Origin: an uncultured Chloroflexia bacterium
GTDB lineage: Bacteria; Chloroflexota; Limnocylindria; Limnocylindrales; CSP1-4
NCBI GenBank assembly: GCA_963720495.1
Contig: CAVRFU010000004.1
Coordinates: 295,900-359,899, forward strand
DNA: 64,000 nt
Reading direction: 5' to 3'
The translations under genes were made by a program, and so were the position numbers. Under the pieces are notes generated by a model, which was not told the DNA's origin, did not search any database, and worked only from the letters and a program-made list of their open reading frames with translations. The first letter of the stretch is position 1. Each line of letters starts with the position of its first letter. Positions 1 through 64,000 of the stretch are shown here, piece after piece.

Positions 1-4
1 CAGC

Positions 5-1376
5 ATGGGACCCCTGCCGCCCGCAGCGGCCCTCAAGGATCCGGCCAAGTCGATCGGCGACTTCCGTGTCCTGGCCCTGGTCTCGATCAAGGACCCGGCC
101 GGCGCGCAGGCGTGGCTCGACGCCGCAGCTGACCAAGGCCGGCGCGACCTCGACGACGGAGGCCTACCAGGGCGACACGATCCACCTGTTCCAGGAGTCC
201 CAGGGCATCCAGCCCGCCTACGCGATCGTCGACGGCAAGGTCATCGCGATCGGCGACGAGTCCTCGGTCAAGGCCGCGATCGATACCAACGGTTCCGGCG
301 GCTTCGCCGACGAGCCCGGGCCGAAGGCCGCGCTCGGTTCGGTCAGCGGCGATCACGTCGGCTTCGCGTACACGGCACTCCGCCCGCTGCTGGCCTGGAG
401 CGAGCAGCTCAGCGAGTCGATGGGCGCCGGAGCCGGCGCCTCCGCAGCGCCGGCGGTCACCGCGGCCATGCTCAAGGCGATCCCTGAGTGGGCCGCCTAC
501 TGGCTCAAGTTCCAGGACGACGCCATCGTCATGGAGGCGACCCTCCCGAAGCCGGAGACGGCTGTCGGCCCGACCGAGAACCGGTCGTCCAAGATCGCCG
601 AGCACATCCCGTCGACGGCGGTCGTCGCGGCAACCACCAACGACCTGGGCAAGAACCTGAAGCAGGCGCTCGACTACTACCGCTCCGAGCCGTCGTTCAA
701 GTCGATGATCGATCAGATCGACCAGGGTCTCAGCCTGGTCGGCGGCGAGGATGCGGCTGTTGGCTGGGTCGGCGACAGCGCGGCCGTCGTCGACCTCGTC
801 GACGGCACGCCGGAAGGCGGCCTGATCGTGTCGCCGACCGATCCGGAGAATGCCCAGAAGCTGTTCACCGCGCTCCGCGGCTTCCTCGCGCTTGCCGGCA
901 CCCAGCAGGGCATCACGGTCACGGACGAGGACTACAACGGGACGAAGATCACGATCGTCGACCTCGGCGACATCAGCAAGCTGGCCGGCACGGCCGGCTC
1001 GGATGTGCAGGTGCTCCCGCTGCCGGCCGGCCACGTCCAGATCGCGTACGCGGTCACGGACCAGGTCGTCGTCATCGGGTCGGGTCCCGGCTTCGTCAAG
1101 CACGTCCTCGACACGACGGCCGGCACCTCGCTGGCCGCGAACGACGACTACAAGAAGCTCGTCGACCGGGTCGGCCCGACCACGGGGACGATCTTCGTCG
1201 ACATCACCGCCATCCGCGAGGCGGCCGAGAAGGTCGTCAGCGCCAGCGATCCGGCCGGGTACAAGACGTACACGACCGACATCAAGCCGTTCGTCGAGCC
1301 ATTCGACGCGCTGATCGAGGCGGGCTCCGTTTCGGGCGACCTGACCAAGTCGGTCGTCGTCATCACCGTCCACTGA
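5..1376 (+). CDS. DUF3352-like hypothetical protein; possibly 5'-partial, with an apparent +1 frameshift near nt 110-130
   Basis: Frame-2 ORF 5..487 and frame-0 ORF 66..1376 both read as plausible protein ([26 protein letters not shown], then [20 protein letters not shown]...). The gene lies immediately upstream of rpsP. Confidence 0.45.
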
Positions 1377-1425
1377 GGTCGGGACGCCCCGTCCCGGCAT
1401 CGACAAGGGAGGAACACCACCACTC

Positions 1426-1680
1426 ATGGCAGTTCGCATCAGGCTCACGCGCGTCGGCGCGCACAAGCAGCCGAGCTATCGCGTCGTCGTGGCCGACGGC
1501 CGCAGCGCCCGTGACGGGCGCTCGCTCGAGACCCTCGGCCACTACAACCCGCGCACGGAACCGGCCGAGTTCGTCGTCGACGCCGATCGGGCGAAGGCGT
1601 GGCTCGACAAGGGCGCCCAGCCGTCTGACACGGTCCAGCGCCTCTTCCGCCAGGCGGGCATCCTGCCCGCCGCCAAGTAG
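1426..1680 (+). CDS. rpsP: 30S ribosomal protein S16
   Basis: [27 protein letters not shown]... is the classic bS16 N-terminus. ATG at 1426 is preceded by AAGGGAGGAAC. Confidence 0.95.
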
Positions 1681-1692
1681 GGGGCCGCGACG

Positions 1693-1926
1693 ATGGCAGC
1701 CAAGGACCTGGTCGAGTACGTCGCGAAGTCCCTTGTCGATGACCCGGATGCGGTGACCGTCGAGGTCGTCGAGGAGGACGGCGCGACCGTCATCGAGCTC
1801 CACGTCGCCGAGGACGACATGGGCAAGGTCATCGGGCGCAACGGGAGCGTCGCCAAGGCGCTCCGGACCCTGCTCAAGGTGACCGCCGCCCGCGACGGCG
1901 AGCCGGTCCAGCTCGAGATCCTCTGA
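1693..1926 (+). CDS. KH-domain RNA-binding protein (KhpA/YlqC-like)
   Basis: 77 aa with the ...DMGKVIGRNGSVAKALRTLL KH motif. It sits in the conserved position between rpsP and rimM. Confidence 0.85.
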   Translation: MAAKDLVEYVAKSLVDDPDAVTVEVVEEDGATVIELHVAEDDMGKVIGRNGSVAKALRTLLKVTAARDGEPVQLEIL

Positions 1927-1943
1927 GCGTCGATGAGCGGCTC

Positions 1944-2615
1944 GTGGTCGCCCTCGTCCGGGGCGTCCACGGGCTCAACGGCGCGGTCCGGGCGGAGGTC
2001 CTGACCGACCGGCCCGAGGACCGCTTCGTCGCCGGCGCCGTTCTCTACCGGGAGGGCGATGGCCGCCCGCTGACGATCGCGTCGGCGGAGGCCGTGGCGG
2101 ATGGCCCGGGCTGGCGGCTGCGCTTCCGCGAGGTGACCACGCGCGACGCGCGCCGACGCCCTTCGTGGCGCGTATCTCGAATCGGTCGTCCGGCCGGACG
2201 AGGACCTGGCCCGCGGGTCGTACTACTGGCACGAGGTCATCGGCTGTGCCGTTCGCGGCATCGATGGCGAGGAGCTCGGCACGGTCAAGGACATCTACCG
2301 GGTCGGCGAGACCGAGGTGTTCACCGTCGACGGCGGCGCCTATGGGAGCTTCGACCTGCCGGCCGTCCGCGCATTCATCCGGATCTTCGCTCCGCGCCGC
2401 GGCGAGATCGTGGTCGACGCCGCGTCGCTCGATCTGCGTCCGGCCCGGTCGCGCACGCCGGATCCGGATCGTCCCAAGGCACCCCGTCGCCGGAGCCGAC
2501 GTGGCGCGGCAGCATCGGCCTCCGAACCGGCCCCGGCCGGCGACACAGCGGCCGAGATACCCGACCCAGCGGCCGAGGCAGCCCGATCCCGGGGCCCGCG
2601 GAGCCCGAGGCATGA
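1944..2615 (+). CDS. rimM: 16S rRNA processing protein RimM (frame-disrupted; 3' end uncertain)
   Basis: N-terminus [28 protein letters not shown] runs in frame 0. The body [12 protein letters not shown]...[14 protein letters not shown] continues in frame 1 after ~2145. The frame-0 stop TGA 2613-2615 forms an ATGA overlap with the trmD start. Confidence 0.7.
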
Positions 2616-3288
2616 CCCTCGAGATCGACGTCCTGACGCTCTTCCCGGCGATGTTCGAAGGGCCGCTCGCCGCGAGCATCCCCGGCCGGATCCAGGAACA
2701 GGGTCTTGCCACGGTCCGGATCCACGACCTGCGCGACTGGGGCATCGGCCGGCATCGCTCGGTCGACGACGCGCCGTACGGTGGGGGAGCGGGGATGATC
2801 CTGCGGCCGGAGCCGGTCGCGGACGCGCTCGACGCGCTGCGACGCGACGAGTCGACCGACGATCCTCCTCGACCCGATCGGCGAGGTCTTCCGCCAGGCC
2901 CGGGCCGCGGACCTGGCCGGCGCGCTCGCACCTCATCTTCGTCTGCCCGCGCTACGAGGGCGTCGACGAACGCATCCGGTCGCTGGTCGATCTCGAGCTG
3001 TCGATCGGGGACTACGTGCTCACCGGCGGTGAGCTGCCGGCCCTCGTCGTCATCGATGCCGTCATCCGCCTGCTGCCCGGGGCGATCGAGGCGGCCTCGA
3101 CGGTCGAGGAATCCTTCGCCGAGGGCCTCCTCGAATACCCGCAGTACACGCGGCCGGCGGTCTTCCGCGGCATGGACGTGCCGGCCATCCTGACCTCCGG
3201 CGACCATGGGGCCGTGGCCCGCTGGCGCCGGGAGCAGGCGATCGAGCGGACCCGACTCCGCCGTCCCGATCTGGCGCCCGGCGACTGA
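2612..3288 (+). CDS. trmD: tRNA (guanine37-N1)-methyltransferase TrmD (two +1 frame disruptions near 2855 and 2928)
   Basis: [33 protein letters not shown] runs in frame 2, [23 protein letters not shown] in frame 0, and [16 protein letters not shown]...[15 protein letters not shown] in frame 1. Confidence 0.8.
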
Positions 3289-3312
3289 CGGCTCGCGAGG
3301 CCGTGCTATACT
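3285..3312 (+). promoter_or_regulatory. Putative promoter for rplS: cTGACG, 16-nt spacer, extended -10 TGcTATACT
   Basis: CTGACG at 3285-3290 and TATACT at 3307-3312 with an upstream TGC, about 80 nt upstream of the rplS GTG. The same TGCTAYACTCC motif recurs upstream of rpsB, nusA, rpsO and asd. Confidence 0.4.
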
Positions 3313-3391
3313 CCGCCGCCGACGCCCGTCCGCGTCGCTTCCGAACGCCAAACCGCAGCCACGGCTGCCCAGAAGAGTCAGGAACCGCCCC

Positions 3392-3742
3392 GTGACCGTG
3401 CTCGACGAGATCGTCCAGGACCAGCTTCGATCCGACCTCCCCGTCCTCGCGACCGGCGATACCGTGAAGGTGTCGGCCAAGGTCGTCGAGGGCAACCGCG
3501 AGCGCATCCAGGTCTTCGAGGGGACCGTCATGCGCCTGCGCGGCGGCGGCATCACCCGATCGATCACCGTCCGCCGGATCGCCTCAGGCGTCGGCGTCGA
3601 GCGGACCTTCAAGATCAACAGCCCGCGGATCGAGAAGATCGAGGTCGTCCGGCACGGCGTCGCCCGGCGCGCCCAGCTGTACTTCCTGCGCGACCGCGTC
3701 GGCAAGGCCGCGACCCTGCGCGAGCGGCGCACCAACGGCTGA
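3392..3742 (+). CDS. rplS: 50S ribosomal protein L19
   Basis: [27 protein letters not shown]...[18 protein letters not shown] at 3392 follows GGAA; the gene is 116 aa. Confidence 0.9.
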
Positions 3743-3787
3743 CGGCCGGCGGCCCGCACCGGCCGCGAACCCGCACCTTGACCGCAC

Positions 3788-3810
3788 GACCCCGCCCATC
3801 CGGCGGGGTC
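3788..3810 (+). terminator. GC-rich hairpin downstream of rplS (9-bp stem GACCCCGCC / GGCGGGGTC, no clear U-tract)
   Basis: Perfect 9-bp inverted repeat with a 5-nt loop, 46 nt after the rplS stop. The lack of a T-tract makes intrinsic terminator function uncertain. Confidence 0.3.
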
Positions 3811-3836
3811 GCTCGATTCCGGTAGGCTATCGGTCG

Positions 3837-4613
3837 ATGGCTCCGATCGTCCCGACCCTCCGCCACGAGCGCCGTCTCTGGAACGCGGGGATCGAGCGGG
3901 TCGTCGGCGTCGACGAGGTGGGCGTGGCCCCGACCTGCGGCGCCGTCGTGGCGGCCGCCGTGATCATGCGGCCGGGCTGTCACCGGATCCCCGGCGTCCG
4001 CGACTCCAAGACGCTCTCCGCCGCGCAGCGCGAACGGCTGGCTCCGCTCATCCGGGCGCGGGCGGTGGCCGTCGGGGTCGGAGCCGCGTCCGTGCGCGAG
4101 ATCGACCAGCTCAACATCTATCACGCCACGCACCTGGCCATGCGCCGCGCGATCGCCCGGGTCCGGGGCCACGACCACGTCCTCGTCGACGGCAACCGGA
4201 TCGTCGGGTTCGAGGCGCACGTCGGTCCGTACTCGAACATCGTCGACGGCGACGCCAAGGTCTACTCGATCGCGTGCGCCTCCGTCGTGGCCAAGGTCGT
4301 CCGCGACCGGATGATGAACCGGCTCGCCGCGCGCTATCCCGGCTACGGCTGGGAGCACAACCAGGGCTACGCCACGCTGGAGCATCGGATGGCCATCCGG
4401 GAGCTCGGCCTGACGCCGTTCCACCGCCGGTCGTTCCTCGCCCTCCAGCGGACGCTCGCCGGGGACCAGCTCGAGCTGGACCTCCTGGCCGATCCCGCCG
4501 CCTCCTCCGCCACGCACGAGCTGCTGGCCCGCGAGCTGACCCCGGTCATGGCCGACGACGCGATGCTCGATGCGGCCGACCTCGAGGCCCTGGAGCTCGG
4601 CGTCCTCGCCTGA
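3837..4613 (+). CDS. rnhB: Ribonuclease HII
   Basis: VVGVDEVGVAPTCGAVVAAAV..DSK..S...RE.L...I and the conserved RNase HII core, at full length. Confidence 0.9.
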   Translation: MAPIVPTLRHERRLWNAGIERVVGVDEVGVAPTCGAVVAAAVIMRPGCHRIPGVRDSKTLSAAQRERLAPLIRARAVAVGVGAASVREIDQLNIYHATHLAMRRAIARVRGHDHVLVDGNRIVGFEAHVGPYSNIVDGDAKVYSIACASVVAKVVRDRMMNRLAARYPGYGWEHNQGYATLEHRMAIRELGLTPFHRRSFLALQRTLAGDQLELDLLADPAASSATHELLARELTPVMADDAMLDAADLEALELGVLA

Positions 4614-4651
4614 TACGTCGCGAGATAAGGGTCGCCTGCGACGATGCCGCG

Positions 4652-5050
4652 GTGGCGGACCGACCCGACGACCCGAGGCGGACGGCGGCCCAGCAGGCGG
4701 GTGATGCCGCCGAGACGCTGGTCGCGACACGCCTGGCGGACGCCGGTTGGACCGTCCTGGCCCGGAACGTCCATGTCGGTCGCCACGAGCTGGACCTCGT
4801 GGCGATCGACCCGGGTCCACCGGCCGCGCTCGTGGTCGTGGAGGTCCGCTGGCGCGCAGACCGGGACTTCGGCTTGCCGGAGGAGACCGTCGACCATCGC
4901 AAGCGCGTCCGGGTCCGGGCAGCGGCCTACGGGCTCATCGACCGCGGCACGCTGCCGGACGGAGCGCCGGTCCCGCGCCTGCCGTTGCGGTTCGACCTCG
5001 TCGTCGTCGAGCCCGGCGGGCGCATCCGACACCACCGGCATGCGCTGTAA
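4652..5050 (+). CDS. yraN: YraN/UPF0102 family endonuclease
   Basis: GDAAETLVATRLADAGWTVLARNVHVGRHELDLVAIDPG...LVVVEVRWR is the UPF0102 fold motif. The GTG 4652 start was chosen; the upstream part of the ORF is the shadow of the rnhB 3' end. Confidence 0.75.
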   Translation: MADRPDDPRRTAAQQAGDAAETLVATRLADAGWTVLARNVHVGRHELDLVAIDPGPPAALVVVEVRWRADRDFGLPEETVDHRKRVRVRAAAYGLIDRGTLPDGAPVPRLPLRFDLVVVEPGGRIRHHRHAL

Positions 5051-5202
5051 GGGAGTCGATTCGCGCACGGGCCACTTCACGCGCGATTGCTCCCTGCGTA
5101 GTGGCCTTACCCCTTTTCCTCCGTTCGCCGGACGGGCAATCTGCGGGCCGCCAGCCCCCAGGACGACCTGGCTGTGGCACGACAGCTCGAAAGGGAGCCC
5201 GA

Positions 5203-5955
5203 ATGACGACCATCGATCCGACCAACCAACCCCTGCCGAAGCCACGCCGACGACACGGTCTCGGCGCTGAAGGGATCGAGGCGCTGCGATCACGCCAGGA
5301 CGGCAAGTGCGCCATCTGCCAGAGGCCTGAGACCGATGCACCCGGAGGTCGCCTGGCCGTCGACCACGATCACGCCCACTGCCCCGGCAAGATCGGGTGC
5401 CCGGTCTGCGTCCGCGGTCTCCTCTGCGTGAGCTGCAACAACCTCCTCAGGGCGGCTCGAGACGACCAGCAGGTCCTGCGGGCGGCGATCGAGTACATCG
5501 CCAGTCCGGGAACATCGAAGCCCCGGGTAGAGGATCTGCCGGTCACCGAGCTGCTCCGTCGGCTGCGCCATGACGGCCCGGACCCGCGCCTCATGCCCCG
5601 GCAGGGCCGGCGCGACCGCTTCTTCATGATGTGCCTCGACGCCCCGACCGCGGCCGAAACGGTCGCCGAGGCCGGGTGGATGCTGGACAACGACCCTCAG
5701 GGCTACCGTGACGCGATCCGACGGGCGGACGAGTTCTACGGCGGACCCGGCGGCCTTGACGCCCATCTCGCGAAGGTCCTCCCGCAAGCACCCGACGACA
5801 CGGCCAGCCGAGCCTTCTTCCAGGAGGTGGCCGTCGAACGCGCCAAGCTCGGAATGTCGTCGCCTGGAATGCCGGGCCGCCAAGTGACGCTGGGCGACCT
5901 CAACCGATACTTGCGCGCCAAGGCTCGCAAGGACAAGGAGGCAGCCGGCGGATGA
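5203..5955 (+). CDS. Endonuclease VII (T4 gp49-like, HNH superfamily) domain protein with an uncharacterised ~140-aa C-terminal domain
   Basis: CAICQRPETDAPGGRLAVDHDHAHCPGKIGCPVCVRGLLCVSCNNLL is the Endonuclease_7 Zn-finger/HNH-like motif. ATG 5203 is preceded by AAGGGAG. Confidence 0.7.
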   Translation: MTTIDPTNQPLPKPRRRHGLGAEGIEALRSRQDGKCAICQRPETDAPGGRLAVDHDHAHCPGKIGCPVCVRGLLCVSCNNLLRAARDDQQVLRAAIEYIASPGTSKPRVEDLPVTELLRRLRHDGPDPRLMPRQGRRDRFFMMCLDAPTAAETVAEAGWMLDNDPQGYRDAIRRADEFYGGPGGLDAHLAKVLPQAPDDTASRAFFQEVAVERAKLGMSSPGMPGRQVTLGDLNRYLRAKARKDKEAAGG

Positions 5956-6008
5956 CCGACGCCGGTAAGCGAGCGGCCGATCGCCGTCCGGAGGGCTAGA
6001 TTCTGGTC

Positions 6009-7109
6009 GTGTCCGTCAGTTGGCCCCAGGCCCTCGCATGGCGCATGCGGCGACAGCTCCTGGAACCGATCGGCAGCGAATCGGTCGAGGGGGTCGTGCG
6101 CCGATTGGGGGCAGTCCAGGCCCAGTTCGAAACCGCAACCGAGCTCGCCGTCCGGACAAGACGCCAACGATCCCGGCCGGGCGAGGTCGCTCGTGCCCTG
6201 GCGGACGGGCGGATCATCAAGACGTTCGCCTTTCGAGGCGCGACGCACCTGATGACGCCAGAGGACGGGGGCGTCTACCTGGCTTTGCGGGCAGCCAGTC
6301 GAATGTGGGAGCTCCCGCGCTGGCAGAGCTACTACGGCCTGGCGCCATCCGATTGGCCGCGCCTTCGTGACGTGGTCCGAAAGGCGCTGGCCGACGGGCC
6401 GCTGACGCTGGAAGGGCTTGGCGCGGCGGTCACCACTCGGTCGCAGTTCCGGCATCTGACGTCCGTCTTCGACGGGAACCCCTGGACGCTGCTGAAGGCA
6501 CTTGCCTGGCAGGGAGAGTTCAGCCTCGGACCCCAGGCGGGACGCGCGACGTTTCAGCGCCTGGATCACAACCCTCGCTGGGCGGGAGTGCCTGAGCTCG
6601 ACGAGGCTGGACCGCGTGCCGTGGAGGCCTACTTCCGAGCATACGGACCAGCGACGTCAGACCACGTGCAGTACTGGCTCGGGAACGGCTTGGGCGCCGG
6701 GCGCAAGCGGATCCAGGCCTGGATCGCCGGCTTCGGTGATCGCCTCGCCCCGGTGGACATCGAGGGGGAGACCGCATTCGTCTTGCGCGAGCATCTCGAG
6801 GACCTGGCGGCGACCTCGCCGACCACTGCGATCCGCCTCCTCCCGGGCTACGACCAATGGATCCTCGGTCCGGGCACGTCCGACCCTCAGATCGTTCCGC
6901 CTGCTCGGCGGGCGCTGATCAGCCGCGGGGCCAATGTCGTGATCGATGGCGGAGTCGCGTCCGGGACGTGGACACGGACCCACGACCACATCGCCGTCGA
7001 CTGGTTCGCCGAACGCCGGCCACCCCCAAGGATGAGACTCGCCGACGAGGTAGAGCGGCTCGCCACGATCCTGGATCTGCCCATCCAGCTGTCTGTCCAG
7101 ACCGCATGA
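6009..7109 (+). CDS. Winged-helix HTH_42 protein, AlkZ/YcaQ-like DNA glycosylase family
   Basis: N-terminal RLGAVQAQFETA carries a Q-hydrophobic-Q motif like the AlkZ catalytic motif. The ~366-aa length is typical of the family. Confidence 0.7.
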   Translation: MSVSWPQALAWRMRRQLLEPIGSESVEGVVRRLGAVQAQFETATELAVRTRRQRSRPGEVARALADGRIIKTFAFRGATHLMTPEDGGVYLALRAASRMWELPRWQSYYGLAPSDWPRLRDVVRKALADGPLTLEGLGAAVTTRSQFRHLTSVFDGNPWTLLKALAWQGEFSLGPQAGRATFQRLDHNPRWAGVPELDEAGPRAVEAYFRAYGPATSDHVQYWLGNGLGAGRKRIQAWIAGFGDRLAPVDIEGETAFVLREHLEDLAATSPTTAIRLLPGYDQWILGPGTSDPQIVPPARRALISRGANVVIDGGVASGTWTRTHDHIAVDWFAERRPPPRMRLADEVERLATILDLPIQLSVQTA

Positions 7110-7139
7110 CGAGCCGCCGACCGGGAAAGGAGCCGCATC

Positions 7140-8035
7140 GTGATCCAGCACGCACTGACGGTCCGGACGCCGACGCTCGAGATCGCCTATCGAGCGAGTG
7201 GGCCGGTGGACGGCATCCCTGTCGTGCTGATGCACGGGTTTCCCGATGATCCCGGCGCCTACGACGGGACACTCGACGATCTCGAGGCCCTGGGCTGCCG
7301 GGTGTTCGCTCCCTGGCTGCGTGGCTACGGGCCGACCCGGTTCCTGGATGCGGCGACGCCTCGGTCCGGCCAGCAAGCGGCGCTGGGAGCCGATCTTCTC
7401 GCGTTCATGGACGCCCTGCGACCTCGACAGCGCGGTCCTCGTCGGCTACGACTGGGGCGGGCGGGCCGCCTGCATCGTCGCGGCGCTCTGGCCCGAGCGC
7501 TGCCGCGGCCTCGTCACGGTCGGCGCCTACAACATCCAGGACATCGCGAATGCCGAATCGACCGGCGCCGGTGTCGGAGGAGTATCGATACTGGTACCAG
7601 TGGTACTTCAATACCGAGCGCGGTCGCGCGGGCCTCGAGCAGGACCGGCGCGCCATCTGCAGGTTGCTCTGGCAGCTGTGGTCGCCGACGTGGTCGTTCG
7701 ACGATGAGACGTTCGAACGAGCAGCCGCCAGCTTCGACAATCCCGACTTCGTGGACGTCATCATCCACTCGTACCGTCATCGATACGGGGCGGCCGCCGG
7801 GGACCCGACGCTCGAATGGATCGAGCGGCGCCTCGCCGAGCTGCCTCCGATCGTCGTCTCGACGGTCGTCCTCCACGGCGCCGCGGACGCCGTCACTCCT
7901 CCGACCGACGCGGCAGAGGATGCCGTCCGATTCCTGGGCCCGTTCGAGCGTCACGTCGTCCCGAACGCCGGACATCTGCTGCCACGCGAGGCCCCAGGTT
8001 CCATCGTCGCCGCCATCAAGGCGCTGATCGGCTAG
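7140..8035 (+). CDS. Alpha/beta hydrolase (epoxide-hydrolase/haloalkane-dehalogenase-like HGFPD motif), two +1 frame disruptions
   Basis: VVLMHGFPDDPGAYDG... reads in frame 0, LVGYDWGGRAACIVAALWPERCRGLV in frame 1, and RYWYQWYFNTERG...VLHGAADAVTPP...NAGHLLP in frame 2. Confidence 0.7.
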
Positions 8036-8278
8036 CGATCGCGCTCGGCGACTCGGCGGCCGGCAGCCGGCGGCCACCCGGACCGACCCGTGCTACACTC
8101 CCGCCCGGTCCGGGACCTGATCCCGAGCCGCCAGAACCCATCGCCCGCGCCATCTCGGCGTGGAGCACACACGCGGACCGTTCCCGACCGGGACGGTGCC
8201 GGCCCGGCCACCAGGTGGCCGACCGGTCCCCGGCGACGGCGTCCGCGGAGGAATCGAACCGACAGGAGGTCGCTCACC

Positions 8279-9250
8279 GTGCCGTCCGTATCCATGCGCC
8301 AGCTGCTCGAGGCCGGTGTCCACTTCGGCCACCAGACCCGCCGCTGGAACCCGAAGATGAAGCCATTCATCTTCGCCGAGCGCAACGGGATCCACATCAT
8401 CGACCTGGCCCAGACGGTCCAGCGTCTCGATGTCGCCCTCGAGTTCGTCAGCGAGACCGTCGCGCGCGGCGAGCAGGTCCTGTTCGTCGGGACCAAGAAG
8501 CAGGCCCAGGAGCCGATCGCCCAGGAGGCGACCCGGGCCAACCAGCCGTACGTCAACAAGCGCTGGCTCGGCGGCATGCTCACCAACTTCGTCACGATCA
8601 AGAAGCGGATCGGCCTGCTCGAGCAGCTGGAGGCCCGTCAGGCCAACGGCGACTTCGAGCGGATGACCAAGAAGGAAGCGGCCAAGCTGACCGAGGAGAT
8701 GACCAAGCTCCAGGGCACGCTCGGCGGCATGCGCAAGATGAAGCGCCTGCCCGGCGCCATCTTCATCGTCGACCCGCACCGCGAGCGGATCGGCGTGACC
8801 GAGGCCAACAAGCTCGAGATCCCGGTGGTCGGCACCGGCGACACCAACGTCGACCCGGACGAGCTCGACTTCATCATCCCGGCCAACGACGACGCGATCC
8901 GGGCCATCCGCCTGCTGTGCACGCTGGTCGCCGACGCGGCGATCGAGGGTGCCCGCGAGCGCTCCGCCCGGAGCGCCTCGGAGCCCGAGCAGATCGAGGC
9001 GATGGCGATGCCCGAGGCCGAGGAAGAGGTCCCGGGTGCGACCGACGAGCTCGTCGCCGCCCTCGCCGGCGGGGCCGCGCTCTCGTTCGAACCGGACGCC
9101 GATGACGACGACCTCCTGCCCGGCGACCGCGTCGCCCGCGCCGAGGCTGCCGTCGCCGAGCCGCCCGCCGAGGCCACTCCGGAGGAGATCGCCGCCGAGC
9201 TCGCCCGCGAAGCGGCCGAGAAGGCGGACGATTCGCCCGCGGCGGGCTGA
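8279..9250 (+). CDS. rpsB: 30S ribosomal protein S2 with a ~100-aa acidic Ala/Glu/Pro-rich C-terminal extension
   Basis: [32 protein letters not shown]... GTG 8279 lies 8 nt after GACAGGAGGT. The TGCTACACTCC promoter-like motif sits at 8091-8101. Confidence 0.9.
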
Positions 9251-9353
9251 CCCCGTCATCGACACGCGCCGGCCCAGGCGGGCCGGCCGCACCACCACAC
9301 ACCCACCACAGCGGTCCGGACCGGGCCGCCGCGAGACAGGAGAACGAACAGGC

Positions 9354-9949
<596 letters not shown>

Positions 9950-9953
<4 letters not shown>

Positions 9954-10717
9954 CGGACTCGCCGACGGACGGCCGCCCGCTCCGCTACAAGCGGATCCTG
10001 CTCAAGCTGTCCGGTGAGGCCCTGCTCGGCGACCGGCCCTACGGGGTCGATCCGGCCGTCTGTACCTTCATCGCGCGCCAGGTCGCCGAGATCCATGGTC
10101 TGGGCGTCCAGATCGGCATCGTGGTCGGTGGCGGGAACATCTTCCGTGGCCTCGCCGCGTCGGCTCGCGGCATGGACCGGGCGACCGGCGATTACATCGG
10201 CATGCTCGCGACCGTCATGAACGGCCTGGCCCTCCAGGACGCGCTCGAGCGGGCCGGCGTCCCGACCCGGGTCATGACCGCGATCGCCATGAACGAGGTG
10301 GCCGAGCCCTACATCCGCCGGCGCGCCATCCGCCACCTGGAGAAGGGCCGTGTCGCGCTCTTCGTGGCCGGCACCGGCAACCCGTACTTCACGACCGACA
10401 CGGCCGCCGCCCTGCGCGCGGTCGAGATCAACGCCGAGGTCCTCCTCAAGGCGACCAAGGTGGACGGCGTGTACGACAAAGACCCGATGGCGCACGCCGA
10501 TGCGCGGCGGTACGCTCACCTCGACTACGCGGACCTGCTTCGCGACCAGCTCAAGGTCCTCGACGCGACCGCCGTGAGTCTGTGCATGGAGAACGACCTG
10601 CCCATCGTCGTCTTCGACCTGAACCAGCCTGACAACATCACGCGGGTGGCCGCCGGCGAGCCGGTCGGCACCCTCATCTCGGGCGCTTCGGGCGCCGCCG
10701 GAGGTGCGCCAGCATGA
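9950..10717 (+). CDS. pyrH: UMP kinase
   Basis: [19 protein letters not shown]...[12 protein letters not shown]...[16 protein letters not shown]. The GTG start overlaps the tsf stop (GTGA). Confidence 0.9.
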
Positions 10718-11271
10718 GCACCGAGATCATCGCCGACGCCGATCACAAGATGGCCCGTGCGGTCGAGGCCATGGAACGCGACTTCCAGGGCATCCGGACC
10801 GGCCGGGCGTCGACGGCGCTCGTCGAGCGCATCCACGTCGAGTACTACGGGACGTCCACACCGCTCAACCAGCTGGCCGGGATCAGCGTTCCCGAGCCCC
10901 ATCAGATCGTCATCCAGCCGTGGGATCGGGGCGTCCTCGGCGCGATCGAGAAGGCCATCACCAAGAGCGACATCGGGCTGATGCCGAACGTGGACGGCAC
11001 CGTCGTCCGCCTCAACATCCCGCCGCTCACCGAGGAGCGTCGCAAGGACCTCGTCCGGGTCGTCCACAAGCGGATGGAGGAGGCCAAGGTCGAGATCCGC
11101 AACCTGCGGCGCGACGCGGCCGACGGCCTCAAGAAGGAAGAGCGCGACGGCACGGTCGGGACCGACGAGGGGCACCGCCAGCTCGAGACGCTCCAGCGCA
11201 CGACCGATCGCTACATCGCCGAGGTCGACCGGGTCGGCGCCGGCAAGGAACAGGAGGTCCTCGAGGTCTAG
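10714..11271 (+). CDS. frr: Ribosome recycling factor
   Basis: The full-length 185-aa RRF sequence, ...[24 protein letters not shown].... Confidence 0.9.
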
Positions 11272-12077
11272 TGGCCCGGGTCCAGCTGGCCAGGCCGATC
11301 GATGCGCCGCCCGCGGCGCATGAGGAGCCGTCCGACACCGACACCCGCGTCACCCCGGCCGCGCCCGCGGACGAGATCCCGTCCTTCCCGCCGGATGATC
11401 TGCCGCGACACGTGGCGATCATCATGGACGGCAACCGCCGCTGGGCGCGCCTGCGCGACCTGCCCGAGCTCGAGGGCCACGGCGCCGGGGTCGAGGCGAT
11501 CCGCGAGCTCCTGCGCCACGCCGTCCGACGCGGCGTCCCGGTCCTGACCCTGTACGCGTTCAGCCGCGAGAACTGGGCGCGGACGGACGATGAGGTGACC
11601 GGCCTGTTCGGGCTGCTCGAGGCCGCGATCCGCAGCGAGACCGATGAGCTGCGCGCGCAGGGGGTCCGGATCCGCCTGCTCGGCCGTCTCGAGGAGCTGC
11701 CCGACGCCACCCGAGCCTCGATCGCCGAGGCGCTCGAGGCCACCGCCGATGGCGACCGGCTGCTGCTCAACATCGCGTTCAACTACGCCGGGCGGACCGA
11801 GATCGTCGATGCCGTGCGCCGCCTGGTGGCGAGCGGGATCCCGCCGGATGAGATCGACGAGGCCGCCATCAACGCCGCGCTCTACACGGCCGGGATCCCG
11901 GACCCGGACCTCGTCATCCGGACCGGCGGCGAGCAGCGGCTGTCCAACTTCCTGATCTGGCAGTCGGCCTACGCCGAGTTCTACTCGTGCGAGACCCTCT
12001 GGCCGGACTTCGGCCCCGACGCCTTCGACACCGCGCTTCTCGAGTTCGCCAGCCGCCATCGCCGCTTCGGGCGCTGA
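11271..12077 (+). CDS. uppS: Di-trans,poly-cis-decaprenylcistransferase / undecaprenyl pyrophosphate synthase
   Basis: HVAIIMDGNRRWA...LTLYAFSRENWAR...RLSNFLIWQSAYAEFY. The GTG start overlaps the frr stop. Confidence 0.85.
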   Translation: MARVQLARPIDAPPAAHEEPSDTDTRVTPAAPADEIPSFPPDDLPRHVAIIMDGNRRWARLRDLPELEGHGAGVEAIRELLRHAVRRGVPVLTLYAFSRENWARTDDEVTGLFGLLEAAIRSETDELRAQGVRIRLLGRLEELPDATRASIAEALEATADGDRLLLNIAFNYAGRTEIVDAVRRLVASGIPPDEIDEAAINAALYTAGIPDPDLVIRTGGEQRLSNFLIWQSAYAEFYSCETLWPDFGPDAFDTALLEFASRHRRFGR

Positions 12078-12096
12078 CGGGACGGGCGGGAGGACC

Positions 12097-12924
12097 ATGC
12101 GACAGCGAGCGATCAGTGCGGCCGTGCTCGTTCCGGTCCTGCTGGTCGTGCTCTTCTTCGGCGGGGTGGTCCTGGCGGCCGCGGTCGCGCTGATCACGGT
12201 CCTCGCCGCGATGGAAGCCTTCAAGCTTCTCAAGGGCGCCGGCTATACGCCGTTCGCGTCGCTCGGGATGGTCCTCGCCCTCGTCGTCGTGCTCGATGCC
12301 GCATTCCCGAACGTCCTGGAGGGCAGCGGCCTGCTGCTCGTCGCGGTCGGGATCGTCCTGGCGGCCGTCGCCTCGTTCACGCGGATCGACCCGAAGGATG
12401 GTCTGCAGGCGTGGATGACGACCGTCTTCGGCGCGCTCTACGTCTCGCTGCTGTCGTTCATCATCCGCCTCGGCCAATCGGCGCCGGTCGTGCCGCCCGA
12501 TGCGCCGCTGAACGCGATCGGTGGCGAGCGCGGCTGGATCCTGCTCCTCGTGCTTGCGGTCTGGTCCTACGACACTGGCGCCTATCTCGTCGGCAAGAAC
12601 ATCGGCCGGACGAAGTTCCTGACCCACATCTCGCCGTCCAAGACGATCGAGGGCCTCGTCGGCGGGGTGATCGCGACCACGGTCGTGGTCGCGATCCTGC
12701 TCTGGGGTCTCGGCCAGAACCCGCTCCATGCGCTGGCCCTCGGGCCGCTGACCGCCTTGGCGGCCCAGTCCGGCGACCTGGCCGAATCGGTCATCAAGCG
12801 GGCGGCCGGCGCCAAGGACTCGGGGACGCTCATCCCGGGCCACGGCGGGATGCTCGACCGGGTCGATTCGTTCGTGTTCGCGGCGCCGGTCGTCACGCTG
12901 TATGTCATTGCCCTCCTCCGCTAA
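12097..12924 (+). CDS. cdsA: Phosphatidate cytidylyltransferase
   Basis: Multi-TM protein with the C-terminal signature SVIKRAAGAKDSGTLIPGHGGMLDRVDS. Confidence 0.85.
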   Translation: MRQRAISAAVLVPVLLVVLFFGGVVLAAAVALITVLAAMEAFKLLKGAGYTPFASLGMVLALVVVLDAAFPNVLEGSGLLLVAVGIVLAAVASFTRIDPKDGLQAWMTTVFGALYVSLLSFIIRLGQSAPVVPPDAPLNAIGGERGWILLLVLAVWSYDTGAYLVGKNIGRTKFLTHISPSKTIEGLVGGVIATTVVVAILLWGLGQNPLHALALGPLTALAAQSGDLAESVIKRAAGAKDSGTLIPGHGGMLDRVDSFVFAAPVVTLYVIALLR

Positions 12925-14152
12925 GGACGAGCGGGCAGGGGAGCGACCGCCGCGCCGGGTCGCGCTGCTCGGCTCGACCGGCTCGATCGGGCGCCAGACG
13001 ATCGACGTGCTGGCAGCCCAGCCCGACGCGTTCCGGGTTGTCGCCCTGGCGACGGGCTCCAACGCTGCGCTTCTGGCCGACCAGGCCGCGCGACTCCGAC
13101 CCGCCGTCGTGGCGCTGGCCGACGAGTCCGCCGCGGCCGGCCTGGACCTGCCGGGTGGCACGCGGCTCGTCGGGGGCGCCGACGCGCTCGAGACGCTGGC
13201 GACGCGCGACGACGTCGACCTCGTCATCGTCGCCACGGGCGGCGTCGTCAGCCTCCGGCCGGTCCTCGCCGCGCTCCGTGCCGGCAAGGTCGTCGCGACC
13301 GCCAACAAGGAGACCCTCGTCGCGGGCGGCCACCTCGTCATGCCGCTCGCCGGCGATCTCGCGCGGGCCGTCGCCCGGAACGATCCCCGCGACCCATACG
13401 CGAGCCCGCTGGCCTGGCTCCGGCCGATCGACTCGGAGCACTCGGCGATCTGGCAGTGCCTCGTCGGCGAGGACATGGCCGGCGTGGAGGCGCTCATCCT
13501 GACCGCGTCAGGCGGGCCGTTCCTCGACGCGACGGCCGCGGAGATGGCCGCGGTCACGCCCGCGCAGGCCCTGCGCCACCCGACCTGGACGATGGGCGCC
13601 AAGATCACGATCGACTCCGCGACGCTCGCCAACAAGGGCCTGGAGGTCATCGAGGCACACTGGCTGTACGATGTCGGCTACGACGCGATCGAGGTGGTCA
13701 TCCATCCCCAGAGCGTCGTCCACTCCGCCGTCCGGTTCGTGGACGGCTCGCTGAAGGCCCAGCTGGGCACCCCCGACATGAGACTTCCCATCCAGTACGC
13801 GTTGACCTACCCCGATCGTCGCCCGTCGCCCGCCGCCCCGCCTGACCTGATCGCCGCCGGCCGGCTCGACTTCCGGGCGCCCGACGAGACGCGCTTCCCG
13901 GCCCTCCGGATCGCCCGCGACGCCGGCCGCCTGGGCCCACGGGCATCGGCCGCCCTGATCGCCGCCGACGAGGTCGCCGTCGCGCGGTTCCTCGACGGCA
14001 GCCTCGACTTCGCGGGCATCCCGCGCCTGCTCGAGGCCGCCGTGACGCGCTTCGGGAGCGGGCCGGGTGAGCCCGACGTCGACGAGCTCATCGACCTCGA
14101 CCGCGTCGTCCGCGACGCCTTCACCACCACCCGCTTCGGAGCTCCCGCGTGA
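12902..14152 (+). CDS. dxr: 1-deoxy-D-xylulose 5-phosphate reductoisomerase
   Basis: VALLGSTGSIGRQTIDVL...ANKETLV...HPQSVVHSAV, at full length. Confidence 0.9.
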   Translation: MSLPSSAKDERAGERPPRRVALLGSTGSIGRQTIDVLAAQPDAFRVVALATGSNAALLADQAARLRPAVVALADESAAAGLDLPGGTRLVGGADALETLATRDDVDLVIVATGGVVSLRPVLAALRAGKVVATANKETLVAGGHLVMPLAGDLARAVARNDPRDPYASPLAWLRPIDSEHSAIWQCLVGEDMAGVEALILTASGGPFLDATAAEMAAVTPAQALRHPTWTMGAKITIDSATLANKGLEVIEAHWLYDVGYDAIEVVIHPQSVVHSAVRFVDGSLKAQLGTPDMRLPIQYALTYPDRRPSPAAPPDLIAAGRLDFRAPDETRFPALRIARDAGRLGPRASAALIAADEVAVARFLDGSLDFAGIPRLLEAAVTRFGSGPGEPDVDELIDLDRVVRDAFTTTRFGAPA

Positions 14153-15252
14153 CCGGTTTCTTCCAGTCGATCATCACGATCGTCCTGTTCATCCTGATCC
14201 TGGGGCTCCTCGTGATCATCCACGAGCTCGGCCACTTCTTCACGGCCCGCGCCTTCAAGGTCCGCGTCCTCGAGTTCGGCATCGGGTTCCCGCCGCGGGC
14301 GAAGGTCCTGGCGTCCGGTGGCGAGACCGTCTACACCCTCAACTGGCTGCCGATCGGCGGCTTCGTGAAGCTCGAGGGCGAGGACGGGACCGACCCCGAC
14401 GATCCGCGCTCGTTCTCGCACCAGGGCCTGCCCAAGAAGCTGACGATCCTCATCGCCGGCGTCGTGATGAACGTCCTCCTGGCCTTCGTCATCTTCACCG
14501 GGATCGCCTGGCTCGCCTCGCCGCTGGTCGGCGTCCAGTTCTTCGAGGTCCAGCCGGACTCGCCGGCGGCCGCGGCCGGCCTGCAGCCCGGCGAGGCGAT
14601 CGTCGCGGTCAACGGCGAGCACTACCAGTTCATCACCGGTCCCAACGCCATCACGGGCCTGCGCGATCGCGCCGGCGAGACGATCACCCTGACGATCGCG
14701 GACACGGCCGGGGCCCAGCGGGACGTGTCCGTCACGCTCCGGACGCAGGCCGAGATCGACGCCCAGAAGGGCGCCCTCGGCATCTCCGGCGTGGACAAGC
14801 CCTTCGAGGGCTACTTCTTCGGGCAGTACGTGAGCAACGACCTGCCGACCGCGATCCAGATCGGGGTCGACCAGACGATCCGCTGGATGGGGCTGATCGT
14901 GGGCGGCCTGGCCAGCCTCGTCACCTCGGTCGCCAACAACCCGACCGCCGCCCCACCGGTCTCGGGCCCCGTCGGCATCGCCACCCAGATCGGCGACATC
15001 TTCTGGAACAGCGGGCCGATCATGCTGCTCTACGTCGCCGGGATCCTGTCGGCCAACCTGGCCGTGGTCAACATCCTGCCGTTCCCGCCGCTGGACGGCG
15101 GACGGATGCTGATGCTGACGCTCAAGCGCATCTTCGGGGCGCGGATCAGCCTCCGTGCCGAGCAGCTGACCTACATGGTCGGGTTCGTGTTCCTGTTCGC
15201 CTTCATCATCTGGGTGACCGGCTTCGACATCATCCGCAGCCTGGGCGGCTAG
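14149..15252 (+). CDS. rseP: Site-2 (M50) zinc metalloprotease RseP/Rip1-like
   Basis: Multi-TM protein with [14 protein letters not shown] (HExxH) and an internal PDZ-like region. It sits in the conserved dxr-rseP-ispG position. Confidence 0.85.
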
Positions 15253-15259
15253 CACCGCC

Positions 15260-16496
15260 GTGAGCTCCCCCGACAGCCTCCGGCCGCGCCGCCGGCCGAG
15301 CGTCAGCGTCGACGTCGGCGGGGTGCTGGTCGGCTCGGCGCACCCCGTGGTCGTCCAGTCGATGACCAACACGGACACGGCGGACGCGGACGGGACGGCG
15401 ATCCAGGTCGCCCGGCTGGCGCACGCCGGCTCCCAGCTCGTCCGGGTGACCGTCAACACGGAGGAGGCGGCGGCCGCCGTCCCGGAGATGGTCCGCAAGG
15501 TCCGCGGCCTGGGCGTCGATGTCCCGATCGTCGGTGACTTCCACTACAACGGCCACAAGCTCCTGGTCGAGTATCCCGGAGATGGCCGCGGCGCTGGCCA
15601 AGTACCGGATCAACCCCGGCAACGTCGGCGCCAAGCGGCACGACGAGCACTTCGCGACGATCGTCCGGGTCGCCATCGACAACGACGTGCCGGTCCGGAT
15701 CGGGGTCAACTGGGGCTCGCTCGACCAGGCCATCCTGACCGAGCTGATGGACGCCAACGCCGTCGCTTCTGAGCCGCGCGACGCGCGGGACGTGATGATC
15801 GAGGCGATGCTCCAGTCGGCGCTCCGCTCGGCGGAGCTGGCCGAGGAAACGGGGATGCGCCACGACAAGATCATCATCTCCGCCAAGGTCTCGGGCGTGC
15901 GCGACCTCGTCGACGTCTACCGGCTGCTCGCCGCTCGCTGCGACTACCCGCTCCACCTCGGCCTGACCGAGGCGGGCATGGGGGACAAGGGCATCATCGC
16001 GTCGACGGCGGGGCTCGCGATCCTCCTCAACGAGGGGATCGGCGACACGATCCGGGTCTCGCTCACGCCGGAGCCCGGTGCCCCGCGCGAGCGCGAGGTC
16101 GAGGTCGCCCAGCAGGTCCTCCAGTCGATGGGGCTGCGCTCGTTCCTGCCGCAGGTCTCGGCCTGTCCCGGCTGCGGCCGGACGACCTCGACCTTCTTCC
16201 AGGAGATGGCCCAGCAGATCCAGGGCTACCTCAAGGAGCAGATGCCGATCTGGCGCGAGACGCACCCCGGCGCCGAGGAGCTGCGGGTCGCGGTCATGGG
16301 CTGCGTCGTCAACGGCCCGGGCGAGAGCAAGCACGCCGACATCGGGATCTCGCTGCCGGGCACGTTCGAGGAGCCGGTCGCCCCGGTCTTCATCGACGGC
16401 CGCCTCGATCGCACGTTGCGTGGCGACGGCCTCGTCGCCGAGTTCATCGGGATCCTCGAGGACTACGTGACGGATCGGTACCCAGCGCCCGTCTGA
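15260..16496 (+). CDS. ispG: 4-hydroxy-3-methylbut-2-enyl diphosphate synthase IspG/GcpE (+1 frame disruption near 15580)
   Basis: [17 protein letters not shown]...[15 protein letters not shown] reads in frame 2. [13 protein letters not shown]...[18 protein letters not shown]...[12 protein letters not shown] reads in frame 0. Confidence 0.85.
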
Positions 16497-16526
16497 CACG
16501 ACGGCGTCGTCACCGACGGGGCTAGG

Positions 16527-17841
16527 ATGGGCGGAGACGCACATCGTCACCCGCCGAGCACCTTGCCGATGATCATCTCGATGGTCCGGATCGCCGCGAC
16601 GGTCATGAGCGCCGTGGCGCTCGTGGCGTGCGGTCCCGCCCCGGCCTCCATCGTCCCGCCCCCGAGCTCCCTCGCGCCGGTCTCGGCGGCCCCGGAAACG
16701 CCGCCGCCCACCTCGACGCCCGGTTCGTCGGCATCGGCGGCTCCCTCGTCGGTCGCGGTCCGCGAATGGCGACCGGCCGCCCAGATGCTCCGCGCTCGCA
16801 CGGGCTTCGACGCGGTCGTGCTCGGGGACGGCTCGGTCCTCGCCGTGGGCGACGACTTCGCCTGCTACCCGGGTCCGGCTGTCGCGGGCAGCGAGCGGGC
16901 GGAACGGTACGACCCGGTCAGGGACGTCTGGATGGAGGCCCCGAGCCTCAACAAGCCCCGCAAGGAGCCGGCGACCGTCGTCCTGTCCGACGGATCCGCG
17001 CTGGTCATCGGCGGGCTCAACGACGTCGAGCAGCCGTTCTCCAGCACGAAGCGGTTCGCGACCGGCACCGGGGCGTGGGCGGACGGTCCTCTGATGGACT
17101 CTCGGGCGGGTCATGCCTCTCGGCGTCACCCTGCCCGATGGCGCCGTCTTCGTCGTCAGCGAGACCGATGGGCGGTTCACCAGCGAGCTCCTGGACCAGG
17201 CGGCCGGCTCCTGGCGGACGACGGCGTCACTCCCGGCACAGACCAGGATCGACGACATGGTCAGCCTCCGTGGCGGGACGGTTCTGGCAGTCGGAACGTA
17301 CACGGGCGATTCGGACCCGACACCGGACGCCCATCGATACGATCCCGTCGCCGGCACGTGGACGGACGCCCACGGACTCGCACAGTTCGGGTACGCGCTC
17401 GTGGCCATGCCCGACGGCGGCGCGCTCGCAGTCGGTGGAAGCGACGGCGGCGAGCTCTGGGGAGGCACCGGCGCCCTGACGTCTCGGGTCCACAGGTTCG
17501 ATCCTGCGACCGGCACCTGGAGACAGGTCGCATCGATGTCCACGCCCCGATGGGAGCCCCAGGTCGTCCTCCTCGCGGATGGCCGCGTTCTGGTCGCGGG
17601 CGGCTCGACCGGCGACGACCCGACGGGTCATGCCCTCCGCTCCACGGAGCTGTACGATCCCGCCTCGGACCGGTGGGTTCCAGGGGCCGATCTCATCGAG
17701 CCTCGATATGGCGGTCATGCCCTGGCCCTGTCGGACGGCTCCGTCCTGATCCTCGGTGGCGCGAAGGACTTCAACACCGAAGGCGACACGCCGTGGTGCC
17801 CGACGCCACTCGTCACGACAGAGCGCCTCGCGGCACCGTGA
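16527..17841 (+). CDS. Kelch-repeat beta-propeller lipoprotein (+1 frame disruption near 17100)
   Basis: Signal peptide with lipobox MVRIAATVMSAVALVACGP. Repeated Kelch-like blades follow (...YDPVRDVWMEAPSLN..., ...YDPVAGTWTDAH..., ...FDPATGTWRQVA..., ...YDPASDRWVPGA...). The reading frame switches from 0 to 1. Confidence 0.6.
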
Positions 17842-17859
17842 TCGCCGGCCCCGCCTGAG

Positions 17860-17896
17860 CGTGGATTTGAGCCGTCCACGCTCCCGGGTGTATACT
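17860..17896 (+). promoter_or_regulatory. Putative nusA promoter (TTGAGC, 18 nt, TGtATACT) overlapped by the inverted repeat CGTGGA-N9-TCCACG
   Basis: -35 TTGAGC at 17867-17872 and -10 TATACT at 17891-17896 with an upstream TG. A palindrome flanks the -35 and is a candidate operator. Confidence 0.45.
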
Positions 17897-17922
17897 CCGC
17901 ATAACTGAACGGCCGCTCCAGG

Positions 17923-17949
17923 ACGTGGGTGACCCCCACGTTTCTTTTT
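17923..17949 (+). terminator. Intrinsic terminator/attenuator hairpin in the nusA 5' leader (ACGTGGG-tgacc-CCCACGT followed by TTCTTTTT)
   Basis: 7-bp GC-rich stem with a 5-nt loop followed by a T-rich tract. It lies between the putative promoter and the nusA start at 17992, consistent with NusA-dependent leader attenuation as described for Bacillus subtilis (other promoter-to-hairpin arrangements in this window are not assumed to work the same way). Confidence 0.55.
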
Positions 17950-17991
17950 GAGCGCCGCCGTGAACAACCTGCACAGCGAACGGAGGCCATC

Positions 17992-19383
17992 GTGAGTCGA
18001 GACTTCGTCGGTGCCCTCCTCCAGCTCAATGCCGAAAAGCAGATCTCCCGCGAGCAGCTGATCGGAGCCGTCGAAGACGGCATCCAGTCGGCCTATCGGC
18101 GGGTCGCCGGTGACGAGGACATCCACGTGCGGATCGATGCCGAGACCGGCAAGATCCGCGTCTTTCGCGCGCGCCGCGTCGTCGGCGAGATCGAGGACGA
18201 ATTCACCGAGATGACGATCGATCAGGCGCGGGCCATCCAGCCCGACGCCGACCTCGGCGATCTCGTCGAGACCGAGCAGCTGGACGGCGACGTCTTCGGC
18301 CGGATCGGCGCCCAGACCGCCAAGCAGATCGTGCTCCAGCGCATCCGCGAGGTCGAGCGCGACCAGGTCTTCGACCAGTTCGCCAGCCGCGAGGGCGAGC
18401 TCATGACCGGCACGGTCAACCGGGTCGAGCCGCGCGCGATCATCCTCGACGTCGGCAAGAACGTCGAGGCGATCCTCGCCACCACGGAGCAGTCGACCCT
18501 CGAGCACTACCGGATCGGCCAGAACGTCAAGGCGTTCGTGCTGGAGGTCCGGCGCTCGACCAAGGGTCCGCAGATCTTCGTCAGCCGCACGCACAAGGGC
18601 TTCCTCAAGCGCCTGTTCGAGCTCGAGGTGCCGGAGATCCACAGCGGCACGGTCGAGATCAAGGCGATCGCCCGCGAGGCCGGCAGCCGCTCGAAGGTGG
18701 CCGTCGCGTCACGCCAGGAGGGGCTCGACCCCGTCGGCGCGACCGTCGGCCAGCGCGGCGCCCGCGTCCAGGCCGTCGTCGCCGAGCTGTCCGGCGAGAA
18801 GATCGACGTCATCCCGTGGAGCGACGATGCGAGCCTGTTCGTCGCGAACGCGCTCAGCCCGGCCCAGGTCATCTCCGTCGACATCGACGAGGAGCACCGG
18901 ATCGCGAGCGTGACGGTGCCCGAGCGGATGCTCTCGCTGGCGATCGGCCGCGAGGGTCAGAACGCCCGGCTCGCCGCCCGCCTGACCGGCTGGCGGATCG
19001 ACATCCGGAGTGACGTGTCGGTCGCCGAGGCCAAGGCCGCGGCCGCCGATGCGGATACCGCCGTCGCCGAGACGCCCGTCGCCGAGACGGAGCCCGCCGC
19101 CGCCCCGACCGCCGAGGCTGCCGTGGCCGACGCCGGGACCGCCGACGTCGCGCCCGAGGCCAAGCCCAAGCCGAAGCGAGTGACGAAGAAGGCGGCCGCC
19201 GAGGCTGCCGCGGCCAGCTGCGACGGCCGAGCCAGACACCGACGCCCCCGCGGCCACGGCCGACGTTGCGGCGACGGAACCTGCAGCGACCGAACCAGCG
19301 GCGACCGACGACGCCCCAGCGGCGAAGCCCAAGCGTGCGTCCAAGAAGGCCGCCGCCGTCCCGACCGGGGAGGTGGCGTCGTA
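17992..19383 (+). CDS. nusA: Transcription termination/antitermination factor NusA with an acidic Ala/Thr/Pro-rich tail (+1 frame disruption near 19215)
   Basis: The GTG start follows CGGAGG. S1 and tandem KH regions are present (...ELMTGTVNRVEPRAIILDVG..., ...LAIGREGQNARLAARLTGWRIDI...). The tail continues in frame 2 to the TAG at 19381-19383. Confidence 0.85.
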
Positions 19384-19401
19384 GGCGGGTCCACCGGGTC
19401 C

Positions 19402-19716
19402 GTCGCGCCGCGTCGCGTCCCGGACCGCACCTGCGTCGCATGCCGCACGGTCCGCCCGAAGCGCGAGCTCCTGCGGATCGTCCGGACGCCGGCCGGGGAC
19501 GTGCGAGCCGACGAGAGCGGTCGCGCCGCCGGGCGCGGCGCCTACGTCTGCCGGACCGAGGCGTGCCTCGACAAAGCCATCACCAAGGGTGCCCTCAGCC
19601 GGGCGCTCAAGACCCCGCTCCCGGCCGACCTGCGCGATGCGCTGGCGGGGAGCATCACCAACGACCCAATGCCCATGAACACGATCATCGAAGGAGGAGC
19701 CCGTGGCCAGGAGTAG
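19402..19716 (+). CDS. ylxR: YlxR/RnpM (DUF448) RNA-binding protein; start codon unresolved
   Basis: RTCVACRTVRPKRELLRIVRTPAGDVRADESGRAAGRGAYVCRTEACLDKAITKGALSRAL is the DUF448 signature, in the canonical nusA-ylxR-infB position. No ATG, GTG or TTG lies in frame just upstream. Confidence 0.55.
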   Translation, partial: VAPRRVPDRTCVACRTVRPKRELLRIVRTPAGDVRADESGRAAGRGAYVCRTEACLDKAITKGALSRALKTPLPADLRDALAGSITNDPMPMNTIIEGGARGQE

Positions 19717-21617
19717 GAGCGGCACGCGCGGCCGTCGCGGGCCCCGCAAGCCGCCGCGTCGCGACGGCGCATTCGGTGGATCCGGCGTCCAGACGCTCGA
19801 TCCCCGTGAGCGGGGCGCGATCGAGCTGCCCGGCACGATCACCGTCAAGGAGCTCGCGGAGCTGCTCGGGGTCAACCCCGCGGACATCATCCGCGAGCTG
19901 ATCAAGAGCGGCATCTTCGCGACCATCAACCAGCTGGTCGACCGCGACACCGCGTCGCTCGTGGCCGGCGAGCTCGGCTACGAAGTGGCCGAGACCGAGG
20001 CCTCGGGAGCCGTCGGCGCCGACGAGGACGAGGGGGTCGCCGAGGCGACCAAGGAAGTCCTGTTCGAGGAGGACGATCCCGCCCTCCTGCAGCCGCGTGC
20101 CCCGATCGTGACCGTCATGGGTCACGTCGACCACGGCAAGACGAGCCTGCTCGACGCCATCCGCACGACCGAGGTCGCGGCGGGCGAGCGCGGCGGCATC
20201 ACCCAGCACATCGGCGCCAGCGAGGTCACCCACGACGGCAAGCGCGTCGTCTTCCTCGACACGCCGGGTCACGAGGCGTTCACGGCGATGCGCGCCCGAG
20301 GCGCCAAGGTCACCGACATCGCGGTCGTGGTCGTTGCCGCGGACGACGGGGTCATGCCCCAGACGCTCGAGGCGATCAGCCACGCCAAGGCGGCCAAGGT
20401 CCCGATCATCATCGCGCTCAACAAGATCGACAAGCCGGACGCCAACCCGGACCGGGTCAAGACCGAGCTGACCGAGGCCGGCATCGTCGTCGAGGAGTAC
20501 GGCGGCGACGTGCCGCTCGTCCCGGTCTCGGCGAAGACGCGCGTCGGGCTCGACGAGCTCATCGAGATGATCCTGCTGGTCGCAGACCTGCAGGAGCTCA
20601 AGGCCAACCCGAAGCGCGACGCCATCGGCACCATCGTCGAGGCCAAGCTCGACAAGGGCCGCGGCCCCGTCGCGACCGCGCTGGTCCAGACCGGCACGCT
20701 CAAGGTCGGCGACATCATCGTCGTCGGCGAGACCTTCGGACGCGTCCGCGCGCTCGAGAACGAGCAGGGCAAGCGGGTCACCAAGGCGGGTCCGTCGACC
20801 CCCGTGGTCATCCTCGGCCTGTCGGACGTGCCCATGGCGGGCGACATCCTGCGCGTCGTCGGCGACGAGAAGGAAGCCCGGACCATGGTCGAGACCCGCA
20901 AGGCGGCCGCGGCGGCCAAGGGCGGCGACGGCAGCGGCCGGGCGACCCTGGAGGACCTCTACAGCCAGATCCAGGCGGGTCAGGCCAAGGAGCTCCGGAT
21001 CATCCTCAAGGCCGACGTGTCGGGCTCCCTGGGGGCGATCACCCACGCCCTCGAGCAGCTCGACCAGGACGAGATCCGGCTCAACGTCCTCCTCGAGGGC
21101 GCCGGCGACATCACCGACAACGACATCATGCTGGCTGCTGCCTCGAATGCCATCGTCGTCGGGTTCAACACCAAGATCACCGACACCGCCCGTCGCGCCG
21201 CCGAGGCCGAAGGGGTCGACGTCCGGCTGTACGACATCATCTACAAGCTCACCGACGACGTCGGGGCGGCGCTCAAGGGCCTGCTCGAGCCGGAGATCGT
21301 CGAGGTCGTCGAGGGCCGGGCGGAGGTCCGCCAGGTCATCCGCGTCGGCAAGAACACGGTCATCGCCGGGTCGTTCGTGACCGACGGGCGCATCGTCCGG
21401 GGCGGCAACGCCCGGGTCTGGCGCAGCTCCAAGGTCATCGCCACGGACCGGATCGAGTCCCTGCGCCGGTTCCGCGACGACGTCCGCGAGGTCCAGCAGA
21501 ACTACGAGTGCGGCATCGGCCTCGCCAACTTCCACGACATCGTGGAAGGCGACGTGATCGAATGCTTCACCTCAGCAGACCGTCGAGTCGAGCCTCGGCC
21601 AACTGAGCCTGCGGTGA
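19703..21617 (+). CDS. infB: Translation initiation factor IF-2 (short N-terminus; 3' end uncertain)
   Basis: GTG 19703 follows GAAGGAGGA. G-domain motifs [24 protein letters not shown] and NKID are present and the sequence reads through ...GDVIECF. A GTGA overlap with the rbfA GTG at 21614-21617 suggests the real stop, whereas the uninterrupted frame-2 ORF runs to 21766. Confidence 0.8.
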
Positions 21618-22146
21618 GCCAGCGAGACAGAGACGGGTCGACGAGCTGCTCCGCCAGGAGATCGGCTCGATCGTCGCGCGGGACGTGGCGGATCCGCGGG
21701 TCGGGTTCGTCACGATCACGGATATCGAGACGACCCAGGACCTGCGCCACGCCAAGGTCTGGGTGAGCGTCATCGGCCAGCCGGCCGAACGCGACGCCGC
21801 GGTCGAGGCGCTCCGCCACGCGATGCCGTTCATCCGGCACGAGCTCGGCAAGCGCCTGCGGATCAAGCGGATCCCGGATCTGCACGTCCACCTCGACGAC
21901 ACCGCCGAGCGCGGCACCCGGATCCTCCAGCTCCTGGCCGACATCGAAGCGGGCGCGACCCCGGACGCGGACGTGCCCGTGGCCGAGTCGCTGCCGACCC
22001 CGGTCGCCCGCGTCCATCAGACCGACGACCTCGGCGAGGAGCCGCCGTCCGCGGTCCGGCCGGTCGTCCCGCCGCGCCCGCGGAAGTGGCGGCCCGGGCC
22101 TCGGCCGACGACCTCGACCAAGACGTCACGCCGGACGTCCCGATGA
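21614..22146 (+). CDS. rbfA: Ribosome-binding factor A (indel near the 5' end)
   Basis: Frame 1 encodes PARQRRVDELLRQEIGSIVARDVADPRVGFVTITDIETTQDLRHAKVWVSVIG, the RbfA N-terminal helix plus KH-like core, but the only upstream start (GTG 21614) is in frame 2. A 1-nt deletion in a CCC run near 21619 is the likely cause. Confidence 0.65.
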
Positions 22147-23162
22147 GCGTCGACCTCGCCCCGTATCTCGATGCCGTCCCGCAGGCCGTCGTGGACCGCC
22201 TGACGAAGGCTCGCCGCGTGCTCGCGGTCAGCCACGAGAACCCCGACGCGGACACGGTCGGCGCCACGCTCGGCGTCGTCCGGCTGGTGGAGGCGCTGGG
22301 CGGTCAGGCCGACGCCGTCTGCACGGATCCCGTCCCGCCGCTGTACGACTTCATCGACGGCGTGGACCGCTTCCGGACCGACCCGGACGAGACCGCCGAC
22401 TACGACCTGCTGGTCATCTCCGACTGCGGCTCGCTCGAGCGGATCGGCGAGGTCGCGGCCCGGCACGCGGACCTCTTCGAGCGGCTGCCGCGCGTCATCA
22501 TCGACCACCATGCCTCGAACGACGCCGCCGGCGAGGCGGACTGGATCGACCCGGGCGCTGCGGCGACCTGCGAGATGGTCACGATCCTCGCCGCCCGGCT
22601 CGGGTTCGGCCTCGACCTGGGCGACGGCGCGATGGCGGCCGCGCTGATGGCCGGCATCGTGATGGACACGGCCACCTTCGCCCACCCCAACGCCACCCCG
22701 CGGACGCTGGTCGTCTCGGCCGCCCTGGTCGAGGCCGGGGCACCGCTGTCGGACATCTCGCGGCGGCTCTATCGGACCAAGCCGGAGGCCCAGCTGCGCC
22801 TGTTCGGCGTCGTCCTGGCCCGGCTCGAGAGCGCGGACGACGGCCGGATCGTGTGGTCGAGCATCACCGATGCCGACATCGCCGCGACCGGCGCCGATCG
22901 CGCGCACAGCGAGGGCATCATCGACCTGCTGTCGCAGGCCGAGGCGGCCGAGGTCGCGATCGTCTTCAAGCAGTCCGGCAAGGCCACCCGGGTCAGCGTC
23001 CGGACCAAGCCCGGCGGCGTCGACGCGACCGTCCTCACCGGCAGGTTCGGGGGCGGTGGCCACGCGCGAGCCGCCGGCGCGTCGATCGAGGCGCCGCTCG
23101 AAGACGCCCGGCCGCCCGTCCTCGCGGAGGCGACCCGGCTCGTCGCCGCGCTCGGTCGCTGA
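22143..23162 (+). CDS. nrnA: DHH-family phosphoesterase NrnA (bifunctional oligoribonuclease/pAp phosphatase)
   Basis: VLAVSHENPDADTVGATLG...VIIDHHASND...GGGGHARAAGA. The start overlaps the rbfA stop in an ATGA arrangement. Confidence 0.8.
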   Translation: MSVDLAPYLDAVPQAVVDRLTKARRVLAVSHENPDADTVGATLGVVRLVEALGGQADAVCTDPVPPLYDFIDGVDRFRTDPDETADYDLLVISDCGSLERIGEVAARHADLFERLPRVIIDHHASNDAAGEADWIDPGAAATCEMVTILAARLGFGLDLGDGAMAAALMAGIVMDTATFAHPNATPRTLVVSAALVEAGAPLSDISRRLYRTKPEAQLRLFGVVLARLESADDGRIVWSSITDADIAATGADRAHSEGIIDLLSQAEAAEVAIVFKQSGKATRVSVRTKPGGVDATVLTGRFGGGGHARAAGASIEAPLEDARPPVLAEATRLVAALGR

Positions 23163-23164
23163 GC

Positions 23165-24121
23165 GTGGCGCGCTCCTCGCTGGGACCCGGTCTCGACGGC
23201 ATCATCGTCATCGCCAAGCCCGCCGGCCCGACGTCGCACGACATCGTCGCCCTGGTCAGGCGATTGGCCGCGACGAAGCGCGTCGGCCACGGCGGGACGC
23301 TCGATCCGTTCGCGTCCGGCGTGCTGCCGGTCTTCCTGGGCCACGCCACGCGCGTCGTGGAGTACCACCTCGGCGATCGCAAGGCCTACCGCGCCACGGT
23401 CTGCTTCGGGGCCTCGTCCACGACGGACGACCTCGAAGGCGAGCTGACCCCCGCACCCGCCGGCAGCGCTCCGACCCGCGAGACGATCGAGGCGGCCCTG
23501 CCCGGTCTCATCGGCACGATCTCGCAGCGCCCGCCGGCCTACAGCGCGATCAAGGTCGGAGGCCGCCGGGCCTACGCCATGGCGCGCGCGGGCGAGACCG
23601 TGGAGCTCGCCGAACGCGAGGTGACGATCCACGGGCTCGACATCGTGTCCTGGGACGGCACGGACCCGGATCGCCCGATCGCGGTCATCGACGTCGCGTG
23701 CTCGGCCGGCACGTACATCCGGGCGCTGGCGCGCGACCTCGGCGAACGGGTCGGAAGCGCGGCCTACCTCGGGGCGCTGACCCGCACCGCGTCCGGTCCG
23801 TTCACGCTCGAGACGGCCCTTCCGCTCGACGACGTCCGTGCCGCCGCGGCGGAGAGTCCGGAGGGTCTCCTGCCGGTGCTCCAGCCGCTCGACACGGGGC
23901 TCGACGCGTTCCCGGTCGTCACGCTCACCGCGGACGAGGTCGCGGCGGTCGCTCGCGGCCAGTTCGTCCGTCCGGCGGGCGGCCTGCCCGGCCCCGCCGA
24001 GCACTATCGGCTGCGCGACGCCGGCGGGACGCTGGTCGCCATCGCCACGGCCACGGGCGGCCGGCTCGCGCCCGACAAGGTCTTCGTCGCGCCGGACCCG
24101 CGGCCGGCGCCGGTGGGCTGA
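23165..24121 (+). CDS. truB: tRNA pseudouridine(55) synthase
   Basis: DGIIVIAKPAGPTSHDIVALVRRL...GHGGTLDPFASGVLPV... contains the TruB catalytic Asp motif and a PUA-like C-terminus. Confidence 0.9.
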   Translation: MARSSLGPGLDGIIVIAKPAGPTSHDIVALVRRLAATKRVGHGGTLDPFASGVLPVFLGHATRVVEYHLGDRKAYRATVCFGASSTTDDLEGELTPAPAGSAPTRETIEAALPGLIGTISQRPPAYSAIKVGGRRAYAMARAGETVELAEREVTIHGLDIVSWDGTDPDRPIAVIDVACSAGTYIRALARDLGERVGSAAYLGALTRTASGPFTLETALPLDDVRAAAAESPEGLLPVLQPLDTGLDAFPVVTLTADEVAAVARGQFVRPAGGLPGPAEHYRLRDAGGTLVAIATATGGRLAPDKVFVAPDPRPAPVG

Positions 24122-24128
24122 GCCCGGG

Positions 24129-24882
24129 ATGCACGTCGTCGAAGGGATCGACGGGCTGCGCCCGGACCTCGGTCCCGATCTTCGTGGTCGTCGGCGTGTT
24201 CGACGGGATGCATCTCGGCCACGCCTACCTCCTCGAGCATCTCGTCGCCGAGGCTCGGACGCGCGACGCCCGGCCGACCGTCATCACCTTCGATCACCAT
24301 CCGGACGAGGTCCTGCGGGGCACCGCGCCGGCCCTCCTGCTCGACGCGGGCGAACGGCTCGAACGACTCGCCGCCGCGGGCGTCGAGGTCACGGTCGTCC
24401 AGCACTTCGACGAGACGCTGCGGCAGACTCCCTACGACGCGTTCGTGGAGCGCATCCGCGCCCGGGTCCGGCTGAGCGGCATCCTGATGACGCCGGACGC
24501 GGCCTTCGGCTACGAGCGACGGGGCACGCCGGCGAGCCTCGCCGCGCTGGGCGACCGCGACGGGTTCGATGTCGTGGTCGTGCCGCCGTTCACCCTCGAC
24601 GGCCAGGACGTCCGGAGCTCGGCGATCCGGGCCGCGATCGTGGCCGGCGACCTGGCCGGTGCCGCGCGCCTCCTCGGCCGGCCGGTGACGATCACCGGTG
24701 CGGTCGCCGGCGCGCCCGATGGTCGGTCGCGGCTCGATTTCGCCCTGCCGGTCGCGCTCCCGCCGGACGGCGAGTACGCGGTCCGCGTGGACGGGGAAGC
24801 CACCACGCTGACGGTCAGCGACGGCGCCGTCCATCTGACGGGCAGCTACCCGGAGACGCGCCGCGTCACCGTCGATCTCTGA
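24129..24882 (+). CDS. ribF: Riboflavin kinase / FMN adenylyltransferase (+1 frame disruption near 24172)
   Basis: MHVVEGIDGLRPDLGP reads in frame 0. VPIFVVVGVFDGMHLGHAYLLEHL...RLSGILMTPDAAFGYER...GEYAVRVDG reads in frame 1. Confidence 0.85.
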
Positions 24883-24893
24883 GCGGGTCCGGG

Positions 24894-25109
24894 TCAGCCG
24901 CCGAGGATCTCCGGAGCAGCGTCGGGGTTCCTCGCCCCGCCGGCGGGCTCGTCGATGCGATCGCCGGCCTCCCACGCCGGCTCGCCGGTCTTGTGGTGAC
25001 GCTCGCGGCCGGCCTCGCGCCGGTCGTGCCGCGACCCGGTCGCCTTGGGAGCGGGGGCCGGCGCCGGCCCCTTGGAGAACGCACCGCGGATCCGGTCGAG
25101 CAGGGACAT
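24894..25109 (-). CDS. Small hypothetical protein (71 aa) translationally coupled (ATGA) to the upstream adenosyltransferase gene
   Basis: [71 protein letters not shown]. Its start codon overlaps the stop of the PduO-type gene. Confidence 0.35.
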   Translation of the reverse strand: MSLLDRIRGAFSKGPAPAPAPKATGSRHDRREAGRERHHKTGEPAWEAGDRIDEPAGGARNPDAAPEILGG

Positions 25110-25672
25110 CAGGCGCCGGGCCTCCAGAGCGGTTCGGCCACGCCGGCCTCGTGGTTCTCGTAGCGAGCCATGACGAACAGGGCGTCCGACAGCCGGTTGA
25201 GGTAGGGGAGGACGGTCGGCCCGATGGCCTCGTCGCGGGCCAGGCCGGTCGCCTCGCGCTCCGCCCGTCGGCAGATCGTCCGGGCGACGTGCAGCTGGGC
25301 CGCCCCGAGCGATCCACCCGGCAGCAGGAAGTTGGCGAGCGGACCGACCACCTCGTTGAGCTCGTCGATCAGCCGTTCGAGCTTCTCGATGTGGCGGGTC
25401 TCGACGGTCGGGACCGGGTGGCGCGCCTGGCTTTCGGCCGGCGTCGCCAGGTCGGACCCGAGGTCGAACAGCTCGTTCTGGATGAGCGGCAGCTCCGCGG
25501 CCAGGCGCTCGCACAGCCCGGTCGCCAGCGCGACCCCGATCTGCGAGTTGAGCTCGTCGACCGTGCCGTAGGTGGTCACGCGCCGGGAGTCCTTGGGCAC
25601 GCGCTGGCCGCCACCGAGCCCGGTCAGGCCCTCGTCCCCGGTCCGGGTGTAGATCTTGGTCAGACGCGGCAT
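25109..25672 (-). CDS. ATP:cob(I)alamin adenosyltransferase, PduO-type (MMAB family)
   Basis: [48 protein letters not shown] is the PduO-type N-terminal signature. Met 9 of the ORF was taken as the start. Confidence 0.8.
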
Positions 25673-25743
25673 CGAACCATCGTCCCACACGGGCAACGGG
25701 CTTGTGGCACGCGCCGGTGACGGGCGGTCCGGAGCCCCGGCAT

Positions 25744-25772
25744 TTGCCGCATCACGCTCAGCCTGCTACCAT
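25744..25772 (+). promoter_or_regulatory. Putative rpsO promoter: TTGCCG, 17 nt, extended -10 TGcTACCAT
   Basis: Canonical spacing; it lies 57 nt upstream of the rpsO GTG, which is preceded by GGAGGA. Confidence 0.45.
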
Positions 25773-25828
25773 CCGTCGGTCATACAAACGGAAGACATCG
25801 CATCACCACGTCGTGTTCGGAGGAACGA

Positions 25829-26098
25829 GTGCCGCTCGCGCGGGAACAGAAGCAGGAGATCATCACCGGGTTTGCCACCATGGAAGGTGACACCGGATCG
25901 CCGGAAGTCCAGGTCGCGCTCCTGACGGAGCGGATCAAGGAGCTGACCGAGCATCTCAAGCGCTTCCCCAAGGACAACCATTCGCGCCGCGGCCTCCTCA
26001 AGCTCGTCGGCCAGCGCCGCCGCCTTCTCGCCTACCTGATGAAGAAGGACAGCGCGCGCTACCGGGTCGTCATCGGACGGCTCGGACTCCGCCGCTAG
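25829..26098 (+). CDS. rpsO: 30S ribosomal protein S15
   Basis: [68 protein letters not shown]. Confidence 0.95.
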
Positions 26099-26112
26099 GC
26101 GTCGCCGCCCCT

Positions 26113-26136
26113 GGACCCCGGCACAGACCGGGGTCC
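26113..26136 (+). promoter_or_regulatory. Stable hairpin in the rpsO-pnp intergenic region (GGACCCCGG-cacaga-CCGGGGTCC)
   Basis: 9-bp perfect stem with a 6-nt loop, 15 nt after the rpsO stop and with no U-tract. This is the position of the rpsO terminator/RNase III-processed pnp leader hairpin known in other bacteria. Confidence 0.45.
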
Positions 26137-26219
26137 GAGTGTATCCGGCGCCCATGGCCCAGTCGGCCGACCTGCCCGCAGGTCGTCGCCTCCTCCACGA
26201 CCAAGGAGGAGTAGTTCAC

Positions 26220-28802
<2,583 letters not shown>

Positions 28803-28840
28803 CCGTCGGGCCAAGACCCCGATCGATCCAGCGAACCGAG

Positions 28841-28870
28841 GCCGCCGGGAGACCGGCGGCTTCGCCGTTT
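28841..28870 (+). terminator. Intrinsic terminator after pnp (GCCGCCGG-gaga-CCGGCGGC followed by TTCGCCGTTTCC)
   Basis: 8-bp GC stem with a 4-nt loop and a T-rich tail, 39 nt after the pnp stop. Confidence 0.5.
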
Positions 28871-28924
28871 CCGGCGCAGATCACGCGTCCACGAGAACGT
28901 CGCGACAATTGAAGCGAAATTGCA

Positions 28925-28953
28925 TTGACGAGCCTCCGCTGCACTCCTATAGT
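28925..28953 (+). promoter_or_regulatory. Promoter for the ABC substrate-binding protein gene: TTGACG, 17 nt, TATAGT, with an AT-rich UP-like element upstream
   Basis: Near-consensus sigma70-type hexamers at canonical spacing in an otherwise ~70% GC context, 47 nt upstream of ATG 29000. Confidence 0.55.
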
Positions 28954-28999
28954 CGGGCGGCCCAGTAGCAGGCGCCCCAGGGATCTCGGAGGAGGGACC

Positions 29000-30676
29000 A
29001 TGCGGACACGCGGCCTCGCGATGCTCACGGTGGCGTTGCTCGCCTTCTCGGCGTGCAACTCGGCCGCCGCTCCAAGTGTCACCACAGCTCCACCGCCTAG
29101 CACGGCGCCCGCAGCGAGCGCACCGGCGACAAGCGCCGCGCCGTCGACGGCGGCCGGCGGCGGCGTCACGGACACGCTCCAGATCCACTGGCTCGGCGAC
29201 CTGACGGCGATCTGGCACCCGGCCTCGCAGGAGACCTTCAGCCAGGCCGTCAACTTCCAGCTCATGTTCGACAAGCTGCTCGAGCGGAAGTGGGACGGCG
29301 ACACCTGGAAGCCGGTCCCCGACCTCGCCGACACGTGGGACGTCAGCCCCGACGGCCTGACCTGGACGTTCCATCTCCATCCGGGCGTCAAGTGGCACGA
29401 CGGTCAGCCGTTCACGGCCAACGACGTCGCGTTCACGGTCAGCCGCGCACTCCTGAACACGCACCGCAACCCGCAGAACGCCTGGGCCGCCGTCGTCGGC
29501 GTCGACAAGGTGACCGACCCGAACGCGATCGCCTCCGGCGTCAAGGTCATCGACGACAACACGATCTCGCTCACGATCGGCGCCCCGAACGCGGACTTCA
29601 TCAGCGACCTGACCGACCCGTCGGCGTTCATCGTGCCGCAGCACATCCTCAAGGACACCGATCCGAAGGCGGTCGAGACGATCGAGTTCTCGACGACGAA
29701 GCCGATCGGAACGGGCCCGTACAAGTTCGTCAAGTACGAGACCGACCAGTACAGCCAGTTCGAAGCGAACCCGGACTACTTCCAGGGCGCCCCGAAGATC
29801 AAGAACATCTTCGTCAAGCGGCTCCTGGGTGACCAGGCGATCGCCCAGCTCGAATCGGGCGACCTGGACCTGTCGGTCCGGCTGAACCCGGCCGAGCAGG
29901 GACGCCTCGAGAAGGCGCCGAACCTCGACGTGCTGTCCACGTCAGGCGTCGGGACCTATGGCCCGTACATGAACCTGCTCTCGCTGACCGACGTGAAGAC
30001 CCGTGAGGCCATCGCACGGGGCGTCGACGCGCAGGGGATCATCGACTCCATCTACGGCGGGGCCGGGCACATCAACAGGGGCGTCCTGCCCGGGATGCCG
30101 GCCGCCGACGACCAGGTGTTCTTCGACTACGACCCGGTCAAGGCCAAGGAGCTCCTCGACGCATCGTCGTGGGACAAGAGCAAGCCTCTCCGGATCGTCT
30201 TCGACAAGTCGTTCGCCGGTGTCGAGCAGTGGACCCCGATCATGCAGCAGAACCTCGAGGCCATCGGCTTCAAGGTCGAGCTCATGGGGCTGGACACGAC
30301 GGCCGCCATCGAGGCGTACGACAAGATCGACACGTACGACGTCACCATCGCCCAGGGCGGCGCCCAGGGCGTCGGGCCGTTCCAGTCGCAGATCTACTTC
30401 AGCTGCAAGCAGACCGAGCCGGCCCACTTCAAGACGTATTCGCGGAACTGCGCCATCGACGATGGCTTCGTCGCCGCCCGCAAGGAGCTCGACCCCACCA
30501 AGCAGAACGAGATCTTCAAGAGCGTCAGCAAGCTGATCAACAACGAGATCGAGAAGGTCTCCTGGTGGACGACCAATGCGCTCAGCGCCAAGACCAAGCG
30601 TCTGCAGGGCGTCACGATCCCGCCTGACACGCGGGAGTTCATCACCGGCGTCCAGAATTGGATCCTCACCCCGTAA
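29000..30676 (+). CDS. ABC transporter substrate-binding lipoprotein, family 5 (peptide/nickel DppA/OppA-like)
   Basis: Signal peptide with lipobox LLAFSACNS followed by a family-5 SBP fold (...DLADTWDVSPDGLTWTFHLHPGVKWHDGQPFTANDV...). RBS GGAGGGA. Confidence 0.85.
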   Translation: MRTRGLAMLTVALLAFSACNSAAAPSVTTAPPPSTAPAASAPATSAAPSTAAGGGVTDTLQIHWLGDLTAIWHPASQETFSQAVNFQLMFDKLLERKWDGDTWKPVPDLADTWDVSPDGLTWTFHLHPGVKWHDGQPFTANDVAFTVSRALLNTHRNPQNAWAAVVGVDKVTDPNAIASGVKVIDDNTISLTIGAPNADFISDLTDPSAFIVPQHILKDTDPKAVETIEFSTTKPIGTGPYKFVKYETDQYSQFEANPDYFQGAPKIKNIFVKRLLGDQAIAQLESGDLDLSVRLNPAEQGRLEKAPNLDVLSTSGVGTYGPYMNLLSLTDVKTREAIARGVDAQGIIDSIYGGAGHINRGVLPGMPAADDQVFFDYDPVKAKELLDASSWDKSKPLRIVFDKSFAGVEQWTPIMQQNLEAIGFKVELMGLDTTAAIEAYDKIDTYDVTIAQGGAQGVGPFQSQIYFSCKQTEPAHFKTYSRNCAIDDGFVAARKELDPTKQNEIFKSVSKLINNEIEKVSWWTTNALSAKTKRLQGVTIPPDTREFITGVQNWILTP

Positions 30677-30734
30677 CGCTCGCTTCGTGAGCGTGTCGAC
30701 CCACCGGCCGCCCCAGACCACCTGAGGCGGCCGG

Positions 30735-31713
30735 ATGTCGACCTATATCCTGCGGCGGATCCTGATCGCGTTCCCGGTCTTGCTGGGGATCACGATCGTG
30801 AGCTTCGTCGCGCTGTCGCTCGCGCCGGGAGACCCGCTGACCGCGCGCATGGATCCCACCTTGCTCGCCCAGCTCCAACGAAACCCACAGCTTCTCGCTG
30901 AGCGTCGGCACGAGCTCGGTCTCGACCAGCCCGTGCCCGTCCGGTACGCCATCTGGCTGGCCAGCGCCGTCCAGGGCGACCTCGGCTACTCGATCCAGTC
31001 ACACCGCCCGATCTCGGAGGAGATCGCCAAGCGCATCCCGCCGACCCTCGCCCTGATGATCGTCGCGATCCTGATCGCGATCCTCGTTGGCATACCCCTC
31101 GGGATCCTGTCGGCGCTCCGACCGTACTCGAAGGCCGACTACGGGATGACGACCTTGACGCTGGGCCTCTCGAGCGTGCCCACGTTCGTGCTGGGCCTCG
31201 GTGCGATCTACATCTTCGCGGTCTGGCTCAATGTCCTGCCGAGCGGCGGCATGCAGACGCTGGGCAAGCCCGGCTCGATCGTCGACTTCGGGACCCACCT
31301 GCTGCTGCCGGCGGTCGTCCTCGGACTCGCCAGCGCCGCCCCGCTGCTGCGCTACACCCGGGCGAGCATGCTCGAGGCGCTCAACGGCGAGTACGTCGTC
31401 GCCGCCAAGGCCAAGGGTCTGACTCCGAACACGGTCGTCGTCCGCCATGCATTCAGGAATTCGCTGATCCCGATCATCACCGTCATCGGCCTGCTGCTCC
31501 CCGAGCTCGTGGCCGGCGCCGTCATCACCGAGCAGATCTTCGCCTGGCCCGGGATGGGCCAGCTTGCGGTCCGTGCCGCCAGCGATCGCGATCCGGCGCT
31601 CATGATGGGCGTCGTGCTGATCATCGGCACGGCCGTGCTGGTCACGCAACATCCTCGTCGACGTCACGTACGCCCGTGCCGATCCCAGGGTCCACCTTGG
31701 CAGCGCGAGCTGA
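30735..31713 (+). CDS. ABC transporter permease, DppB-like (+1 frame disruption near 31645)
   Basis: MSTYILRRILIAFPVLLGITIVSFV... with the EAA-like loop (...AKAKGLTPNTVVVRHAFRNS...). The C-terminus NILVDVTYARADPRVHLGSAS is recovered in the shifted frame. Confidence 0.8.
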
Positions 31714-31729
31714 CGCGCCGGCGATCCCG

Positions 31730-32597
31730 GTGGTCGCAGTCGAGCATTTCTCGCCGAGGCGGGCGGCCCTGCGGCGGTTCGTGCGCCATCGGCTGGCCGT
31801 CGATCGGGATCGTGATCCTGTCGATGATCGTGCTGCTGGCCGTCTTCGCGGACCTCGTCTCCAGCAAGCCGTTCTACACGGACGTGCACGCCGTGAGCCA
31901 GCCGCCCAGCGCGCAGCACCTCCTTGGCACGGACCGGTCCGGGCGCGACGTCTGGGCCCGGGTCGTATACGGCGCGCGGACGTCACTGGTGGTCGGCCTC
32001 GGGGCGGTCGCGATCTACGTCGTGATCGGGACCGTGCTCGGCGGGATCTCCGGGTTGCGCGGTGGCCGGACGGATTTCCTGATCATGCGGGCCGTCGACA
32101 CGTTGATGAGCATCCCGACCCTGCTGCTCGTCATCGTGTTCGTGGCGGCAGTCGGCCCGAGCCTGTTCAGCGTCGTGGCGGTCATCGGGTTACTCGGCTG
32201 GCCCGGCGCGTGCCGGCTCGTTCGGGGTCAGATGCTGGGTCTGCGCGAGTCCGAGTACATCATGGCCGCCAGGGTGGTCGGCGTGAGCACGAGCGGGATC
32301 CTGTTCCGGCACCTGCTCCCGAACATCATGAGCTCGCTGGCGGTCCTGGCCACGTTCGGGGTCGCCAGCGCGATCATCCTCGAGGCGAGCCTGTCGTTCC
32401 TCGGCCTCGGCGTCAAGGTCCCGGTCCCGAGCTGGGGCGAGATGATCAACGCGGCCCAGTCGCCGACGGTCCTCATCGATACGCCCTGGCTGTGGATCGC
32501 GCCGGGCGTCGCGATCGCGCTCACGGTCCTGTCGGTCAACTTCATCGGCGACGGGCTACGGGACGCCCTCGACCCGCGCGCGGTCCGCCGCCGCTGA
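31730..32597 (+). CDS. ABC transporter permease, DppC-like (+1 frame disruption near 31805; start uncertain)
   Basis: LRRFVRHRLAV reads in frame 2, then GIVILSMIVLLAVFADLVSSKPFY...GTDRSGRDVWARVVYGARTSL... reads in frame 0. No cognate ATPase genes follow. Confidence 0.7.
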
Positions 32598-32683
32598 CGC
32601 TCCGCGGGCGGTGGCCGGAGGGCCCGCTGCTATACTCCGGCCGTGCCCGTACCTGCGAGAGAGCAAGCGGAGCCGTGTCCCTC

Positions 32684-33776
32684 ATGAACCGTCACCCCCT
32701 GACCGTCGCGGTCGTCGGTGCCACCGGCGCCGTCGGTCGGACGATGATCCAGATCCTCAACGAGCGGGAGTTCCCGGTCGCTGACTTGCGGCTGCTCGCC
32801 TCCGGGCGGTCGGCCGGTCGGACCGTGTCGATCGACGGTCGCACGCTCGAGATCGGCGAGGCCGTCCCCGAGGCATTCGAGGGGGTCGACATCGCGCTCT
32901 TCTCGGCCGGCGCCGGCGTGTCGCAGGAGCTCGCGCCCGCCGCCGTCGCCCAGGGCACGACCGTCATCGACAACTCGTCCGCGTGGCGGATGGACCCGAC
33001 CATCCCGCTGGTGGTCTCGCAGGTCAACGCGGCCGATCTCGAGGGTCATCCGGGGATCATCGCCAACCCGAACTGCTCGACCATGCAGATGGCGCCGGTG
33101 CTGATGGCGCTGCGCGATGCGGTCGGCCTCGAACGGGTGGTCGTCGACACCTACCAGTCCGTCTCGGGCACGGGCGCGGACGCGATGGCCGAGCTCGAGA
33201 GCCAGATCCGCGCTCACGCCGCCGGCGAGGCGCCGGTCGCGGCGGTCTACCCGCACCCGATCGCGTTCAACGCGCTCCCCGAGATCGACGTCTTCCTTCC
33301 CAACGGCTACACCAAGGAGGAGTGGAAGGTCGTCACCGAGAACCGCAAGATCCTCGGTCTGCCGGACCTCCGGATCAGCTGCACTGCCGTCCGGGTGCCG
33401 GTCTTCGTGAGCCACTCCGAGGCGATCCACGTCGAGACCCGCGCCCCGATCAGCCCGGAGCGGGCGCGCGAGCTGTTCGCCGCGGTGCCCGGGGTCGTCG
33501 TCCAGGACGATCCGGCCGAGCATCGCTACCCGCTCGCGACCGAGGCGGCCGGACACGACGAGATCTTCGTCGGCCGGATCCGGCGCGACCCATCCATCGC
33601 CGGCGACCGGGGCCTGGCCTTCTGGGTCGTCTCCGACAACCTGCGCAAGGGAGCCGCGACCAACGCGGTCGAGCTGGCCGAGATCCTCCACGAGCGTGGC
33701 TGGATCCCGAGCGCCTCGAGCCCGCGGCGCCCGGCCGTACCGGGCAGCAGCGAGCGACGCCGAGGCCACGGCGTGA
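32684..33776 (+). CDS. asd: Aspartate-semialdehyde dehydrogenase (3' end uncertain; no in-frame stop before the UDG gene)
   Basis: LTVAVVGATGAVGRTMIQIL...IANPNCSTMQM...DNLRKGAATNAVELAEIL. The promoter-like motif TGCTATACTCCG lies at 32628-32639. Confidence 0.8.
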
Positions 33777-34544
33777 CGGACGCCGGGCGCCAGTCGGCGC
33801 TCGAGGCGATCGCCGCCGAGGTCCGGGTCTGCACGAACTGCCGTCTGTCCCAGACCCGGACGCGGGCCGTCCCCGGCGAGGGCGACCCGGAGACCGAGGT
33901 CGTGTTCGTCGGCGAGGGCCCCGGCTTCAACGAGGACCGTGGCGGGCGGCCGTTCATCGGCCGGGCCGGCGACCTCCTCGTCAAGCTCCTCGGCGTCGAT
34001 CGGCTGGCGCCGCGAGGACGTGTTCATCACGAACGTCGTGAAGTGCCGGCCGCCTGACAACCGGGACCCGCAGCCCGACGAGATCGCCGCCTGCGCGCCG
34101 TACCTGCGCCGCCAGCTGGAGGTCCTCGATCCGGCCGTGATCGTCACGCTCGGGCGGTTCTCGATGGCGACCTTCATGCCCGGCGCCCGCATCTCCCAGG
34201 CGCACGGCACGGTCCGGCCGGTCGATCCCGCCACGGGCGCGGCGTCGGCGGTCGTGTTCGCGATGTACCACCCGGCCGCCGCCCTTCGGACACCCTCGAT
34301 CGAACGCGACAGCTACGCCGACATCGCGGCGGTCCCGACGACCCTGCTCGCGTCGCGCCGACGCCGGGAGGGCGCAGCGGCCGGTCCCGCCACAGAAACG
34401 ACGGATGCCGCCGCCGGGGCATGGCGACCGCGACCATCGAGCCACCGTCCGTCGAGCCGCCGCCTGCCTCCGATGCTCCAGCCACCCCTGATGCAGCCGA
34501 GCTCGACGCCGAGCTCACCCCGGAGGCCATGGACGCGGCCGTGA
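33773..34544 (+). CDS. Uracil-DNA glycosylase, family 4 (+1 frame disruption near 34010; C-terminus uncertain)
   Basis: VCTNCRLSQTRTRAVPGEGDPETEVVFVGEGPGFNEDRGGRPFIGRAGDLL reads in frame 2, then VFITNVVKCRPPDNRDP...AMYHPAAALR reads in frame 0. GTG 33773 would overlap a frame-0 TGA in a GTGA arrangement. Confidence 0.7.
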
Positions 34545-34610
34545 CGGTCACGAGTCCGGACGACGCCACACCACAGCTGACCCTCTTCTAACCCCCAACC
34601 AAGGACACCG

Positions 34611-36281
34611 ATGCCACCGAACAACGACCAGCCACTCAGGATCATCCCGCTCGGCGGGGTGGGCGAGATCGGCAAGAACATGTACGTCTTCGAGTACCGG
34701 GACGAGATCGTCGTCATCGACTGCGGTCTGATGTTCCCGGACGAGGAGATGTTCGGGATCGACCTCGTCATCCCCGACATCACGTACCTCAAGGAACGCC
34801 GCGCCAACGTCAAGGCGTTCCTCATCACCCATGCCCACGAGGATCACGTCGGCGCGCTGCCGTACGTGCTCCCGGAGTTCCCCGGCGTGCCCGTCTACGC
34901 CAGCACGCTGGCGCGCGGACTCCTCGGCAACAAGATCAAGGAGCACAAGCTCCACAACAACCCGCTCATCGCGCTCGAGCCGGGCGACGAGATCGACATC
35001 GGGGCGTTCCACGTGATGCCCTTCCGGGTCGGTCACTCGATCCCGGACGCGATGGGCATCGCGCTGCGCACGCCGATCGGGACGATCGTCCACACCGGCG
35101 ACTTCAAGTTCGACCACACCCCGGTCGACGGGAAGCTGTCCGACTTCGCGATCCTCGCCCGCCTCGGCCAGGAAGGCGTCCTGTGCCTCCTGTCCGACTC
35201 GACCCGTGCCGAGAACCCGGGCTACACCCCGTCCGAGCGCACGGTCGGCGAGGCCTTCCGCGAGATCATGGAGCCGCTCGAGGGCCGGGTCATCGTGGCG
35301 ACCTTCGCCAGCAACATCGCCCGGGTCCAGCAGGTCCTCGACGCCTCCGCGGACATGCACCGGAGCGTGTCGGTCATCGGGCGGTCGATGGAGCAGAACT
35401 TCAAGATCGCCACGGATCTCGGCTACCTCAAGTACGACCCCGCCCACATCGTGCCGAAGGACAAGATCAAGGACCATCCCGATCCGCGCCTGGTCATCGC
35501 CACGACCGGCGCCCAGGGCGAGCCGATGGCGGGCCTCGCGCGGATGGCCAACCGCGACCATCGCTTCGTCGAGATCCAGCCGGGCGACACCGTCATCGTC
35601 AGCGCGAGCCCGATCCCGGGCAACGAGGAATCCGTCTCCCGGACCATCGACAACCTGTTCAAGGCCGGCGCGAACGTGTACTACCACACGATCAAGCGCG
35701 CACACGTCTCAGGTCATGCCAGCCAGGAGGAGCTCAAGCTCATGCTCGGGCTGACCAAGCCCAAGCACTTCATCCCGATGCACGGTGAGTTCCGGATGCA
35801 GGTCCAGCACGGACGCCTGGCCATCGAGACCGGCGTCGCGCCCGAGAACGTGTTCATCATCGAGAACGGCACGCCGATCGAGTTCTCCGCGGACGGCAGC
35901 GCACGTCGCGCCGCGCCGGTCCCGGCCGGGTACGTCTATGTCGATGGGCTGTCCGTCGGCGACGTCGGCGACATCGTCCTGCGCGACCGGCGAGCGCTGG
36001 CCAACGACGGCATGTTCATGATCGTCGTCACGGTGGACAAGCAGACCGGATCGGTCGTCGGGCGGCCGGAGATCATCACCCGCGGCTTCGTCCACCTCAA
36101 CGAGGCCGATCCGATCATGAAGGAAGCCCTCGAGCGGGTCATCGAGTCGATCCATACGCCGGGCGACCACATCAGCGAGATCGCCCTGCTCAAGACCCAG
36201 ATCAAGGACGGCGTCTCGCGGTTCCTGTACGAGCAGACGAAGCGCCGGCCGATGGTCTTCCCGGTCGTCGTCGAGGTCTGA
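34611..36281 (+). CDS. rnj: Ribonuclease J
   Basis: LRIIPLGGVGEIGKNMYVFEY...LITHAHEDHVGALPYVL... shows the metallo-beta-lactamase, beta-CASP and C-terminal domains, intact over 556 aa. Confidence 0.9.
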   Translation: MPPNNDQPLRIIPLGGVGEIGKNMYVFEYRDEIVVIDCGLMFPDEEMFGIDLVIPDITYLKERRANVKAFLITHAHEDHVGALPYVLPEFPGVPVYASTLARGLLGNKIKEHKLHNNPLIALEPGDEIDIGAFHVMPFRVGHSIPDAMGIALRTPIGTIVHTGDFKFDHTPVDGKLSDFAILARLGQEGVLCLLSDSTRAENPGYTPSERTVGEAFREIMEPLEGRVIVATFASNIARVQQVLDASADMHRSVSVIGRSMEQNFKIATDLGYLKYDPAHIVPKDKIKDHPDPRLVIATTGAQGEPMAGLARMANRDHRFVEIQPGDTVIVSASPIPGNEESVSRTIDNLFKAGANVYYHTIKRAHVSGHASQEELKLMLGLTKPKHFIPMHGEFRMQVQHGRLAIETGVAPENVFIIENGTPIEFSADGSARRAAPVPAGYVYVDGLSVGDVGDIVLRDRRALANDGMFMIVVTVDKQTGSVVGRPEIITRGFVHLNEADPIMKEALERVIESIHTPGDHISEIALLKTQIKDGVSRFLYEQTKRRPMVFPVVVEV

Positions 36282-36282
36282 C

Positions 36283-38646
36283 GTGGCGACCCGCCGCCGA
36301 GCCGCGGCCCGCAAGCCGGCCACCACGCGTCCGTCCCGGGCGCGGAGCAAGCCTGCCTGGAGCACGCGGCTCACGCCGGATGTCGTCCGCTCGATCATCG
36401 GGCTGGTGCTGCTCGTCCTGGGGGCGATGACGCTCATCGCGCTGCTGCCGCGTGGCGCCTCGACCGGCGAGGGGACCCTGACCAGCTGGTGGACGGACGT
36501 CTTCGCGCCCTGGTTCGGGACGATGCGCTGGGTGGTGCCGTTCTTCTTCCTGATCGCCGGCTGGTGGCTCGAGTGGGGCCCCGGGACCCGGCCCGGGTCG
36601 GGCTGGGGGATCACCCTGCTCGGTCTCGCCATCACCTACGCCGGGCTCGTCGGGGCAGCCCAGATCCTGGGGATCTCGGGCGGCCGGCTGGGACGCGCCC
36701 TCGCCGGTACCCTGACGGACCTGTTCACGGCGCCGGGGGCCTTCGTCCTGCTCATCGCGCTGGCCGTCGTCGGCATCATCGTGGGCTTCGGGATCCCGCT
36801 CCGGCAGCTGACCAAGCCGGCCGTGGGCACGGCCCGCTGGATGGGCACGACCGCGGCGGCGTCCCTCAAGCGGACGCCCGCCGAGGAGGACGAGGACGCG
36901 ACGGCCAAGGCCGCGGCGGCCGCCGCCGCGGCGACCGCGACGAACGGGCGCAAGGACAAGCCGGTCCCCGTCGGCCCCGGCAAGTCACCCGGCCAGACCG
37001 GCGCCTGGGACGACGACACGGCCATCCCGGCCGCGGTGCCGAGTGCGGCTCCGAACTCGGCGACCTTCGCCCCGGCCCGCGGGCCCGCCGGCGCGGTCGC
37101 TGCGACTGCGCTGCTCGCTCGTCCGCTGCGCGATCCGTTCGACGTCACCGACGGCACCGACTCGCCGCCGACCAAGGACCGGATCGAGTACGTCCTGCCG
37201 CCGGTCGCGATCCTCGATGACATCGCGATCCCGCTTCATGCCGGCGGCGACGAGACCGCCCACCTGCTGGTCGAGGACATCATCGTCAAGAAGCTGGCGA
37301 GCTTCGGGATCCCGGTCCGGATCGTCGGCCGCAACGCGGGCCCGGTCGTCACCCAGTACGAGGTCCAGCCGGCGGCGGACATCAAGCTCAGCCGGATCGA
37401 GGCGCTGTCGGACGACCTGTCGATGGCGCTCGCCGCCCGGTCGCTCCGGATCGAGGCGCCGATCCCGGGCAAGAGCGCGGTCGGCATCGAGATCCCCAAC
37501 AAGGACTTCAACGTCGTCGCCCTGCGGCGGATCCTCGAGGAGCTCGACTTCAAGGCGTCCGGCTCGACCCTGACCTTCGCTCTCGGCCGCGACGTGGCCG
37601 GCAAGGCCCAGGCGGTCGACCTCGCCAAGATGCCCCACCTGCTCATCGCCGGGGCGACCGGCTCGGGCAAGAGCGTCATGGTCAACGCGCTCATCACCAG
37701 CCTCCTGTGCGAGGCGACGCCGGACGACGTCCGGATGATCCTGATGGACCTCAAGCGGGTCGAGCTCGCGGCCTACAACGGGCTGCCCCACCTGCTGGTC
37801 CCGGTCATCACCGAGCCCGAGCGGGCCAAGGCCGCGCTCAAGTGGGCGGTCAACGAGATGGAGGCGCGCTACCGCCGGCTGGCCGGCGCGACCGCCCGCA
37901 ACATCCGGGCGTTCAACGAGACACGGGTCGACCCCGATGACCGGATGCCGTACATCGTGATCGTCATCGACGAGCTGGCCGACCTGATGATGCGCGAGGG
38001 CAAGAACGTCGAGGATCCGATCGTCCGGCTGGCCCAGAAGGCAAGGGCGACCGGGATCCACATGGTCCTCGCGACCCAGCGGCCCTCGGTCAACGTCGTG
38101 ACCGGCCTGATCAAGGCCAACTTCCCGAGCCGGATCGCGTTCGCGATGGCCTCCCAGATCGACTCGCGGACGATCCTCGACGCGCCCGGCGCTGAGGACC
38201 TCATCGGCCGCGGCGACATGCTCTACCAGCCGTCCGACCTGCCCCGCCCGATGCGTCTCCAGGGCGTCTTCGTGTCCGATGCCGAGATCGCGCGCGTGGT
38301 CGACCACTGGAAGGCCCAGATCGAGGACCCGCACTACGACATGGCGATCATCGACACGGGCGACGAGGGGACGGGCTCGGTCGACGATCTCGCCGACGAG
38401 GACGCCGATCGACTCTTGCCTGATGCCATCGAGGTGATTCGGGAGTACGATCGGGCCTCAGCGTCGCTCCTCCAGAGACGCCTGAAGGTCGGCTACGCAC
38501 GGGCCGCCCGGATGATCGATCAGCTGGAGGCGCGGGGCTATATCGGGGCGTTCGACGGGTCGAATGCCCGGCAGGTGCTCCGCCGTGACGACACGTCGAG
38601 CCCCGCCGGGACTCCGGACGACGGCCTCGACGGGGGCGACGGATGA
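36283..38646 (+). CDS. ftsK: DNA translocase FtsK/SpoIIIE
   Basis: N-terminal TM segments, a Pro/Ala-rich linker and a motor domain with Walker A LLIAGATGSGKSVMVN. The gamma domain ...LQRRLKVGYARAARMIDQLEARG is at the C-terminus. Confidence 0.9.
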   Translation: MATRRRAAARKPATTRPSRARSKPAWSTRLTPDVVRSIIGLVLLVLGAMTLIALLPRGASTGEGTLTSWWTDVFAPWFGTMRWVVPFFFLIAGWWLEWGPGTRPGSGWGITLLGLAITYAGLVGAAQILGISGGRLGRALAGTLTDLFTAPGAFVLLIALAVVGIIVGFGIPLRQLTKPAVGTARWMGTTAAASLKRTPAEEDEDATAKAAAAAAAATATNGRKDKPVPVGPGKSPGQTGAWDDDTAIPAAVPSAAPNSATFAPARGPAGAVAATALLARPLRDPFDVTDGTDSPPTKDRIEYVLPPVAILDDIAIPLHAGGDETAHLLVEDIIVKKLASFGIPVRIVGRNAGPVVTQYEVQPAADIKLSRIEALSDDLSMALAARSLRIEAPIPGKSAVGIEIPNKDFNVVALRRILEELDFKASGSTLTFALGRDVAGKAQAVDLAKMPHLLIAGATGSGKSVMVNALITSLLCEATPDDVRMILMDLKRVELAAYNGLPHLLVPVITEPERAKAALKWAVNEMEARYRRLAGATARNIRAFNETRVDPDDRMPYIVIVIDELADLMMREGKNVEDPIVRLAQKARATGIHMVLATQRPSVNVVTGLIKANFPSRIAFAMASQIDSRTILDAPGAEDLIGRGDMLYQPSDLPRPMRLQGVFVSDAEIARVVDHWKAQIEDPHYDMAIIDTGDEGTGSVDDLADEDADRLLPDAIEVIREYDRASASLLQRRLKVGYARAARMIDQLEARGYIGAFDGSNARQVLRRDDTSSPAGTPDDGLDGGDG

Positions 38647-39999
38647 CGACACGGCAGCAGCTCAAGCGAGCGGTGGGGGTCGACCGGTCGGACGCCGGCC
38701 GGGGCGTCACGGCCGAGCCGGCGCCGACGCTGCCGGAACGGCTGTACGCCGCACGCGAGCGCAAGGGCGTGGACCTCTACCGTGCCGAGCGCGACACCAA
38801 GATCCGGGCACGCTACCTGGGCGCCCTCGAGCGCGGCGACTACAAGGAGCTGCCGGGCGCGGTCTACACGAAGGGCTTCCTGCGCAACTACGCGCTCTAC
38901 CTCGGCCTCGACCCGGACGAGGTCCTGGTCCAGTGGCGTCGTGAGCGTGGCGACGGCAAGGAGCAGCCGCCGGCGATCGTCGTGCCCAAGCCGATCGCGG
39001 CGCCGCGCCAGGGTCTGACCTTCTCGCCGAGCCTGATCGTGGTCGCGCTGCTGACCATCGTCATCCTGGCCTTCGGGGTCTACCTCGGCGTCCAGGTCCT
39101 GCGCTTCGCGAAGCCGCCGACGATCGCGGTCACCCAGCCCGCGACCGCGGTCATCGACGTCGAGGAGTCGACCACGCGGTACACGCTCGAGGGCGCCACG
39201 CTTCCGGGCGCCACCGTCTCGATCGCGACCCCGGGCCGCGACCCGTACCAGGTCACCGCCACCTCGGACGGCGTGTGGGCCGCCCAGGTCGACCTGCGCC
39301 GCGGTCGCAACCAGTTCGACGTCAGCGCGCTGGATCCGGAGACCGGCAAGAAGTCCGAGGAGACGCTCCACCTGTTCATCACGGTCCCGTTCCTGGTCAT
39401 CGAGGCGCCGACGCTGACGCTCGACCAGCCCGCCGAGGGCGCCTCCTTCCAGAATGGCGCGATCCCCGTCGCCGGCCGGACGACCAACGCGTCGTCGGTC
39501 GTGGTCAGCGGCGCCTGGGTCGGCCCGTCCGGACCGCCGGGCAGCCCGAGCACACCGCCCGCGACACCGGCGAAGGTGACCGTGCCGGTCGGTGACGACG
39601 GGGCCTTCAGCACGCCATACGAGCTGACCGCCGGGCGCTGGACGATCACCGTCACCGCTTCCAGCCCGGAGGGCAAGACCGCCGCCCTGACTCGCCACGT
39701 GACCGTTGCCTACAAGGGCGTGACCCTCGTCGTCACGGCCAAGGGCGGACGGGCGTGGATCAAGGTCTGGGTCGACGGCAAGATCGATCCGAAGGTCGGT
39801 GCCGCGGGCAAGGTCATCTCCAACGGCAAGACCCTGACCTTCACCGGCACGCGATCGATCGAGGTCCGGACGGGCTCTTCGGGGGTGACCGCCTTCACCC
39901 TCAACGGCACGTCACTGGGCGCCCTCGGGACGATCGGGAGTGCCCGAGACATGGCTGTTCGCGCCACCCAAGCAGCCCGAAAAGACCCAGCGGCGGTAG
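38643..39999 (+). CDS. RodZ-like membrane protein (XRE-type HTH, single TM, extracytoplasmic beta-rich region); +1 frame disruption near the 3' end
   Basis: LYRAERDTKIRARYLGALERGDYKELPGAVYTKGFLRNYALYLGLD is the RodZ HTH domain. It is followed by the TM LIVVALLTIVILAFGVYLGV. The likely real stop is the TAG at 39997-39999 in frame 1, just before the CinA GTG. Confidence 0.6.
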
Positions 40000-40001
40000 C
40001 G

Positions 40002-40526
40002 GTGGCGGACGACCCGCTGACCGACCTGGGTGGGCTCGCCGTCCGGCTCGGGGAGGGCTGTGCCGCGCGCGGCCTGCACGTCGCGACCGTCGAATCGTGC
40101 ACCGGCGGTCTCGTCGGCCACGCGATCACCGAGGTGCCGGGGTCGAGCGCCTGGTTCGTCGGCGGGTTCGTGACCTACTCGAACGAGCTCAAGCGGCAGT
40201 CGGTCGGAGTGCCCGACGAGGTCCTCGCGGCTCACGGCGCCGTCTCGGCCCAGGTCGCGATGGCCATGGCGACCGGCGGCCGCGAGCGAACGGGCGCGGA
40301 CCTCGCGGTCTCCGTGACCGGGATCGCCGGCCCCGACGGCGGGAGCCCGGCCAAGCCGGTCGGGCTGACGTACGTCGCTGTCGCCGACGCGGTGGGCGTC
40401 GCCGTCCGCCGGTTCGTCTGGACCGGCGATCGGGCGGACAACAAGCGGCGGAGCGCGGGCGCGGCCTTGTCCCTGCTGCTCGAACGCATCGCGGCTCCGG
40501 ACGCGCCGGCCCCGGACGGCCGGTGA
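40002..40526 (+). CDS. CinA C-terminal-domain protein (nicotinamide-nucleotide amidohydrolase PncC-like)
   Basis: GLHVATVESCTGGLVGHAITEVPGSSAWFVGGFVTYSNELKRQSVGV...VSVTGIAGPDGGS is the CinA_C signature. GTG 40002 lies 3 nt after the frame-1 TAG. Confidence 0.75.
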   Translation: MADDPLTDLGGLAVRLGEGCAARGLHVATVESCTGGLVGHAITEVPGSSAWFVGGFVTYSNELKRQSVGVPDEVLAAHGAVSAQVAMAMATGGRERTGADLAVSVTGIAGPDGGSPAKPVGLTYVAVADAVGVAVRRFVWTGDRADNKRRSAGAALSLLLERIAAPDAPAPDGR

Positions 40527-42081
40527 CGTCAGCCGCGGACCGGATCGGGGCCGGCCTCGCAGCGATCCGTCCGGCCCGGCCGATCCGGCAGGGCGAGCGG
40601 ATCCACGTCGTCGGCGCGGCCGGTGCCGGGGCGAGCGCCGCGGCGATCCTGGCCGCCCGTGCCGGCGCCGTCGTCACCGGCTGCGATCCGGGCGGTCCGT
40701 CGCCCTACACGCCCGCGCTCGAGGCGCTGGGGATCGACGATCGCGAGTGCGCACGCCGCCAGCCACGTGACGGTCGCTCCACGGCCGGACCGTCTCGCGG
40801 TGACCAAGGCGCTGACCGCGGTCGATCCCGACAACCCGGAGCTCGTCGCCGCGAGGACGGCGGGCATCCCGCTCGAGCCGTGGCAGCAGGTCGTCGCCGA
40901 CGCGGCGGTCGGGCGGACCCTGGTCGGCGTGGCCGGGACGCACGGCAAGAGCACGACGGCCGGCTGGCTCGTCCACGCGCTCGTCGCGGCGGGCGAGGAT
41001 CCGTCGGCATTCGTCGGGGCGCTCCTGCCGGCCGAGCTGACCGGCGGACCGCCCGCCACGGCCCGGGTCGGGTGGGGGAGCGCCTTCGTCGTCGAGGCCG
41101 ACGAGTACGCCGGCAACTTCGATGCCTACCGGCCGGACATCGCGGTCGTGACCGGGGTGGACTGGGACCATCCGGACGTCTTCGCCGACCGGGCCGCGGT
41201 CATCGACGCGTTCGAGGCCTGGCTGCGGCGGATGGCCGACGGGTCGACCCTGGTCGTCAACATCGGCGACCCGGGCGGCGAGGCCGTCGTCGATCGCCTG
41301 CGGGAACGCTCGATCGCCGTCGTGGCGTACGCCCTGGTCGATGCCTCGCCCGGCCGGGGCGGCTACCTGCGCGGGATCGGTGAGCGGTACGCGACCGCCG
41401 CCGGCCCGGCCGGCGCCCTGCTTGGCCGGATCGTCACGGCCGACGCCGGCGGGACGACCCTCGAGGTCCACGGGCTGGACCCGCTCGCCGGCGCGACCAC
41501 GATCCGCCTCGCCACCGCCGGCCGCCACAACGCCGCGAATGCGCTCGCCGTCGCCGGCGCCGCGCTCAGCCTCGGCGTGGCACCGGAGCGGATCGCGGCC
41601 GGCATCGCGTCGTTCGGCGGCGTCGGCCGGCGCCTGGAGCGCAAGGGCGAGGCGGCCGGCGTCGTGGTCTACGACGACTACGGCCATCATCCGGCCGCGA
41701 TCGCCGCGACGCTCGCCGCCGTTCGCCAGCGCGAGCCCGGGACGGCGCGTCTGGGCGGTCTACGAGCCCCTGACCTACCATCGGACCGCGGCCATGCTGG
41801 GTGCCTTCGCGGAGGCGCTGGCCGGCGCGGACGCGGTCGCCGTGGCGGACATCTGGGCCGGCCGGGACCGTGACACGACGAGCGTCTCGGCCGCGGACCT
41901 GGCCGAGGCGATCAGATCGGTCCGGCCGGGCATCACGGTCCTCGCCCCGGGCTCGGTCGAGGCCACCGCGGATGCGCTGGCCGGGACGGTCCGGCCGGGC
42001 GACGCGGTGCTGGTGATGGGCGGTGGCGCGAGCTACCGGATCGGCGAGCGGCTGCTGGAGCGACTGGAGGCGGACGGATGA
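40523..42081 (+). CDS. murC: UDP-N-acetylmuramate--L-alanine ligase (two +1 frame disruptions near 40740 and 41745)
   Basis: [29 protein letters not shown] reads in frame 2. GVAGTHGKSTTAGWLVHAL...EADEYAGNF...DDYGHHPAAIAATL reads in frame 0. VWAVYEPLTYHRT...VLVMGGG reads in frame 1. The start overlaps the upstream stop in a GTGA arrangement. Confidence 0.8.
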
Positions 42082-42461
42082 TCGACTACGCGGCGGCCGG
42101 CGAATGGCTCGAGGCGTACGGGCAGGCGTGGCACGACTTCGACGGCGACGGCTGGGTCGCGCTGTTCACGGACGACGCCGAGTACCATGAGGACCCGTTC
42201 AACCCACCGCTCGTCGGGCACAACGCGCTCCGGGCATACTTGCTGGACGCATCGGCATCGCAGCGCGACGTCGAGTTCACCGTGGAGCGCCACTGGGCCT
42301 CGGGGACGACGATCCTCGCGGCCTGGCACGTGAGCTTCGTGCGGCGGGCCAGCGGCGACGTCATCCGGATGGCCGGCTTCCTGACCGCGGAGACGGCGGC
42401 GGACGGGCGGGTGAGTCGCTTCCGCGAGTGGACGCGCTACGCCCCCGGCACGGCCGGGTAG
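42078..42461 (+). CDS. NTF2-like (SnoaL-type) domain protein
   Basis: 127-aa alpha+beta cone-like sequence with the AWHDFDGDGWVALFTDDAEYHEDPF pattern. The start overlaps the murC stop (ATGA). Confidence 0.65.
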   Translation: MIDYAAAGEWLEAYGQAWHDFDGDGWVALFTDDAEYHEDPFNPPLVGHNALRAYLLDASASQRDVEFTVERHWASGTTILAAWHVSFVRRASGDVIRMAGFLTAETAADGRVSRFREWTRYAPGTAG

Positions 42462-42476
42462 GGGAGAGGAGGATCG

Positions 42477-42968
42477 ATGGCCGGAGACCAATCATTCGAC
42501 GTCGTCAGCGACTTCGACGAGCAGGAGCTGCGCAACGCGCTCGACCAGGTCCGGCGCGAGGTCGGCACCCGGTTCGACTTCAAGGGCGTGACCGTCGACC
42601 TGACCCAGGCCAAGGACGAGCTCGTCCTGGTCACGGATGACGAGCATCGCGCCTCGGCGGTCAAGGACCTGATCGAGTCCAAGGCGATCCGGCGGAGCCT
42701 GTCGCTCAAGATCTTCGATTGGGGCAAGGTGGAGGAGGCCGGCGGCAACAAGGTCCGGCAGCGGATCGGCCTGCGTCGCGGGCTGCCCGAGGACACGGCC
42801 AAGAAGATCACCAAGCTCATCCGGGACGAGTTCCCGAAGGTGAAGTCGCAGATCCAGGGCGACGCTGTCCGCGTCTCCGGCAAGAGCCGGGACGATCTGC
42901 AGCGCGTCATGGGCCGTCTCCGGGAGCTCGACCTGCCGGTCCCGCTCCAGTTCGAGAACTACCGCTGA
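42477..42968 (+). CDS. yajQ: YajQ/UPF0234 family nucleotide-binding protein
   Basis: MAGDQSFDVVSDFDEQELRNALDQVRREVGTRFDFKG...IQGDAVRVSGKSRDDLQ, 163 aa. Confidence 0.85.
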   Translation: MAGDQSFDVVSDFDEQELRNALDQVRREVGTRFDFKGVTVDLTQAKDELVLVTDDEHRASAVKDLIESKAIRRSLSLKIFDWGKVEEAGGNKVRQRIGLRRGLPEDTAKKITKLIRDEFPKVKSQIQGDAVRVSGKSRDDLQRVMGRLRELDLPVPLQFENYR

Positions 42969-43013
42969 CCGTCCCCGCAGCCGGGGCCAACCGTCCGAAG
43001 GAGCGCAGTCGCC

Positions 43014-45011
43014 ATGACCGAGCTCGACACCACACCGCCGACCGACGACCCAACCGCCGCCGACGCGCCGCCACCGGCCGCCGACGAAGCGCAGCCCGGC
43101 TCCGCCGAGATCGAGCCCGAGGCGAACCCGACGGGCGACGAGCCACAGGCAGCGAGCAACGAGCCCGAGGCGACGACCGACGCTGCCGAAGTCGCCGACT
43201 CCGCCGAGCCCGAAGCGACGACCGGCGAAGCGGAGGTCGCGCCTGACCCCGAAGCGCCCGAGGCGACCGACGACGCCGCGGAGCCGACGGACTCCACCGA
43301 GCCGGCCGTTCCCGCCGAACCCGCCGCGCCCGATCTCGAACCCGTGGCCGACGCCGGACCACGGACCGTGGGCCGGTTCATCGCCGACTCTCTCCGCGCG
43401 GCCGGCGTGCGCTACGCGTTCACGGTCCCCGGCGAATCGTTCCTGGGCCTGCTCGACGCGTTCGAGGGGGCCGGGATCCGGGTCATCGCCACACGCCACG
43501 AGGGCGGCGCCGCGTTCATGGCCGAGGCGCATGGGCAGCTGACCGGGCGGCCCGCCGTCTGCCTCGGGACACGCGCCGTGGGCGGCACGAACCTCGGCAT
43601 CGGCATCCACACGGCTCGCCAGGACTCCACGCCGATGTTCGTGGCGGTCGGCCAGGTCGAGCGCAAGTGGCTGGGCCGTGAGGCCTTCCAGGAGATCGAC
43701 CAGGTCGGGACCCTCGGCCGGCTCGCGAAGTGGGCCGCGGAACCGCACACCGCCGTCGAGGTCGCGACCGCCATGGCCGAGGCGACCCGCCAGGCGCTCG
43801 GCGGGCGACCCGGACCGGCCTACCTGTCGCTCCCCGAGGACCTTCTCGACGAGCCGATGCCCGACGACGTCAAGGCCGACACCGCCCGGCCGGGCCAGTC
43901 GCGCGCGACCGATGACGAGATCCGCGCCGTCATCGAGCTGCTCGCCTCCGCCCGCCGACCGGTCATCCTGGCCGGCGCCGGCGTCCTGCGCGCTCGGACC
44001 TCGACCGAGCTGACCCGTTTCGCCGAGCTCCTCCAGGTGCCGGTCATCGGCGCCTGGCGCCGCGCGGACGTCATCTCGAACGACCATCCGCTGTATCTCG
44101 GCATGTCCGGCTTCGGGGCCGCGTCGTCGGTCAAGGAGCGCCTCGACGCCGCCGACGCCCTGCTGGTCGTCGGCTCCCGCCTCAACGAGGCCACGTCCTA
44201 CGGCTACACGATGCCGCGACCGGGCCTGCGCTGGGCGCACGTCGACCTCGCGCCGGGCGCTCTCGTCGGATCCACGGCCCCCGAGATCGCGGTCGCGGCC
44301 GATGCCAAGGCGTTCCTCAAGGCCGCCAACGAGCGGCTGGTCGGGCGGGCCGTGCTCGACGCCGCTCTCGTCGCGGAGCGCCAGACTGCCAACCGCGAGG
44401 ATCGCGCGGCCTATGAGGCGGCCTCGGTGGTCGACGCGCAGCCCTGGGACGGCCCCGGCGTCCACCCCGGCCGTTCGATCATGACGCTCCGCGGGGTCCT
44501 GCCCGACGACGCGATCCTGACGAGCGATGCCGGCAACTTCGCGACCTGGCTGGGCCGTGGCTTCCGTTTCCGCAGGCCCGGCACATTCCTCGGCCCCACG
44601 TCGGGCGCGATGGGCTACGGCCTGCCGGCGGCGATCGCCGCGGCGCTGGTCCACCGCGATCGTCCGGTCGTCGCGGTCTGCGGCGACGGCGGCCTGGCGA
44701 TGACCATGTCCGAGCTGGAGACGGCCGTGCGGGTCGGGGCTCGGGTCATCGTGGTCGTCTTCGACAACGAGCGCTACGGCACGATCCGGATGTGGCAGGA
44801 GGAACGTGAGCGCGGGATCGGCGTCGCCACGGAGCTCGGTCCGGTCGATTTCGCGGCGATCGCGCGGGCCTGCGGTGCGCGCGGCGTGCGGGTGGATCGC
44901 GACGCCGACTTCGAACCGGCCCTGCGCGCGGCGCTCGTGGCCGATCGCGCGACGGTCATCCAGCTGGCGCTCGACCGGGCCTGGCGGTCCATCGACCTGC
45001 CGCCCGGCTGA
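43014..45011 (+). CDS. Thiamine-pyrophosphate-dependent enzyme (acetolactate synthase/benzoylformate decarboxylase superfamily) with a ~120-aa acidic PEAT-rich N-terminal extension
   Basis: The TPP N-terminal Pyr domain (RFIADSLRAAGVRYAFTVPGESFLGLLDA), central domain and C-terminal PP domain (GAMGYGLPAAIAAALVHRDRPVVAVCGDGG) are present. ATG 43014 is preceded by AAGGAG. Confidence 0.8.
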   Translation: MTELDTTPPTDDPTAADAPPPAADEAQPGSAEIEPEANPTGDEPQAASNEPEATTDAAEVADSAEPEATTGEAEVAPDPEAPEATDDAAEPTDSTEPAVPAEPAAPDLEPVADAGPRTVGRFIADSLRAAGVRYAFTVPGESFLGLLDAFEGAGIRVIATRHEGGAAFMAEAHGQLTGRPAVCLGTRAVGGTNLGIGIHTARQDSTPMFVAVGQVERKWLGREAFQEIDQVGTLGRLAKWAAEPHTAVEVATAMAEATRQALGGRPGPAYLSLPEDLLDEPMPDDVKADTARPGQSRATDDEIRAVIELLASARRPVILAGAGVLRARTSTELTRFAELLQVPVIGAWRRADVISNDHPLYLGMSGFGAASSVKERLDAADALLVVGSRLNEATSYGYTMPRPGLRWAHVDLAPGALVGSTAPEIAVAADAKAFLKAANERLVGRAVLDAALVAERQTANREDRAAYEAASVVDAQPWDGPGVHPGRSIMTLRGVLPDDAILTSDAGNFATWLGRGFRFRRPGTFLGPTSGAMGYGLPAAIAAALVHRDRPVVAVCGDGGLAMTMSELETAVRVGARVIVVVFDNERYGTIRMWQEERERGIGVATELGPVDFAAIARACGARGVRVDRDADFEPALRAALVADRATVIQLALDRAWRSIDLPPG

Positions 45012-45358
45012 TGCGGCCGACCTTCCACCTCGTTCCGGAGACGGTCTGGGCGGCTTCGGATCCGGCCGGACCCTACGCTGCCGCGTCGCTCGCGAGCGAG
45101 GGGTTCATCCACTGCACGGATGGGGTGGACGAGCTCGGTGCGACGTTCGATCGACACTACGCGGCGGACCCTCGGTCGTTCCTGGCGCTGACCGTCGACC
45201 TGGACGCGACGGGCTCGCCGTGGCGCTTCGACCTGGCGGGATCGCCGTATCCGCACATCTACGGCCCGATCGGCCGGACGGCCATCCAGGCGGTCGCCAC
45301 CGTCGACCGCGACGCGGACGGGCGGTTCGTCGGGCTCGGGGAGCCGGTCCCCGTCTGA
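45011..45358 (+). CDS. DUF952 domain protein
   Basis: 115 aa with EGFIHCTDGVDEL... typical of DUF952. Confidence 0.6.
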   Translation: MRPTFHLVPETVWAASDPAGPYAAASLASEGFIHCTDGVDELGATFDRHYAADPRSFLALTVDLDATGSPWRFDLAGSPYPHIYGPIGRTAIQAVATVDRDADGRFVGLGEPVPV

Positions 45359-45385
45359 CTCCTCGCGATCGAAGCCGCGCCGGTG

Positions 45386-46240
45386 TCAGCCGGCTCCCTT
45401 GCGCCCCGTCACCGAGAACGACAGCGGGATCCGGCCGCGCTCATCGGCGCGCACGTCGGCGTGACCGCCCCACCAGTCGATCGGGTACTCCGCCAGCTCC
45501 TCGAGCCGCAGGTCGGCGCCCAGCAGCGCGGTGACGACCTCGCCGAGCGTCCAGGCTCGTGCGAACTTCAGGCTCAGGTCCGGGTCGGCGATCGACAGGC
45601 GATCGATGTACTCGGGCGCCCAGCCGCGCGACGCCTCCGGGCCACCGAAGTAGTCGTAGTCCGTGGCGATCCACCGACCGTCCGGCCCGGCGTCGAACAG
45701 CCACTCGGCGGGATGACCCTCGAACAGGACGAACCGCCCGGTCGGGCTGAGCAGACGGGCGATGACGGCAGCCCAGGCGTCGAGGTCCTGGAGCCAGATG
45801 AGCGAGCCGCGTCCCGTGTACACGAGGTCGGCGGTGCCATCCAGCTCGGCCGGGGTGTCCAGCACGTCCGACAGCACCCAGCGCGCCGGGGCGCCGGTCG
45901 CCTCGGTCAGGCGGGCGGCCAGCTCGAGCATGCGCGGGCTGAAGTCGATCCCGACGACCTCCTCGGCGCCGTGGTTCCAGAGCGAGAGCGTGTCTCGGCC
46001 TGCCGCGCACTGGAGGTGGATCGCGCGGTGGCAGCGCCCATGGAGATCGCCGATCAACGCCGTCTCGACGCCGAAGAGGTTCGTGCCGCCCGCGCGGATC
46101 AGCGCAACGGCCTCGTCGAACCAGCCCTCGTAGCGTTCGGCGGCCTCATCCCAGGCCGCCCGGTTGGCGGCGTGCATGCCCGCCACGTCCGACCGTTCGT
46201 CGGGGGTGGCCGGCCGAACCAGCTCTGCGTCGTCTGCCAC
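45386..46240 (-). CDS. Class I SAM-dependent methyltransferase
   Basis: Rossmann-type motif VVGIDFSPRMLELA and ADLVYTGRGSLIWLQD, 284 aa. Confidence 0.7.
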   Translation of the reverse strand: MADDAELVRPATPDERSDVAGMHAANRAAWDEAAERYEGWFDEAVALIRAGGTNLFGVETALIGDLHGRCHRAIHLQCAAGRDTLSLWNHGAEEVVGIDFSPRMLELAARLTEATGAPARWVLSDVLDTPAELDGTADLVYTGRGSLIWLQDLDAWAAVIARLLSPTGRFVLFEGHPAEWLFDAGPDGRWIATDYDYFGGPEASRGWAPEYIDRLSIADPDLSLKFARAWTLGEVVTALLGADLRLEELAEYPIDWWGGHADVRADERGRIPLSFSVTGRKGAG

Positions 46241-46255
46241 CCGCGGAGCGTAGCG

Positions 46256-46681
46256 TCAGGCGGCGGCGGACGACGCTTCGCGCTGCAGCGTGATGACCGG
46301 GATCACCCGCGTCGTGCGGGCCTCGTACTCGAGGAAGCTGGGATTGATCGCGGCGTGCTGGTCGTAGAGGCGGCGGCGTTCGGCCCCATCGGCGACGTGA
46401 GCGATCGCCGTGAACCGCTCGCCATCGATCTCGACGGTGACCCGCGGCTGGGCGACGAGGTTGTGGTACCAGGACGGGTGCTTCGGCGCCCCGCCCATCG
46501 AGGCGATGATGACGATCCGGTCGCCGTCGCGCGAGTAGACGAGCGGGATCTCGCGGGTCGCGCCCGACTTCGCCCCGACGGTCGTGAGGATGACCATCGG
46601 CCGTCCGACGAACGGTCCGCTCGTGGCGTGTCCGTCGTTGGCCCGCAGGTCGGCGATGAGGTCGTGATTGAAGTCGGACAT
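46256..46681 (-). CDS. Nitroreductase-family deazaflavin (F420H2)-dependent oxidoreductase-like protein (DUF385/Ddn family)
   Basis: PMVILTTVGAKSGATREIPLVYSRDGDRIVIIASMGGAPKHPSWYHNLVAQPRVTVEIDGERF is the Ddn-family split-barrel signature. Confidence 0.7.
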   Translation of the reverse strand: MSDFNHDLIADLRANDGHATSGPFVGRPMVILTTVGAKSGATREIPLVYSRDGDRIVIIASMGGAPKHPSWYHNLVAQPRVTVEIDGERFTAIAHVADGAERRRLYDQHAAINPSFLEYEARTTRVIPVITLQREASSAAA

Positions 46682-46799
46682 GGGTGGGGCTCTCCTGGTC
46701 GCGGGGCTGGCTGACGTGATCGAGAGCCTAGCAGGATTTCTGTTGCGCGGTCAACTACTTGCGTGGTATCGTCGGACGAGACCAAAGGAGTCGAACCAC

Positions 46800-47804
46800 A
46801 TGCCCGCCGTCGTCGTCGAAGACATCACCATCCTGCCGCGCATCCCGGAACCGGATCCGGCGATCGCCCGATCGCGGCCGGTCCGCAGCGTCACCAGTGC
46901 CCCACGCGGCTTCGAAGGCGAGGGCTTTCCGGTCCGGCGCGCGTTCGCAGGCGTCGACCTGGCCGACCTCGATCCGTTCATCCACCTCGACCAGATGGGC
47001 GAGGTGGAATACGCGCCCGGCGAACCGAAGGGCACGCCCTGGCATCCCCACCGAGGGTTCGAGACCGTCACCTACATGATCGACGGCGTCTTCGAGCACG
47101 CGGATTCGAACGGCGGCGGCGGGGTCATCACCAACGGCGACACCCAATGGATGACCGCCGGGGCCGGGATCCTCCATATCGAGAAGCCGCCGGAGTGGCT
47201 GGTCGTGAGCGGCGGCCTGTTCCACGGCCTGCAGCTGTGGGTCAACCTGCCGGCCGACCAGAAGCTGACCGCACCGCGCTACCAGGACCTGCGTGCGAGC
47301 GAGGTGGCCCTGGTCTCCTCGCCGGACGGTGGCGCGCTGATCCGGGTGATCGCGGGCGACGTGGCCGGTCACGCGGGTCCGGGGTCCACCTATTCACCGA
47401 TGACCATGGTCCACGCGACCCTCAGCGCGGGTGCGCGCGTGTCCCTGCCCTGGCGTTCGGACTACAACGCGCTCGTCTACGTCCTGGCGGGGCAGGGGAG
47501 CATCGGGCCCGAGGCCCGGCAGATCGGCACCGGCCAGCTCGCCGTTCTGGGCGAGGGCTCGGCCATCACCGTGGCGGCGTCGGCCGCCCAGGACGAGCGG
47601 ACGCCGAACCTCGACGTCATCGTGCTCGGCGGCCGGCCGATCCGCGAGCCGGTCGCCTGGATGGGCCCGTTCGTGATGAACACGCGCGACGAGGTCCTGC
47701 AGGCCGTCCGCGACTACCAGGCCGGGCGGCTGGGCTCGATCCCGGCCGTCCACAACGCCCCGACGACCCTCATCGAGACGCGGCGGCCGGCCGACCCCGC
47801 GTGA
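46800..47804 (+). CDS. Pirin-family bicupin protein
   Basis: HPHRGFETVTYMIDGVFEHADSNGGGGVI...GDTQWMTAGAGILHIE is the pirin N-terminal cupin. ATG 46800 follows AAGGAG; the upstream part of the ORF was discarded. Confidence 0.85.
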   Translation: MPAVVVEDITILPRIPEPDPAIARSRPVRSVTSAPRGFEGEGFPVRRAFAGVDLADLDPFIHLDQMGEVEYAPGEPKGTPWHPHRGFETVTYMIDGVFEHADSNGGGGVITNGDTQWMTAGAGILHIEKPPEWLVVSGGLFHGLQLWVNLPADQKLTAPRYQDLRASEVALVSSPDGGALIRVIAGDVAGHAGPGSTYSPMTMVHATLSAGARVSLPWRSDYNALVYVLAGQGSIGPEARQIGTGQLAVLGEGSAITVAASAAQDERTPNLDVIVLGGRPIREPVAWMGPFVMNTRDEVLQAVRDYQAGRLGSIPAVHNAPTTLIETRRPADPA

Positions 47805-47816
47805 CGGAGCGCCGGC

Positions 47817-48357
47817 TCAGCCCGAGTCGCCCGAGAGCTCCAGCAGCCGGCTGACCGTCCGCCAGTTCCGCGTGGTCGCGGTCACGCCGAGCCGGCGTTC
47901 GGTCAGAAGCCCGGGCAGCTTGCTGTTGCCGAGGCCGTCAGGGCAGTCGAGGTGGATCTCCCTGCCGATCAGCCGGGATTCGTCCGGCCCGAGCGTGACG
48001 TGCTCGATCTCGCGGGCGATCTCGGTCCCCGGCGCCGCGGAGAGGAACATCACGAACCGCCGGCTCGGGTCGGCGCCCGGGAACGGGTCGGCCTCGACGA
48101 TCGCCGGCCATGTCGCCATGGGAGCGGTCGAGCACGCGCACCTCGATGCCGAGCTCGCGCTTGATCGCCCGCTCGACGCCTTTGCCCACACCGGCCGGAT
48201 CACGGTCGCGGCGGAACACGACGTTGCCGCTCTGGAGGTACGTGGCCACCTCCTCGCACCCGAGCGCCTCGTAGAGGGCGCGGAGCCGGGCCATCGACAC
48301 GAGGTTGTGGCCACCGACGTTGATCCCGCGCAGCAACGACACATGGCGAACGGTCAT
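47817..48357 (-). CDS. DUF1697 domain protein (frame disruption near 48120)
   Basis: MTVRHVSLLRGINVGGHNLVSMARLRALYEALGCEEVATYLQSGNVVF is the DUF1697 N-terminus. The C-terminal half (...FVMFLSAAPGTEIAREIEHVTLGPDESRLIGREIHLDCPDG...) is in a second frame. Confidence 0.6.
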
Positions 48358-48426
48358 GGATGGACTCTAGCCTGACCGCGGGTGGAGGCGGCAGCCCCTC
48401 TGCCGCGCGTTGCATACTGCGCAGCG

Positions 48427-48657
48427 ATGCGCCTCCAGCCCAACCCGCCGCGCCTGGTCACCGTCGGGGTCGCGCTCGTCCTCGGCGCGATCGGCCTGGT
48501 CTACGCGTGGCCGATCGACGCGCTGGTCCCGATCCTGGCCCCGGTCACCGATCTGCTGGCCAACGTCGGGCTGACGATGGACCGCGAGCTCGGGAACCTG
48601 TGCCTCTTCGCCTGCCCGAGCCTCCTGGTCGTCGGCTCATTGCTCCCCGGGATCTGA
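48427..48657 (+). CDS. Small two-TM membrane protein (76 aa)
   Basis: MRLQPNPPRLVTVGVALVLGAIGLVYAW...LCLFACPSLLVVGSLLPGI. It shows weak similarity to the next small ORF. Confidence 0.35.
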   Translation: MRLQPNPPRLVTVGVALVLGAIGLVYAWPIDALVPILAPVTDLLANVGLTMDRELGNLCLFACPSLLVVGSLLPGI

Positions 48658-48658
48658 C

Positions 48659-48832
48659 GTGAACCGCACGAACTTCGCCCCGACGGCACGGACCATCATC
48701 GTGGCCCTGGTCCTGATCATCGTCGGCTTGCTCGGGACGTACGGCACGCTCGTCCCGGAGAGGGTCGGCATCATCGCGTTCGTCGCCGCGACCGCGATCC
48801 TGCTGATCGGGATGGTGTTCCGCCGGATCTGA
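48659..48832 (+). CDS. Small two-TM membrane protein (57 aa), tandem partner of the previous ORF
   Basis: VNRTNFAPTARTIIVALVLIIVGLLGTYGTLVPERVGIIAFVAATAILLIGMVFRRI. GTG lies 1 nt after the upstream stop. It is below the ORF-track size cutoff. Confidence 0.35.
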   Translation: MNRTNFAPTARTIIVALVLIIVGLLGTYGTLVPERVGIIAFVAATAILLIGMVFRRI

Positions 48833-48846
48833 AGGGTGGCCGGCGG

Positions 48847-49457
48847 TCAGACGCCTCGGGCCACGCCGTCGGCGGACGTCGTGCCGCGCGCCGGGCTGCG
48901 CCGCGAGACGAACCACGCGACGAGGCCACCGAGCAGCGCCCCCGCCAGCACGCTCACGAGGATGAGCGCGCCCGTCGGGCGGGCCGGCCGGCTCCGGAGC
49001 GTTCGCGGTCGCCGCGCTGCCGGTCGTGCCCGAGCCTGCGACCGGAGGCAGCCGCCGCCGTGGCATCGCCGACGAGGATCACGCCGGACATCCCGCGATG
49101 CAGCGCACAGGCATACGGATACGTGCCGGCCGTGTCGAACCGGTAGCTCGGCGGTCTCGCCCGGCACGAGCTCGACGTCACGGGAGCCCCATGCCTGGTT
49201 CGCGCCGGTGACGAGGTGGGTGAAGTCCGTGCCGTTGGTGAACGTCACCGTCTCGCCGACGTCGACCTGCGTGACGGTCGGGCTGAAGGCGCACGGCAGG
49301 AGACTGACCTGCGGCGGTCGAGCGCGGTCGTCTGCGACGGCATCGCGTAGTCGTGGTAGCACGGGTCGCCGGCCGACACGATCGGCACGGCGGCCAGCCA
49401 GAGGACCAGGCCGGACGCCAGGACGAGGAGCGACAGGGGAGCGGCCAGGCGACGCAT
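48847..49457 (-). CDS. Cupredoxin (type-1 blue copper) domain protein with a signal peptide and a possible C-terminal TM anchor, with at least 2-3 frame disruptions
   Basis: Signal peptide MRRLAAPLSLLVLASGLVLWLAAV. The cupredoxin strands follow (SPTVTQVDVGETVTFTNGTDFTHLVTG) and the copper-ligand loop YPYACALHRGMSGVILVGD matches a C-x-x-H-x-x-M site, each in a different frame. A hydrophobic tail LILVSVLAGALLGGLVAWFV sits in a further frame. Confidence 0.5.
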
Positions 49458-49531
49458 GGTGGCAACCTCCAGCGGGATACGCGGTCATCCTCCATACACC
49501 GCCGAGCCGGCCGTGGTTCCCGGCTGTCACC

Positions 49532-50662
49532 ATGGACGGCATGACCCGTCATGCCGGCGGCGACCGGATCGGCCTGCGTGCGCTCAATCGAGCGACGCTG
49601 GCGCGGCAGCTCCTGCTCGAACGCTCGACGCTGTCGATCCCGGACGCCATCGAGCATCTCGTCGGGCTCCAGGCGCAGACCCCGCACACGTGGTACACGG
49701 CCCTGTGGTCCCGGCTCCACGATTTCCGGCCGGAAGACGTGTCGGACCTCATCGTCGACCGACGCGTGGTCCGGCTCGCACTCATGCGCGGGACCATCCA
49801 CCTGGTCACGGCACGCGACGCCTGGGGCCTCCGACCGCTCGTCCAGCCGGTCATGGACCGGGTCCAGAAGGGCCAGTTCGGCAAGCGCCTGGTCGGCGTC
49901 GATCCCGACGAGGTCGTGGCGATGGGCCGCGCCTACGTGGATGCCGAGCCGCGCACGTTCAAGGCGCTGGGCGACCATCTGCTGACGCGCTGGCCGGACC
50001 GCGACCGTTTCGCGCTCGAGCAGCAGGTCCGGACGACCGTGCCCCTGATCCAGGTCCCGCCCCGCGGCCTGTGGGGCCGAAGCGGGCCGATCGCGCACAC
50101 CTCGATCGAGGCGTGGCTCGGGGCGCCGCCGGCCGACCGGCCGGACCTCGACACGCTCGTCCTCCGCTACCTGCGCGCGTTCGGGCCGGCGGGCGTCATG
50201 GACATCCAGGCGTGGTGCGGCCTGACCCGGCTGTCCGAGGTCGTCGACCGCCTCCGGCCGGGCCTCGTGACGTTCCGCGATGACGCAGGGCGGGAGCTGT
50301 TCGACCTGCCGGAGGCGCCGCGCCCGGATCCCGACACGCCCGCTCCACCGCGCTTCCTGTACGACTTCGAGAACATGCTGCTGTCGTACGCGGATCGCAC
50401 CCGCGCGATCTCGGCCGAGGTCGCCCGCGCGGCCGCGCCGGTCACCCAGGAGTCGATCAGCAGCTACACGATCGACGGGTTCGTGGCCGGGACGTGGCGC
50501 GTGGAGCGCGAGCGCGGCCGGGACGTGGCCGATCTCGTGCTCCGGCCGATCGTGCCGCTCGAGGCCCGTGATGCGGCGGCCCTGGCCGACGAGGGCGCGG
50601 CGCTCCTGGCGTTCCTCGCGCCGGCGTCGGTCACACGGGACGTCCGGTTCGAGCCGCGGTAG
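49532..50662 (+). CDS. Second winged-helix HTH_42 protein of the AlkZ/YcaQ-like DNA glycosylase family
   Basis: IEHLVGLQAQTPHTWYTAL carries a Q-hydrophobic-Q motif at the expected N-terminal position. It is 376 aa and a paralog of the gene at 6009-7109. Confidence 0.7.
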   Translation: MDGMTRHAGGDRIGLRALNRATLARQLLLERSTLSIPDAIEHLVGLQAQTPHTWYTALWSRLHDFRPEDVSDLIVDRRVVRLALMRGTIHLVTARDAWGLRPLVQPVMDRVQKGQFGKRLVGVDPDEVVAMGRAYVDAEPRTFKALGDHLLTRWPDRDRFALEQQVRTTVPLIQVPPRGLWGRSGPIAHTSIEAWLGAPPADRPDLDTLVLRYLRAFGPAGVMDIQAWCGLTRLSEVVDRLRPGLVTFRDDAGRELFDLPEAPRPDPDTPAPPRFLYDFENMLLSYADRTRAISAEVARAAAPVTQESISSYTIDGFVAGTWRVERERGRDVADLVLRPIVPLEARDAAALADEGAALLAFLAPASVTRDVRFEPR

Positions 50663-50847
50663 CCGCTCGCCACCGAGTTGCAACCGAGCGCCGTCTTGCC
50701 AGCTGAGAGTCCCTCGTGCCACAATCCGGAAACGATGACTCGCGTCACGCTCGCCTGCGCCTGTTCGTGTCGCCCCTCTGCCAAGCAGGGCAGGTGGTGT
50801 ATCTAGGCGTGCGAACAACCTGACCCGCACGCCGGACCGCATCCCTC

Positions 50848-50873
50848 CCCCTGCTGGCCAGGGGTTTTTTGTT
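50848..50873 (+). terminator. Intrinsic terminator (CCCCTG-ctggc-CAGGGG followed by TTTTTTGTT)
   Basis: 6-bp GC stem followed by a run of six T. It lies 186 nt after the AlkZ-like stop and 42 nt before the rhodanese start, so it may act as a leader attenuator or the 3' end of a short transcript. Confidence 0.6.
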
Positions 50874-50914
50874 GCCCCGAGGCCACCGCACCCTTCACAC
50901 ACGAGGACGCATCC

Positions 50915-52232
50915 ATGACCACCATCTCCACGAGCGAGCTCCGGGACCGACTCGACGACCCGAACCTGACGATCGTCGACGTCCGGCCCCTCGTCGCCTA
51001 CAACGGCTGGCGACGAGGCACGGCCGTTCGCGGCGGCCACGTGCCCGGCGCCGTCGCCTTCCCGATCGCCTGGCTCTATTCGGTCGACGAAGTCGAGATC
51101 GAGCGCCTGCTCGACTCGAAGGGCATCACCGCCGGGCGCGACATCGTCGTCTACGGCGACAGCGCCACCGAGGCCGCCACGTTCGTCACCAAGCTCGACA
51201 CGCTCGGCATCGAGGGCGCCCGGATCTACGAGGGCGGCGCCGGGGAGTGGACCGCCGACGAGTCGCTGCCGCTCGACCGTCTCCAGAACTACGACAAGCT
51301 GGTCGACATCGAGTGGCTCCGCGAGGTCCTCGACGGCGGCCGGCCGGAGGCGGCACCGACGGGCAGGTTCCTGCTCTTCCACGTCAACTTCGGGGTGCCC
51401 GAGGAGTACGCCGAGGCGCACATCCCGGGCGCGCTCTTCCTCGACACCAACTGGCTGGAGGACCCGGTCGACTGGAACCGCCGATCGCCGGCGGCGATCA
51501 CCGCGGCGCTGGAGGGCCTCGGCATCACCAGACGACACGACGATCGTCGTGTACGGCCGCGACACCGAAGGTGAGGCCAACGAGAAGTGGCCCGGCCGGC
51601 GCGCCGGCCAGATCGCCGCGACGCGGGCGCTGATGATCCTGCGCTACGCCGGCGTCGACGACGTCCGGCTGCTGGACGGCGGCTACGACTGGTGGGTCCG
51701 GGCCGGCAATCCGGTCGAGACCGAGCTGCGCAGCCCGACCCCGGTCGAGGCGTTCGGGGTCCAGGTGCCGTTGCGTCCGGAGGTCATCGTCGACATCGAG
51801 GAGGCCAAGGAGATCATCGCCGATCCGGCCGGCGCGGCGCTGGTGAGCGTCCGGACCTGGCGCGAGCACATCGGCAACGTCAGCGGCTACAACTACATCG
51901 GCCCGGCGGGTCGGATCAAGGGCGACGTCTGGGGCAACTGCGGCACCGACGCGTACCACATGCAGCACTACCGGAACATCGACAACACGATGCGCGCCTA
52001 CCCGGAGATCGCGGCCAACTGGGACGAGGCCGGGATCACGCCCGACAAGTGGGTCGCCTTCTACTGCGGCACCGGCTGGCGGGCAAGCGAGACCTGGTTC
52101 TACGCGTACCTCCAGGGATGGGAGCGCATCGCGGTCTACGACGGCGGCTGGTTCGAGTGGAGCCAGGACCCGATCAACAATCCGATCGAGGTCGGCGAGC
52201 CGGAGACGGCCGAGGAGGGGACCGCCGCCTGA
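50915..52232 (+). CDS. Two-domain rhodanese (thiosulfate/3-mercaptopyruvate sulfurtransferase, SseA-like), +1 frame disruption near 51530
   Basis: The N-terminal inactive rhodanese domain (LTIVDVRPLVAYNGWRRG...) reads in frame 2. The C-terminal catalytic domain with active-site loop FYCGTGWRAS reads in frame 0. Confidence 0.8.
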
Positions 52233-52347
52233 GCTCTCGCGGCTCGCCGGCCACTGCGATGCGCCTGCGATGCCGGCGGGTCGTTCTGTGAGCCGGTGAG
52301 CCGCCGGCCGCTCGATAGATTGAACGTGCTCGAAGGAGCCGCGAACA

Positions 52348-52396
52348 TCTAGTGATCCGGCCCGTTGTTTACATCGGTTTGGAACAGCTAGTGATC
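52348..52396 (+). repeat. Direct repeat CTAGTGATC x2 (33-nt spacing) in a locally AT-rich intergenic region; candidate operator
   Basis: CTAGTGATC at 52348-52356 and 52388-52396 flanks TTGTTTACATCGGTTTGGAACA, a partial TGTT..AACA palindrome. It lies 50-100 nt upstream of the hydrolase GTG at 52449. Confidence 0.35.
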
Positions 52397-52448
52397 AAGG
52401 TTCCTTCGAGTTTTTCGTGGGAGCCGGCCGGGAGGGTACCCTCGTCAC

Positions 52449-54214
52449 GTGACCCTGAGCGACGCCCTGGCCGAGGTGGACGCCGTCTTCGAGCGGTTCG
52501 CCGCGCGCGATCTCGTCCCGGGCTTCGTCTACGGGGTCGTCGTCGACGGCGGTCTGGCGCACGCGACGGGCCACGGCACGCTCCGCGCCGGGACCGACGC
52601 GCCACCCGACCGGGACAGCCGATTCCGGATCGCCTCGATGACCAAGAGCTTCACGGCGGCCGCCGTCCTCCTGCTGCGCGACGAAGGACGCCTGCGGCTC
52701 GACGATCCGGTCACGACGTGGGTCCCGGAGCTGGCCGCGACGCAGGCCGCCCAGACGGCCGATTCGCCGTCGATCACGATCGGCAGCCTCCTGACGATGT
52801 CGGCCGGGCTGCCGACCGACGATCCGTGGGGCGACCGCCAGCAGGGACTGGCGTTCGGGCCGTTCTTCGACCTCCTGCGCGAGCCGCTGCCGACGGCGTG
52901 GCCGCCCGACACGCGGTTCGAGTATTCCAACCTGGGCTACGGGATCCTCGGCCGGGTCATCACGAACAGCTCCGGCATCGAATACAGGGATCTCGTGCGG
53001 ACCCGGTTCCTCGAGCCGCTGGGGATGACCGCGACGACCTACGCGATGGAGGAGATCCCGGCCGACCAGCTCGCCCACGGGTACGTGCGGCGCGACGACG
53101 CCTGGCTCGAGGAACCGATCGACGGCTACGGCGCCCTGGCCTCGATGGGCGGCGTGTTCACGTCGGTCGCCGATCTCGCCCGATGGGTCGCCGGCTTCAC
53201 CGATGCGTTCCCGCCGCGCGACGCGCCGGACGACGGTCACCCGCTCCGTCGCGCGACCCGCCGGGAGATGCAGCAGGCCAGGCGCTCGGTCGATCCCGAG
53301 CTCACGTGGGCCTCGACCGAGGCTGCGCCGATCCTGCTCGGCGGCGGCTACGGCTACGGCCTGTTCATCGCCGACGACCTGCGGCTCGGCCGGGTCGTCG
53401 GGCCACGGCGGCGGATATCCCGGGTTCGGCTCGAACATGATGTGGCACCCGGCCTCCGGGATCGGTGTCGTCGCGGTCGCCAACGCCCGCTACGCGCCGA
53501 TGTTCCGACCGGTCATGGAGGCGCTCGCGGGGCTGGTCGGCGGATCGCCGGAGCGTGTGCGTCGTGCCGTTCCGTGGCCGGGCACGATCGAGGCGCGGGC
53601 CGCCGTGGAGCGCCTGCTCGGGCGCTGGGACGACGCCGAGGCGGCCGCGCTGTTCTCGATGAACGTCGACCTCGACGAGCCCGTCGCCCGTCGCCGCGCG
53701 GCGATCGAGGGCCTCCAGCCGACCCACGGGACGCTGACGCCCGACGCATCCGTGGAGCCGGAGAGCCACGGGCCGTCCCACCTGGCCTGGTGGCTGCGGG
53801 GCGAACGAGGCCGTGTCCGGGTCGAGATCCTGATGAGCCCGGAGCGGCCGCCGCGGGTCCAGGGGCTCACGCATCACCTCTGTCCCGGAGCCACCGCCGC
53901 AGCTCGCGGACATCGCCCGTCGGCTGGCCGCGTCACTCGGCACGCCCGGTCCCGCGTGGCCGGCCGACCTTCGCCTCGCGGCTGCCCTCGATCACGATGC
54001 GATCGCTCGAGCCCTGCGGGCGGCAGAGGCACGGTTCGGGCCGGTCATGCTCGGCGACGCGATCGCGTCCGATGGCGCGACGCGGGCCACGTGGCGGCTG
54101 ACGGGTGACCGTGGCGACGTGGACCTCACGCTCGCGCTGGACGCCGCCACCGCGGAGCTGACCGAGGTCGCCTTCGTGCCGCGGCCGATGGAGCCGCCGG
54201 TGCAGGCGGTCTGA
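52449..54214 (+). CDS. Beta-lactamase-related serine hydrolase (class C/PBP-like, SxxK) with a C-terminal extra domain; two +1 frame disruptions near 53400 and 53870
   Basis: RFRIASMTKSFTAAAVLLL (S-M-T-K) and FEYSNLGYGILG read in frame 0. HGGGYPGFGSNMMWHPASGIGVVAVANARY reads in frame 1. The C-terminal PAWPADLRLAAALDHDAIARALRAAEARFGPVML reads in frame 2, ending at the TGA at 54212-54214. Confidence 0.65.
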
Positions 54215-54220
54215 GGCGGG

Positions 54221-55654
54221 TTAGGGGATCCGGACGTTGGTGAAGTTGGTCCCGTTGTAGCGGTTGAGATCGACCCGACCGGAGATCCCGGGCACCGACC
54301 CGTCCGACGTGTACTGCCAGAAGGTCCAGTTGTTGCCGCCCCAGGCCGCGGCCGGGACGATCGGTTGCGTGGCGGTCGTCCAGTGGGCGACCCACAGGAT
54401 CTTGTAGCCGTTGGCCGCGAACCACGTCGTGTCGCCGAGATAGTTCTTCCAGAAGCTCGGTGAGCAGTAGATGACGGCACGGACGCCGGTGCGCTCGTAG
54501 ATCCGCTGGAGGTACGCGCGGACCCACGCCGTGAGGTTCGTCTGGGTCAGGCCGCCGCTCCGCTCGAGGTCGAGCACCGGCAGCAGATCACCCGAGGCGG
54601 GCGTCGCCGTGTCGACGTAGTGGTTGGCCTCCGCGATCGCGTCCCCGGCCTCCGTGCTGGGCTGCGCGAAGTGGTACGCACCGACCAGCAGGCCGGCGGC
54701 CTTGGCACGGGTCCGGTTCGTCGTGTACAGCGGATCGACGTAGTCGATGTCCTCGGACGCCTTGATGTAGGTGAACTTCTTGCCGGCCGCCCAGACGGCG
54801 TTCCAGTCGATCGTGTTCTGCCAGTGGCTGACGTCGATCCCCTCGGTCCGGTTCATGCCCGGTGACGTCGGCGCTGGCGTCGGCTTCGGCGTCGTGGCCG
54901 GCGTCGGGGTGGGCTTCGGGACGGATGATGTCGTCACGGCGGCCTTGAACAGGCCCGAGGCCCCATAGAGGTAGGGCATGTTGAACAGCGCCTGGACGCT
55001 CTGGCCGTTGATGCTGGTGATCCGGTACCAGTACGGCCCGGCGACGGCGTTGCCGGCGCATGTCGTCTTCCAGCTGCTGCCGGTCACCGTGGCGCTCACG
55101 GTGACCTTCGTGTCGGTCTTGATCAGCGTCTTCTTCGCGGACGACGTCGAGGCGCTGGTCCGAAGATACGTGCCGCAGGCGGCATACCGGATGACGGGCG
55201 GCGCGACGTATGCCTTGAACAGTCCCGTGGCCGCGTAGAGGTACGTCACGCCGTACAGCGCCTTGACCGACTTGCCGTTGACCGTCGCGATCCGGAACCA
55301 GGAGGTGCCGGAGACGACCTTGCCCGCGCAGGTCGCGCGCCAGGCCGAACCCTTGACCCGCACCACCGCGCCGACCTTCGCTCCGGTGTGGATGGAGGTC
55401 CTGACCCGCGCGGTGGTCGAGGGCGACGTGCGGAGGTTCGCCGGGCAGAGCGCGACCTTCGGGTAGGTGGCTCCGAGGACGGGGCCGGGCGTGGAGACCG
55501 CGGTCATCCCGAAGAGGAACAGCGCAGACAGGATCGCCGTGGCGATGAGTGTCGGGCGTGACGGGCGCGTGGACGGATGGGCGACGGCCGGAGGCAAATT
55601 GGGGTACCTCGTGATCGGGCCCCGAGCATGGCCGATGGCTCGGGGGCCGGACAA
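54221..55654 (-). CDS. Secreted GH25 muramidase (lysozyme) with two N-terminal ~85-aa SH3-like repeats and a Pro/Thr-rich linker
   Basis: Catalytic domain GIDVSHWQNTIDWNAVWAAGKKFTYIKASEDIDYVDPLY...GAYHF matches the GH25 signature. A signal/TM segment is at the N-terminus. The tandem repeats are ...WFRIATVNGKSVKALYGVTYLYAATGLFKA and ...WYRITSINGQSVQALFNMPYLYGASGLFKA. Confidence 0.8.
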   Translation of the reverse strand: MSGPRAIGHARGPITRYPNLPPAVAHPSTRPSRPTLIATAILSALFLFGMTAVSTPGPVLGATYPKVALCPANLRTSPSTTARVRTSIHTGAKVGAVVRVKGSAWRATCAGKVVSGTSWFRIATVNGKSVKALYGVTYLYAATGLFKAYVAPPVIRYAACGTYLRTSASTSSAKKTLIKTDTKVTVSATVTGSSWKTTCAGNAVAGPYWYRITSINGQSVQALFNMPYLYGASGLFKAAVTTSSVPKPTPTPATTPKPTPAPTSPGMNRTEGIDVSHWQNTIDWNAVWAAGKKFTYIKASEDIDYVDPLYTTNRTRAKAAGLLVGAYHFAQPSTEAGDAIAEANHYVDTATPASGDLLPVLDLERSGGLTQTNLTAWVRAYLQRIYERTGVRAVIYCSPSFWKNYLGDTTWFAANGYKILWVAHWTTATQPIVPAAAWGGNNWTFWQYTSDGSVPGISGRVDLNRYNGTNFTNVRIP

Positions 55655-55809
55655 TCACCCCTTCGGGCCAAACGGGACAGGTCCCGACGGGTCAGTCCGG
55701 GACGGTTCGGGGGAGGACTTTCGGGCCATGACCCACCACCGTCCGGGTCAGCCTACCCCTCGCGGCAACCCACCGTCCAGTCGGCCGGTGGGTCGTGCCG
55801 CCGCCGTCG

Positions 55810-56745
55810 TCAGGGCACGATCTCGACCGTGTCACCGTCGCGCACCTCATGATCGCGGCCCACCCGCTGACCATCGAACCGTGCCGACGGGCCCCACACC
55901 CGCGCGCCGCTGAAGGTCGCCCCGAGGTCGTGGTGGACCCAGTCGGCGACCTCCGCGACCGTGGCGCCGGGGTCCAGCGCCAGCGGGTCGGGGTCGATCG
56001 AGCCGTCCTTCCGCAGCCTGACCCGGATGAGCCCGGTCAGCGCCCAGACCGCCGCCCGGAACGCATCGAGCGACGCCTCGTCGAGGACCGACACCTCGAC
56101 GACGTCGAGATCCGGGAAGGCACCGGTCAGACGGTCGACGGCGCCATCGGCGGCCTCGTCGGCACGCGTCGCGGCCAGGATCGCCGGCTTGTCGATGCCG
56201 GCGGCTGCGACCTCGGCGAGGACGGTCCGCAGCTCGCCCGGGTCGGCGCCGGCGCGACAGCAGTAGACGATCGCGTCGACCGTGCGCAGGACGCCGAGGA
56301 GGGCGCGGCCGCCACCGCGGTCCTCGCCGGCCCCGCCGATGAGACCCGGGATCTCGACCAGCTGGACGGGCACGCCCCCGATCCGGGTCAGCGCCGGCAC
56401 CGGCCGGAGCGTCGTGAACGGGTAGTCGCCGGTCTTGATCTGGATCTCGGACAGCGCCTGGAGCAGCGACGACTTGCCCACGTTGGGCGGCCCGACGAGC
56501 GCGATCTGGGCGGCGCCCTCGCGTCGCACCGCGATCGAATCACGGTGGACCGCGCTCGCCCGGACCCGCGTGTCCGCGATCTCGGACAGCAGCCACTTGC
56601 GCAGGTCGGCGTACGGCCCGTTCCTGTAGTCGGGCAGCTCGCCCAGCAAGGCGTTCACCTCGCGGATCCGTTCCCGGCCTTCCTTGCCGGTCAGTCGTCG
56701 CTTCGCCACCTGGGCGAAGGTGCGATGCGGCATCGGCATCGTCAT
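55810..56745 (-). CDS. OBG-HflX-like GTPase of the DRG/Rbg type with a C-terminal TGS domain
   Basis: G1 ALVGPPNVGKSSLL, FTTL, G3 EIPGLIGGAGEDRG. The TGS-like C-terminus is GATVAEVADWVHHDLGATFSGARVWGPSARFDGQRVGRDHEVRDGDTVEIV. Start was taken at the MTMPMP methionines next to GAGGGAG. Confidence 0.65.
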   Translation of the reverse strand: MTMPMPHRTFAQVAKRRLTGKEGRERIREVNALLGELPDYRNGPYADLRKWLLSEIADTRVRASAVHRDSIAVRREGAAQIALVGPPNVGKSSLLQALSEIQIKTGDYPFTTLRPVPALTRIGGVPVQLVEIPGLIGGAGEDRGGGRALLGVLRTVDAIVYCCRAGADPGELRTVLAEVAAAGIDKPAILAATRADEAADGAVDRLTGAFPDLDVVEVSVLDEASLDAFRAAVWALTGLIRVRLRKDGSIDPDPLALDPGATVAEVADWVHHDLGATFSGARVWGPSARFDGQRVGRDHEVRDGDTVEIVP

Positions 56746-56975
56746 CTCCCTCGATCGATCACGCGGGACGACGCGGCGCAGCACGGACCTCTCGGTCGCG
56801 CGGCAGCTCGCGTCCGTCCCGCCCCTTCCTCCGACGCTTGTTCCGGAAGGGGCGGATCAGCCGTTCCTGTTGGAGATGGTGGCGAACCACGCGTGCAGAC
56901 GCCGCGTGGCCGTGAAGAGGTTCATGTCGTCGGCAGCGTACCCGAGTCGCGCGGCCGGGTCACGCGCGTCAGGAG

Positions 56976-57422
56976 CTAGATCCGACCCTCGCGCAGGGAC
57001 GCCACGGACTTCTCGATCCGGCGCCCTCGCGTCTCCGGGCTCTTCGCGTCGTCGATCGGCATCACGATCCGCCGCTTGTTGCTGTACGACAGGGTCTCGA
57101 AGAACCGGCGCGCCTCGGGCTCGGCGTCGAGCGCCGCCGCGAGGTCGGGCGGCACCGCCACGACCCGTGGCTCGGTGTCCAGCTCGATGTCGACGTCGAC
57201 GACCTGGCCGGCGGCGACACCCGCGGCGGTGCGCACGTCGTTGCTGACGCCGACCATGTACATCCCGTTGACCGTCGCGACGGTGCTCCGGTACGTGTAG
57301 CCATTCAGGCTGACCGAGACCGCCGGCTTGCGACTCGTGCCGAGCGCGTCGAGCACGTCCAGGGGGATCTCGATGCCGGCCGCGGTCTTCCCGTTGGACA
57401 GGATCTCCGTCCGAAATCGCAT
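56976..57422 (-). CDS. DUF1905 / YdeI-OmpD-associated family protein
   Basis: MRFRTEILSNGKTAAGIEIPLDVLDALGTSRKPAVSVSLNGYTYRSTVATVNGMYMVGVS... (148 aa) matches the DUF1905 plus bacteriocin-protection YdeI/OmpD-associated architecture. The remainder of the 339-aa ORF is an antisense shadow. Confidence 0.6.
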   Translation of the reverse strand: MRFRTEILSNGKTAAGIEIPLDVLDALGTSRKPAVSVSLNGYTYRSTVATVNGMYMVGVSNDVRTAAGVAAGQVVDVDIELDTEPRVVAVPPDLAAALDAEPEARRFFETLSYSNKRRIVMPIDDAKSPETRGRRIEKSVASLREGRI

Positions 57423-57539
57423 GCTCCGAGTATGCATCCTTGACACGGTCGTCGGGCCATGTCGATTTCGGCCATCGCTCTTTCGACGTGTGTGTAGAGG
57501 GCCGGATCCACGGCCCGAGGACCTGAAGGAGCAACCGCC

Positions 57540-57896
57540 ATGAAGTACCTCGCCCTGTCGCTCGACGACCCCGAGAAGCTGCGCATCCCGCCGACCCCGG
57601 AGCAGATGGGCGCCATCGGCGCGTTCATGGTCGAAGCCGCCCAGTCCGGCCACATCTTCCTGACCGGGGGCGTCCGGCCGCGTGAGGCCGCCACCCGGAT
57701 CACGATCGACGGCGGCAAGCCGACCGTCACCGACGGCCCGTACGCCGAGGCCAAGGAGCTGGTCGCCGGCTTCGCCATCCTCGAGGTGGCGTCCAAGGAC
57801 GAGGCCATCCACTGGGTGACCCGCTTCGCCGAGGTCGCCGGCGTCGCCGACATGGAGATCCGCGAGCTGTTCCTCCAGGAGGAGCTGGCCGGCTAG
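57540..57896 (+). CDS. YciI-like (YCII-related domain) protein
   Basis: 118 aa with ...GPYAEAKELVAGFAILEVASKDEAIHW typical of the YCII/Dabb-like fold. Confidence 0.75.
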   Translation: MKYLALSLDDPEKLRIPPTPEQMGAIGAFMVEAAQSGHIFLTGGVRPREAATRITIDGGKPTVTDGPYAEAKELVAGFAILEVASKDEAIHWVTRFAEVAGVADMEIRELFLQEELAG

Positions 57897-57924
57897 GGTG
57901 CACGGCGACCTCGAGGAGACGACC

Positions 57925-58290
57925 ATGCGCTTCATGGTGCTCGTCAAGGGCGACCCGGGAGTCCGGCCGCCGTCGCGTGAAGCGGCGGCGGCCATGGGCC
58001 GTTACCTGGACGACCTCAACCGGGCCGGCGTCCTGCTCGCCGCCGAGGCCCTCCACCCGAGCGCCGCCGGCTCGCGGCTCCGGGTGACCGCGCGCGAGCG
58101 CACCCGCATCGACGGCCCGTTCGACGATCCGAGCGAGCTCGTCGTCGGCAGCGTCCTCCTGATCCAGGCAGGTTCGCGCGCGGAGGCGCTCGAATGGGCG
58201 TCGCGCTGTCCGGTCGACGTCGCGCTCGGTCAGGACGAGGCGGTCGATCTGGAGATCCGCCAGGTCGTCGAGGCCACCGATCGCGGATGA
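57925..58290 (+). CDS. YciI-like (YCII-related domain) protein, second copy
   Basis: MRFMVLVKGDPG...IDGPFDDPSELVVGSVLLIQAGSRAEALEWASRCP. ATG 57925 follows GAGGAG. Confidence 0.75.
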   Translation: MRFMVLVKGDPGVRPPSREAAAAMGRYLDDLNRAGVLLAAEALHPSAAGSRLRVTARERTRIDGPFDDPSELVVGSVLLIQAGSRAEALEWASRCPVDVALGQDEAVDLEIRQVVEATDRG

Positions 58291-59546
58291 TCGAGACCCG
58301 CGACGCGATCGAGGCCGTCTGGCGGATCGAATCCGCGAAGCTGATCGCGGGGCTGGCGCGCATCGTCCGCGACGTCGGGCTGGCCGAGGAGCTGGCGCAG
58401 GACGCCCTCGTCGAGGCCCTCGAGCAGTGGCCGACGACCGGCATCCCGCGGAACCCCGGTGCGTGGCTGATGACGACGGCCAAGCGCCGGGGGATCGACC
58501 AGCTGCGACGCAGGGCCACGCTCGAACGCAAGCACGGCGAGATCGGTCGTGAGCTCCGGGTCGAGCAGTCGATGGCGCTCGCCGCGTTCGAGGCCACGGG
58601 CGACGATGACGTCGGCGACGATCTCCTGAGCCTCATCTTCACCGCCTGCCACCCGGTCCTGAGCCGCGAGGCGCGCGTGGCTCTCACGCTGCGGCTTCTC
58701 GGTGGCCTGACGACCGACGAGATCGCCCGCGCGTTCCTCGTCCCGGAGACGACCATCGCCCAGCGCATCGTCCGGGCGAAGCGGACGTTGTCCGAAGCCC
58801 GCGTGCCGTTCGAGGTCCCGCGCGCGGACGAGCTGGCGAGCCGGCTCGCGTCCGTGCTCGAGGTCGTCTACCTCATCTTCAACGAGGGCTATTCCGCGAC
58901 CGCCGGCGACGACTGGATGCGCCCCGGCCTGTGCGACGAGGCGCTGCGTCTCGGCCGGATGCTGGCCGAGCTCGAGCCCGCCGAGCCCGAGGTGCACGGG
59001 CTCGTCGCGCTGATGGAGATCCAGGCCTCGCGCTCGGGCGCCCGGACCAACCCGGCGGGGGAGCCGATCCTGCTCCTCGACCAGGACCGGGCTCGCTGGG
59101 ACCAGCTCCTGATCCGGCGGGGGCTCGCCGCCCTGGAGCGTGCCGAACGGCTCGGCGGCGGTCTCGGACCCTATGGGCTCCAGGCCGCCATCGCGGCCTG
59201 CCACGCGAGGGCCGCGACCCCGGAGGCGACCGACTGGGTCCGTCTGGCCGCCCTGTACGACGCGCTCGCCGAGCTGGCCCCCTCACCGATCGTCGAGGTG
59301 AACCGGGCCGTCGCCGTCGGGATGGCCTTCGGGCCGGCGGCCGGGCTGGCCGTCATCGATCCGCTCGTCGGCGACCCGGCGCTCAAGGGCTACCACCTGC
59401 TGCCGGCCGTCCGCGGCGACCTCCTCGCCAAGCTCGGCCGGGGCGAGGAGGCGGCCGCGGAGTTCCGCCGGGCGGCCGGGCTGACACGCAACGAACGCGA
59501 GCGGCGGCTCCTGCTGGAACGGGCCGGTGACGTCGCGCTCGGCTGA
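58287..59546 (+). CDS. ECF-type RNA polymerase sigma factor with a ~250-aa C-terminal TPR-like extension (COG4941/DUF6596 type)
   Basis: Sigma region 2 (AEELAQDALVEALEQW...PGAWLMTTAKRRGIDQLRR) and region 4 (LGGLTTDEIARAFLVPETTIAQRIVRAKRTL) are followed by a long helical extension. The start overlaps the YciI stop (ATGA). Confidence 0.8.
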   Translation: MIETRDAIEAVWRIESAKLIAGLARIVRDVGLAEELAQDALVEALEQWPTTGIPRNPGAWLMTTAKRRGIDQLRRRATLERKHGEIGRELRVEQSMALAAFEATGDDDVGDDLLSLIFTACHPVLSREARVALTLRLLGGLTTDEIARAFLVPETTIAQRIVRAKRTLSEARVPFEVPRADELASRLASVLEVVYLIFNEGYSATAGDDWMRPGLCDEALRLGRMLAELEPAEPEVHGLVALMEIQASRSGARTNPAGEPILLLDQDRARWDQLLIRRGLAALERAERLGGGLGPYGLQAAIAACHARAATPEATDWVRLAALYDALAELAPSPIVEVNRAVAVGMAFGPAAGLAVIDPLVGDPALKGYHLLPAVRGDLLAKLGRGEEAAAEFRRAAGLTRNERERRLLLERAGDVALG

Positions 59547-59638
59547 CGGCGTGGCCTGGATGAACGGAAGCGCGATCACGGCTCCCGTCGAACGATTCTG
59601 CGATGATCGGACGATGAGCACGCGCGACGTCGCCTGAG

Positions 59639-60025
59639 GTGGCCACCCCGGAGGATGTGCGTCGGATCGCTCTCGGGCTGCCGGAGACGACCGAGGGCCC
59701 CGACTTCGGCTTCGTCGTCGACGGCAAGGCGTTCGTCTGGCTCTGGCGCGAACGGATCGATCCGAAGCGCGCCCGCGTCCCGAACCCGGACGTCCTCGCG
59801 GTCCGGATCGCCCACGAGTCGGAGAAGGAGACGCTGATCGAGATGGATCCGGCGGTCTTCTTCACGGAGCCGCACTACAACGGCTACCCGGCCATCCTCG
59901 TGCGCTTGCCGGCCATCGAGACCGATCTGCTGGCGGTGCTCCTGACGGACGCGTGGCGGACGAGGGCGCCCAAGCGCCTGCGCGAGGCGGTGTCGAAGGG
60001 AACGCCGGCTGAGGGTCCGGGCTAG
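59639..60025 (+). CDS. MmcQ/YjbR family DNA-binding protein
   Basis: 128 aa with ...GPDFGFVVDGKAFVWLWRERID...EPHYNGYPAILVRL. Confidence 0.65.
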   Translation: MATPEDVRRIALGLPETTEGPDFGFVVDGKAFVWLWRERIDPKRARVPNPDVLAVRIAHESEKETLIEMDPAVFFTEPHYNGYPAILVRLPAIETDLLAVLLTDAWRTRAPKRLREAVSKGTPAEGPG

Positions 60026-60228
60026 AAGGCCCGCCGGAGCATCATCAGGCCGACGAAGATCAGGACGATGCCCGCCACGAGGGCCGCCGGCGGCAACGTC
60101 GAGATCGTGTGCGCGGAGTCCGTCACGAGCTGGCTCAGCTGGGCGCCGACGTCCATCGACTGGCCGCCGGTCCCGCCGCCACCGGACCTGCCCGCCACCT
60201 GGCCCACACCGTTGCCGTATTCGAGCAT
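60022..60228 (-). CDS. Small Gly-rich protein with a C-terminal TM helix (68 aa); speculative
   Basis: MLEYGNGVGQVAGRSGGGGTGGQSMDVGAQLSQLVTDSAHTISTLPPAALVAGIVLIFVGLMMLRRAF. It is convergent with mmcQ and lies between two plus-strand genes. Confidence 0.3.
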   Translation of the reverse strand: MLEYGNGVGQVAGRSGGGGTGGQSMDVGAQLSQLVTDSAHTISTLPPAALVAGIVLIFVGLMMLRRAF

Positions 60229-60279
60229 GCGCGGATCATCTCACCCGATGCAATAGGCTTCGGCGATGGCGAGTCGGTC

Positions 60280-61365
60280 GTGAGGGTGCTGTTCACCTGC
60301 GTGGTCGGGTTCGGGCACTTCAATCCGATGGTCCCGCTGGCGCGGGCGTTCGTGGCGGCGGGCCATGACGTCGCCGTCGCCACCGATCCGGCGTTCTGTC
60401 CGACGGTCGAAGCGATGGGATTCACGGCCCACCCGGCCGGTCTCGATCATGAGGTCGCACGTGCGCGGTTTCGGGAGGCGATGCCGGACTGGGAAGCCGT
60501 CCCCCCGGCCGACCTGATGCGGTACCTCAACCCGGACATGTTCGGTCGGATCCGCGTCCCGCCGATGCTCGCCGACCTGGGACCGATCCTCGCGCGGTGG
60601 CGGCCCGGGCTGTTGATCCACGACAGCGCCGAGATGGCCGGCGCGGTCGCGGCCGAGGTGGCCGGGATCGCACACGTCGAACACAGCGTCGGCCTGCTGC
60701 GGCCGGCCGCGATCCGGCAGGCAGCCTCCGACGCCGTCGCGCCGGTCAGCGCGGCTGCCGGGGTCCGCAACCCGGGCGTCGGCGGGCTCGGCGGAGAGAC
60801 GTATCTCGACATCTGCCCGCCCCGGCTCCAGTTCGCGGAGATCTCGTCCGTCCCGAGCGTCCTCCGTCTTCGACTCCTGGAGATCGAGGAGCCGCCGGAT
60901 CCCGCGTTCGAGGCGTGGCTCGCCGGCCGGGACGGTCGACCGCTGGTGTACCTCACGTTGGGCACCGTGTTCAACGACGTGGACCGCCTGCGGTCGATCG
61001 TCGACGCCATCGACGAACTCGACGTCGACATCGTGGTCACGCTCGGGCCGGGCACCGACCCGTCGATCGTCGGCGCCCGGTCGGAGCACGTCCACGTGGC
61101 GTCGTTCATCCCGCAGCCGCAGGTCCTCCGGCGGAGCCGGGTCATGATCAGCCACTGCGGCTCGGGGGCGATGCTGGGCGCGATCGCGGCCGGCGTCCCG
61201 ATCCTCGCCGTCCCGCAAGGCGCCGACCAGTTCATGAACGCCGGGCGGATCGTCGAAGCCGGGCTGGGTCTCCGCATCCTGCCGGACGAGCTCGACCCGG
61301 ACGTCGTCCGGACGCGGCTCTCGACCCTGCTGGACGATCGCACGGTTCGCGGCGACCGCCCGTGA
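60280..61365 (+). CDS. GT1-family glycosyltransferase (MGT/UDP-glycosyltransferase-like)
   Basis: MRVLFTCVVGFGHFNPMVPLARAFVAAGHDVAVAT... The C-terminal donor-binding motif is VMISHCGSGAMLGAIAAGVPILAVPQGADQFMNAGRIVEAGLG. GTG 60280 was preferred over the upstream ATG. Confidence 0.75.
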   Translation: MRVLFTCVVGFGHFNPMVPLARAFVAAGHDVAVATDPAFCPTVEAMGFTAHPAGLDHEVARARFREAMPDWEAVPPADLMRYLNPDMFGRIRVPPMLADLGPILARWRPGLLIHDSAEMAGAVAAEVAGIAHVEHSVGLLRPAAIRQAASDAVAPVSAAAGVRNPGVGGLGGETYLDICPPRLQFAEISSVPSVLRLRLLEIEEPPDPAFEAWLAGRDGRPLVYLTLGTVFNDVDRLRSIVDAIDELDVDIVVTLGPGTDPSIVGARSEHVHVASFIPQPQVLRRSRVMISHCGSGAMLGAIAAGVPILAVPQGADQFMNAGRIVEAGLGLRILPDELDPDVVRTRLSTLLDDRTVRGDRP

Positions 61366-61525
61366 CTACCGGGCGGATCGTCGAGTCGATGCCGCCACCG
61401 GGCGACGCGGTCGACGCCCTGGTCCGGATGGCCGGCTGAGCGCCGACACGAGTCATGCCCGGCTCGGTAGCATCGCCCGATGCGAACGACGGACCGCGCT
61501 CCCGACGGAGATCGGCGGGATCGCC

Positions 61526-62140
61526 GTGCCACAGGACGATGTCTCCGCCGCGACCTGGCGGTGGGCCGGACGGTCGCTGCCGGGCTACCTCCTGACCCAC
61601 TCGGTCCGCTCGTACTGCTGGGGCGCGGCGATCGCGGCCGGTGAGGGCTGGGAGTTCGACCGCCGGCTGCTGTGGACGGCGGCCCTGATCCACGACGTCG
61701 GCCTGACCCGGCTGCCCCGGAATACCGACTGCTTCGAGATGGAGGGTGGCGAGATCGCGCGGCGGCTCCTCGAGCGCGCCGGGATGCCGGCCGGGGACGC
61801 CGCGCGGGTGGCCCGGGCGATCGTCCTGCACATGGCGCCGGACGTGACGCTCGACGATGGGGTCGAAGCCGTCCTGCTCGACCGGGCGACCGGGCTGGAT
61901 GTCCGCGGTGCCGGGTACGACCTCGTGGACGCCGTCCGGCCGGCCGTCGTCGACGCGTTCCCCCGCGGCGCGTTCGATCGGCACTTCCTGGCGGCGATGT
62001 CCCGCGAGGCGGCGAGCCGGCCCGGCTGTCAGAGCGCCCGGCTGGTCAACGAGGTCGGGCTGGCTCGCTGGATGGCGTCGTCACCCTGGCGACGGGCAGG
62101 AACGGGCGGCATCGACCGCGCCGCGGTGGGATCCGGGTAG
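61526..62140 (+). CDS. HD-domain phosphohydrolase family protein
   Basis: LLWTAALIHDVGLTRLP (the H..HD metal-binding motif), 204 aa. Confidence 0.65.
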   Translation: MPQDDVSAATWRWAGRSLPGYLLTHSVRSYCWGAAIAAGEGWEFDRRLLWTAALIHDVGLTRLPRNTDCFEMEGGEIARRLLERAGMPAGDAARVARAIVLHMAPDVTLDDGVEAVLLDRATGLDVRGAGYDLVDAVRPAVVDAFPRGAFDRHFLAAMSREAASRPGCQSARLVNEVGLARWMASSPWRRAGTGGIDRAAVGSG

Positions 62141-62265
62141 ACCGCGCCGCCGGCGTTGCGATACGCCTGCGATGACCGGCGTCTCCGCACGCGTCCGAGC
62201 GCAACCGGACGCGCCCCATGCTCGGCCAGCGACCGCCGGACGCGCGGTCACGAGCGGGAGTCCCA

Positions 62266-63422
62266 GTGCTTTCCACGACCCCACCCGACGACGGGGCCGG
62301 CCTCCCGCCGGCCGGCGCGAACCAGCCCGCCACGCCGCCGACCCAGAGCAGGGCCGCGGCCGACACGGCCAAGGCGCAGGCCGACGCCGCGGTCGTCGTC
62401 GACGACGTCACGATGCGGTTCGACGACCAGCTCGCCGTGGACGGTATCTCGCTGGTCGTGCCGGCGGGGACGATCCTCGGCCTGATCGGACCGTCGGGGT
62501 CGGGCAAGACGACGACGATCCGGCTTCTCACGGGTGCCCTGACCCCGACATCGGGCACGGTCCGGGTGCTGGGCGAGGAGCCGCGCAGGTTCCGGCGCCA
62601 GACCCGCGAGCGGCTCGGCTACATGCCCCAGTCGTTCACGCTCTACCCGGATCTGACGGTCCGCGAGAACGTCGACTTCGTGGGGTCGCTGTTCGGGATG
62701 ATGTTCCCGCGCCGCCGACGCCGGACCCGCGAGGTCCTCCAGCTGCTCGACCTGTGGGACGTCCGCAGCCGGCGAGCCGGGCGCCTGTCCGGCGGCATGC
62801 AGCGCCGGCTCGAGCTCGCGTGCGCGCTCGTCCACGATCCCGCCCTGCTGTTCCTCGACGAGCCGACCGCCGGGCATCGACCCGCTGCTGCGGGCCAGCG
62901 TCTGGGAGGAGCTCCACCGATTGCGCGCGACCGGTCGGACGATGCTGGTCACGACCCAGTACATCAACGAGGCCGAGTCGTGCGACCTCGTGGCGCTGAT
63001 CGCGGGTGGCCGCCTCCTCGCCCTGGCGACCCCGGACGACCTGCGGCGCGAGGCGTCGGGCGGCGACGTCATCGGGATCGAGACCGCGCGCGCTGTTCGA
63101 CGGCGGGCTCCTCGAGGACCTGCCGTTCGTCCGCGGCGTCCGCCAGACCGGCCCCCGGCATCTCACGGTCATCGTCGACGATGCCGGGCCGGCCACGCCC
63201 GACGTGGTCGACGCGATCCAGGCGCGCGGCGGCGAGGTCGCGAGCGCCCGCGAGGAGCGACTCTCGTTCGACGACGTCTTCACGGCGCTCGTCGAACGGG
63301 ACCAGGCCGCGCGCGACCGGGCTGCTGCCGACGCCGACGCCGCGCCGGCCGATCACCAGCCCGAGCCCGAAGCCGAGCCCGAGCCCCAGCCCGGCCCGGA
63401 TCCGGCGGGCCCTGAGTCATGA
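62266..63422 (+). CDS. ABC transporter ATP-binding protein (ABC-2 exporter type) with an acidic Ala/Pro/Glu tail; two +1 frame disruptions near 62875 and 63090
   Basis: Walker A GLIGPSGSGKTTTIRLL, signature LSGGMQRRLELACAL and Walker B LLFLDEPTAG read in frame 1. TGRTMLVTTQYINEAESCDLVALIAGGRLLA reads in frame 2. The C-terminus reads in frame 0. GTG 62266 follows GCGGGAG. Confidence 0.75.
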
Positions 63423-64000
63423 GGGCGCTCACGACCACCGTCCTTCGGCTCCTGGCCCTCGTCGGCAAGGAGCTCGTCGAGGTCGTGCGGCGCCCGGGCG
63501 CCCTGCTCAGCCTCGTCCTCGGACCGTTCCTGATCATGGCCGTCTTCGGACTCGGCTACAACGGCGTGCATCGGGCGCTCGAGACGGTCGTGGTCGTGCC
63601 ACCGGAAGCCGGCCTGCCGACCGACGTGAAGACCTATCAGGACCTGGCCGGCGGCGGGCTCCACATCGCCGCCGTCGTCGACGACGCGTCCAAGGCGGAG
63701 GCCGGCCTGCAGGACGGCAGCATCGACGTCGTCGTCGTGGCCCCGGCCGACGCGGAGGCGCAGTTCAAGGCCGGCAAGCGCTCGGTCATCGAGGTCGTCG
63801 TCAACACGGTCGACCCGTTGCGGGCCGACTACGCGGGCTTCCTCGCGTCGAACGTCTCGAACGCGGTCAACCAGACGATCATCCGCAAGGCGGTCGAGGA
63901 GAGCGAGGGCTACGCGACCGCCGCCTCGGGCGGGAGCGCCGCGGTCATCCCGCCGGAGGTCGTGGCCGCACCGACGGAGGCGAGGGTCACCAACGTCGCG
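63419..64000 (+). CDS. ABC-2 family transporter permease (3'-truncated by the window end)
   Basis: MRALTTTVLRLLALVGKELVEVVRRPGALLSLVLGPFLIMAVFGLGY is a typical ABC-2 permease N-terminus. The start overlaps the ATPase stop (ATGA). Confidence 0.75.
   Translation, partial: MRALTTTVLRLLALVGKELVEVVRRPGALLSLVLGPFLIMAVFGLGYNGVHRALETVVVVPPEAGLPTDVKTYQDLAGGGLHIAAVVDDASKAEAGLQDGSIDVVVVAPADAEAQFKAGKRSVIEVVVNTVDPLRADYAGFLASNVSNAVNQTIIRKAVEESEGYATAASGGSAAVIPPEVVAAPTEARVTNVA

Follow-up and report, generated by a model that had tools for sequence, protein, structure and literature searches.

Our data show that an Endonuclease VII (EndoVII)-type nuclease gene, fused to an orphan C-terminal domain (CTD) and preceded by a conserved hairpin, forms a unit that is found by itself, in one copy at each locus, in at least five different genomic contexts of related Chloroflexota. 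Our preferred explanation, to which we give about an even chance of being right, is that this unit is a free-standing, horizontally moving nuclease gene of the homing type, either selfish or semi-domesticated, that landed in an insertion hotspot, and that the AlkZ-like glycosylase gene next to it is independent. By the window we mean the full stretch of 64,000 nt that was analysed (contig CAVRFU010000004.1, 295,900-359,899, forward strand). The analysis covered about 13 distinct nuclease-gene loci, several of which come from long-read MAGs with frameshifts; loci outside the window carry L numbers, and the features of the locus are collected in Table 1.

Table 1. Features of the yraN-rpsB interval and its flanks, in window coordinates
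Feature	Position	Strand	Evidence
yraN (UPF0102), left flank of the insertion	4640..5050, start approximate	+	PF02021 64.3 bits; several NCBIfam YraN models
Mosaic insertion, about 3.0 kb, lineage-specific	5051..8047		blastn against empty-site loci
Self-contained EndoVII-CTD gene unit, ~0.9 kb (5' element and CDS)	5061..5955	+	blastn across contexts
Conserved inverted repeat/hairpin CACGGGCCAC-TTCACGCGCGATTGCTCCCTGCGT-AGTGGCC	5066..5106	+	locus comparison, covariance model
Promoter-like bipartite motif (putative)	5114..5142	+	TTTTCC 5114-5119 (-35-like), 17-nt spacer, CAATCT 5137-5142 (-10-like)
Shine-Dalgarno AAAGGGAG	5190..5197	+	read from sequence; 5 nt 5' of ATG 5203
EndoVII-type catalytic domain, aa 19-100	5257..5502	+	PF02945, PHROG, T4 alignment, Foldseek
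Orphan all-helical CTD, aa 101-250 (~150 aa)	5503..5952	+	alignment, AF2, no family match
AlkZ-like (AZL-type, Q-Phi-Q) HTH_42 DNA glycosylase gene, 366 aa	6009..7109	+	PF06224, 5UUJ
alpha/beta-hydrolase gene over three reading frames, third insertion component	7140..8035	+	Abhydrolase_1, Abhydrolase_6 matches
rpsB promoter -10 region (GTGCTACACT), right flank of the insertion	8090..8099	+	conserved in relatives

The nuclease gene is intact (5203-5955, + strand) and encodes a protein of 250 aa, whose N-terminal part the original prediction had assigned to the Endonuclease VII family. This assignment is well founded, as the catalytic domain matches positions 9-81 of the 82 in PF02945 (Endonuclease_7) with 66.6 bits (cut-off 23.6), the endonuclease VII families of PHROG match the protein down to 1.6e-22, and the motif CAICQ...RLAVDHDHAHCPGKIGCPVCVRGLLCVSCNNLL aligns to residues 10-64 of T4 EndoVII (hhalign of aa 23-81, probability 94.6%). 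The putative zinc ligands are C36, C39, C75 and C78, accompanied by DHDH at 54-57, R71 and N79; in the alignment D54, H55, H57, R71 and N79 are the equivalents of T4 D40, H41, H43, R54 and N62, all the catalytic and zinc residues of T4 are kept (residue roles after PMC6083498), and these columns are invariant among 18 homologs. The nuclease profile lies closer to T4 EndoVII (1e7d, E=4.7e-4) than to Hpy99I (E=0.36). Foldseek likewise places T4 EndoVII at the top for the predicted structure, the best matches being 1e7l and 2qnf, with a poor alignment to 1e7l (TM 0.31, rmsd 13.8). The domain is predicted to be catalytically complete and of the DHHRN, beta-beta-alpha-metal/zinc type. An additional cluster, H59/C60/C66/C69, follows the DHDH motif. 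Across both domains of the protein, dN/dS values of 0.17-0.35 indicate purifying selection.

Judging from sequence comparison, the dimerisation/DNA-binding domain of T4 EndoVII is absent from this protein and an unrelated helical domain appears to stand in its place: the CTD profile scores a probability of 0.1% against T4 gp49 in hhalign, the N-terminal part of the T4 sequence used here being consistent with the 1e7d match. The original prediction could not place this region, and neither could we, since it has no match in Pfam, NCBIfam, PHROG or PADLOC and none among PDB sequences, Foldseek against PDB and BFVD returned nothing at E<1, and these sequence and fold searches revealed no recognisable DNA-binding homolog. 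Its profile found 12 matches among 1.84 billion representative proteins, all of them members of its own family. The region is nevertheless more than low-complexity sequence: AF2 predicts six helices with a core pLDDT of about 85-90, 29 columns are invariant in the alignment of 13 homologs, the signature is D-P-R-L-x-P-x-x-G-R-R-D-R ... T-x-A-E-x-G-W-M ... R-x-D, and dN/dS is 0.22-0.29.

As had been proposed, the nuclease gene follows yraN in the conserved rplS-rnhB-yraN neighbourhood (PF01245 for rplS and PF02021 for yraN, by Pfam), and comparison with relatives identifies it as part of an insertion. In three loci with empty sites, L137 (RnhB 95% identical), L138 and L139 (both 89%), yraN leads directly to the rpsB promoter; when positions 4600-8500 of the window were compared with them by blastn, the sole matching blocks were 4608/4624-5039/5048 and 8048/8084-8500, which in these relatives are separated by a gap of 40-87 bp. 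The inserted block is bounded on the left by the stop of yraN and on the right by the promoter region of rpsB (rpsB: PF00318, 316 bits), whose -10 element is identical among the window, L072, L137 and L139. Two further genes share the block with the EndoVII unit, one AlkZ-like and the other for an alpha/beta hydrolase, and the nuclease unit is therefore not the sole indel at the yraN site; L072 has the EndoVII and AlkZ-like genes and no hydrolase. Positions 2-69 of Abhydrolase_1 match ORF 7140-8027 and positions 68-109 match ORF 7246-7707, while positions 118-215 of Abhydrolase_6 fall in ORF 7550-8035, so that this frameshifted gene is either a pseudogene or an assembly error. The interval between yraN and the rpsB promoter is best read as an insertion hotspot that gathered three unrelated genes.

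The Pfam search found no transposase domain, and the flanks of both the unit and the 3-kb block contain repeats at chance level only, with no terminal inverted or direct repeats and no convincing target duplication. We therefore rejected a transposon or insertion sequence, which would have a transposase, terminal inverted repeats and a target-site duplication; the hairpin, too, is present at one end only. A repeat search for a tRNA-like or att-site duplication gave nothing convincing either. By eye, a possible 12-nt direct repeat, imperfect, can be seen on the two sides of the nuclease unit (AGGGAGTCGATTC / AGGGCTAGATTC).

The unit is found in several contexts. Similarity to L009, L010 and L001, which lie in other contexts, begins at 5061 and stops at 5928-5933 (blastn), and no non-coding sequence is conserved at the 3' side. 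The commonest arrangement places the unit between hrcA and hemW (L001, L003-L008, L011, L012 and L133); it lies in a uvr-region context in L009 and in an unannotated context in L096, while its surroundings in L010 are a variable region that includes an rve_3 fragment, and only the window, L002 and L072 have it between yraN and the AlkZ-like gene. The window itself contains neither a second copy of the nuclease gene nor hrcA or hemW. Together with the empty yraN-rpsB sites, this amounts to a presence/absence polymorphism with sharp unit boundaries; between L001 and L012, host homology stops right after the hairpin and restarts at hemW. The same two loci are 92% identical in lepA, 82% in rce1 and 78% in hemW, yet only 49% in EndoVII, whereas L003 and L012, from less related hosts (rce1 76%, hemW 72%), reach 61% in EndoVII. 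The identities of the nuclease and of its flanks are thus discordant in these pairwise comparisons of four loci, a pattern that fast evolution could mimic. The original prediction had also offered a mobile-element remnant as an option. Its mobile side is closer to the evidence; a remnant it is not, given that the unit is intact and that purifying selection acts on it.

Wherever the gene resides, it brings its 5' element. The hairpin was found once per locus, upstream of the nuclease gene, in all of the first 12 loci and additionally in L072, L096 and L133. Its outer stem, GGCCACU/AGUGGCC, is nearly invariant (GGCCAC...GTGGCC), while the inner stem and the loop are variable and the half-sites lie 22-29 nt apart across homologs. 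A covariance model scored 63-83 bits at the 11 true sites, and the best of its other hits in 539 kb had 20 bits; neither this model, over the 539 kb, nor the matches listed from motif scans revealed the hairpin away from the nuclease gene family. Among the matches listed from a loose motif scan of the genome contigs, most are chance hits in GC-rich genomes, and only those in L072 and L096 are real. In the alignment 95% of the cells are paired, and seven of the 11 pairs are invariant. Only two of the 11 show double changes and the support is mostly conservation, so an RNA hairpin, a DNA cruciform and a protein operator are all compatible with it. The invariance could be explained if something recognises the sequence, the simplest candidate being the protein that the unit itself encodes.

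Exactly 7 nt past the hairpin, the pattern TT[GT]NNN-N16-18-[CT]A[AG]NNT is present in 10 of 11 leaders, compared with 0.2% of 60-nt window segments, the pattern having been derived from those same leaders; A5138 and T5142 are invariant leader columns. Scans for a strict sigma-70 consensus and for intrinsic terminators returned nothing, and because of the former we call this element promoter-like only. Downstream of it, GAAAGG(G/A)A is kept in group-1 leaders, and about 140-156 nt are conserved 5' of the start codon. The leaders of homologs differ in length by amounts that are not multiples of three and are therefore non-coding; on this ground, and with the upstream sequence being context-specific, we rejected a longer ORF that would begin at 4747 and extend the N-terminus. 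A search of 4800-6200 against Rfam 15 gave nothing beyond E=1.4 and 15 bits, the leader folds with ordinary energy (MFE z = -0.51), and alifold gives a covariation term of about 0, the first hairpin being the only supported structure. Pairing of the hairpin loop (GCUCCCU) with the Shine-Dalgarno (AGGGAGC), for which L010 and L096 appeared by eye to covary, was also rejected: with shuffled Shine-Dalgarno regions as the control, RNAduplex yielded p=0.18-0.99 for eight of nine leaders, and other leader windows pair better. The hairpin, the promoter-like element and the frameshifted alpha/beta-hydrolase gene are all additions to the original prediction.

For the downstream gene, which is also intact, the expected HTH_42/AlkZ-type identity and Q-x-Q motif (AVQAQ) were both recovered. 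Its product matches the AlkZ-like family PF06224 with 135.9 bits (cut-off 25.9) over aa 30-353 and aligns with AlkZ 5UUJ over its full length (1-360 against 5-373, E=2.1e-63), placing Q37-A38-Q39 on the VQAQ of the latter. AZL proteins are defined by a (Q/H)-Phi-Q catalytic motif and YQL proteins by Q-Phi-D (PMC9040887); the product has Q-A-Q and YQL needs Q-Phi-D, and it is therefore not a YQL member. More than 3,200 homologs were found at E<=1e-30, many of them 70-87% identical, and the nearest three examined (87, 82 and 76% identical; L134-L136) reside in unrelated contexts with neither an EndoVII gene nor yraN as a neighbour. On the best reading, this gene would encode an ordinary AZL-type glycosylase and be an independent passenger of the insertion.

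The original prediction had suggested a two-gene DNA-damage or defence cassette. In such a scenario the nuclease and the glycosylase would work as a functional unit of this lineage in interstrand-crosslink or other DNA-damage processing, or in defence, which we now consider quite improbable. The genes are co-oriented and only 53 bp apart in the window, the nuclease ORF of L072 runs up to the AlkZ start, the adjacency is kept in three related genomes and both products would be expected to act on DNA. However, this adjacency is limited to one shallow lineage (the window, L002 and L072); the genes are non-adjacent in L001, L003-L012, L096, L133 and L134-L136, AlkZ is missing beside the nuclease at seven further distinct loci, the closest AlkZ homologs lack the nuclease, and the nuclease brings its own upstream control element everywhere. 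Outside this lineage the two genes are thus essentially never neighbours, an outcome that the original prediction had itself named as a refutation. Moreover, PADLOC 2.0 returned 0 families at E<=1 for either protein. Genomic context has thus largely refuted the cassette, and the locus can be explained without functional coupling of the two genes. The failure to match PADLOC, the housekeeping neighbours at most loci and the lack, in every context, of a methylase or another partner gene also speak against a small defence islet whose nuclease would be directed at phages or resemble a restriction enzyme; although the location is a variable insertion hotspot and restriction enzymes with the EndoVII motif exist, for example Hpy99I, this proposal has very little probability. 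It is also unlikely, if less so, that the 5' element is a functional RNA and not a DNA site, acting either as a cis-regulatory leader or as the nuclease's non-coding partner. The variable loop length argues against a dimer operator of fixed spacing, and the compensatory changes at two hairpin pairs and the length of the conserved leader would suit an RNA. Against this, the promoter-like element lies 3' of the hairpin, so the hairpin may be outside the unit's own transcript, and the absence of an Rfam family, the ordinary folding energy, the almost absent covariation term and a loop/Shine-Dalgarno complementarity no better than in shuffles all weigh on the other side.

In the homing-type explanation that we prefer, the N-terminal domain would cut DNA and the CTD would provide target recognition and/or dimerisation, substituting for the C-terminal domain of T4 EndoVII. 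The hairpin would be a cis-acting site at the DNA level, immediately 5' of the unit's own promoter, and it is tempting to speculate that it serves as an operator for autoregulation or as an insulator against read-through. We infer the homing-type behaviour from context, divergence and boundaries. The main rival is a lineage-specific cellular recombination/repair nuclease, a resolvase of Holliday junctions or branched DNA that is inherited vertically at hrcA-hemW and occasionally moved by ordinary rearrangement; its CTD would be a dimerisation/DNA-binding module in place of that of T4, and the hairpin the transcriptional control site of a host regulator. We regard this as a real possibility, if on the whole a doubtful one. 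The hrcA-hemW position is common to the two deep subgroups, whose proteins are 42-69% identical to that of the window, and this fits long vertical residence with occasional relocation only, and it counts against homing. So does the N-terminal location of the catalytic domain, as in T4 EndoVII, since F-CphI and most of the 'endonuclease' clade have a C-terminal EndoVII motif, while an N-terminal one belongs mostly to the 'resolvase' clade (Fang et al. 2018, PMC6083498). The full protein also lacks a viral counterpart: 786 phage records match its N-domain only, and viral contigs and phages hold nothing of the unit beyond the catalytic domain. The single copy per locus, the purifying selection on both domains and the greater proximity to T4 EndoVII than to Hpy99I point to a resolvase as well. 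In contrast, a resolvase does not sit easily with the absence of the unit from the yraN site of close relatives, with at least five contexts with sharp boundaries, or with a divergence that is discordant with the flanking host genes and much faster. A family this tiny would be unusual for a core repair function, and a hairpin never seen away from the nuclease gene gives no evidence of a host regulon. Finally, hairpin and nuclease could together be a minimal mobile element of an undescribed kind, in which the orphan CTD would recognise the invariant cruciform-forming repeat of its own gene and the resulting break would let the ~0.9-kb unit be copied. Here a structure-specific nuclease would cut at the inverted repeat of the 5' edge or at matching sites, new intergenic sites would be entered, and transposase, terminal repeats and target duplications would all be unnecessary; in a variant, the leader would be transcribed and act as the RNA partner of the nuclease. 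We think this improbable.

The locus holds a practical lesson for annotation: adjacent DNA-repair-like genes in an insertion hotspot are not equivalent to a repair cassette. The AlkZ-like gene is one further member of a known family. Its product resembles AlkZ of Streptomyces sahachiroi (5UUJ) and AZL proteins along its full length, with Q-Phi-Q at the same positions, 37-39; its gene lies among housekeeping genes and, judging from its immediate surroundings (yraN, the nuclease unit, the hydrolase gene and rpsB), probably not in a recognised biosynthetic cluster. For AZL genes, a location within a genotoxin biosynthetic cluster is typical though not obligatory. Streptomyces AZL proteins are diverse (Bradley et al. 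2022, PMC9040887), whereas the clade to which this product belongs is unusually conserved (70-87%) over Chloroflexota and Actinomycetota. With E. coli YcaQ (YQL) it shares the HTH_42 superfamily and probably the same chemistry.

The nuclease shares with phage T4 endonuclease VII (gp49; 1e7d, 1en7, 2qnc) the catalytic core CX2C...DHDH...R...CX2C-N and the zinc ligands. It differs in its 150-aa unrelated helical C-terminal domain and in the extra H/C cluster, and its gene is chromosomal in Chloroflexota, whereas that of T4 is a phage gene. Homing endonucleases with the EndoVII motif (F-CphI/'DHHRN') and free-standing EndoVII genes are known in phages (Fang et al. 2018, PMC6083498). Like this family and the free-standing EndoVII/HNH genes of (actino)phages, our unit combines the EndoVII motif with a second, unrelated domain, stands free between conserved genes and has a patchy presence. 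Unlike in F-CphI, its motif is N-terminal, its host is a bacterial chromosome where neither an intron nor a phage surrounds it, and its homing is presumptive; the conserved upstream hairpin and the promoter-like element also set it apart from the 'DHHRN' family. If our main reading is true, this would be a chromosomal, non-phage and non-intron free-standing DHHRN nuclease gene that moves among intergenic sites beside core housekeeping genes and takes its invariant control hairpin along. It would extend a family of homing endonucleases known almost only from phages. Since about 15 billion proteins include no relative of its CTD, the nuclease, compact as it is, would also bring a new recognition module to studies of specificity.

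The interval between yraN and rpsB in the window, where G+C is about 70%, contains two intact open reading frames as originally predicted, and the conserved rplS-rnhB-yraN neighbourhood upstream of them was also confirmed (see the table below). Close relatives with an empty site were located via RNase HII (locus L137, RnhB 95% identical; L138/L139, 89%). They show the gene order S16-KH-RimM-TrmD-L19-RnhB-YraN-S2-Tsf-PyrH-Frr, with a conserved rpsB promoter region (GTGCTACACT) 40-90 bp past yraN. Homology between the window and these loci ends at 5039-5048 and restarts at 8048-8084, so the window carries an extra ~3.0 kb, as expected of an insert after yraN, comprising the nuclease, AlkZ-like and alpha/beta-hydrolase genes. 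In L072, from a sister genome (an uncultured 'Chloroflexia' MAG), the nuclease is 91% identical and AlkZ is present while the hydrolase is absent; L138/L139 carry a gene with DUF2087 and an ArsR/MarR-type HTH (7817-8470) between rnhB and yraN, which the window lacks. Because of these differences, the neighbourhood is a hotspot of insertion and deletion, with unrelated genes gained and lost along the stretch from rnhB through yraN to rpsB.

Features of the window (window positions) and genomic contexts of the nuclease unit (loci with the nuclease gene, L-numbers)
Feature	Position or locus	Remarks
YraN/UPF0102 ORF	ends 5050	RNase HII and L19 genes upstream
Nuclease ORF	5203-5955	250 aa, intact
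AlkZ-like ORF	6009-7109	366 aa, intact
Alpha/beta-hydrolase gene	7140-8035	split, three reading frames; Pfam pieces 2-69, 68-109, 118-215
Unit between hrcA and hemW	L001 (69% identical protein), L003-L008 (46%), L011 (42%), L012 (46%), L133	divergent from hrcA
Unit in uvr-gene region	L009	
Unit in variable region	L010	with integrase fragment
Unit in unannotated region	L096	
Unit after yraN	window, L002, L072	only these

The split hydrolase gene, which retains a GYDWGG nucleophile elbow, reflects either pseudogenisation or an error in long-read assembly. The L072 nuclease ORF (reverse strand) is longer, at 267 aa: it runs on through what is a 53-bp spacer in the window and stops 2 nt short of the AlkZ start codon. 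The nuclease unit lies between the two copies of an imperfect direct repeat (AGGGAGTCGATTC at 5045-5060, 5'; AGGGCTAGATTC at 5985-6000, 3'); in L072 both copies have AATTC in place of GATTC. The repeat may be left over from the original yraN-AlkZ spacer, or have arisen by chance.

The assignment of the first product to the endonuclease VII (EndoVII) family was upheld by the profile search: Pfam Endonuclease_7 scores 66.6 bits over residues 19-100 (cut-off 23.6), and PHROGs assigns its N-terminal region to 'endonuclease VII' families (best 1.6e-22). The domain aligns with residues 10-64 of T4 endonuclease VII (hmmsearch E=4.7e-4; hhalign probability 94.6%), which is also the top Foldseek match of the predicted AlphaFold model. 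C36/C39, D54-H55-D56-H57, R71, C75/C78 and N79, all invariant in 18 homologs, make up the complete catalytic and zinc-binding set listed for T4 EndoVII and the 'DHHRN' family (PMC6083498). Judged by its residues, the protein is thus a catalytically complete EndoVII-type nuclease, joined to an orphan second domain.

That second domain, originally described as novel, is predicted to be helical and proved to be conserved and without detectable relatives. Its 150 residues are predicted to form a six-helix bundle (core pLDDT 85-90, in AF2 models of moderate overall confidence, pLDDT ~71). It keeps 29 invariant columns over two subgroups that are only 31-36% identical there, and its dN/dS of 0.22-0.29, close to that of the N-domain, indicates purifying selection. 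Residues 101-250 have no match in Pfam, NCBIfam, PHROGs or PADLOC. The domain matched no PDB sequence and no viral contig, gave nothing at E<1 in Foldseek against PDB and BFVD, and is unrelated to the C-terminal dimerisation domain of T4 EndoVII; of 1.84 billion representative proteins, only 12 matched its profile, all members of the same family, full-length or fragments. Because these searches gave no relative, the domain is both real and an orphan. The family itself is small, with ~22 full-length clusters; its members come exclusively from Chloroflexota MAGs and soil metagenomes and are named at NCBI only 'endonuclease VII domain-containing protein'.

When the window is compared with homologous nuclease genes in other contexts, nucleotide similarity sets in at 5061 (11 bp past the yraN stop, 142 bp 5' of the ATG) and runs to near the stop codon. 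The leader is non-coding, since length differences between homologs are not multiples of three, and it has no match in Rfam. Its most conserved part (CACGGGCCAC...GTGGCC, 5066-5106) is a hairpin or inverted repeat. One compensated pair is the sole change in its outer stem, GGCCAC(U)/(A)GUGGCC; the inner stem and the loop are variable in both sequence and length. Seven of its 11 pairs are invariant, two show double changes, and 95% of paired cells pair. All loci examined have a single copy, 5' of the gene. Scored with a covariance model, the 11 distinct sites reach 63-83 bits, and nothing else in 539 kb exceeds 20 bits. A strict pattern occurred once in the JGI metagenome collection, again 5' of a family member, and viral contigs had no instance. 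A looser motif gave at least 120 matches in the genome collection, mostly chance ones in GC-rich genomes; among the matches listed, L072 and L096 were genuine. Seven nucleotides past the hairpin, TT[GT]NNN-N16-18-[CT]A[AG]NNT occurs in 10 of 11 leaders but in just 0.2% of the window's 60-nt segments, the pattern having been derived from the same leaders on which it was counted; subgroup 2 has TTGnnn-N16-18-TAGGTT. A strict consensus promoter scan found nothing. We take this bipartite motif as the unit's own putative promoter, which would place the hairpin at about -43 to -85.

Outside the window lineage, (CG)n-rich alternating tracts adjoin the unit (L096, 1620-1652 and 2560-2600; directly 5' of the hairpin in L010 and L001), and L096 has the palindrome GTGACGCGCGCGTCAC 5' of the hairpin and CACGCGCGCGCGCACGCGCGCGCG 3' of the gene. 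The tracts may be recombination-prone sequence or GC-rich noise.

The nuclease gene and its upstream element form a compact unit, which occupies conserved sites in some genomes and is missing from them in others, and which occurs in several contexts, in a sample of ~13 distinct loci, many of them long-read MAGs with frameshifts (L002, L009, L010, L012 and the window hydrolase gene). No terminal repeats or target duplications flank it. Between L001 and L012, identity is 92% for lepA, 82% for rce1 and 78% for hemW and only 49% for the nuclease, while the more distant host pair L003/L012 has nucleases that are 61% identical. Host-level nucleotide homology between L001 and L012 extends from dnaK through hrcA into the hairpin, then breaks and returns at hemW, the gap between holding only a 175-bp island of homology in the catalytic core. 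By these comparisons, nuclease divergence does not appear to track host divergence. In the hrcA-hemW loci, the hrcA TTGACA promoter and CIRCE operator lie directly upstream of the unit; in L001 (~7740-7850), L003, L011, L012 and L133 the CIRCE is perfect (TTAGCACTC-N9-GAGTGCTAA) and the promoter consensus-like (TTGACAC-N17-TACGAT, reverse strand). L001 also has a class-I methyltransferase gene (Methyltransf_23, 8957-9727) between unit and hemW, absent from other hrcA-hemW loci.

The AlkZ-like product, predicted as an HTH_42 protein with a Q-x-Q motif, scores 135.9 bits with PF06224 and aligns over its full length with Streptomyces sahachiroi AlkZ (5UUJ, E=2.1e-63), whose catalytic VQAQ faces Q37-A38-Q39. 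In the public annotation of the contig, the gene (P0389, 354 aa) begins 12 codons downstream of 6009; the 5UUJ alignment already begins at residue 1, which favours the GTG at 6009 as the start. The AZL subfamily is marked by (Q/H)-Phi-Q and the YQL subfamily by Q-Phi-D (Bradley et al. 2022, PMC9040887), and the Q-A-Q makes this product an AZL-type member. On sequence grounds the product is a further member of this known family, and no functional tie to the nuclease was seen. The clade is very large and well conserved (>3,200 matches at E<=1e-30). Its members (P0121-P0240) are 70-87% identical over Chloroflexota and several Actinomycetota (Micromonosporaceae, Trebonia, Nocardioidaceae) in a context that differs each time, a pattern that hints at a Q-Phi-Q glycosylase having recently spread by horizontal transfer, outside biosynthetic clusters.

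The original prediction thus described the genes correctly, and its interpretation was only partly supported. A two-gene DNA-damage or defence cassette of EndoVII and AlkZ is very unlikely: their pairing is limited to the window, L002 and L072, the nuclease occurs without AlkZ at hrcA-hemW and in L009, L010 and L096, and of the AlkZ-like homologs on long contigs, the nearest three (87, 82 and 76% identical) each have a different, unrelated neighbourhood that lacks both nuclease and yraN. The nuclease gene is therefore independent of AlkZ, and selection acts on its protein. The strongest competing reading is a cellular resolvase restricted to this lineage, which would be inherited at hrcA-hemW and relocated now and then; the N-terminal position of the EndoVII motif and the deep conservation of the hrcA-hemW site agree with it, but the patchy presence, the incongruent divergence and the tiny family do not, and we consider it possible but rather doubtful. 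We favour, at about an even chance, a free-standing endonuclease gene with homing-like behaviour.

In such a homing-like gene, the C-terminal domain would provide target recognition, dimerisation or both. The hairpin is invariant despite the saturated synonymous divergence of the gene (dS ~1.2), which argues for sequence-specific recognition, and since none of the scans gave a true copy apart from the gene, the protein that the unit encodes is the simplest candidate for the factor that recognises it. Placed 5' of the putative promoter, the hairpin would act in cis as a DNA site, serving as either an autoregulatory operator or an insulator. The object of interest is a roving nuclease unit with an invariant hairpin and an orphan domain, and not the gene pair. 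A homing-like gene of this kind has precedent in phages, where intron-encoded or free-standing endonucleases with EndoVII motifs, such as F-CphI, are known (PMC6083498). In addition, the 786 phage records that match the nuclease, mostly from actinophages, do so only in its catalytic domain.
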